Part shown: piece after piece, positions 1-24,000 of the stretch
Layout of the letters: the number at the start of each line of letters is the position of its first letter
Position numbering within the stretch: the first letter of the stretch is position 1
NCBI RefSeq assembly: GCF_001559865.1
Contig: NZ_LOHE01000035.1
Span: forward strand, 79,134-103,133
Length of the DNA: 24,000 nt
From: Abyssisolibacter fermentans
Lineage (GTDB): Bacteria > Bacillota > Clostridia > Tissierellales > MCWD3
Direction of reading: 5' to 3'
Notes under the pieces: model-generated
What the model was told of the DNA's origin: nothing
Database searches by the model: none
What the model saw: the letters and a program-made list of their open reading frames with translations, nothing else
Program-made: the position numbers and the translations under genes

Positions 1-2
1 TA

Positions 3-1106
3 GCGCATAATTTTCCTGATATGATGATGGTAACACTTCTTATTGTACAAGAATGTAACTTAAGATGTTCATATTGTTTTGGTGAAAATGGAGAATACAA
101 TGATAGGGGAGTTATGGATATTGAAACAGCCAAAAAAGCTATTGATTTTTTTGTTAAAAATTCAAAAAATGATACATTGACTATCTGTTTTTTTGGAGGA
201 GAACCTTTAATGCGTTTTGACTTAATTAAAGAAATAGTAGCATATTGTGAGCAAAAAAAAATAGCAACATCTAAAAATTTTAAATTTACAATGACAACTA
301 ATGCAACCTTATTAAATGAGGAAATAGAGCAGTTCATTATAAAGCATGATATGAATGTATTGATTAGTATTGATGGAGATAAAGAAACACACGATTATAA
401 TAGATATTTTAAAGGAAAAGTTGGATGTCATGATATAGTACTTGCGAAAACACAATCACTACGTAATAAGAACTTACTAACTGCCCGTGCAACAGTTACT
501 GGCAAACAACTTGACATTAACTCTATATATAATTATTTAGACTCTTTAAATTTTAAAAAAATTATATTATCTCCAGCTTTTAATTTATTATCTGATGAAG
601 AATATGATAAAGCTGCTGATGGATATATAGCAATGTACAAAGAGCTTGAAGAACTTATTAAGAAGAAAGCCTATGAGGAAATTTATAAAAACAAAATATT
701 TATTACGGGATTAAAGAAAATACATAATTCAAATAGGCGTAGTATAGCATGTGGTGTTGGCAGAAACACTTGTACTGTAGATATTCACGGTAATATTTAT
801 CCATGCCAAAGGTTTGTTAATAATAAAGAGTTTGTTATGGGTAATATTGATAAGGGATTCAATAATAGAAGCGATTTTCTAAACAATATAACTTTAGAAC
901 ATCGACAAAAATGTTCTAAGTGTTGGGCTAGAAATCTATGTATTGGTGGTTGTATTCATACGAATTATACGTCAACAGGAGATATAAATCTTCCATCTGA
1001 TCAATTTTGTAATTTCACCAGAAAAATATGGAAAGAACTCATTAAAATATATCTTAGAATGTCAAAGGAAGACATCAACATTTTGTTAGAGGGAAAAGAG
1101 AAATGA
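3..1106 (+). CDS. radical SAM / SPASM-domain peptide-modifying maturase (anSME-like), probably 5'-truncated by the window edge
   Basis: CNLRCSYC (CxxxCxxC) cluster motif near the N-terminus and GGEPL. C-terminal SPASM cysteine pattern: CGVG..C..GNIYPC and CSKCWARNLCIGGC. The frame stays open to base 3 and there is no SD before ATG 21, so the true start is likely upstream of the window. Confidence 0.85.
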   Translation, partial: AHNFPDMMMVTLLIVQECNLRCSYCFGENGEYNDRGVMDIETAKKAIDFFVKNSKNDTLTICFFGGEPLMRFDLIKEIVAYCEQKKIATSKNFKFTMTTNATLLNEEIEQFIIKHDMNVLISIDGDKETHDYNRYFKGKVGCHDIVLAKTQSLRNKNLLTARATVTGKQLDINSIYNYLDSLNFKKIILSPAFNLLSDEEYDKAADGYIAMYKELEELIKKKAYEEIYKNKIFITGLKKIHNSNRRSIACGVGRNTCTVDIHGNIYPCQRFVNNKEFVMGNIDKGFNNRSDFLNNITLEHRQKCSKCWARNLCIGGCIHTNYTSTGDINLPSDQFCNFTRKIWKELIKIYLRMSKEDINILLEGKEK

Positions 1107-1467
1107 TGGAAAATGTTTTAGATGTTAAAAACATAAAGAAGAGTTATGGATTATACGAGATATGAGTTGTAAATATATTAACTTTAATGTGAAACAAGGT
1201 GAACTGATTGCTATTATGCAATCATTTGGCTAACCTTAATTATTAATAAAATCATATAACGAAAATGACTTCTTCAATAATAAATACATGAAAAGTAATA
1301 CGAGATATTTTGAAAAAAGATATAAAGTTAAAATGCTTAATAGCACAGAAGATATATCATTGGCTCGGCTATTCTTAATGAATAAAGCTATTGTAATCTT
1401 AGAAGAACCAACATCAGCATTAGATAAGAAGTCAAAAGAAATTATATGCCATAATAAAAGGAGATAA
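1103..1467 (+). pseudogene. decayed ABC-transporter ATP-binding gene (stops, frame changes, Walker A region lost)
   Basis: ATGA overlap with the maturase stop. Fragment 1103-1165 reads MMENVLDVKNIKKSYGLYEI*. A second frame reads KYINFNVKQGELIAIMQSFG*, the pre-Walker A strand with no GxxGxGKST after it. Fragment 1288-1467 reads ..DISLARLFLMNKAIVILEEPTSALDKKSKE.., the signature tail plus Walker B. Confidence 0.7.
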
Positions 1468-1512
1468 ATTGCATGAAAAACAATGAATATAATTTAAAAA
1501 GGCTGATTTTAA

Positions 1513-2661
1513 ATGAAGGGATATAATGAAAAATTATTTGAGACTTTTTATACATATTTGTCAAATAATACTTATTGTCAATTGAAACTAGACAATGATT
1601 TAGAAAATGCTAATATATTTCTTATGGGGGAATTTCATGGAGTTGCTTGCAATGCACGCATTGAATATGATTTGCTAAAATATTTTGTAATTAATGCTGG
1701 AGTAAAATATTATGTAAAAGAACTAGGCTATAATGATGCAAGAAAACTTAATGAATATCTTCGAACAGGCGATGAAAGTATTCTAAAAAATTTATTAAAG
1801 ACTTATAAAAATTGCTATTTTGCTACACAGGAAAATTATAAAATGTGGAAAGCAATATATAATTTTAATAAGACATTATCTAACAAGAATAAGATTGTAG
1901 TCGTAGGTATTGATATAACGGATTCTTCAAACGAGGCAATAGAATATATATATACATGTTTACCTCAAAAAAAAATACCATCACAAATAAAATATGTAAT
2001 CGATGAGTTAAAAAATATTTATTGTTGTATAAAAAATAAGACGAAAGTTAGTTATGATTATTATCAATTTTGGAGTACTTATTTAATTAGTATAGACAAG
2101 TATTATGACATATACAAACAATATTTTGGGAGCAATTTTTTTGACTTCTATATGATTAGTAGAAATTTAATAGCTAAGTTCAAAAGAAGAATAGATAATC
2201 TAAATGCACGAGAAATCAGAGAACAGGAATTATATGAAAATTTTATGATACAGTATAAGTATTATTTAAAAGGAAATTTTTTTGGAGTTTTGGGTAATGC
2301 TCACATTGCAAATGGTTATAATTGTGTTGAATCTTTTGCTAGTAGATTGAATAATAATCCTACTTCTTATGTAAGAGGTAAGGTTATAACCCTATTATCT
2401 TTATATAAAAATTGTAAAAGCATGACTCCGTATCAAGGAACTTATGAGAAAAATAACATCAATTCACCTATGGTTATAAATGAAATATTCAACCCCTTTT
2501 ATAAAGAAAACGAAGTCTTAATAAAACTTAATGAAAAAAACACACCATTTATTACTAAGAATATGAGCCAATTTAAATTACCTATTTTAAAAAAATTTCT
2601 CACTAATAATATTCAATATTGTATACTTATGAATGGAGCAGAGGCATCGTCCCCATTATAA
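1513..2661 (+). CDS. hypothetical protein with paired GxxH motifs; possible Tiki/TraB/erythromycin-esterase/ChaN-superfamily hydrolase
   Basis: 382-aa ORF with no competing frame. Motifs LMGEFHG (GxxH, nt 1627-1638), REIREQELYENF and VLGNAHIANG (second GxxH) occur in the order typical of that superfamily. A terminator follows at 2801-2841. Confidence 0.5.
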   Translation: MKGYNEKLFETFYTYLSNNTYCQLKLDNDLENANIFLMGEFHGVACNARIEYDLLKYFVINAGVKYYVKELGYNDARKLNEYLRTGDESILKNLLKTYKNCYFATQENYKMWKAIYNFNKTLSNKNKIVVVGIDITDSSNEAIEYIYTCLPQKKIPSQIKYVIDELKNIYCCIKNKTKVSYDYYQFWSTYLISIDKYYDIYKQYFGSNFFDFYMISRNLIAKFKRRIDNLNAREIREQELYENFMIQYKYYLKGNFFGVLGNAHIANGYNCVESFASRLNNNPTSYVRGKVITLLSLYKNCKSMTPYQGTYEKNNINSPMVINEIFNPFYKENEVLIKLNEKNTPFITKNMSQFKLPILKKFLTNNIQYCILMNGAEASSPL

Positions 2662-2800
2662 ATTGAAAACTTACTAATACATGTATGTATTTAGTGATGT
2701 CAAATAAATCTTGTGAAGAAGATCATGTAATTTTATTATGTGATTTAATTAGCAGTTATATTAAGTTGAACATAAAATAAAAAAATAATGTTTTTATAAG

Positions 2801-2841
2801 AATCTTGAGTATGTAAATGGCGATACTTAAGATTTTTTTAT
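2801..2841 (+). terminator. rho-independent terminator
   Basis: 12-bp stem AATCTTGAGTAT / ATACTTAAGATT (one G-U pair), 10-nt loop, then TTTTTTT. Confidence 0.7.
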
Positions 2842-2987
2842 TTTATAAAAGCTGAAAAAAATTACTTATTAAAAGTCACCTGCAAAGAAACCTCAGATTG
2901 AGCCCTAGCAAATTTATTGTTTGAAAAAGTTATTATAGCAGTTGTTTATGGGTTGATTAAGGTAGATATCATATATAAAAATTTTTG

Positions 2988-3016
2988 TTGACATTAAAGT
3001 AATATAATAATATTAT
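2988..3016 (+). promoter_or_regulatory. sigma-A type promoter of the ABC-2 exporter operon
   Basis: TTGACA (2988-2993), 17-nt spacer, TATTAT (3011-3016), about 60 nt upstream of ATG 3078. SD AGGAGG at 3062-3067. Confidence 0.45.
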
Positions 3017-3023
3017 TATTAAT

Positions 3024-3058
3024 AGATATTTAAATAAATATCTAAATATCTAAATATT
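3024..3058. promoter_or_regulatory. candidate operator: 9-bp perfect inverted repeat plus tandem AAATATCT octamers
   Basis: AGATATTTA-AA-TAAATATCT at 3024-3043. AAATATCT at 3036-3043 and 3044-3051, and a partial AAATATT at 3052-3058. Lies between the -10 element and the SD. Confidence 0.4.
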
Positions 3059-3077
3059 ATTAGGAGGAAAAATTATA

Positions 3078-4013
3078 ATGAGTGTTTCTATTGAAGTATT
3101 TAATTTAAAGAAAGCATACAACGAAGTTACAGTTGTTGATGATATTAATTTTAAAATAAATAAAGGTGAACTAATTGCTCTTTTAGGTCCTAATGGAGCA
3201 GGAAAGACGACTACTATAAAAATGTTGGGAGGAATATTAAAGCCAACTAGTGGTTACGCTCAAATATTAGGATATGACATTAGGACTGATGCTATCAAGA
3301 TTAAGGAACGATTAGGGGTGCTGACAGAACATTATAGTGTGTATGAGAATTTAAATGCTAGAGAAAATCTAGAGCTATTTGCTGAATTATATAATGTACA
3401 AAATCCTAAAGAAAAGATAAATGATATTTTAAAGCTGTTTCAATTAGATAACAATAAAAACGATGTTAAAACATTCAGTAAAGGGATGAAGAAAAAACTA
3501 GCATTAGCAAGAAGTATATTTCATGATCCAGAGATTATTTTTTTAGATGAGCCTAGTTCAGATTTAGACCCTAAAAGTGCTAATGAATTGAGGAATCATT
3601 TGAAAGTTTTAGTAAGAAAAAATGAACTATCTGGAATTATTTGTACTCATAATATTTATGATGCTGTTGAATTGTGTGATAGATTTATAATAATGAAGAA
3701 TGGGAAATTGCTATTGGATGGAACAAAAGATGATTTATTAAAGGTAGTTAATGCAGGTTTTTACTTAAATATAAAATATACGAATAGAAAAGAATTAGTT
3801 CAATTTATTAATATTCATAATTGGGTATCTATTGTTGAGGAAAATAATAAAGAAAATACATTCAAATTGATGGTTGACAATAACAAACGTATTAACGATT
3901 TAATGAATAGATTTGCAGATATTCAATTATTATCTTTTGGAGAAAATACAAATCAAATTGAGAGAGCTTATATTGAACTAATTGGGAGGGAAAGCAATGA
4001 AAATCAAAACTAA
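3078..4013 (+). CDS. ABC transporter ATP-binding protein (ABC-2/NatA-like subfamily)
   Basis: Walker A GPNGAGKTT, signature-like FSKGMKKKLALAR, Walker B IIFLDEPSSDLD. Strong SD. Confidence 0.9.
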   Translation: MSVSIEVFNLKKAYNEVTVVDDINFKINKGELIALLGPNGAGKTTTIKMLGGILKPTSGYAQILGYDIRTDAIKIKERLGVLTEHYSVYENLNARENLELFAELYNVQNPKEKINDILKLFQLDNNKNDVKTFSKGMKKKLALARSIFHDPEIIFLDEPSSDLDPKSANELRNHLKVLVRKNELSGIICTHNIYDAVELCDRFIIMKNGKLLLDGTKDDLLKVVNAGFYLNIKYTNRKELVQFINIHNWVSIVEENNKENTFKLMVDNNKRINDLMNRFADIQLLSFGENTNQIERAYIELIGRESNENQN

Positions 4014-4806
4014 AAATATTAAAGCGATTATAAGAAATGATATTCGTTTATTAAAAAAAAGTAAACAAGTATATATACCAATGATACTGATACCAATTTT
4101 ATTTGTTACAATCATTCCTATATTGATGGTTTATGGTCAAAATATTCCTGGGAATAATATGATGTTAAATAATTACTTTTTAAAAAACATACCTGAGAGT
4201 ATTAATAATGCCATTATAGGCTATACACAACAGCAAAAAATGATTATATTAATGCTAAAGTATTTTATGGCACCGTTATTTAGTATTATTCCTTTAATAG
4301 CTGTTAATTTTATAGCGGCAGATAGTATTGCAGGTGAAAAAGAGCGAAAAACCTTAGAGGCAATTAAGTATGCACCTATTTCTTTTAAAGAATTGTTTTT
4401 AGGAAAGATTGCAAGCATTATGTGTATAACAATGTTTATCACTACAATATCTTTCATTTTATATTGTCTTGTGTCAAATACTATATCAATGATTAATATT
4501 AAAGAATTGATACTGCCAAATATAGCTTGGATATTAGTATGTTTTTATATTACACCATTATTATGTTTTTTTGGTATAGGATTTATGATTATTGTATCTG
4601 CTAAAGCTAAAGGTTTTAGAGAAGCTCAGCAAATGGGAGGTTTTATAGTATTACCTCCGATTATATTTACTATCATTCAGAGCTTTGGTGTAATGGTACT
4701 AGGAATAAAAGTTTTACTTTTATTAGGTATTGTAATATTGTTAATCGATATTTTTGTATATAAATTAGGGGTTAAAGTTTTTCATAATAATCTATATAAC
4801 AATTAA
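3997..4806 (+). CDS. ABC-2 type permease (NatB-like, GEKERxTLE motif)
   Basis: Polytopic hydrophobic product with AGEKERKTLEAI. I prefer ATG 3997 (SD GGGAGGG at 3984-3990) over the track's TTG 3982. Overlaps the ATPase gene end, consistent with translational coupling. Confidence 0.85.
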   Translation: MKIKTKNIKAIIRNDIRLLKKSKQVYIPMILIPILFVTIIPILMVYGQNIPGNNMMLNNYFLKNIPESINNAIIGYTQQQKMIILMLKYFMAPLFSIIPLIAVNFIAADSIAGEKERKTLEAIKYAPISFKELFLGKIASIMCITMFITTISFILYCLVSNTISMINIKELILPNIAWILVCFYITPLLCFFGIGFMIIVSAKAKGFREAQQMGGFIVLPPIIFTIIQSFGVMVLGIKVLLLLGIVILLIDIFVYKLGVKVFHNNLYNN

Positions 4807-5136
4807 TTTGTAAGTACTTTTAGAAGAGTGTATATTTAGAGAAATTTAATAAACATGCAATGCAAGTATTCTACTTATGATGTCAAATAGATTTTGTGGT
4901 AATTCTATAGTTTAGCTATATTGAGTAAATAATACTGTAGTTTTAGACAAATTAACATATTGCTTGGTAAAAAACTTTATATTATTCTTAGATGTTTTAT
5001 AATAGTAGGCTATGGAGTTAAAGGATTAAAATAATAAAATATGCTATAATAGGGTATGTGTTCTTATATTAAATAAACATTTAAAAATAATAGTATTATA
5101 GGATAATTTGACTAGAAGATAGGTAGGAGAACGATT

Positions 5137-7851
5137 ATGAAAAAAATCGATGCAGTTTATCAAGTTTTAGTTCAATTAAATGATAAGGGTATAAAAAGTA
5201 TTTCAGCAGAGGATTTAGTAGGTTATTTGGAGCTTAATAGATCAAGTATAAGCCGATATCTTAACGAATTATATAGAAATGGAAAAGTTTTAAAGAGTAA
5301 AAGTAGACCTGTTTTGTATAGCCTGAATGAGAAAGAGTGTAATAGTCCAATAACTAAGAAAGAAAGTGAAATATCTGGCTTTGATGTTATCGCTGGTTCG
5401 GATTTAAGTCTTAGAGTAGCAATTCAGCAAGCAAAAGCAGCTATTCTTTATCCTCCTAGAGGTTTGCATACACTTATATTAGGAGAAACAGGTGTAGGAA
5501 AATCTATGTTTGCAGAATTAATGCATGATTTTGCTAAGGAATCAAATGTAATTGATAATAAAGCACCTTTTATTAGATTTAATTGTGCAGATTATGTTGA
5601 TAATCCACAGCTTATTTTAAGTCAAATTTTTGGAGTAAAAAAAGGTGCTTATACTGGAGCGGATAGTGACAAAGAAGGTTTACTGAAAAAATCTCATGGT
5701 GGTATTTTATTTTTAGATGAAGTTCATAGATTACCTCCTCAAGGACAGGAAATGCTCTTTACTTTCATAGATAAAGGTTGTTTTAGACCTTTAGGTGAAA
5801 CAGAAAAGATGGAAAATGTAGAAACTCAAATAATTGCTGCTACAACAGAATACCCTCAATCTAGTTTGTTGAGGACTTTTGTTAGAAGGATACCTATGAT
5901 TATTGAGATTCCTCCTCTTAGAGACAGAAGTTTAATTGAAAGATACAATTTGTTGATAGATTTTATAAAATCTGAGTCAAAACGATTAAATAAAAGCATA
6001 TATTTAGAAAAAAATGTTTTGATTTCATATCTTTTATATGAATGTCCAAATAATATAGGACAGTTAAAAAGCGACTTTCAACTTGCCTGTGCAAAGGCAT
6101 TTTTAAAATATAAGACTAATGTACTGGGATACATTTTAATAGAACAAGTAGATTTACAAAGAGATGTAAAAAAAGGATTAATGAATGTTCAAAAGTATAG
6201 AAAAGAGATTGACGAGGTATTAAAATATAAAGGTGATGTTTTAAGGTTTCATTTTAATGAAGAGAAATTTGTGAATAACACAGTAGTTTCACTAGACAAT
6301 GATGAAAAAAGCGAAATGTTCTATGATATTATTGAAAAGAGATTGTTAGAATTAAAAGATCAAGGATTAGAAGAAAAGGAAATAAGTCAAATATTAAACA
6401 TAGACATTGAAAGCTATTTTAATAAATATATAAGCAAGCTGCCTAAAATACTCCCTAAAGAAAAGTTAGCTAAAGTAGTAAATAAAGAAATAGCAGAAAC
6501 GGTATATGAGATATTAAATATAGCTGAAATGAAATTAAATAAGAGATTTGATGAAAAAGTTTATATTGGACTTGCAATACATTTACAAGTTAGTATCGAA
6601 CGTATAAGGAATGGTAACAAAATTTTTAATCCTAAGCTAAACTTTATAAGAGTGAGATATGCAGATGAGTTTTTAGTAGCTATGGAACTAACGAAGATAT
6701 TAGATAATAGATTCAATATAGAATTTCCTATTGATGAAATTGGATATTTAGCAATGTTTTTAGCTTTTGATTTATATGAACAAGAAATAGAAAAGGATTC
6801 TAAGGTAGGTATACTAGTGATGATGCATGGTGATTCTACAGCTAGCAGTATGACCAATGTAGCTAATAGACTTATAGGTGAAGATTATGCTCAGGCGATA
6901 GATATGCCTTTAAATGTAAATGTTGATGAAATGTATGAGGTAGCTAAGGAAAAAATTATAAATATGAATAATGGCAAGGGGGTACTATTATTAGTTGATA
7001 TGGGTTCTCTTTGTAATTTTGGAGAAATGATTTCAGATGAAACTGGAATAAATATTAAAACTATTCAAATGGCAAGTACGCCTGTGGTTATAGAAGCATT
7101 AAGTAAAGCAGTATTAGGAAGAAAATTAAATTCTATATATAAAGCGTGTATTCAAATAAGTAGATATAAAATTGAAGCAAAACCAAGAAATAATAAAATA
7201 AGAAAATTTCTAATTATAACAACATGTTTTACAGGAGAAGGAGTTGCAGAAACATTAAAGAAAATAATTAGTGAAAATGTAATTAAAACATCGAGTATAG
7301 AAATCAAAGCGTTAAATATTTTGGATCGTAATGACTTTCTAGCACATGTTGAAAAATTGAGTAAAGAATATAAAATTCTCGCAGTAGTTGGGACTGTAAA
7401 TATTTTCATTGAGAATATACCTTTTATACCAGCACCAGACATATTAGATGGAAGTGCTAATGATAAAATCAACAAATTAATTAAGACAGAAGAAATATAT
7501 ATGAAGATTGAAGATACATTAAAAAATCATATTGAAATTATTGGAATAGAGAGTGTTGTAGATGAATGTAGATTAATTATTAAAAACATAGAAGAAGTAT
7601 TAAGTATAATGATAAATGAGGAAGTAAAATCAGGAATTATTCTTCATATAGCTTTTATGATTGATAGAATTAAGAATGGTGAATCAAATAAAATAGTAGA
7701 AGATTTCAGAGAAATTAGAAATCAATACAATAGAGAATTTATTTTTATAAAACAAGCACTTAAGCCATTAGAACAAAAATATGAAATAAATATAAATGAC
7801 AGTGAATTATCTAATATAGTCAAAATAATAGTGAAAAATAATGAAGCATAA
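5137..7851 (+). CDS. sigma-54-dependent PTS-controlled transcriptional activator, LevR/CelR family
   Basis: N-terminal HTH region. AAA+ sigma-54 interaction module (GETGVGKS, GAYTGA variant of GAFTGA, ILFLDEVHRL). PRD (GLAIHLQVSIERI), EIIA-Man-like (VMMHGDSTASS), EIIB-Gat-like (TTCFTGEG) and a second PRD (ILHIAFMIDRI). Confidence 0.9.
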   Translation: MKKIDAVYQVLVQLNDKGIKSISAEDLVGYLELNRSSISRYLNELYRNGKVLKSKSRPVLYSLNEKECNSPITKKESEISGFDVIAGSDLSLRVAIQQAKAAILYPPRGLHTLILGETGVGKSMFAELMHDFAKESNVIDNKAPFIRFNCADYVDNPQLILSQIFGVKKGAYTGADSDKEGLLKKSHGGILFLDEVHRLPPQGQEMLFTFIDKGCFRPLGETEKMENVETQIIAATTEYPQSSLLRTFVRRIPMIIEIPPLRDRSLIERYNLLIDFIKSESKRLNKSIYLEKNVLISYLLYECPNNIGQLKSDFQLACAKAFLKYKTNVLGYILIEQVDLQRDVKKGLMNVQKYRKEIDEVLKYKGDVLRFHFNEEKFVNNTVVSLDNDEKSEMFYDIIEKRLLELKDQGLEEKEISQILNIDIESYFNKYISKLPKILPKEKLAKVVNKEIAETVYEILNIAEMKLNKRFDEKVYIGLAIHLQVSIERIRNGNKIFNPKLNFIRVRYADEFLVAMELTKILDNRFNIEFPIDEIGYLAMFLAFDLYEQEIEKDSKVGILVMMHGDSTASSMTNVANRLIGEDYAQAIDMPLNVNVDEMYEVAKEKIINMNNGKGVLLLVDMGSLCNFGEMISDETGINIKTIQMASTPVVIEALSKAVLGRKLNSIYKACIQISRYKIEAKPRNNKIRKFLIITTCFTGEGVAETLKKIISENVIKTSSIEIKALNILDRNDFLAHVEKLSKEYKILAVVGTVNIFIENIPFIPAPDILDGSANDKINKLIKTEEIYMKIEDTLKNHIEIIGIESVVDECRLIIKNIEEVLSIMINEEVKSGIILHIAFMIDRIKNGESNKIVEDFREIRNQYNREFIFIKQALKPLEQKYEININDSELSNIVKIIVKNNEA

Positions 7852-7856
7852 ACTAA

Positions 7857-7884
7857 ACTGTGCAAAAAAATAAATACTGTGCAA
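7857..7884. promoter_or_regulatory. candidate upstream activator sequences for the LevR-type activator
   Basis: ACTGTGCAA repeated at 7857-7865 and 7876-7884, with a third GTGTGCAAA at 7900-7908. These lie 75-125 bp upstream of the -24/-12 promoter. Confidence 0.35.
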
Positions 7885-7897
7885 TTTTTAAAATACG

Positions 7898-7928
7898 TAG
7901 TGTGCAAATTCCCTGCACACTATTTTTT
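7898..7928 (+). terminator. rho-independent terminator after the activator gene
   Basis: 9-bp perfect stem TAGTGTGCA / TGCACACTA, loop AATTCCC, then TTTTTT (7923-7928). Confidence 0.7.
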
Positions 7929-7981
7929 GTATTAAAGTACTAAAATGCAGTTATTATAGTATAAGAAAGAGTTGTTTTAAT

Positions 7982-7997
7982 TGGCATACAATTTGCA
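7982..7997 (+). promoter_or_regulatory. sigma-54 (-24/-12) promoter of the PTS operon
   Basis: TGGCATACAATTTGCA, with GG at 7983-7984 and GC at 7995-7996 and the canonical 10-nt separation. Sits 43 nt upstream of the EIIB start and directly downstream of a sigma-54 activator gene. Confidence 0.85.
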
Positions 7998-8039
7998 CTA
8001 TATATAATGTGTAATAATTAAATCTAAGGAGGGATAGAC

Positions 8040-8348
8040 ATGATAAGAATAATGCTAGTATGTTCGTCAGGAATGTCAACAAGTTTATTAGTTAGTAAAA
8101 TGAAAAAAGCTGCTGAAAAATCAAATATTGAAGTAGATATTAATGCTATTGGTTCAGCTCAGCTTTCTAGTCATACTGATAATTTAGATGTAGTGTTACT
8201 TGGACCACAGGTTAGATTTATGCTCAACAATATAAGGGAACAATTAGAGCCAAAAGGAGTACCAGTAGATGTAATAAATAATTTAGATTATGGTACTATG
8301 AACGGAGAAAAAGTATTAAAATTCGCACTTAGTTTAGCTGAAAAGTAA
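8040..8348 (+). CDS. PTS lactose/cellobiose-family EIIB component
   Basis: 102 aa. MLVCSSGMSTSLLV contains the phospho-Cys motif. LLGPQVRF. SD AAGGAGGG. Confidence 0.9.
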   Translation: MIRIMLVCSSGMSTSLLVSKMKKAAEKSNIEVDINAIGSAQLSSHTDNLDVVLLGPQVRFMLNNIREQLEPKGVPVDVINNLDYGTMNGEKVLKFALSLAEK

Positions 8349-8383
8349 TGAATAACGAATGAAGCAACAAAAGGAGGAAGGAA

Positions 8384-8686
8384 ATGGAGCAGATTGTATT
8401 AGATCTTATTTTATATAGTGGAGATGCTAGGAGCTATGCTATGGAAGCTATACAAGCGGCAAAGGGCGGAGATTTTAACAAAGCACAGGAGCTTATGAGC
8501 AAGTCCAATGAAAAGCTAGATGAAGCTCATAAAGTTCAAACAACTTTAATTCAATCAGAAGCTGGCGGTAATAAGACAGAATTTTCACTACTTCTTGTTC
8601 ATGCACAAGATCATTTAATGACAAGTATAACATTAAACACACTTGCTTTAGAAATTATTGATTTACACAAGAAAATTGCAAAATAG
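8384..8686 (+). CDS. PTS lactose/cellobiose-family EIIA component
   Basis: 100 aa. LILYSGDARS..AHKVQT..LLLVHAQDHLMT pattern typical of the family. Confidence 0.9.
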   Translation: MEQIVLDLILYSGDARSYAMEAIQAAKGGDFNKAQELMSKSNEKLDEAHKVQTTLIQSEAGGNKTEFSLLLVHAQDHLMTSITLNTLALEIIDLHKKIAK

Positions 8687-8707
8687 ATTTATTTGGGAGG
8701 AGAACAA

Positions 8708-10000
8708 ATGAATAATTTTACGAATTTTATTGAAGAAAAAGTAGTTCCAACTGTATCAAAATTCTCAACAAATCGTTATATTATAGCTTTACGTTCAGGA
8801 TTTTTAACTATAATGCCATTAACAATCATTGGGTCTATATTTTTATTACTAACAGATTTTCCTATCAATGGATATTCAGATTTTATGGCAAGTATTTTTG
8901 GAGCTAATTGGGCATCATACCTTGAACCAGCTTATAGGTCAACGTTTAATATCATGGGTTTTCTATTAGCTGGAACATTAGCATATAAACTTGCAGAGCA
9001 GTATAAACTGGATAAGATAGCAGTTATGATTATGTCAATAGTGTCTTTTGTTATTGTTACTCCTAAGTTTGCTACTACCCAGTCTGGAGAAATTATAAAT
9101 AAAATATTACCAATGGCTTGGCTTGGAACAAAAGGAGTCATAACAGCAATTATAGTTGGTATTCTTACAACAGAAATATATAGAATTGTTATTAAAATGA
9201 ACTTAGTAATTAAATTACCGGAAAGCGTTCCAGAGATGGTATCTAGATCTTTTTCTTCATTAATACCGGGAACTATAGTTATTGCAACTATGCTATTAAT
9301 TAATGGTATTTGTGTGGCACTAGGCAGCACATTACATCAAGTAATCTATAGTTTACTACAAATTCCACTTCAAAAATTGACATCAACAATAGGTGCTATA
9401 GCTGTTGTTGGAGGATTAAATGGTTTGTTCTGGTGGTTTGGTATTCACCCAACAGTAGTAAATTCAATTATTAACCCTGTACTAAATGCAAACTCACTAG
9501 AAAACTTTGAGTTATTCAAAGCAGGTAAGTTAACATTGGAAACTGGAAATATTGGTACAATACAAATGATAGACCAATTTGCAACTATTGGTGGAGCTGG
9601 TATGACAATAGGCTTAATAATAGCATTGTTACTAGTAGCAAGATCTCAAAAATTAAAAATGTTAAGTAGATTAAGTGCAGTTCCATCTATGTTTAATATA
9701 AATGAACCCCTTGTTTTTGGTGTTCCTATAGTAATGAACCCATTAATGATAATACCTGTTACTGTGGCACCAATAGTTTCAGTATATTTAGCATATTTTG
9801 CTATCAAAATAGGTTTTATGATGCCTTTTAACGGAGTAATTGCTCCTTGGACTACACCACCTATATTTAGTGGATTTCTTGTGAGTGGGTGGCAGGGTGC
9901 TGTTGTACAAATAATTGCTATAGCAGCATCAGTATTGATTTATTATCCATTTGTAAAAGCACTTGATAATCAGTATAGAAAAGATGAACATAATTTATAA
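8708..10000 (+). CDS. PTS lactose/cellobiose-family EIIC permease
   Basis: Polytopic membrane protein. FNINEPLVFGVPIVMNP motif. I prefer ATG 8708 (SD GGGAGGAG) over the track's TTG 8693. Confidence 0.9.
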   Translation: MNNFTNFIEEKVVPTVSKFSTNRYIIALRSGFLTIMPLTIIGSIFLLLTDFPINGYSDFMASIFGANWASYLEPAYRSTFNIMGFLLAGTLAYKLAEQYKLDKIAVMIMSIVSFVIVTPKFATTQSGEIINKILPMAWLGTKGVITAIIVGILTTEIYRIVIKMNLVIKLPESVPEMVSRSFSSLIPGTIVIATMLLINGICVALGSTLHQVIYSLLQIPLQKLTSTIGAIAVVGGLNGLFWWFGIHPTVVNSIINPVLNANSLENFELFKAGKLTLETGNIGTIQMIDQFATIGGAGMTIGLIIALLLVARSQKLKMLSRLSAVPSMFNINEPLVFGVPIVMNPLMIIPVTVAPIVSVYLAYFAIKIGFMMPFNGVIAPWTTPPIFSGFLVSGWQGAVVQIIAIAASVLIYYPFVKALDNQYRKDEHNL

Positions 10001-10007
10001 AAATAAT

Positions 10008-10031
10008 AGGATGAAGCTAATGCTTCATCCT
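10008..10031 (+). terminator. perfect 10-bp hairpin between EIIC and the lyase gene (weak terminator or processing/stability element)
   Basis: AGGATGAAGC-TAAT-GCTTCATCCT, followed only by TTT, so termination is probably partial. Confidence 0.45.
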
Positions 10032-10066
10032 TTATAAAATATATAAAAAAGAGAAGGGTTTAAAAT

Positions 10067-11236
10067 ATGTATAATTTTGAAGAATTATTATATAGAGAAA
10101 ATAATGGGTCTATGAAATGGAATAAAGAGTATATCAGAAGAAGATTTCCAAAATCTAAAGATGAAATATTCCCGTTATTTATAGCTGACATGGATTATAA
10201 GCTTCCAAAGGAAATAGTAGACTCTTTTATTGAATTCATTCAACAAAGTGATTTTGGATATTATGATATATTAGATGATTATTACAAGAGTATTATTAAT
10301 TGGTATAAAAAAATACATCATTGTTCTATTGAGAACTCGTGGATAATTCCTGGTATTGGAACGATAACTTCTATATATGTATCTATTTCAATTTTATTAA
10401 ATAATGTAGATAATGTATTAATATTTACACCTGTATACGGTCCGTTTAGAGATGTAGTTGATAAAAATAATTGCAATCTAATAAAATATCCTTTAAAGCT
10501 AAAACATAAAGAGTATGTTATTGATTTTAAAGAATTAGAAAAAAGTATAATACGAAATAATATTAGCAGTATATTATTTTGTAGTCCGCACAATCCTTCA
10601 GGTAAAATTTGGTCAAAGTCTGAATTAGATAGTTTAATTTATCTATGCAAAAAATATAATCTAACATTATTTGTAGATGAGGTTCACAGTGATTTGGTTA
10701 TAGGTGAAAAAGAGTTTATATCAATGGCAAATTATTTTAATGAATACGAAAATATAATAATAAGTTCATCACCAAATAAAACATTTAATCTAGCAGGACT
10801 AAACGCTTCTTATTTATTAACACCAAATCAAGAATTTAAAGGTAAAATTGAAGAAGGATTAAAAAATAGAAAATTAAATCCTAATAGAGTTGGATACAGA
10901 TTTCTTGTTTCCTGTTATGAAAAAGGAGAAAGATGGGTATATGAATTAAGAAATAATATAAAAGAAAACTATATCTTAGTAAAAGAGATACTTACAGGTA
11001 GTGATATAGAAATGATTAATCATCAAGCAGGTTATTTATTATGGATTAAGTTAAATAAAGTAAATGATATAGATAAATTTGTTATAGAATTAGCACAGGA
11101 TACAGGTGTATTGCTTGAAACAGGGAGTAGATTTGTAGATAATTATGAGAATTTTGTTAGAGTTAATTTAGCTACTAGCAAAGATATATTAAGAGAAGCT
11201 ATGAGAAGATTCAAAAGCTATTATGATAACAAATAA
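10067..11236 (+). CDS. PLP-dependent class I/II aminotransferase-fold C-S lyase (MalY/PatB family)
   Basis: SSSPNKTFNLAGL (PLP lysine motif). CSPHNPSGKIWSKSEL. Length of 389 aa is typical. Confidence 0.8.
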   Translation: MYNFEELLYRENNGSMKWNKEYIRRRFPKSKDEIFPLFIADMDYKLPKEIVDSFIEFIQQSDFGYYDILDDYYKSIINWYKKIHHCSIENSWIIPGIGTITSIYVSISILLNNVDNVLIFTPVYGPFRDVVDKNNCNLIKYPLKLKHKEYVIDFKELEKSIIRNNISSILFCSPHNPSGKIWSKSELDSLIYLCKKYNLTLFVDEVHSDLVIGEKEFISMANYFNEYENIIISSSPNKTFNLAGLNASYLLTPNQEFKGKIEEGLKNRKLNPNRVGYRFLVSCYEKGERWVYELRNNIKENYILVKEILTGSDIEMINHQAGYLLWIKLNKVNDIDKFVIELAQDTGVLLETGSRFVDNYENFVRVNLATSKDILREAMRRFKSYYDNK

Positions 11237-11267
11237 ATAAAGATTAGTAGATTTGTTTTTTCAGAAT

Positions 11268-11320
11268 AGAACCCATAGATAGGTAATGTAAGAAGTAATC
11301 TATCATATAGGTTCTTTTTT
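11268..11320 (+). terminator. rho-independent terminator
   Basis: Imperfect 14-15 bp stem AGAACCCATAGATAG / CTATCATATAGGTTCT, followed by TTTTTT. Confidence 0.65.
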
Positions 11321-11433
11321 GTTATTTGTAAAATAATTTATTACTTTAAATATCAAATTATAATTCTAAGAAAAGTGATATAATAGTGTATATATTTTTT
11401 AAATATAATGAACTGGAATGCTAGGAGGCGAAT

Positions 11434-12747
11434 ATGAAGAAAGTAGCAAATATAGTTTTAATGCTAATAATATGTGTAATATTGCTTTTGTTGTATACAA
11501 TAGTGCATGAAGGCGCTCATGCATTTTTTGCGGTTTTATTTGGTGGGCAAATAAGTGAATTTGACATTAATTTTTTAAATGGATATCCACATGTAAGTTA
11601 TTCAGGTATATTTCAGCCATATCAGAAGGCAATTATAAGTATAGCGGGACCAATTATACCGGCTGTTTTATTTTTTATTATCTTATTGTATGTTAATAAA
11701 AGTAATGCTGTAGTAAAAAAAATAAAATTCATAACTGTGATTGGTATATTAGGTACATTATTACCAAATATAATTCTACCTATCATGTATGAAGCTGGTT
11801 TTGATGCCTCCAATGAGGATGTTATAAAATTCATAATAAATTCACAAGTAAACGGTTATTTAACAGCTGTTATTTTTGCCTTGATTTTCTTATTAGGATG
11901 CATTGTCTTTATTAAAAAAATTAATTTAAAAGAAGTCTTAAGTGAAGAAATAAATTTTAATATAGAGAATAAAAAACAGGTTATAATGTTAATTGTTTGT
12001 GGAATATTTACTTTGTTTTTAATTGTTGGAGGTTGCATTAATATACTTACTAATTCGTACGAAGCATCAAGTATGATAAAAAAATATGATGAAAATTTTA
12101 GTATAAAGTTAAACAAAAATCACTACTATAATGAAAATATTTATGAATTTGAAGTAAATGAAGAGGAAATTTATGATTTTTATATTACAGGTAATTGTAA
12201 TGAGAAACTTTCAATAAAACTACAAGGAAATGTTCCAATACAAGGAATTAGAAAAAAAGAGTTACAGTTGTTTAACGGAGAGGGCAAAATCAATAGTACA
12301 TTTACCGGTTGGTTTTTAAATAAAGGAAAATACAAAATTGTTGTGTCATCACATGATAATAATGGGAAAATCGACTTTCATATAAACAAAAAAGAAGCTT
12401 TAGAAAATAAGTTTTCAAATGAAAAAATATTTAATGGGATTATTCCACAATTAGATAATGGATATAAACTTGCTGCTCACGAAAATTTGATTGACTGTAA
12501 AGACAAATGTATTTATGAGTTTTCATTACAGGATACGGAGAATATCAAATTCAGTATTTTTCTTACTACAAAAGATGGAAGTGCAGTAGTTAAGCTATCA
12601 GGGAAAGATTATGAAGATATATTAATTAACGATTACCAAATTTTTACTGATGGTAGAGGAATGAACTTAAAAGAAGGCGATTATAAAATTATGGTAACTT
12701 CAAGTGGTTGTAATGGTGAGATATATTTGTATGTCAAACGTAATTAA
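11434..12747 (+). CDS. polytopic membrane protein with HExxH motif (DUF3267/M50B-like putative zinc peptidase) and duplicated C-terminal beta-rich domain
   Basis: HEGAH directly after TM1 and about 5 predicted TM segments. The C-terminal ~230 aa contains two similar segments (YEFEV..GKYKIVVSSHDNNGKIDFHI and YEFSL..GDYKIMVTSSGCNGEIYLYV). Confidence 0.6.
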   Translation: MKKVANIVLMLIICVILLLLYTIVHEGAHAFFAVLFGGQISEFDINFLNGYPHVSYSGIFQPYQKAIISIAGPIIPAVLFFIILLYVNKSNAVVKKIKFITVIGILGTLLPNIILPIMYEAGFDASNEDVIKFIINSQVNGYLTAVIFALIFLLGCIVFIKKINLKEVLSEEINFNIENKKQVIMLIVCGIFTLFLIVGGCINILTNSYEASSMIKKYDENFSIKLNKNHYYNENIYEFEVNEEEIYDFYITGNCNEKLSIKLQGNVPIQGIRKKELQLFNGEGKINSTFTGWFLNKGKYKIVVSSHDNNGKIDFHINKKEALENKFSNEKIFNGIIPQLDNGYKLAAHENLIDCKDKCIYEFSLQDTENIKFSIFLTTKDGSAVVKLSGKDYEDILINDYQIFTDGRGMNLKEGDYKIMVTSSGCNGEIYLYVKRN

Positions 12748-12748
12748 A

Positions 12749-12847
12749 CCCAAATTATTCATAGAAATCAAATACTTTTTATTAATAACCTCATTCTTCG
12801 AATGAATAAGCGATTTGCATAAAATCCAACAGTGACCATTTTGTGCA
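12749..12847. repeat. decayed copy of the hairpin-module element (left end plus one reverse-oriented module)
   Basis: CCCAAATTATTCATAGAAA (12749-12767) matches the left end of the 19877 element. 12789-12847 is a reverse-oriented module (GAATAAGCGATT core) with a 10-bp hairpin at 12816-12825 / 12838-12847. Confidence 0.6.
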
Positions 12848-12943
12848 TTTGATTGATAAAGATTTGTAAATTGATTTGAAGCATTTATTAATTAGTTATA
12901 AAATGTAGTAGATGAACTTAAATAATTAATAAAAGGAGAGATT

Positions 12944-13813
12944 ATGACTTACTTATTATTAGCTATTATTTGCAGTGCAATAATTCCAAATATTTTTCGT
13001 TTTGGCGAACAGCATGATATAAATCAACCAGTTGTGATTACAGTTAATTACGCATTTGCTTCATTAATTTTACTTATCACCTTATTGTTTTCAGGTCTTG
13101 GTCAATACATTATGGACTTAGGAAAGATAAGTATAAATGAGCATAGTGTTTTTTTAGCAATAATTATTGGAATAATAACAGGTATATTTTATTATGGAGG
13201 TTTTTATTACTATCAAAAATCAGTTTTTATGAGTGGGCCAAGTATAGCTACTGCTTTTGGTAAGATAGGTATAATTATTCCTATGATATTATCTATTATT
13301 ATTTGGAAAGAGGTACCTAATATTATTCAATGGTTTGGTGTCGTTATATCATTGGGAGCTATTTTGATTATGGCTATAAATCTAAAAGAAATTAAATTAA
13401 ATGATATTCATGTTGTATTGATATTTTTATTTTTATTTACTGGTTTAGGGAGTTTTACTAATAAAGTTTTTCAAAAATATTGTATGATACAACATAATCA
13501 GATTTTTTTGTGGGTACTGTTTACTACTGCTTTAGTCATAAGTTTAAAAGAAACAAGAATGGTTAAAGAAAAGAAAAAATGGGATTATTATATTGGTATG
13601 ATGGTTGGTATACCTAATATATTATCTTCCTACTTTTTGATTCAAGCACTAAATAATTTAACTGCTGTTGTAGTATTTCCATTGCTTAGTGGAGGAACAA
13701 TTATAGGTGCAAGCTTAATTAGTGCTGTAGTTTTTAAAGAACGATTAAAAAGCAAAGAATATATTGGCATAGGAATGATGATTGTAGCTGTTATGTTAAT
13801 TAATTATGCGTAG
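12944..13813 (+). CDS. DMT-superfamily (EamA-like) membrane transporter
   Basis: 289 aa, about 10 hydrophobic segments. Two-halves architecture, each half ending in a ..W/FKE.. ..IG..I..GV/AV..I motif. SD AAAGGAGAG. Confidence 0.55.
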   Translation: MTYLLLAIICSAIIPNIFRFGEQHDINQPVVITVNYAFASLILLITLLFSGLGQYIMDLGKISINEHSVFLAIIIGIITGIFYYGGFYYYQKSVFMSGPSIATAFGKIGIIIPMILSIIIWKEVPNIIQWFGVVISLGAILIMAINLKEIKLNDIHVVLIFLFLFTGLGSFTNKVFQKYCMIQHNQIFLWVLFTTALVISLKETRMVKEKKKWDYYIGMMVGIPNILSSYFLIQALNNLTAVVVFPLLSGGTIIGASLISAVVFKERLKSKEYIGIGMMIVAVMLINYA

Positions 13814-13915
13814 GCAAAATTTTAAAAATCATTTATTTTTAGATTTAAATGATATACTTTTTGCAAATAAATATAGTTTTAGTAGAAAAAATAAGATGAT
13901 AGTTAGGTGGATGTA

Positions 13916-14098
13916 ATGAATAAGGCAAAAATTACGGAAATACTCATTAAAGTAATATTATGTGTGATAGTATTAAAATTTGTTGTGAAGTGGGAAAATG
14001 GTAAAATTGCTTTTATGATGCTGGCAGCATTAATTACAGTATATGTTATATGGCCATTATTAGTAAAAACGTTTAAAAAATTCAATAAAAATGATTGA
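13916..14098 (+). CDS. small two-TM membrane protein, unknown function
   Basis: SD AGGTGG 4 nt upstream of ATG 13916. Two hydrophobic stretches. Hairpin plus T-run downstream on the same strand. The overlapping minus-strand ORF has no SD. Confidence 0.4.
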   Translation: MNKAKITEILIKVILCVIVLKFVVKWENGKIAFMMLAALITVYVIWPLLVKTFKKFNKND

Positions 14099-14113
14099 AG
14101 ATTTATAAAGATG

Positions 14114-14137
14114 AAAGTGCCTAAGGGTGCTTTTTTT
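14114..14137 (+). terminator. rho-independent terminator
   Basis: AAAGTGCC-TAAG-GGTGCTTT stem with G-U pairs, running into TTTTTTT. Confidence 0.5.
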
Positions 14138-14331
14138 ATATATAGAAAATTATAAACGCTTCATATAATAGTATATTTGGTAAGTGATAAGAATATATTT
14201 TTTATAATCACAGGTATAAATAGTCTGGGTAAATATCAATTAGAAAACTTTTTTCTGGTTATTTAGGTAGATATATTATATAATGATTGGAAATAATTAT
14301 ATAATCAGATAGTGATAAATTTATAGAAAGG

Positions 14332-14856
14332 ATGTTTAAATTGAAATGTAAATTAGTAAGGCCAAGTATTGATTTAAAATCACAATTTCTTGATTATGTT
14401 AAGGATTGGGAGAATAACAATGAAAAAATAGTACCTTATTCAGCAAGACTATTAGATATGAACTATGAAGAATGGTTGGAGAATACACATAAATCAGAAA
14501 ACAAAGAGACATGTCCATCCAATTTTGTTCCTGCACATACGTATTTTCTTACCTCAGAAGACAATAGGATTGTTGGGGCTATAAATATTAGACACTATTT
14601 AAATGACCATCTGTTAAAGGTTGGCGGTAATATAGGTTATGGTGTACGTCCATCAGAACGTAAAAAAGGCTATGCTTCATTAATGTTAAATTTAGGATTA
14701 GATATAGCAAAAGAGTTTGGTATAAATAGAGTTCTTGTAACATGCAACAAAACTAACATAGCATCTGCCAAAACAATAATGAAAAATGGTGGAGTTTTGG
14801 AAAATGAAGTATTGGATGATGGAGAGCTTGTACAAAGGTATTGGATAGATAATTAA
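14332..14856 (+). CDS. GNAT-family N-acetyltransferase (COG3981-like)
   Basis: RPSERKKGYASLML..VLVTCNKTNIASAKTIMKNGG acetyl-CoA binding region. The start may instead be TTG 14341, which is better spaced from AAAGGA. Confidence 0.75.
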   Translation: MFKLKCKLVRPSIDLKSQFLDYVKDWENNNEKIVPYSARLLDMNYEEWLENTHKSENKETCPSNFVPAHTYFLTSEDNRIVGAINIRHYLNDHLLKVGGNIGYGVRPSERKKGYASLMLNLGLDIAKEFGINRVLVTCNKTNIASAKTIMKNGGVLENEVLDDGELVQRYWIDN

Positions 14857-15174
14857 AGCTTATGTAACAAAGTAGAGTTTTTAATGATTATTGTATAAAA
14901 TTATAATTGTAGGTTGCTAAAGAGGTTTGCTTGAAATAGGTAGTTGCAAAATACAAATTTAAAAAACGTGGATAACTTTAATATTTTAGCTCATAAGTTT
15001 TTTGTGAGGGGGCCCATCTCATAATCTTTGACGGTTCCCTAGTAACTGTTTTGGTAATTTTTTCAATTCACATAAAGGGTAAACTGAGTCGCTTTAAAAT
15101 ATATAAACATAGATTTATGAGTAGTGTAGAGTTTCGCAACTAACTAAATGGTTAAAAACTAAGGGGGAATAACA

Positions 15175-15711
15175 ATGACATTTACATTTGTTCCAATGAA
15201 TAAAGAGTATGCAACAGAGATGATTAATAACTGGAAATATGGTGGAGAGTATTCAATTTATGATTATTGTAATGAAGAAGATTTACTGTTAGATGAGGAG
15301 TGTTGGGGAAAAGGTAAGTTTGCAGCTTTAGATGAAGAAGATAATTTAGTAGGAGAGTTAACTATAGAGTTTTATGAAGAAGAGGATGATGACTCAGAAG
15401 ACGATGGATACGTTGATCATGAGACTGTTAACAATAACCCAGACAAGATATATGAAATGTGGGTAGGATGGGGCTTGAAACCTGAGTTAACCTCAAAAGG
15501 ATTGGGAGTAAAATTTGTTTCTGCTTGTGTTGATTTTGCTGTTAATTTATATAATTATAAAGGTGAATACGTCCGCTGCGGAGTTGCTAAATTTAATAAA
15601 AGGGCTATTAAAGTTTATGAAAGAGTAGGATTTGAAGTATTTTACACTACTGTAGGAGAAATTTCAGGAAAAGAGCTAGACGTTTATAGGATGAGGAAAA
15701 GAATTAAGTAA
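15175..15711 (+). CDS. GNAT-family acetyltransferase with an internal acidic insertion
   Basis: GLKPELTSKGLG..FNKRAIKVYERVGF. SD AAGGGGG. Paralogous to the convergent gene 15747-16229. Confidence 0.75.
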   Translation: MTFTFVPMNKEYATEMINNWKYGGEYSIYDYCNEEDLLLDEECWGKGKFAALDEEDNLVGELTIEFYEEEDDDSEDDGYVDHETVNNNPDKIYEMWVGWGLKPELTSKGLGVKFVSACVDFAVNLYNYKGEYVRCGVAKFNKRAIKVYERVGFEVFYTTVGEISGKELDVYRMRKRIK

Positions 15712-15722
15712 TATTTATATAA

Positions 15723-15773
15723 AAAGATATCAAAAAATCTACAATGTTATGTTGTGGATTTTTTGATATCTTT
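15723..15773. terminator. bidirectional terminator, 22-bp stem
   Basis: AAAGATATCAAAAAATCTACAA / TTGTGGATTTTTTGATATCTTT (one G-U pair), loop TGTTATG. The right arm also encodes the C-terminal residues of the minus-strand GNAT. Confidence 0.7.
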
Positions 15774-16229
15774 CTTCATCTTAATAAATTCAAATTCACT
15801 GCCATTTGTGTTTTGCATGTATTTTTCAACAGATTTAAACCCTATTTTTTCATATGCTTGTATTGCACGTTTATTAAATGTGGCTACTGCTAGCATTATG
15901 TAGCTTTTTTTATAATCAAATTTATTTGTACCAAAATTAATACCTGCATTTACAAATTCACAGCCATACCTTTTTCCTGTTAATTCAGGTTTGAGACCAA
16001 AACCTATCCACATTATTTCATTTTCAAAGTAGTAAGAATAATAACCAACTAATTCACTTTTGTCATTTAGCACTGCGAAATATCCATCCCAATTTTCTTC
16101 ATTGAGAAAATCCCTTAAATCTTCTTCATCAGCAGTCATATCATAAAATGAATAAATTCCTTCGTATTTCCAATCATAAGCAATTTCATTAGCATATTCA
16201 CTATTCATAGTAACAAAATAATAATGCAT
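15747..16229 (-). CDS. GNAT-family acetyltransferase (paralog of 15175-15711)
   Basis: GLKPELTGKRYG..FNKRAIQAYEKIGF. The N-terminus aligns with the paralog (MN.EYA.E....WKY.G.YS.YD). SD AGGGGGA. Confidence 0.75.
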   Translation of the reverse strand: MHYYFVTMNSEYANEIAYDWKYEGIYSFYDMTADEEDLRDFLNEENWDGYFAVLNDKSELVGYYSYYFENEIMWIGFGLKPELTGKRYGCEFVNAGINFGTNKFDYKKSYIMLAVATFNKRAIQAYEKIGFKSVEKYMQNTNGSEFEFIKMKKDIKKSTT

Positions 16230-16428
16230 GATTATTTTTTCCCCCTAGTTTTAAAATTATATAATATAATACCTTTTAGCTCAAGAATTATATTATAATT
16301 ATAACATTGACAAGAAGAATATAAAAAAAATGTTACTAAAATAAAACTATTTATAAATTAACTTCGAATACATAAGTGAAGATAAAAAAGTATGCATACA
16401 TTATTTTCACTAAGAAAAGGCTGGAGAT

Positions 16429-16989
16429 ATGAATAACGAAGAAAAACTAATAAAACGAATAAAAAATAAATCAAATAAAACAGCAGCTAATCAACTGATA
16501 TCGATATATTACAAGGAAATATACATTTATGTATATAGACAAACAAGTGATAGAGAATTAGCTTTAGATTTAACACAAGAAATATTTATAAGTGTTTTAA
16601 AATCTTTAGATAATTACAGAAGAGATAAAGGATCCTTTAGAACTTGGTTATATAAAATAGCGAGTAATAAAATAGTTGATTACTATAGGTCTAAATATTA
16701 TAGATATTCAACTGTAGTAGAAAAGCTTGACGATTATGAGCTGAAGAGTTCAAGTAATATCGAGCTGGATTTAGAACTTAAAGAAGATATGAAAGAAATA
16801 ATAGAAATTATTAATAGTTTTGAAGCTAACATTCAGCAAATAGTAAGATTGAAGATTTTTGGTCAGTTGACATTTTCTGAAATATCGAAAGCATTAGAGC
16901 TTCCTGAATCAACAGTTAAGACCAGATATTATTCTAGCATTAATAAAATAAAGAAAATTTTGAAGGAGAGGGAAAATGAACAAAGATAA
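16429..16989 (+). CDS. RNA polymerase sigma-70 family factor, ECF-like
   Basis: Region 2 (DLTQEIFISVLKSLDNYR, FRTWLYKIASNKIVDYYR) and region 4 HTH (LTFSEISKALELPESTVKTRYYSSINKIK). Confidence 0.85.
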   Translation: MNNEEKLIKRIKNKSNKTAANQLISIYYKEIYIYVYRQTSDRELALDLTQEIFISVLKSLDNYRRDKGSFRTWLYKIASNKIVDYYRSKYYRYSTVVEKLDDYELKSSSNIELDLELKEDMKEIIEIINSFEANIQQIVRLKIFGQLTFSEISKALELPESTVKTRYYSSINKIKKILKERENEQR

Positions 16990-17728
16990 ATTAGAGCCTA
17001 GATTTGATTTTATTGACTCAGAGATAGAAACGATAGTTCAAAGAGGTGTTAAACCTAGAGTATCATTTTTGGGGCATATAAAAGATATGTACAGCCAGTT
17101 GGGAGTTAGAAATATATTTCATGATATGAGTGAGATAATTTTTATAGTGCTTATTGGTATAGTATTTTTTACATTAGCATTAGTCGTTACTAAAAATGAT
17201 AACAGTGTAACAATTCAACAGATATACAGTTTTATATTTGTTGTTTCACCTCTTTTATACCTAAGTATTTCATTATTTTCCTTTTTTAATACGAAACAAA
17301 AAAAGACTTTTGAGATAGAGATGACATGTAAGTATAACATATATCAAATATCTGCTCTTAGAATGCTCATATTTAGCATTGTCACCATTTTGATTAATAC
17401 AATCATTCTTTTTATATTTTTTTACTCAAGTAAAGAAATAGATGTGTTAAGAGTATTAATAATTTCGATTTCTTCATTGTTTTTATTTTCTTCGATATTT
17501 CTTTATGCAATAGTGAATATTTCATCATCATTGACTAAGTATTTTATTACATTAGGATGGATATCAGCAAATATTATATTAAATGCCTATAAGATAGATT
17601 TTTATAATAAGCTTTTGATAGAAGTTCCAATATTTGTACATGTATTAATAACAATGATATGTACAGCTGTATATTTAAAAAATTTAAAAAGACTTATTAA
17701 CTTCAAGAATATAAAGGGAGAGATTTAA
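16976..17728 (+). CDS. polytopic membrane protein, putative anti-sigma factor
   Basis: Overlaps the sigma gene by 14 nt, with SD GGAGAGGG. Soluble N-terminal ~50 aa followed by at least 5 hydrophobic segments. No HxxxCxxC zinc anti-sigma motif. Confidence 0.5.
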   Translation: MNKDKLEPRFDFIDSEIETIVQRGVKPRVSFLGHIKDMYSQLGVRNIFHDMSEIIFIVLIGIVFFTLALVVTKNDNSVTIQQIYSFIFVVSPLLYLSISLFSFFNTKQKKTFEIEMTCKYNIYQISALRMLIFSIVTILINTIILFIFFYSSKEIDVLRVLIISISSLFLFSSIFLYAIVNISSSLTKYFITLGWISANIILNAYKIDFYNKLLIEVPIFVHVLITMICTAVYLKNLKRLINFKNIKGEI

Positions 17729-18604
17729 GTGTTAATAGTAAATAATTTAAGCAAGAGTTTCGGAAGATTTTCAGTACTTGAAAATATAAAATTAGAATTT
17801 ACTAATGGTATATATGGATTATTAGCTCCAAATGGAGCAGGAAAGACAACTCTTATAAAACTGCTTACGACATTAATATTTCCTACGAAAGGAGAAATTC
17901 TTTATAACGGTACAGATATAAAAAAATTAGATGATGAGTATCGTGATATATTAGGATACCTGCCGCAAGAATTTGGATATTATAATAATTACAGTCCATC
18001 GCAGTTTTTGATGTACATAGCAGCATTAAAAGGACTAGATAAAAGCACTGCTAAGAATAGAGTAAAAGAGCTTTTAGAAGTAGTAGGACTAAAGGAAGTA
18101 GCAAATAAGAAAATGAAGAAATTTTCTGGAGGGATGATACAGCGTGTTGGTATTGCACAAGCATTATTAAATGATCCTAAGCTGTTAATATTAGATGAAC
18201 CAACTGCTGGACTAGATCCAAAAGAAAGAGTAAGATTTAGAAATTTACTAAGCAGTTTATCAAGAGACAGAATAGTAATAATATCAACTCATATAGTATC
18301 TGACATTGAGTTTATTGCAAATGAAATTATTATGATAAAAAAGCATAAGGTACTGTATAAAGATACTATAAAAAACATATGTAGAATATTAGATAATAAG
18401 GTCTATGAAACTAATATTGAGTTTAATGATGCTATGAATTTTAGAAAAAAGTACATAGCGTTATCTGAAAAACAAGAAAGCGGAAATATGTGTATAAGAT
18501 TTATATGTGAAGACAATGACGATAAAAAAGATGATTGGAAAGCAGTTACTCCAAACCTTGAAGATATATTTTTGTATGAATATAGAGATTCAATAGAGGA
18601 GTAA
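17729..18604 (+). CDS. ABC transporter ATP-binding protein
   Basis: Walker A APNGAGKTT, signature FSGGMIQRVGIAQAL, Walker B LLILDEPTAGLD. GTG start abuts the previous stop, with SD AAGGGAGAG. Confidence 0.9.
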   Translation: MLIVNNLSKSFGRFSVLENIKLEFTNGIYGLLAPNGAGKTTLIKLLTTLIFPTKGEILYNGTDIKKLDDEYRDILGYLPQEFGYYNNYSPSQFLMYIAALKGLDKSTAKNRVKELLEVVGLKEVANKKMKKFSGGMIQRVGIAQALLNDPKLLILDEPTAGLDPKERVRFRNLLSSLSRDRIVIISTHIVSDIEFIANEIIMIKKHKVLYKDTIKNICRILDNKVYETNIEFNDAMNFRKKYIALSEKQESGNMCIRFICEDNDDKKDDWKAVTPNLEDIFLYEYRDSIEE

Positions 18605-18607
18605 GCC

Positions 18608-19876
18608 ATGATTTATAAGATGTATGAGTTGAAAAAATCTGTATCATATCCGTTAATAGTGTTAATCTGTATATTTATAGGTTTTAACTTTTTATTAATA
18701 AGTGAAAAACTCTATGTAAGAGAAGAGCTTGATTCACTAAACAAAATAATAGACGAAGTTGGCTATAAAATAGATGATGAAATGTTAGAAAAACTTGATA
18801 AATATTATAACGATAAACTAAAAAAGTTTAACAATTTAAATCATAAAAAGACCAACAAAATTTATAAAAGTATAGACGATTTTTTTGAAAAAAACAAATA
18901 TCAAATTGAAGAAGTAATGGACGGTTATACGGATGAAGAAAAGGAATTACTTGATGATTTAAGGGTAATAGAGTTTTATTATGATTTGATAAATCCGTTA
19001 AAAGCTCAATATAAAAATATAGACATTATAGAGTTAGGCGAAGAGCAAATAGAAATGAATAAATTATCAGGTCAGGCAGCAGAAACAGTAAGAACTCAAT
19101 ATAGAAAATTTAATGATAGATTTTATGAAATAATTAAGAATAAAGAGCATATAAATTTATTTTTATTTGGCAAGAGTAATAGAATGCATTTATTTCTATT
19201 TAGAGACTTATTAAAAACTATAATGTTTGAAGTGATGATAATTGTAGTATTAATAACTTCTTATTTAATTAATTATGAATTTAATAATAAGACTTTCGTT
19301 TTGATTTACACTACAAGGAAAGGTAGGAATCTTATAAAAGACAAGCTGTTTACAGCTTTGATAATAAGTGTACTAGTTACAACGGTTATAATGGGTATTA
19401 CATTAGGAGTGTATTTTATTGTTTTTGATTATTCAAGGCTCTTAAATGTACCTATAAATAGTGTTTTTAATTGGGAATTGAAGACTCCATTTATGAGCTG
19501 GTTTAAAATGTCCTATGGTAAGTTTTTATTATGTTCTATAGGGCTGGTGTATGCTATAGAATTAGTTTTTGTAGGTATAGCTGTTGTTTTATCAGAGCTA
19601 ATAAGAAATAATTACGTAGTATTTTTTGTATTTTTGATTTTAGCAGGTATATGCTATATGCTTCCTTCGATTATACCAGGAAGTACAAAGCTTATATTTT
19701 TATCAGTATTAACACCTTTTTCACTTGTGTGGGGTTCAGTATTTTGGTTTATGGAAAGTGGAGCACTTACAATAATTAAATACTATGAACTGATTACACT
19801 AGGCGTTTGGGCTTGTATATTGATTATATTAATAAAACTATGTATAAAGAGATTTAAGCATCAAAATATATATTAA
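18608..19876 (+). CDS. ABC-2 type permease with a large N-proximal soluble loop
   Basis: N-terminal TM segment, ~170-aa hydrophilic region, then 5-6 TM segments. YTTRKGRNLIKDKLFTALI is shared with the next permease. Confidence 0.75.
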   Translation: MIYKMYELKKSVSYPLIVLICIFIGFNFLLISEKLYVREELDSLNKIIDEVGYKIDDEMLEKLDKYYNDKLKKFNNLNHKKTNKIYKSIDDFFEKNKYQIEEVMDGYTDEEKELLDDLRVIEFYYDLINPLKAQYKNIDIIELGEEQIEMNKLSGQAAETVRTQYRKFNDRFYEIIKNKEHINLFLFGKSNRMHLFLFRDLLKTIMFEVMIIVVLITSYLINYEFNNKTFVLIYTTRKGRNLIKDKLFTALIISVLVTTVIMGITLGVYFIVFDYSRLLNVPINSVFNWELKTPFMSWFKMSYGKFLLCSIGLVYAIELVFVGIAVVLSELIRNNYVVFFVFLILAGICYMLPSIIPGSTKLIFLSVLTPFSLVWGSVFWFMESGALTIIKYYELITLGVWACILIILIKLCIKRFKHQNIY

Positions 19877-20173
19877 CCCAGATTATTCATAGAAAATTAT
19901 GAGCAGGGAACTAAAATCTGTGATTTTATGTGAGTCGCTTATTCATATGAAGGAACTGAATATGAGATTCATTAATAAACATCCTTCTGATTATAAGATA
20001 TCCATTAAATTCTCGACATACCAACTTGGTATGCCTTCGAATCTAATTTAAAATGTACCTCAGACTCATTACTTCGTCTGAATAAGCGATTCACACTAAA
20101 TTAAAATTTAGGTTCTCTGCTCATAATTCAGAAACTTACAGCATATTATGGGGCGTTATATGAATAATCAGGG
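19877..20173. mobile_element. 297-bp non-coding MITE-like element carrying two inverted hairpin modules
   Basis: TIRs CCCAGATTATTCATA (19877-19891) and TATGAATAATCAGGG (20159-20173) match 14/15 as reverse complements. Flanked by ATTAA on both sides (19872-19876, 20174-20178). Internal modules at 19899-19966 (+) and 20058-20124 (-). Confidence 0.75.
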
Positions 20174-20189
20174 ATTAAGGAGAATGAAT

Positions 20190-21320
20190 ATGAAGGTAGT
20201 ACTAAACGAAATAAAAAAGATATTTAATATAAAAATGATTTCTTTGGTGATAATAGGAAGTTTTATGATGTATTATATATTTATCAGCTTTTATATAGAT
20301 TATTTTCCTAATGGGAGACCAGAAAGTGATTTTTATAATATATCAGTTAAAATGATAGAAGACTATGGTAATAATATGGACAGCAGTGAATTTAATAACT
20401 TCAAGGGTATTCACGCAGAAAAAATTAAAAAAGCAAATAAATATCTTACCTCAAAAGAAGAATTTGTAAAGGTAGGTATAACTACTTATAGTGCATTTGA
20501 AGATATAGATGTATATGATGAGGAGTTATATAACCTAATAAAAAAAGTAATGTTTGAAGAGCAAGTAGATGTGTTTTGGGAGCTTCAAGCAATGGATTGG
20601 CTGGTATATAAATATGAAAACAGTGAAGAGAAGGTATCTAAAAGTAGCCTAAATACAAACTATGAAGGCAGAAATAAACAACTAAAACAAAATAATAATA
20701 ATAATGATATTCTGCCGTATTTTGTTTTTAATAATTTTAATGATTCTGTACAGTATGTTATAGCATTGATATTATTGAGTGTAATATTTATGACAATACC
20801 AATATTTTTAAGAGATAAAAGAAATAAAGTAGAGTACATTCAATATACCTCTAAAACGGGCAGAAATTTATACAAGAAAAAGATAGCTGCAGCTTTGATT
20901 TCAGCATTTATGATTACAGCAACACAAATGGGAGCTTTCTTGATAATCTATTCTACTAATAATGTAAGTATGTATTTTAAGAGCAGTATAAATTCTATTT
21001 TCAATAAATTATTTTGGTTTGATTTGAGTTTTATGCAGTATATATATGTTATTGTTATATGTACATTTATATTAAGCTTTGTAGTTTCATTAATAACAGC
21101 ATTTGTATCAAGCAAAGTATCAAATTATATGGCTGCAATAGGGTTGCAGATTCCAATATATGCAGGGCTTATATTCTTAGTGCAAAGATATATAATTAAT
21201 GATTTGACAGTTATATATAAAGGTAAAGCATTAACATTTATTTGTTACCTAACACTTATTATAATTTCTACAGTGTTGGTTGTATTAAGATGGAAAAAGG
21301 AGAGAGCTATAGAAATATAG
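20190..21320 (+). CDS. ABC-2 type permease, paralog of 18608-19876
   Basis: YTSKTGRNLYKKKIAAALI and the same topology. I prefer ATG 20190 (SD AAGGAG at 20177-20182, 7-nt spacing). The track's extra 14 codons from 20148 read through the element's right TIR. Confidence 0.75.
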   Translation: MKVVLNEIKKIFNIKMISLVIIGSFMMYYIFISFYIDYFPNGRPESDFYNISVKMIEDYGNNMDSSEFNNFKGIHAEKIKKANKYLTSKEEFVKVGITTYSAFEDIDVYDEELYNLIKKVMFEEQVDVFWELQAMDWLVYKYENSEEKVSKSSLNTNYEGRNKQLKQNNNNNDILPYFVFNNFNDSVQYVIALILLSVIFMTIPIFLRDKRNKVEYIQYTSKTGRNLYKKKIAAALISAFMITATQMGAFLIIYSTNNVSMYFKSSINSIFNKLFWFDLSFMQYIYVIVICTFILSFVVSLITAFVSSKVSNYMAAIGLQIPIYAGLIFLVQRYIINDLTVIYKGKALTFICYLTLIIISTVLVVLRWKKERAIEI

Positions 21321-21355
21321 TTAATTTAATTTGTTTATAAGTGTGTATATGATAT

Positions 21356-21399
21356 AATTCCTATTATTAGAGTTAATACTCTTTTAATAGGAATTTTTT
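21356..21399 (+). terminator. rho-independent terminator
   Basis: AATTCCTATTA..AGAGT-TAAT-ACTCT..TAATAGGAATT with a symmetric TT/TT internal loop, followed by TTTTTT. Confidence 0.8.
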
Positions 21400-21623
21400 A
21401 AGCATAGGCTAAATTCATTTGTTGTTAATTGCTTACTTCTTGAAACAAATTTGTGTCTCCGCTAGTGACACAAATTTTAGATTAATAAAGAGAATTTAGT
21501 TAGAAGGTAGAAGACCAATTAGATAAGAATAGTTATTTTGTGTTATTTTTTGATAAAAACGTATGATAATTATGAAAACATTATAAATTGGTTAGAATTA
21601 AAAAAACAATAACGAGGATTTAT

Positions 21624-22580
21624 ATGAATAGAGAAGAATTGATAAATTATATAGATATGCAGTTTAGATATAATGAAAAGGTAAACTTATTTTATAAAAG
21701 AAATTTAGAAGGTACTAAAAGTAACATAAGACCGTCTGAATATTTTTTATTTGGATGTGGAAAATTCAAGAATGAGATTAGAGAAAGTTTAAAGAGTGAA
21801 TATGATAATGATAAGTATGATTATCTATCTGATTATTTCATGCAGAAAGCTATAAAAATGTTTATATTTAATAATCAATATTTATATTTTACAAAGAGCA
21901 GTCAAAAAATATTGAAAGATATTTATATAAGATACATTGAGAATATATATAAACTACTAAGTAGGGAAGAAATAAATACTAAAGATATTGAAAAGATATT
22001 ATATATTCATTCTTGTAATCTTTGTGAGTTTTTGATAGAGACTAATGGAGACTATATTTCTAAAAATCAAAGTAATATGTTTATAGAAAAAATAATATGT
22101 GAAGAATATTCTCCTGAATTTCAGCTGAAAATACTAGCTTTAAATATATCTGATATAGTAGAGCCTGTTTTGGACTTAGGCTGTGGAGAAAATGCTAATT
22201 TAGTTAAATATTTGAGAGATCATGGAATAAAAGCATATGGATTAGATAGATGTATAGATAAAAATACTGATTACTTATATTCATTTGATTGGTTTGATTT
22301 TGATTATAGAAAGAATTATTGGGGAACTATCATATCGCATATGGCATTTTCAAATCATGTCTATCATCACATGAATAGATCAGATGGACATATCCAAAAA
22401 TTCAATACGAAAATTAATGAATTATTAAGCTCATTAAAAACAAATGGAAGTTTTATTTATGCACCGGGACTGCTGGGTGTTGAAGCTTATATAAATACTC
22501 TAGGGCAGTACAGCATAAAAAAACATCAAATATCATCAATGGATCAAAGGTTTTATTCAACAAGGATATTGAAGTTTTAG
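21624..22580 (+). CDS. hypothetical protein with a C-terminal class I SAM-methyltransferase-like domain
   Basis: VLDLGCGENANLVKYL (motif I), AYGLDR, WGTIISHMAF, LKTNGSFIY. The N-terminal ~180 aa has no recognisable motif. I prefer ATG 21624 (SD ACGAGGA) over the track start 21588. Confidence 0.55.
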   Translation: MNREELINYIDMQFRYNEKVNLFYKRNLEGTKSNIRPSEYFLFGCGKFKNEIRESLKSEYDNDKYDYLSDYFMQKAIKMFIFNNQYLYFTKSSQKILKDIYIRYIENIYKLLSREEINTKDIEKILYIHSCNLCEFLIETNGDYISKNQSNMFIEKIICEEYSPEFQLKILALNISDIVEPVLDLGCGENANLVKYLRDHGIKAYGLDRCIDKNTDYLYSFDWFDFDYRKNYWGTIISHMAFSNHVYHHMNRSDGHIQKFNTKINELLSSLKTNGSFIYAPGLLGVEAYINTLGQYSIKKHQISSMDQRFYSTRILKF

Positions 22581-22591
22581 TTAAATTAGGG

Positions 22592-23260
22592 GTGAGTGAA
22601 GTGAACAAAGAAAACAATGCTTTTTGTTCCTTTAGTGGGGGTAAGGATTCTTGTCTTGCACTACATAGAGCATTAAAAGAAGGAATTAAAGTGAAATATT
22701 TATTTACAATGTTTAAAGAAGATGGACAAAGATCTAGAGGACATGGTTTAAAGCCTGAAATTATAAAAAAACAGGCTGAGCTTCTTGATATGGACTTAAT
22801 TTATGGAGAGGCTACATGGGAAGACTATGAAAATGTTTTTAAAGAAAAGATGTGTCTATTAGAAAAAGAAGGAGCTAAAATAGGTGTATTTGGAGATATA
22901 GATATAGATGACCATAGAGAGTGGGTTGTAAAGGCATGCGATCATACTGAAATAGAAGTATATCATCCTATTTGGCAGGAGAGTAGAAGAAAGTTAATTG
23001 AAGAATTTGTTGATTTAGGCTTCAAAGCTATTATAGTGACATTGAATGGTGATGTTTTGTCAAAAGATTATTTAGGCAGAGTTTTTGATAAAACATTAAT
23101 TAAAGAATTTGAACAACTTGGTATTGATGCATGTGGAGAAAATGGCGAATTTCATACAATAGTTATTGACGGACCTATCTTTAAAGAACCACTAAAATTT
23201 GCACGAAAGGATGTCATTAAAATTCAAAACTATTATATGCTTGATTTGGATTTAAATTAG
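22592..23260 (+). CDS. PP-loop ATP pyrophosphatase of the Dph6/MJ0570 (diphthine-ammonia ligase-like) family
   Basis: SFSGGKDS PP-loop, VFGDIDIDDHREW, HPIWQESR, GENGEFHTIVIDGPIF. The start may be GTG 22601. There is an 11-nt gap to the upstream gene. Confidence 0.8.
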   Translation: MSEVNKENNAFCSFSGGKDSCLALHRALKEGIKVKYLFTMFKEDGQRSRGHGLKPEIIKKQAELLDMDLIYGEATWEDYENVFKEKMCLLEKEGAKIGVFGDIDIDDHREWVVKACDHTEIEVYHPIWQESRRKLIEEFVDLGFKAIIVTLNGDVLSKDYLGRVFDKTLIKEFEQLGIDACGENGEFHTIVIDGPIFKEPLKFARKDVIKIQNYYMLDLDLN

Positions 23261-23944
23261 GTTGTTTCAAAATGGCAAATTTCTGCGTTATTGAAATATT
23301 TCACGACTAATCATGAGCAGCGAACAGAAATCTACGATTTCTAGTAAGTCGCTTACTCCTAGGAACGAAGTGAGTAGTGAGCTACATCTAGTACGCTCAT
23401 ATCTGTAAGCAGAGAACCCAAAATTCATTTTTGGAGTGAATCGCTTACTCAGAGGAAGAATGAGTCTGAGTTTCAAATAATATATAGCCTTGAACTTTAC
23501 TTATTTTGAAACAACCCAAAGAGATGTCTCAAAATAGCAAACTTCTGCGATGAGCAGCGAACAGAAATCTACGATTTCTAGTAAGTCGCTTACTCCTAGG
23601 AACGAAGTGAGTAGTGAGCTACATCTAGTACGCTCATATCTGTAAGCAGAGAACCCAAAATTCATTTTTGGCGTGAATCGCTTACTCAGAGGAAGAATGA
23701 GTCTGAGTTTCAATTAGTATATAGCCTTGAACTTTACTTATTTTGAAACAACCCAAAGAGATGTCTCAAAATGGCAAATTTCTGCGATGAGCAGCGAACA
23801 GAAATCTTTGATTTCTAGTAAGTCGCTTACTCCTAGGAACGTAGTGAGTAGTGAGCTACATCTAGTACGCTCATATCTGTAAGCAGAGAACCCAAAATTC
23901 ATTTTTGGAGTGAATCGCTTACTCAGAGGAAGAATGAGTCTGAG
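23261..23944. repeat. three head-to-tail copies (237-bp period) of a 230-bp TIR-bounded unit, each with two direct hairpin modules
   Basis: ATGAGCAGCGAAC at 23313, 23550 and 23787. GAGTCTGAG ends at 23470, 23707 and 23944. Left ends at 23261, 23523 and 23760; right ends at 23503-23515 and 23740-23752. 7-nt CCAAAGA linkers. Confidence 0.9.
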
Positions 23945-24000
23945 TAAGTGACTCTAACAGTAAGTTTTGTTTATTGACTATATATATTTACTACCTTCCC

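Follow-up and report, generated by a model that had tools for sequence, protein, structure and literature searches.

Several families of short repeats have been described in the intergenic regions of bacterial genomes. Correia and RUP elements duplicate TA, and Correia elements are RNase III substrates. REPs are 20-40-nt units associated with RAYT transposases, and they lack a TIR/TSD signature. The MITEPye1 element of Paracoccus, which is IS1182-derived, forms a long hairpin when co-transcribed (PMC11578231), and the mobility of bcr1, a repeat of the Bacillus cereus group, is tied to the pentanucleotide TTTAT (PMC6542083). Among insertion sequences (IS), ISEcp1 of the IS1380 family has the IRL CCTAGATTCTACGT and 5-bp AT-rich direct repeats (PMC6061673). 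No description of an IS1380-derived MITE was found in the literature searched, the nearest case being the IS1182-derived MITEPye1 (PMC11578231).

The window (the whole stretch of 24,000 nucleotides of Abyssisolibacter fermentans DNA that was analyzed) carries a 297-bp sequence between two permease genes of an operon that begins with an ECF-type sigma factor gene. The host genome is available as a 4.79-Mb assembly with 28.8% GC, in 122 contigs and 98% complete. A sequence-only reading of the window had proposed that the 297 bp are a MITE-like insertion, and inspection of the sequence confirmed that all the features described in that reading are present at 19877-20173. The features of the operon and of the element are listed below, with coordinates in the window, strand and the basis of each assignment.

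16429..16989, strand +: ECF-type sigma factor gene, first gene of the operon (Pfam Sigma70_r2 and Sigma70_ECF; NCBIfam TIGR02937, 97 bits, above cut-off)
16976..17728, strand +: 250-aa protein whose gene overlaps the sigma factor gene (ORF list; no Pfam or NCBIfam match)
17729..18604, strand +: ABC transporter ATP-binding subunit (Pfam ABC_tran, 1e-29)
18608..19876, strand +: permease 1, 422 aa (ORF; TAA stop at 19874-19876, inside the left TSD copy)
19872..19876, no strand: left TSD copy, ATTAA (sequence; ATTAA/TTAAT is a minor recurrent class, 4/62)
19877..19894, strand +: left TIR, CCCAGATTATTCATAGAA (repeat search; 14/15 compared with the IS1380-clade end CCTAGATTATTCATA of locus L148)
19895..19972, strand +: two-hairpin module of about 80 nt, forward, in the left slot (76% identical to the array modules at 23261-23944; absent from the 162-bp core form)
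19973..20050, strand +: central segment of the 162-bp core, with the hairpin at 20017-20033 (alignment of the 162-, 22x-, 23x- and 29x-bp forms)
20051..20128, strand -: second two-hairpin module, inverted, in the right slot (element positions 175-252, 82-84% identical to the array modules on the opposite strand)
20129..20173, strand +: right subterminal region and right TIR (20156-20173, ...TTATATGAATAATCAGGG) (repeat search; kept in all aligned forms)
20174..20178, no strand: right TSD copy, ATTAA (sequence; the SD begins with its final two A's)
20177..20182, strand +: SD of permease 2, AAGGAG (7-nt spacing to ATG 20190; GAGGTGA or AAGGTGA at the same place in the orthologues)
20190..21320, strand +: permease 2, 376 aa, intact (ORF; N-terminus aligns with 379-aa orthologues)

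The 250-aa protein is presumed, from its position only, to be a membrane or anti-sigma partner. The best NCBIfam matches of the ATP-binding subunit were to ABC-2 or DrrA-type ATPases, all of them under the equivalog cut-offs. Orthologues of permease 1 (loci L036, L037 and L038) have 425-427 aa and end in ...RFKKQDI*. The two permeases had been taken to be paralogous; they do share similarity, but only as distant paralogues, with 27% identity over 127 residues (E = 2e-9). Translation of permease 2 most likely starts at ATG 20190, 7 nt past the SD, and the product read from this codon, MKVVLNEIKKIF, aligns with MRIIINELKKIF of the orthologues. An in-frame ATG at 20148, within the element, lengthens the permease 2 frame by 14 codons (MGRYMNNQGLRRMN...) and has no SD ahead of it; gene callers could be misled by this codon, and a false permease 2 start may get annotated there.

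The TIRs CCCAGATTATTCATA (19877-19891) and TATGAATAATCAGGG (20159-20173) match as reverse complements at 14 of 15 positions, in agreement with the earlier description, and a repeat search extended the arms to 18 nt with 89% identity. The ATTAA found on either side of the element (19872-19876 and 20174-20178) had been interpreted as a 5-bp TSD. This interpretation holds, and coincidence can be discarded because exact 5-bp duplications recur in the family described below. Once the element and one ATTAA are taken out, the junction becomes ...AATATATATTAAGGAGAATGAATATGAAG, in which the TAA stop codon overlaps the AAGGAG SD as had been claimed; the empty form of this permease junction would read ...TATATTAAGGAGAATG. 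The long imperfect palindrome was recovered by the repeat search as inner inverted repeats at 19895-19917/20106-20128 (87%) and 19923-19955/20069-20101 (82%), and the central hairpin CATACC-AACTT-GGTATG is present at 20017-20033. The predicted RNA fold of the 297-bp element has an energy of -95.2 kcal/mol (z = -9.9), and none of 200 shuffled sequences was as stable. Rfam gave no match within 19000-21000 at E <= 1. The element has no transposase gene, its sole ORF being a 50-aa chance frame.

Comparison with other genomes supports the view that a MITE-type insertion with a 5-bp TSD split a tight cistron junction. The empty sites for the window's own locus come from distant relatives, the genomes G012, G028 and G016, whose orthologous operons have about 65% nucleotide identity to that of the window and in which the permease genes are adjacent, with no insert. 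Their junctions read ...CAAGATATATAGAAAGGTGAGTTGAATG..., ...CAGGATATATAGTGAGGTGAACAAAGTG... and ...CAAGATATAGCGAGGTGAAATAAATG..., respectively, with stop codon, SD and start codon within 13-14 nt, and they align with the window junction after deletion of the element and one ATTAA. The same 297 bp are therefore not carried by all relatives, since these three orthologous operons are empty. The sister species (G001, complete genome) lacks the operon at the DNA level, and empty sites of other copies were sought there by concatenating the flanks of 30 copies with exact duplications and searching them in its genome. All seven syntenic sites (7/7) were empty, with contiguous flanks, and several keep the target pentamer once. 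No conspecific assembly, metagenome contig, plasmid or phage carrying the window locus, either filled or empty, was found. Likewise, the predicted empty-site 31-mer had no match in a metagenome scan, and exact-protein look-ups with both permeases and with the 390-aa extended frame returned no record. The 297-bp element is a MITE: it is shorter than about 600 bp, contains no transposase gene, has TIRs and a TSD of fixed length, and belongs to a set of dispersed copies for which empty sites exist.

When the 297-bp element was used as a BLAST query, 116 matches were obtained in its own genome. The shared end CCCWGATTATTCATA, with up to two mismatches, was counted 572 times in the genome, where about 15 occurrences are expected by chance (12-23 for scrambled motifs). 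Pairing of termini that face inward gave 186 pairs, whose sizes fall into discrete classes of 34, about 60, 162, 220-230, about 255 and 280-300 bp. There are at least 179 two-ended copies, in addition to 214 unpaired termini, and the paired copies total 33 kb, which is 0.69% of the genome. This copy count is a lower bound, as a family terminus is found no more than 400 bp from 46 of the 244 contig ends, and the repeats of the family are a main cause of the fragmentation of the assembly. An exact 5-bp flanking duplication was observed in 62 of the 186 pairs, compared with 3, 9 and 0 pairs for duplications of 3, 4 and 6 bp. The TSD consensus is T-T-W-A-A; the 62 duplications include 36 of the class TTAAA/TTTAA, 14 of ATTAT/ATAAT and 4 of ATTAA/TTAAT, to which the window's copy belongs. 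Positions 6-15 of the termini are 84-98% conserved (565 termini), and the full-length relatives have 79-88% identity to the copy in the window.

This divergence and the distribution of the termini indicate that the family burst is old and lineage-specific. At one mismatch, CCCWGATTATTCATA was found 378 times in the host genome (0 for a reversed-pattern control) and 0-5 times per genome in 400 others of the order. A degenerate IS1380-type pattern had 228 matches in the host genome, 35 in the Clostridia genome G733 and at most 5 in any of the 399 further genomes sampled from the class. The terminal motif was at chance level in the sister species, and the element had no match in plasmid and phage collections. 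A slight excess of the motif in the genus g57 (genomes G115 and G130) was rejected as mostly chance, no transposase being found beside the sites. In the window itself, two termini at 12749-12830 and 14215-14229 (C35:91882 and C35:93362) are separated by 1,481 bp, point toward each other and have the gene of a 295-aa membrane protein between them. Their flanks show no exact duplication, and they are probably two separate remnants and not a cargo-carrying element.

Alignment of the size classes revealed a modular organization. The 162-bp core consists of the termini and a central segment with the CATACC...GGTATG hairpin, and about 130 copies of this segment are present genome-wide. A left slot holds the module in the 23x-bp form and the same module, inverted, in the 22x-bp form. 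In the window form, shared by the copy at C28:36764, both slots are filled, the left one by a forward module and the right one by an inverted module; only a few copies have the right slot filled. By class, 66 copies consist of termini only (median 61 bp), 30 of the core (162 bp), 58 of the core and one module (231 bp) and 11 of the core and two modules (291 bp). The copy in the window represents the largest of the modular forms, made of the 162-bp core and two inverted modules of about 80 nt, and it is a long palindrome because these two modules are inverted relative to each other. Three copies of about 290 bp (C38:21639-21929, C57:28247-28537 and C66:28363-28651) carry in the left slot, in place of the module, a GC-richer insert of about 129 bp (...GGCACAAGATGTCCCCCACCTCTATAGGTAGCGGGTACC...), which may likewise be a structured cargo.

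The same two-hairpin module makes up the tandem array at 23261-23944 of the window (76-84% identity). Across the genome there are about 225 modules, and 83 of these belong to paired elements. The orientation of the module relative to transcription is strongly biased, with 110 sense and 41 antisense cases in 151 co-directional contexts; outside TIR elements, 49 were sense and 17 antisense after array collapse. The central segment of the core was antisense in 42 and sense in 19 of 61 contexts, and the window copy is in the minority orientation. The orientation bias may be due to replication-strand effects or to RNA-level selection, and the modest bias of the core hints at some selection or a strand-specific process.

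The IS1380 family was considered as a source of the termini because they start with CC and the duplication is 5-bp and AT-rich. For comparison, NF033539-positive loci were taken from 300 genomes of the class, with 80 more from the genome collection. In the Bacillota IS1380 clade, about 58 of the 70 elements with detectable ends are about 1.65 kb, with the ends CCT[GA][AG]ATTATTCA[TC], and an exact 5-bp AT-rich TSD was found in 25 of 45, with none at 3, 6 or 7 bp. The termini of the element share 12-14 of 15 bases with the NF033539-positive ends and have the core ATTATTCA at the same offset. The L148 end CCTAGATTATTCATA agrees with the window terminus at 14 of 15 positions, and this exact variant occurs 12 times in the host genome. 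The conserved positions 6-15 of the element termini include those at which conservation of the IS ends is maximal (6-13). The genome G733 (Clostridia) provides a natural positive control, since an intact 1,679-bp IS1380-family IS (C76:1340-3018; L154 1244-2922; ends CCTGAATTATTCATG, TSD TTGAA) is accompanied there by an internal-deletion derivative of 276 bp that shares its ends (C46:25596-25871; L159 997-1272). This derivative, which retains a slice of the transposase gene, starts CCTGAATTATTCATAGAAAAC, compared with CCCAGATTATTCATAGAAAAT in the window element; the 35 termini of this genome are mostly at contig ends.

No intact IS1380-type transposase was found in the host genome. The NF033539 search of this genome returned one 21.8-bit fragment, and tblastn with nine transposases of the clade revealed only relics of 19-44 aa, at C50:15188-15319 and C45:9406-9526, with no convincing family termini nearby. 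These short matches may be relics of the lost autonomous element, and they are too weak and too short for certainty. A copy of the transposase may also sit in the unassembled part of the genome (122 contigs, with 46 of 244 ends in repeats). Long TIR pairs (0.8-3.5 kb) were considered as autonomous elements and rejected, as they contain ordinary genes and no transposase. The interior of the element had nothing in common with the IS set beyond the terminal 14-20 nt or so, and its ends could have been captured rather than left by internal deletion of an IS. Thus, of four features looked for in an IS1380 derivative, the element had the ends and the duplication but lacked internal homology and, in its genome, a cognate transposase. 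As judged from these sequences, the element would be assigned IS1380-type ends and target within an orphaned family, so called because no intact transposase of this type is in the genome. Since no such transposase remains and the copies are only 79-88% identical, the family is most likely no longer mobile, a remnant of an old burst that was specific to this lineage.

The genome also contains an intact IS1182-type element with a 508-aa transposase (C49:86319-88440) and a decayed second copy (C32:39786-40691). Both adjoin a 120-bp family member, which suggests a duplicated segment or repeated co-location.

The elements are largely confined to non-coding DNA, only 2.8% of their length lying under ORFs compared with about 80% coding genome-wide. 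Weighted target sites are 74% coding, yet 1.7% of the elements are in coding sequence, indicating that disruptive insertions were purged or that intergenic DNA is preferred. The sequence-only reading had attached importance to the exact placement of the element between a stop codon and an SD. This was not borne out: in 10 of 179 copies an entire stop codon fell no more than 2 bp from the edge of the element, either in the duplicated target or next to it, compared with 6.8 expected among non-disruptive target sites (P = 0.14), and special targeting of stop codons in excess of the target preference was not supported. Landing on a stop codon is explained by the preferred target, because TTWAA holds TAA in one or other orientation. 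The preservation of both stop codon and SD is automatic, because it is the ATTAA in TAT-ATTAA-GGAG that was duplicated.

The possible effect of the element on expression of the operon was analyzed by prediction. No terminator-like site was predicted inside the element, and its promoter-like matches were at background level (8 compared with 6.7 +/- 2.3). A partition-function calculation for the filled junction predicted a hairpin that pairs only with itself, and the GGAG of the SD is unpaired with a probability of 0.86-0.98, similar to that for the reconstructed empty junction; occlusion of the SD by the hairpin was therefore not supported. RNase III (rnc) is encoded in the host genome, and cleavage of the long duplex by this enzyme would be plausible given the predicted fold. 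Termination-reinitiation coupling is probably weakened, as the distance from stop to start increases from 13 to 313 nt. Since both permease genes are intact, the insertion was evidently tolerated, and we judge it to be near-neutral and not a selected regulator.

Taken together, these results make it probable that the 297-bp sequence is a MITE with IS1380-family ends that was inserted in trans, was tolerated as near-neutral and is now an orphaned relic. As selfish DNA it is of an ordinary type; what is unusual is where it lies. The TIR and TSD signature suggests that an IS1380-type DDE transposase supplied in trans would have recognized the CCCWGATTATTCATA termini and inserted the element into the pentamer ATTAA at TAT-ATTAA-GGAG, with duplication of the pentamer. 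The left ATTAA would then have retained the TAA of permease 1, and the right ATTAA would have provided the two A's of the AAGGAG of permease 2. The element would be co-transcribed and fold into a rod of about 300 nt that leaves the SD free, its long duplex presumably being open to RNase III.

A different explanation, the one put forward in the sequence-only reading, is that the insertion has been co-opted as an intra-operonic RNA element comparable to Correia, ERIC or REP/BIME elements. It would give the two permeases different levels through an RNase III cut or a 3'-exonuclease block, or would decouple their translation. The very stable fold (-95 kcal/mol, z = -9.9) exactly between two cistrons is in agreement with this, as are the presence of RNase III, the integrity of both flanking genes and the sense bias of the module (110 compared with 41, and 49 compared with 17 outside TIR elements), which suggests an RNA-level role somewhere. 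We nevertheless consider co-option unlikely, since the target preference accounts for the placement, neither terminator nor promoter is predicted in the element, the predicted accessibility of the SD is the same as at the empty site and the orthologous operons work without the element. Moreover, the window core is in the minority orientation with one module sense and the other antisense, so that no orientation-specific function of the module is favored. Somewhat more doubtful still is a proposal based on the modeled fold, according to which the base of the rod would set the permease 1 stop codon a few nt from the permease 2 SD, and coupling would be kept or the permease ratio tuned via RNase III; IS1380-type elements would then also be vehicles that take a transcription-oriented RNA module to the 3' ends of genes.

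The enzyme that moved the family could also have been of another type (for example IS1182, IS5, IS4 or ISH3), with ends that converged on those of IS1380. The genome does lack an IS1380 transposase and does contain an intact IS1182-type transposase, and a 120-bp family member lies beside both the intact and the decayed copy of that element. However, an IS1182-type parent was rejected because the only clear DDE_Tnp_1 gene (PF01609 match, on C49) has its own unrelated inverted ends, whereas 12-14 of the 15 terminal bases of the family are those of IS1380-clade ends, with ATTATTCA at the same offset and the same 5-bp AT-rich TSD. The piggyBac-type Pfam PF13843 had no match in the host genome, but the control search found nothing either. 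Movement by a non-IS1380 enzyme thus appears very improbable. Spread of a REP/BIME-like or IS200-related palindrome by a Y1 (RAYT/IS200-type) transposase is hardly credible, although about 11 Y1_Tnp matches were found in the genome, three of them long frames of 272-310 aa, and the module has a strand bias such as single-strand transposases produce. The element has TIRs and 5-bp duplications, which are not made by Y1 enzymes and which contradict REP/BIME membership, and its termini match IS1380 ends. A link between the module and Y1 transposases was not supported either, as only one of ten Y1 genes lies within 1.5 kb of a module, and only two lie within 1.5 kb of a family terminus. The Y1_Tnp loci are on C13, C38, C19 and C60 and at C90:207732-208067, C35:64301-64636 and C38:84998-85330; three copies of about 145-160 aa are 91-97% identical to each other.

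Read as a tolerated MITE with IS1380-type ends, the 297-bp element is a clear example of a TSD that regenerates a stop codon and a ribosome-binding site, and of an operon that absorbs a structured insert of 300 nt. It adds a family from an AT-rich Clostridia genome to the MITEs with IS1380-type ends. The burst was large (at least 380 termini), is restricted to a single lineage and has lasted longer than its transposase. If the hairpin alters the stoichiometry of the permeases, the locus would be a natural test case of MITE-driven operon rewiring.

Compared with the IS of the Bacillota IS1380 clade of about 1.65 kb (CCTGAATTATTCA ends), the element has the same CC start, the core ATTATTCA at the same offset and 12-14 of 15 terminal bases in common, and both duplicate 5 bp of AT-rich sequence such as TTAAA, TTTAT or TTAAT. 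It differs from these IS in having no transposase gene, a length of 297 bp instead of about 1,650 bp, an unrelated interior and no cognate IS in the genome, and in most copies position 3 of the ends is C and not T. The family resembles the bacterial MITEs (Correia/CREE of Neisseria, RUP of S. pneumoniae, ERIC and MITEPye1 of Paracoccus) in being small, non-coding, TIR-bounded, flanked by a TSD, high in copy number and intergenic, and in forming a long hairpin when co-transcribed. On the other hand, the parent families and duplications of those elements are different, and the family described here has optional RNA-like modules and is orphaned. As with the REP/BIME elements of Enterobacteria, its copies are abundant intergenic palindromes that can lie between operon genes and fold in the mRNA, but the element differs from these in its TIRs, its 5-bp duplications and its lack of association with the Y1 transposase genes of the genome. 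bcr1 resembles it in being a Firmicute intergenic repeat, of 100-400 bp.

Follow-up and report, generated by a model that had tools for sequence, protein, structure and literature searches.

The REP/BIME sequences of Enterobacteria are thought to stabilise the upstream mRNA. Individual REPs are simple palindromes that carry a GTAG/CGTC tag, are species-specific and are linked to RAYT. The BOX elements of Streptococcus pneumoniae (boxA-boxB(n)-boxC) are modular intergenic repeats, and bacterial MITEs, such as Correia, ERIC, RUP and bcr1, are small, non-coding sequences with inverted ends in AT-rich intergenic regions. Here we describe a tandem array in Abyssisolibacter fermentans that shares traits with each of these systems, together with the module of ~77 nt that lies at its core and is found in two distant phyla.

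Layout and origin of the array

The stretch of DNA analysed here (the window) comprises 24,000 nucleotides of the genome of A. fermentans, a bacterium placed in Clostridiaceae and distinct from Clostridium. The array abuts a gene for a Dph6-type PP-loop ATP pyrophosphatase (Table 1); the PP-loop ATPase family had been proposed for this gene from the sequence alone and is borne out by the Pfam match, and the product is 100% identical to the NCBI 'diphthine--ammonia ligase' of A. fermentans.

Table 1. Coordinates of the array, its modules and the related elements in the window
Feature	Position	Strand	Evidence or remark
Decayed 19877-type remnant with end CCCAAATTATTCATAGAA and a partial module	12749-12830	-	R1 12.6 bits, E=0.38
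MITE-like sister element, 297 bp, two module types inverted	19877-20173		modules 19898-19975 (+) and 20125-20050 (-); 73.6 and 74.6 bits
Dph6-type PP-loop ATP pyrophosphatase gene	22592-23260	+	Pfam PF01902, E=2.4e-46; TAG stop 23258-23260 abuts array
Left inverted end of unit 1, GGTTGTTTCAAAAT	23260-23273	+	sequence and inverted-end search
25-nt insertion, unit 1 only	23288-23312	+	spacing 262 vs 237; no significant similarity to 19877 element
Module M1, copy 1 (AUGAGCAG... type)	23312-23390	+	cmsearch R1 56.4 bits, E=1e-11
Module M2, copy 1 (UAAGCAG... type)	23404-23479	+	cmsearch R1 77.2 bits, E=9e-17
Right inverted end of unit 1	23503-23516	-	perfect reverse complement of 23260-23273
Linker CAAAGA, units 1/2	23517-23522	+	recurs identically at 23754-23759 (units 2/3)
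Variant left end of unit 2, GATGTCTCAAAAT	23523-23535	+	sequence
Module M1, copy 2	23549-23627	+	cmsearch R1 56.0 bits
Module M2, copy 2	23641-23716	+	cmsearch R1 76.7 bits
Right inverted end of unit 2	23740-23753	-	inverted-end search
Variant left end of unit 3	23760-23772	+	sequence
Module M1, copy 3	23786-23864	+	cmsearch R1 57.0 bits
Module M2, copy 3, without UUUC tail and without right inverted end	23878-23953	+	cmsearch R1 66.3 bits; TRF end 23945

The original prediction described three copies in an exact 237-bp tandem period, joined by a constant linker, with an insertion of 25 bp in the first unit and no right end on the third, and this layout is confirmed in all these respects. TRF reports a period of 237 with 2.7 copies, 97% matches, 0% indels and a score of 1210 at 23313-23945, and a repeat search finds three in-register copies of a 159-nt segment, at 23313, 23550 and 23787, the second and third being 99% and 98% identical to the first. 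The left ends of the units, at 23263, 23525 and 23762 by the same search, are spaced by 262 and then by 237 nt, which places the 25-nt insertion in unit 1. The further suggestion that this insertion resembles the left end of the sister element at 19877 is not upheld: the local alignment score of 10 lies below the mean of the shuffles, 10.5, and is equalled or exceeded by 68% of them. Pairwise identities between the units are 232/237, 156/159 and 155/159 (97.5-98.1%), and each unit carries private SNPs, which implies that no fewer than three different copies exist. The repeat breaks off in unit 3 at 23945, and the sequence from there to 24000 is unrelated, so that the array ends inside the window.

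Inverted ends are present, as predicted, with two corrections. They are 14 rather than 13 nt long, and the right ends of units 1 and 2 are both perfect (14/14) reverse complements of the left end of unit 1; units 2 and 3 carry the variant left end. The array does abut the TAG codon, but the inverted end itself begins on the last G of this codon and not after it. The 14-nt end has five matches at up to two mismatches, versus 0.6 expected. Where units 1 and 2 adjoin, the right end of the former and the left end of the latter can form a predicted imperfect hairpin of 13 bp. Within each unit, there are two direct copies, M1 and M2, of a module of ~77 nt, giving six modules on the strand of the Dph6-type gene, the first of which begins 52 nt past the TAG. 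The basic repeating entity is this module and not the 237-bp unit, a level of organisation that was missed originally. A CRISPR or other spacer array is excluded because whole units are 97-98% identical, without variable spacers. ARAGORN detects no tRNA or tmRNA gene (0) in 19000-24000.

The exact period, the high identity of the copies and the identical CAAAGA junctions are those of tandem duplication. We put at roughly 60% the probability that the array results from local amplification in tandem, on the 3' side of the Dph6-type gene, of a composite repeat of 237 bp with two structured modules per unit. Between two adjacent copies, either unequal homologous recombination or slippage would have produced the three units, and such duplication would explain both the exact register and the identical linker. 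Unit 2 combines the left end of unit 3 with the right end of unit 1, a combination that a single unequal crossover would yield; the pattern of SNPs between the units is star-like, and the SNPs are too few to locate the crossover.

The original prediction had weighed a tandemly amplified structured-RNA locus against self-targeted serial insertion. Under the latter, a 230-bp MITE would have inserted three times, head to tail, at the same site beside its own end. The perfect inverted ends point to a history of DNA transposition for the array unit and, together with the related element 3.4 kb upstream, with its 18-nt ends (89% complementary) and ATTAA on both flanks, and with the stop codons that all three elements in the window abut, would fit such insertion. 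However, none of units 1-3 is flanked by direct repeats that could represent a target-site duplication, units 2 and 3 have in common the left end GATGTCTC, unlike unit 1, and unit 3 has no right end; the identical junctions, linker included, require no further assumptions under duplication. Outside the array, neither the unit nor its left end recurs in the 24-kb window, in viral contigs or in metagenome contigs, and the unit has no copy in plasmids or phages. We therefore consider serial insertion unlikely and retain the amplified locus, with two strongly covarying RNA modules per unit and junctions as duplication yields them. The likeness to MITEs holds for the 14-nt ends and for the sister element; the sequences searched contain no dispersed copy of the array unit. 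Mis-resolution of the tandem copy number during assembly is conceivable in a draft genome (contig of about 130 kb) with a 711-bp array that exceeds short-read length; the SNPs private to each unit, the insertion unique to unit 1 and the unique right flank of unit 3 render such an artefact very improbable.

The sister element has imperfect inverted ends of 18 nt, CCCAGATTATTCATAGAA, with one module in each arm, and the ATTAA direct repeats on its two sides have the form of a target-site duplication. Its first base directly follows the TAA of ORF 18608-19876, and on the right it extends over the first ATG of the listed ORF 20148-21320; immediately past the element there is a better ribosome-binding site, AAGGAG, so that the real start of this ORF is probably downstream of the element. 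At 21356-21395, the same ORF is succeeded by inverted repeats of 18 nt, AATTCCTATTATTAGAGT / ACTCTTTTAATAGGAATT, and a TTTTTT run; together, these look like the terminator of ORF 20148-21320, with an AT-rich stem that the scan rules missed. The decayed remnant starts 2 nt after the stop codon of ORF 11434-12747; each of the three elements in the window, then, abuts a stop codon. Another 19877-type copy, ~90% identical by eye, is present on the predicted viral contig IMGVR_UViG_2684622596_000001 (L001 11406-11586; the locus ends inside the copy).

Beyond the window, many of the Clostridium copies of the module occupy the centre of a MITE of ~250 bp, here denoted family A, which has long inverted ends (AGGCACATGAAAATAAATAACAAGTCCA...) and TA/TTA flanks, and contains a single module. 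Carriers of family A include the loci L039, L041, L048, L050, L054, L056, L075, L081, L083, L084, L089, L106 and others, and two of its copies contain a further insertion of ~45 bp. The module is thus found in no fewer than three types of repeat that differ in their inverted ends, namely, family A, the 19877 type and the array unit, which identifies it as a passenger common to unrelated repeats. Clustering of 1194 ORFs from the 8-kb neighbourhoods reveals no enriched transposase or RAYT family.

Two relatives, with protein identities of 76% and 73%, have no modules at their orthologous Dph6-type loci; the module cluster, therefore, is specific to the A. fermentans lineage. The scans of 22400-24000 find no terminator and no excess of promoters, which makes read-through from the Dph6-type gene the simplest expectation. 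The array itself is not an intrinsic terminator: there is no GC-rich hairpin with a U tract in 22400-24000, and the modules that reside elsewhere precede a separate terminator.

Fold and covariation of the module

We obtained the fold with RNAalifold from 48 diverse copies and built the covariance model, R1, on that alignment. The module opens with P1 (URAGC/GCUUA), an internal loop and the variable hairpin A, and continues directly with the variable hairpin B and UUUC(A/C)U. The internal loop consists of AGN opposite RUC, then tandem G.A pairs, and its nucleotides are near-invariant. The segments of ~70 nt that recur within the units and in the sister element share AGCAG-N-GAAC, a hairpin, N-GUGAAUCGCUUAYUC and a second hairpin; the sequences of the hairpins vary, with complementarity kept. 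In the window, R1 matches eight full modules (six in the array and two in the sister element) along with one decayed remnant near 12800.

In an alignment of 130 sequences, 95.6% of the cells are paired, compared to 81% in shuffled alignments and 22-40% with slid partners, and compensatory double changes are found in 16 of the 20 pairs. The covariation score is 0.352 versus 0.115, and none of 500 shuffles reached the observed score. By the test of compensatory changes, which exceed the controls, the module is a structured RNA motif.

In a variant subclass, GAAC/GUGA is replaced by UAUC/GAUA, CAUC/GAUG or UACC/GGUA (L069:929-1005, L099:6254-6326, L006:4977-5185, L014:7739-7825, L028:222-299, L091:1357-1423 and L033:6233-6294). 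These Watson-Crick variants indicate that positions 15.54 and 16.53 are paired, with tandem sheared G.A pairs there in the main class. In most cases, a standard module directly follows the variant, the two forming composite tandem units, as in C. simiarum (L077), where the period is 121 nt.

The near-invariant loop invites comparison with two known RNA architectures. As in the standard kink-turn (PMC5061560), the 5' strand of the module has a helix, three nucleotides (AGN), G-A and another helix, and the opposite strand supplies the G-A for tandem sheared pairs. In contrast to the standard kink-turn, which has none, the second strand of the module contains three extra nucleotides (RUC), yielding a 3x3 loop plus tandem G.A; for this reason, the module is not a canonical kink-turn.

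The other candidate is the double T-loop, with its published signature AGNNA...UGNNA (PMC3664808), which would imply that the module docks on the tRNA elbow. The six nucleotides of the signature are common to the module (A in 128, G in 125 and the final A in 129 of 130 sequences for the first part; U in 99, G in 128 and A in 126 for the second), and both strands flank a hairpin. The cross-strand covariation of the module, however, is incompatible with T-loops: the positions 15.54, 16.53 and 17-52 become Watson-Crick pairs in the variants (UAUC/GAUA, CAUC/GAUG, UACC/GGUA), and such pairing across the loop contradicts T-loop geometry. Moreover, 29/130 sequences have A or C at position 1 of the second loop, and the would-be platform residues are not purine-purine. 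A double T-loop thus appears highly unlikely. The near-invariance of the loop across phyla, as read from the alignment, suggests a specific partner, either a protein or the ribosome.

Three small ORFs traverse the array on the plus strand (23313-23408, 23550-23645 and 23727-23882), running from an AUG in the AUGAGCAG of M1 to the UAA that forms part of P1 of M2. In units 1 and 2, this ORF has 31 codons (MSSEQKSTISSKSLTPRNEVSSELHLVRSYL); in unit 3, where the frame is open upstream to a TTG at 23727, it has 51. We judge these ORFs non-coding because no Shine-Dalgarno sequence precedes the AUG in the array and the frame is not kept elsewhere; they are probably not translated.

Genomic positions and possible roles

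A pattern scan with one genome per species returned at least 120 loci, and modules were counted in 121 fetched loci. Among the matches listed (at least 120 loci), R1 recognises 130 + 28, that is, ~158 modules in the fetched loci. The hosts, among the matches listed, are mostly species of Clostridium, along with Haloimpatiens, Hathewaya, Tissierellia and several genera of Flavobacteriaceae. Also among the matches listed, an intergenic placement holds for 129 of 131 modules, the gene upstream shares the orientation of the module in 77 cases versus 36, and TAA or TGA directly precedes GCAG in 138 of 139, although this triplet was absent from the search pattern.

Among the matches listed, there are 27-28 cases in which the URA of P1 is the exact end of a long ORF; none of the eight modules of the window provides the stop codon of a real gene in this manner. 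The genes that end on the module, read from their translations, presumably encode flagellin in Haloimpatiens, two Clostridium species, Hathewaya and two uncultured genomes (Tissierellia, Firmicutes), and what we take to be DnaK in six or seven flavobacterial genera. From their translations, the other genes would appear to encode HtpG, a cyclophilin-FKBP isomerase (PPIase), a B12-dependent ribonucleotide reductase, an IcmF-like mutase, Asp/Asn-tRNA synthetase, a glycyl-radical-enzyme activase, an aquaporin and a HIT protein. We take the C-termini of these proteins to be normal for their families, which implies that the URA of the module is the native stop codon. The module, or a run of 2-4 tandem modules, is followed on the 3' side either by a distinct canonical terminator or by the next gene's ribosome-binding site. 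At the orthologous DnaK and flagellin sites of different genera, the sequences of hairpin A differ and are still complementary, which points to selection that has long maintained the fold at these sites.

Tandem modules after a stop codon are not limited to the array described here and are found also at L003 (at least three), L009, L020, L034, L080, L006, L031 and L077. In Psychroserpens algicola (L003 2739-3000), at least three tandem modules with a period of ~83 nt extend from the stop codon of the gene for a 246-aa membrane protein, so that module arrays are not confined to Clostridia. A locus labelled as a Bifidobacterium breve MAG (L047) has a module of the flavobacterial type after a protein ending in DYNFYTQNM, as in Psychroserpens and Winogradskyella, and is probably a mis-binned contig.

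The intergenic and clustered placement of the modules, their presence in both orientations in the sister element and their multiple copies in many genomes would be compatible with a DNA repeat of the REP/BIME type, a palindromic site for the tyrosine transposase RAYT, gyrase or IHF, in which RNA folding is incidental. This explanation fits poorly with the strand asymmetry of the modules. In the RNA-strand test, G.U (85) exceeds A.C (44), a moderate excess that is uncorrected for phylogeny; the co-orientation with the upstream gene (77 vs 36) and 27 exact coincidences with stop codons point in the same direction. Furthermore, single-copy modules are conserved, with compensatory changes, after dnaK and the flagellin gene in several genera, the GTAG/CGTC tag is lacking, and no transposase family recurs within the 8-kb loci. 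A DNA-level role is, accordingly, improbable in our assessment.

We favour, tentatively and at somewhat less than even odds, a cis-acting element of the mRNA that lies past the stop codon and would serve in stability or insulation. A mechanism in cis is preferred because of the position on stop codons, the placement before a real terminator or between cistrons and the tandem multiplicity. The array would be read through from the Dph6-type gene, and the modules would work in cis as compact RNA folds that start exactly where the cover of the ribosome ends. Such folds would limit the entry of nucleases or uncouple neighbouring cistrons, as proposed for REP/BIME. As a simple barrier, they do not require the specific partner that the conserved loop suggests.

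A more speculative possibility, to which we give lower weight, is that the module is an RNA device coupled to translation termination, through which the 3' region of the mRNA senses translation and controls decay, ribosome release or downstream expression. With the stop codon inside P1, each terminating ribosome would melt this helix, which would refold only when the stop codon is unoccupied. MITE-like repeats would have repeatedly captured and spread such a device, and the six-module array would be one of the products.

Finally, the array might comprise independent small-RNA genes, with a precursor cut at the unit-end hairpins into six or three stable RNAs, for example, of an antitoxin-like or sponge kind. 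The structured units are in tandem, one of them folds with z=-2.3, and the 13-bp hairpin formed by abutting unit ends would be a possible processing site. Nevertheless, there is no excess of promoters, no partner gene is visible in the window, which ends 55 nt past the array, and elsewhere the module sits in the 3' regions of mRNAs and not as a free-standing gene. We find small-RNA genes an unpromising explanation in comparison with a cis-acting element.

Comparison with known systems

The original prediction left room for a catalogued RNA family, and none is found: in Rfam 15, neither the window nor 18 loci have a match at the gathering score, and at E up to 10 there are only chance-level matches. 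Keyword and sequence-string searches of the literature, with incomplete coverage that leaves a prior description possible, retrieved no description of the module. The Clot-1 and Clop-1 repeat families (PMC2267715) are of similar size and have different sequences, and a Flavobacterium transcriptome paper does not mention the module.

The module is, then, a compact fold that is well supported by covariation, is absent from Rfam 15 and is located, in two distant phyla, at the stop codons of genes that are unrelated and often highly expressed, such as those read as flagellin, DnaK and HtpG. We know of no catalogued bacterial RNA motif that starts exactly on a stop codon. This position suggests either a link between translation termination and the fate of the mRNA or an unusually precise insertion preference, and travel as a passenger in several repeat families would be a route for the fast genomic spread of a post-transcriptional element. 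Culturable species of Clostridium or Flavobacterium offer direct tests of both ideas by means of reporters, probing and transcriptomics.

Among the described systems, REP/BIME sequences are likewise short structured repeats that lie just past stop codons or between cistrons, singly or in tandem, with variable copy number. Unlike REPs, the module consists of two hairpins with a near-invariant internal loop, is found in two phyla, includes the stop codon in P1 and has no RAYT nearby. It starts with URAGCAG, and its 8-kb loci lack a recurrent transposase, so it does not belong to the REP/BIME class. With the BOX elements, the module has in common a modular intergenic organisation, with a structured sub-module that varies in tandem number; BOX elements, in contrast, are unrelated in sequence, occur in a single genus and show no link to stop codons.

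The array unit and the sister element are similar to the Correia, ERIC, RUP and bcr1 MITEs in their inverted ends, small size, lack of coding capacity and AT-rich intergenic location, and the sister element also in its flank duplication, ATTAA. In contrast to MITEs, the conserved part here is the internal passenger module of at least three repeat types, whereas the ends are unrelated and not conserved. Taken by itself, the array appears to be a commonplace tandem duplication of an intergenic repeat and adds one more example of a familiar process. The module is of the same general kind as structured intergenic repeats and 3'-UTR motifs, and is set apart by the stop codon within P1 and by its conservation across phyla.

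Follow-up and report, generated by a model that had tools for sequence, protein, structure and literature searches.

A tandem array of covarying double-hairpin modules in Abyssisolibacter fermentans: probable member of a new family of non-autonomous interspersed repeats

Small structured repeats such as REP, BOX, ERIC and Correia elements influence how stable mRNAs are, how operons are expressed and how genomes rearrange. For Clostridium sensu stricto and its relatives, which count toxin producers, industrial acetogens and solventogens among them, no comparable family seems to be on record. Here, a module of about 70–80 nt from a 24,000-nt stretch of A. fermentans DNA (the window) is compared with REP/BIME sequences and their RAYTs, BOX, miniature inverted-repeat elements (MITEs), the mini-elements of IS200/IS605 (PATEs), integron attC sites and the Flavo-1 RNA motif (RF01705). 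The region is probably a tandemly duplicated composite of a structured interspersed repeat, which would belong to a new non-autonomous mobile family of the REP/MITE kind.

Like the module, REP/BIME sequences are short, intergenic, high-copy imperfect palindromes that cluster, fold in co-transcribed RNA, combine a conserved hairpin foot with a variable tip and often lie just 3' of genes. However, the module lacks a GTAG (or CGTC) head and has two unlike hairpins instead of one, its inverted pairs are rare (1 of 108 clusters), and no RAYT was found in 1.3 Mb of loci. The hosts differ as well, being Enterobacteria and Pseudomonas for REP/BIME-RAYT and Clostridiaceae and Flavobacteriia for the module. 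BOX of Streptococcus pneumoniae (boxA-boxB(n)-boxC) is similarly a modular intergenic repeat of a Firmicute, with stable structure and no known transposase, and its modules are also combined, tandemly repeated and partly deleted. The comparison with BOX is one of modular architecture, and sequence relatedness is not apparent; BOX is confined to streptococci, whereas the module crosses phyla and is tied to TAA/stop codons. Composites that carry the module are classical MITEs comparable to RUP, Correia/NEMIS, ERIC and bcr1, for example the one at 23257–23519 with its 17-nt inverted repeats. The 70–80-nt module itself, in contrast, has no terminal inverted repeats, and since it is found both alone and inside unrelated MITEs, it is a separate unit and not the interior of one MITE.

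PATEs share with the module strand-specific subterminal hairpins, a fixed short 5' sequence and perhaps both the lack of a clear target duplication and an orientation bias relative to replication, but the hairpins of the module are dissimilar and neither TnpA nor TnpB was seen beside any copy. Integron attC sites likewise form long, imperfect, strand-specific hairpins in which the base is conserved, the tip varies and some bases are bulged, and they are placed in sense on or right after the stop codon of the upstream gene. In the module, however, the cores do not fit RYYYAAC/GTTRRRY, there is no integrase nearby, and upstream lie housekeeping genes (dnaK, htpG, flagellin) in place of cassettes. 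Flavo-1 is a multicopy long hairpin of Flavobacteriia with conserved internal positions, as is the module there, but it has another sequence and model, and the module does not match RF01705. Flavo-1 occurs in either orientation and its function is not known. At an htpG locus, some 60 nt separate one Flavo-1 copy from a module.

A covariance model finds eight full modules (59–82 bits, E 1e-11 to 1e-16) and one degenerate module in the window. The motif TCGCTTAYTC has nine exact matches there, against 1.8 expected with up to one mismatch, and GAGCAGNGAAC has eight matches with up to one mismatch against 0.3 expected. Six of the eight full modules make up a tandem array at 23313–23945 on the forward strand (237 bp × 2.7 copies, 97% identity), in which each unit consists of modules A and B with a TGAGC/GCTCA hairpin between them, followed by a 78-nt spacer. 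The first copy of module A, of the 'ATGAGCAGCGAAC' type, spans 23312–23394 (+, 60.2 bits), with the tip AGAAATC/GATTTCT followed by a hairpin 2 of TTACTC/GAGTAG, and is separated by the short hairpin TGAGCTAC / GTA-C-GCTCA (23378–23399, +) from the first copy of module B (23404–23483, +, 78.7 bits). The latter, of the 'TAAGCAGAGAAC' type, has the family consensus form, with the tip CCAAAA/TTTTGG and a hairpin 2 of CTCAGA/TCTGAG. On the same strand follow A at 23549–23631 (59.4 bits), B at 23641–23720 (76.2 bits), A at 23786–23868 (60.6 bits) and B at 23878–23957 (65.4 bits), the array ending after hairpin 2 of this last copy. The cores and hairpins are where an earlier note on this DNA had put them, but its region 23313–23470 is only the first unit of the array.

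The composite around this first unit is bounded by the left inverted repeat TTAGGTTGTTTCAAAAT (23257–23273, +), which overlaps the TAG stop (23258–23260) of the upstream dph6-like gene, and by the right inverted repeat ATTTTGAAACAACCCAA (23503–23519, +), which is 94% complementary to it. Its left flank is TTA and its right flank CAA, and as DNA it folds with z = −4.3. Outside the array, a single module at 19898–19979 (+, 78.8 bits) sits within a repeat of about 180 bp that also occurs in a second locus (L127), and an inverted single module lies 66 bp from it at 20046–20125 (−, 81.6 bits). The degenerate copy (12777–12823, −) retains the second core and hairpin 2 without the 5' core (16.5 bits, E = 0.05), so that the version of hairpin 1 which had been reported at 12816–12847 belongs to a partial copy only.

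The basic module comprises a 5' flanking TAA/TGA, a long hairpin and a second hairpin, its two cores being TAAGCAG, which heads the module in all copies, and TCGCTTAYTC. At the base of the long hairpin the sequence is invariant: GC-A-G pairs with C-GC around a bulged A, and the TTA within GCTTA is the pairing partner of the flanking TAA. Towards the middle and tip the sequence varies freely while pairing is kept. What the earlier note called hairpin 1 is indeed paired, but it is merely the tip of this longer hairpin, whose foot is TAAGC(A)G / (R)TCGCTTA. The two cores thus pair with each other and are not single-stranded, contrary to that note. Hairpin 2 can pair in all versions, as had been proposed, with the closing GAG pairing with the CTC of the second core as a fixed base while the rest of its stem covaries freely; the two hairpins do not resemble each other in base, length or sequence. 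In type-2 modules, the Watson-Crick pairs TATC/GATAG and TACC/GGTAG stand in place of the GA/GAA 'loop'. Conservation is limited to the hairpin bases and the loops are not conserved across copies, a pattern that fits protein recognition of either nucleic acid.

The structure of the module is under selection. With more than 100 copies compared, pairing was kept in 94% and 93% of cells, as against 27–42% in controls with a slid partner, and changes on both sides were seen at 9 and then, in the alignment with 93% of its cells paired, at 17 of 23 pairs; none of 500 shuffles reached the observed values. The compensatory stem changes that had been quoted from the window, such as AGAAATC/GATTTCT against TAAAATC/GATTTTA, are correct throughout, and all four substitutions between the recent tandem copies of the window fall in loops or a bulge, that is, in unpaired positions. 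The best reading is that selection acts on the hairpins of the top strand; G-T/T-G cells on the given strand number 59, compared with 32 A-C/C-A cells. Both strands of the window unit fold equally well (−47.7 and −47.5 kcal/mol).

An exact core pattern scan matched at least 120 genome loci. Among the matches listed, about 100 come from Clostridium sensu stricto and represent more than 25 species, and a length of exactly 43 nt is common to 101; the family is also found in Flavobacteriia. With the covariance model, the first 100 loci yielded 108 copies and the remaining loci further ones. The module is intergenic (106 of 108 clusters) and non-coding, and only one of the 108 clusters is of mixed orientation. 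Of 78 non-redundant copies, 51 have TAA and 24 have TGA as the 5' triplet (75/78 together), and in 24 of the 120 copies listed this triplet terminates, in frame, an ORF of at least 100 codons (the other frames give 3 and 1). Relative to the adjacent gene, sense copies outnumber antisense copies by 57 to 30, about 2:1, and one third of Clostridium copies are antisense. The top strand is the G-rich strand (lagging-strand template) in 56 of 84 cases, again about 2:1, a bias that is inseparable from gene orientation because only four clusters are informative.

The family is large and apparently undescribed: no published description was found in the literature searched, and Rfam 15 gave no gathering-score hits in the window or on the modules in 31 loci, with only noise at E up to 10. 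The CRISPR-DR3 hits were rejected as a name for the family, being genuine CRISPR repeats with modules inside them. Phage and plasmid origins were likewise set aside, as only 1 of 28 viral pattern hits held a real module and only two Clostridium plasmids matched. A covariance model of the module would annotate many intergenic regions and flag repeats that break assemblies. Moreover, the invariant foot common to Bacillota and Bacteroidota implies horizontal spread or a shared recognition protein.

Evidence for mobility comes from copies that interrupt other repeats. The module sits within members of two unrelated MITE families, and for both families the same genome also contains a copy without it (L046:389–549 vs L046:7022–7247; L030:3760–4040 vs L030:6240–6660). 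Type I-B-like CRISPR repeats are interrupted by modules with the left junction exactly after TTAA, which explains degenerate CRISPR arrays such as those of C. simiarum, and in one case a module is nested in another. The module is shown to be an insertion relative to otherwise homologous sequences. Head-to-tail arrays have units of 71 and 121 bp, the 71-bp units having one TAA in common. Composites A and B of Clostridium have terminal inverted repeats; one composite of about 240 bp has 28-nt inverted repeats and is flanked by TTA or TAA, and most copies of composite A are flanked by TTA...TTA or TAA...TAA. A target-site duplication for the module itself is only suggested: in 29 of 78 copies the 5' triplet reappears 3 nt past GAGTTTC, compared with 1–7 at other offsets; the junction is ambiguous by 1–5 nt in the two filled/empty MITE comparisons. 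Orthologous empty sites were also sought, and the nearest relatives proved 53–76% identical and non-syntenic, with no modules in their loci.

On the favoured reading of a mobile repeat, copies would spread at the DNA level into TAA-containing sites. Among these would be gene stop codons, CRISPR repeats, the loops of other MITEs and the TAA beside an existing copy, and insertion at the last of these would produce head-to-tail arrays. A trans-acting enzyme encoded elsewhere would recognise the invariant hairpin base together with the junction that links the two hairpins, and the element would be handled as a single (top) strand. Co-transcribed copies would fold in the 3' UTR and may secondarily affect mRNA stability, as ERIC, BOX and REP do. 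Against such mobility stand the absence of any transposase or recurring gene in the 1.5 kb around copies, the lack of terminal inverted repeats in the basic module, the lack of a clean junction in the filled/empty pairs and the 2:1 bias towards the sense strand. The earlier note had named a specific agent, a Y1/HUH transposase, beside structured RNA, and the evidence falls on both sides of that choice. If the modules were ends or mini-derivatives (PATE- or REP-like) of IS200/IS605 or RAYT elements, a Y1 HUH transposase would act on single-stranded DNA and insert 3' of a TAA target recognised by pairing with the internal TTA of GCTTA. The constant 5' TAA/TGA flank pairs with this TTA, the left junction in CRISPR repeats of known sequence lies right after TTAA, the basic module is free of terminal inverted repeats, wobble is tolerated on one strand and the window contains one inverted pair 66 bp apart, all of which would suit such an enzyme. 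The placement of the top strand on the lagging-strand template would suit it as well, IS200/IS605 elements reportedly showing this orientation, but the bias is confounded with gene orientation. The left and right hairpins of IS200/IS605 elements are near-identical, whereas hairpins 1 and 2 of the module are dissimilar; the GTAG head of REP is absent, and with 1 of 108 clusters of mixed orientation, BIME/REPIN-type pairs are rare. A tblastn search with an IS608 TnpA query, validated by its 99% identity to the annotated H. pylori TnpA, found no IS200-type TnpA in the 1.3 Mb that surround some 160 loci. When all ORFs within 1.5 kb of modules were clustered, only housekeeping families emerged, and the ORFs adjoining modules without hairpin 2 included no transposases. 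RAYTs, moreover, are rare in Clostridia (PMC6006769), and a Y1/HUH origin is on balance improbable.

The main rival to a mobile repeat is a cis-acting structured RNA of the 3' UTR, which could stabilise the mRNA, signal its processing or bind a protein; its anchoring at stop codons would let terminating ribosomes open or close the element, and the multicopy state in Clostridiaceae would be secondary. This rival is strongest for Flavobacteriia, where every copy is in sense at a stop codon: in all 11 genome copies and in 9 metagenome copies the TAA is the stop of the upstream gene. Among these 20 copies, 11 follow dnaK, htpG or an FKBP-type PPIase gene, 4 follow a gene for an RDD protein and the remainder follow one of four other genes. 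Both stems vary between orthologous copies, with compensation, and at the htpG loci a canonical terminator follows the element. That copies from different genera share a small set of orthologous stop codons, always in sense, looks like conserved function and not like selfish spread. The in-frame stops among the copies listed, the sense bias and the tolerance of G-U on the given strand only point the same way, but a true cis-regulatory RNA is essentially always in sense, and one third of Clostridium copies are not. Copies within MITEs and CRISPR repeats, tandem arrays, conservation confined to hairpin bases and the equal folding of both strands of the window unit also count against an RNA, which for the family as a whole is possible but doubtful. 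It is unlikely, too, that both apply to one stop-codon-anchored element in two phyla, serving as a 3'-UTR RNA at chaperone genes of Flavobacteriia and as a single-strand mobile element in Clostridiaceae with its internal TTA as the guide for TAA; if true, this would be a new class of element between regulatory RNA and transposon, with a putative partner protein. The strict placement on the stop codons of heat-shock chaperones in Flavobacteriia gives a testable lead to a candidate 3'-UTR control element. A coding function is scarcely credible. Module A copies in the window do have an ATG and an open frame, and the ATGAGCAG-initiated frame could give a small peptide of 31 codons from this ATG to the TAA of module B, but the ATG position is TAA in 51 of the 78 non-redundant copies, and with two thirds of copies so changed there is no conserved ORF. 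The differences between window copies are non-synonymous in this frame, as had been pointed out, yet preserve pairing, and a 70-aa minus-strand ORF at 23501–23713 is a repeat artefact. Together with the strong covariation in more than 100 copies, this upholds the original proposal of selection on structure and not on coding.

A self-cleaving ribozyme, a k-turn, a tRNA-like element and a CIRCE operator were also considered and rejected, given the unconserved loops, the absence of Rfam hits and the plain pairs that replace the GA/GAA loop in type-2 modules. Finally, the window contains two copies of a 32-nt repeat, (TAA)CCCAGATTATTCATAGAAA, one at 19864–19895 (+) starting at the stop codon 19874–19876 and the other at 12736–12767 starting at the stop codon 12745–12747; this repeat resembles a module minus GCAGAG.

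The module is a non-coding two-hairpin unit under selection. It is multicopy and intergenic, occurs in some but not all copies of repeats that are homologous apart from it, and is tied to a TAA or TGA at its 5' end. The cores and hairpins described in the earlier note are all found in the window sequence, but folding showed that the two cores, there taken to be single-stranded, pair with each other: (T)AAGC-A-G with C-GCTT(A), closing a long hairpin of which the previously described hairpin 1 is the tip. Hairpin 2 is closed at its base by pairing of the terminal GAG with the last CTC of the second core. Modules of the commonest type have a GA/GAA internal loop that separates base from tip. A second type, found by the covariance model, has Watson-Crick pairs at these positions (TATC/GATAG, TACC/GGTAG or CAT/ATG), which makes the 5' half a single uninterrupted hairpin of about 18-20 pairs that contains a bulged A. 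Invariance is confined to the hairpin 1 foot, the junction and the basal three pairs of hairpin 2, and the loops show no conservation.

The proposal that structure rather than coding is selected was borne out by the covariation among copies. In an alignment of 67 modules, 94% of cells were in standard pairs (28-40% in slid controls) and 9 of 23 pairs had changed on both sides, a count matched by 4 of 500 shuffles; for the other measures, 0 of 500 matched the observed values. Among 108 model-aligned copies the standard pairs reached 93% (27-42% in slid controls) and 17 of 23 pairs had changed on both sides, including all nine of the inner hairpin, with 0 of 500 shuffles matching the observed values. 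Because the search pattern fixed both cores, foot invariance in the 67-module set is partly ascertainment, and it is the positions left free by the pattern, together with the type-2 modules, that argue for pairing. A coding role for the module is highly improbable, since the frame initiated at ATGAGCAG is not conserved: of 78 non-redundant copies, 51 have TAA and 24 have TGA as this triplet. Furthermore, all four within-module substitutions among three young tandem copies in the window fall in loops or the bulge, with an estimated chance of ~0.02 if ~36% of positions are unpaired.

When one genome per species was scanned with the pattern AGCAGNGAAC-N(10-30)-TCGCTTAYTC, at least 120 genome loci matched; as exact cores were required, this underestimates module diversity and copy numbers. 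Of the matches listed, about 100 lie in Clostridium sensu stricto or close relatives (>25 species) and 101 have a length of exactly 43 nt. The covariance model recovered 108 copies from the first 100 loci and another 22 from the other genome loci. Hosts include C. sporogenes, botulinum, carboxidivorans, beijerinckii, butyricum, magnum, drakei, ragsdalei and Haloimpatiens, and C. simiarum, Clostridium sp. OS1-26 and C. aciditolerans are among those with many loci. Outside these genomes the module is rare, with only one viral contig and two Clostridium plasmids. Neither the window copies nor those of 31 further loci matched any Rfam family, and a literature text search that included the core sequence found no description.

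The window itself is AT-rich (26% GC); one of its proteins has 100% identity to an NCBI entry of Abyssisolibacter fermentans, which assigns it to that species (family Clostridiaceae). It contains nine exact matches to TCGCTTAYTC. With up to one mismatch there are 11 (1.8 expected; no shuffle as high), and eight for GAGCAGNGAAC (0.3 expected). Eight full modules score 59-82 bits, and a degenerate one lies at 12777-12823 (16.5 bits, E=0.05). The surrounding genes are ordinary chromosomal ones, such as those for a radical-SAM protein, ABC transporters, an ECF sigma factor, a LevR-type regulator with a cellobiose PTS and a dph6-like ATP pyrophosphatase, and no transposase gene is among those of the 24 kb. 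The segment 23313-23470 is the first unit of a tandem array (23313-23945; 237 bp x 2.7 copies, 97% identity), each unit containing two modules with a short TGAGC/GCTCA hairpin in between; units two and three are recent tandem duplicates. The first unit is bounded by 17-nt inverted repeats (23257-23273 / 23503-23519, 94% complementarity) and folds, as DNA, into a single long structure (z = -4.3). This composite has flanks similar to those of the ~240-bp Clostridium composite. A 70-aa ORF on the minus strand (23501-23713) spans the tandem repeats and is an array artefact, not a gene.

Filled and empty versions of larger elements show the module as an insertion. A ~240-bp MITE of several Clostridium species (L046:7022-7247, L101, L097, L083 and others) has 28-nt terminal inverted repeats AGGCACATGAAAATAAATAACAAGTCC..., the ATGAGCAG module at its centre and 3-bp TTA/TAA flanks, which would presumably fit an IS5/ISL2- or Harbinger-like transposase; the genome with the copy at L046:7022-7247 also holds one without the module (L046:389-549). 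A second, unrelated ~400-bp MITE with long terminal inverted repeats TATAGGATTACAAGTCCGAAAATTGGCTTACACCCCGG... (L029:5950-6420, L030:6200-6670, L039, L053, L090) contains an internal palindrome whose loop carries the module, and again the same genome has a copy without it (L030:3760-4040 vs L030:6240-6660). Both filled/empty pairs deviate by 1-5 nt from a clean junction, whichever model is assumed. One copy of the ~400-bp MITE is an internal deletion variant.

Two CRISPR arrays of Clostridium simiarum MSJ-4 (L098:7590-7870, L048:380-650) have type I-B-like repeats GTTGAACCTTAACATAGGATGTATTTAAAT into which modules have been inserted after TTAA, following GTTGAACCTTAA and GTATTTAA. As the repeat sequence is known, the module's left junction can be placed between TAA and GCAG. 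One module is nested inside another. The leader-proximal repeat is among those hit, and the arrays are degenerate in appearance. In 71-bp head-to-tail module arrays, adjoining units have one TAA in common, as would be expected from repeated insertion beside the flanking TAA of an existing copy. In addition, the 5' triplet recurs 3 nt past GAGTTTC in 29 of 78 copies (1-7 at other offsets), which suggests a 3-bp duplication at the right end, an end less well defined than the left.

Gene context was assessed with simple ORFs of at least 100 codons. Among the matches listed, 106 of 108 module clusters are intergenic, with 57 sense and 30 antisense to the 3' end of the adjacent gene (p=0.005) and 43 to 24 relative to adjacent 5' ends. 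The given strand is the G-rich one in 56 of 84 loci with clear skew among the matches listed, a bias inseparable from that of gene orientation because only four clusters adjoin lagging-strand genes. Non-Watson-Crick cells comprise 59 G-T/T-G and 32 A-C/C-A, most A-C coming from one subfamily with a shifted hairpin 2; this wobble asymmetry leans towards one strand as the folded one. Both strands of the window unit fold equally well.

The 5' triplet, almost always TAA or TGA, is the in-frame stop of such an ORF in 24 of 120 copies (three and one in the other frames), and in four further copies the ORF extends a few codons into the module. The genes ending there are functionally diverse, encoding among others flagellin, a glycyl-radical activase, an aspartyl/asparaginyl-tRNA synthetase-like protein, biotin carboxylase, HypD, ribonucleotide reductase and GlpF. 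Larger module-carrying repeats in the window likewise start on stop codons: the start of the composite at 23257 falls on the TAG of the dph6-like gene, the product of which has a C-terminus of normal length. A 32-nt repeat, TAA-(A)CCCARATTATTCATAGAAA / (TAA)ACCCARATTATTCATAGAAA, begins on the upstream gene's stop codon at both of its sites (12736-12767 and 19864-19895; stops at 12745 and 19874). It resembles a module without GCAGAG, and its copy at 19864 belongs to a ~180-bp repeat found again in another locus, L127.

Among the matches listed, eleven Flavobacteriia genome loci (Flavobacterium, Lacinutrix, Psychroserpens, Polaribacter and several MAGs) are recognised by the Clostridium model at 33-57 bits. 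These copies have TAAGCAGAGAAC and GTGTGAATCGCTTATTC in common, a longer, different hairpin 1 tip and ATTCCGAA/TTCGGAAT as hairpin 2, and a core C-to-T change is compensated by G-to-A in its partner. All eleven are sense, with TAA as the stop codon of the upstream gene: htpG and an RDD-family protein gene in three each, and dnaK, an FKBP/cyclophilin PPIase, an ABC ATPase, an AhpD-like protein and methylmalonyl-CoA mutase in one each. Nine further true copies at the same genes came from an independent scan of metagenomes (dnaK 3, htpG 3, PPIase 1, RDD 1, one cut by the contig end). The recurrent linkages are to dnaK (L033, L154, L157, L160), htpG (L019, L075, L078, L153, L156, L162), PPIase (L037, L155) and the RDD protein (L002, L057, L086, L161). 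Orthologous copies differ between genera in both stems, with compensation, and copies of the same MAG have an identical stem. The L057 contig, from a MAG labelled Bifidobacterium breve, has flavobacterial genes, 33-42% GC and the flavobacterial element form; it was judged flavobacterial since sequence and gene content match the other Flavobacteriia loci, and is probably mis-binned. In three Flavobacterium genomes the htpG module is followed, ~60 nt downstream and on the opposite strand, by the Flavo-1 RNA motif (RF01705; L078:2440-2519, L019:4332-4411, L075:5300-5378), giving this intergenic region two distinct multicopy hairpin motifs.

We consider it rather likely that the module is a mobile structured repeat, moved by a putative enzyme. 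A trans-acting enzyme recognising the invariant hairpin foot and junction would copy it at the DNA level, probably from one folded strand, with TAA as the insertion target. Such a target would account for the stop-codon association, as a TAA stop tolerates insertion without gene breakage, and the flanking TAA, by pairing with the internal TTA, could speculatively read the target in the manner of IS200/IS605 guide-target pairing. That the module is primarily an RNA cis-element is unlikely, its main support being the Flavobacteriia copies, all sense and on the stop codons of the same genes. Selfish spread alone can hardly account for their pattern, and a canonical terminator downstream places the htpG element within the 3' UTR; the copies on chaperone-gene stop codons may represent a 3'-UTR element of heat-shock genes that has not been described before. 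Copies of a mobile repeat that are co-transcribed would likewise fold within the 3' UTR, where they may stabilise the mRNA or take part in its processing, and this may now be their main role in Flavobacteriia. Movement by an HUH/RAYT system, as the earlier note envisaged, is more doubtful still: tblastn with IS608 TnpA, a valid query (99% identical to annotated H. pylori TnpA, matching 2789 plasmids), found no match in the ~1.3 Mb of fetched loci around modules. No protein family other than common housekeeping ones recurs within 1.5 kb of modules, and ORFs adjoining atypical modules encode a pseudouridine synthase, a transglycosylase and CobO. The partner of a mobile repeat could be a single-copy gene outside these loci.

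In behaviour the family comes closest to REP/BIME, MITE and BOX elements, but the module has no GTAG head as in REP/BIME and, when bare, no terminal inverted repeats as in MITEs. Its two hairpins are unlike each other, in contrast to IS200/IS605, and it is without the core sites of integron attC. The family therefore belongs by kind to small structured interspersed repeats and lacks the defining features of each named family tested. What is unusual is an invariant hairpin foot common to two phyla, together with stop-codon anchoring.

Inverted module pairs are rare (1 of 108 clusters among the matches listed). In the window, one such pair encloses a 66-bp segment (19980-20045) immediately upstream of the gene that starts the stretch at 20148; this segment contains the palindrome CATACCAA-C-TTGGTATG, and a promoter-like site (20026-20054) lies partly inside it.
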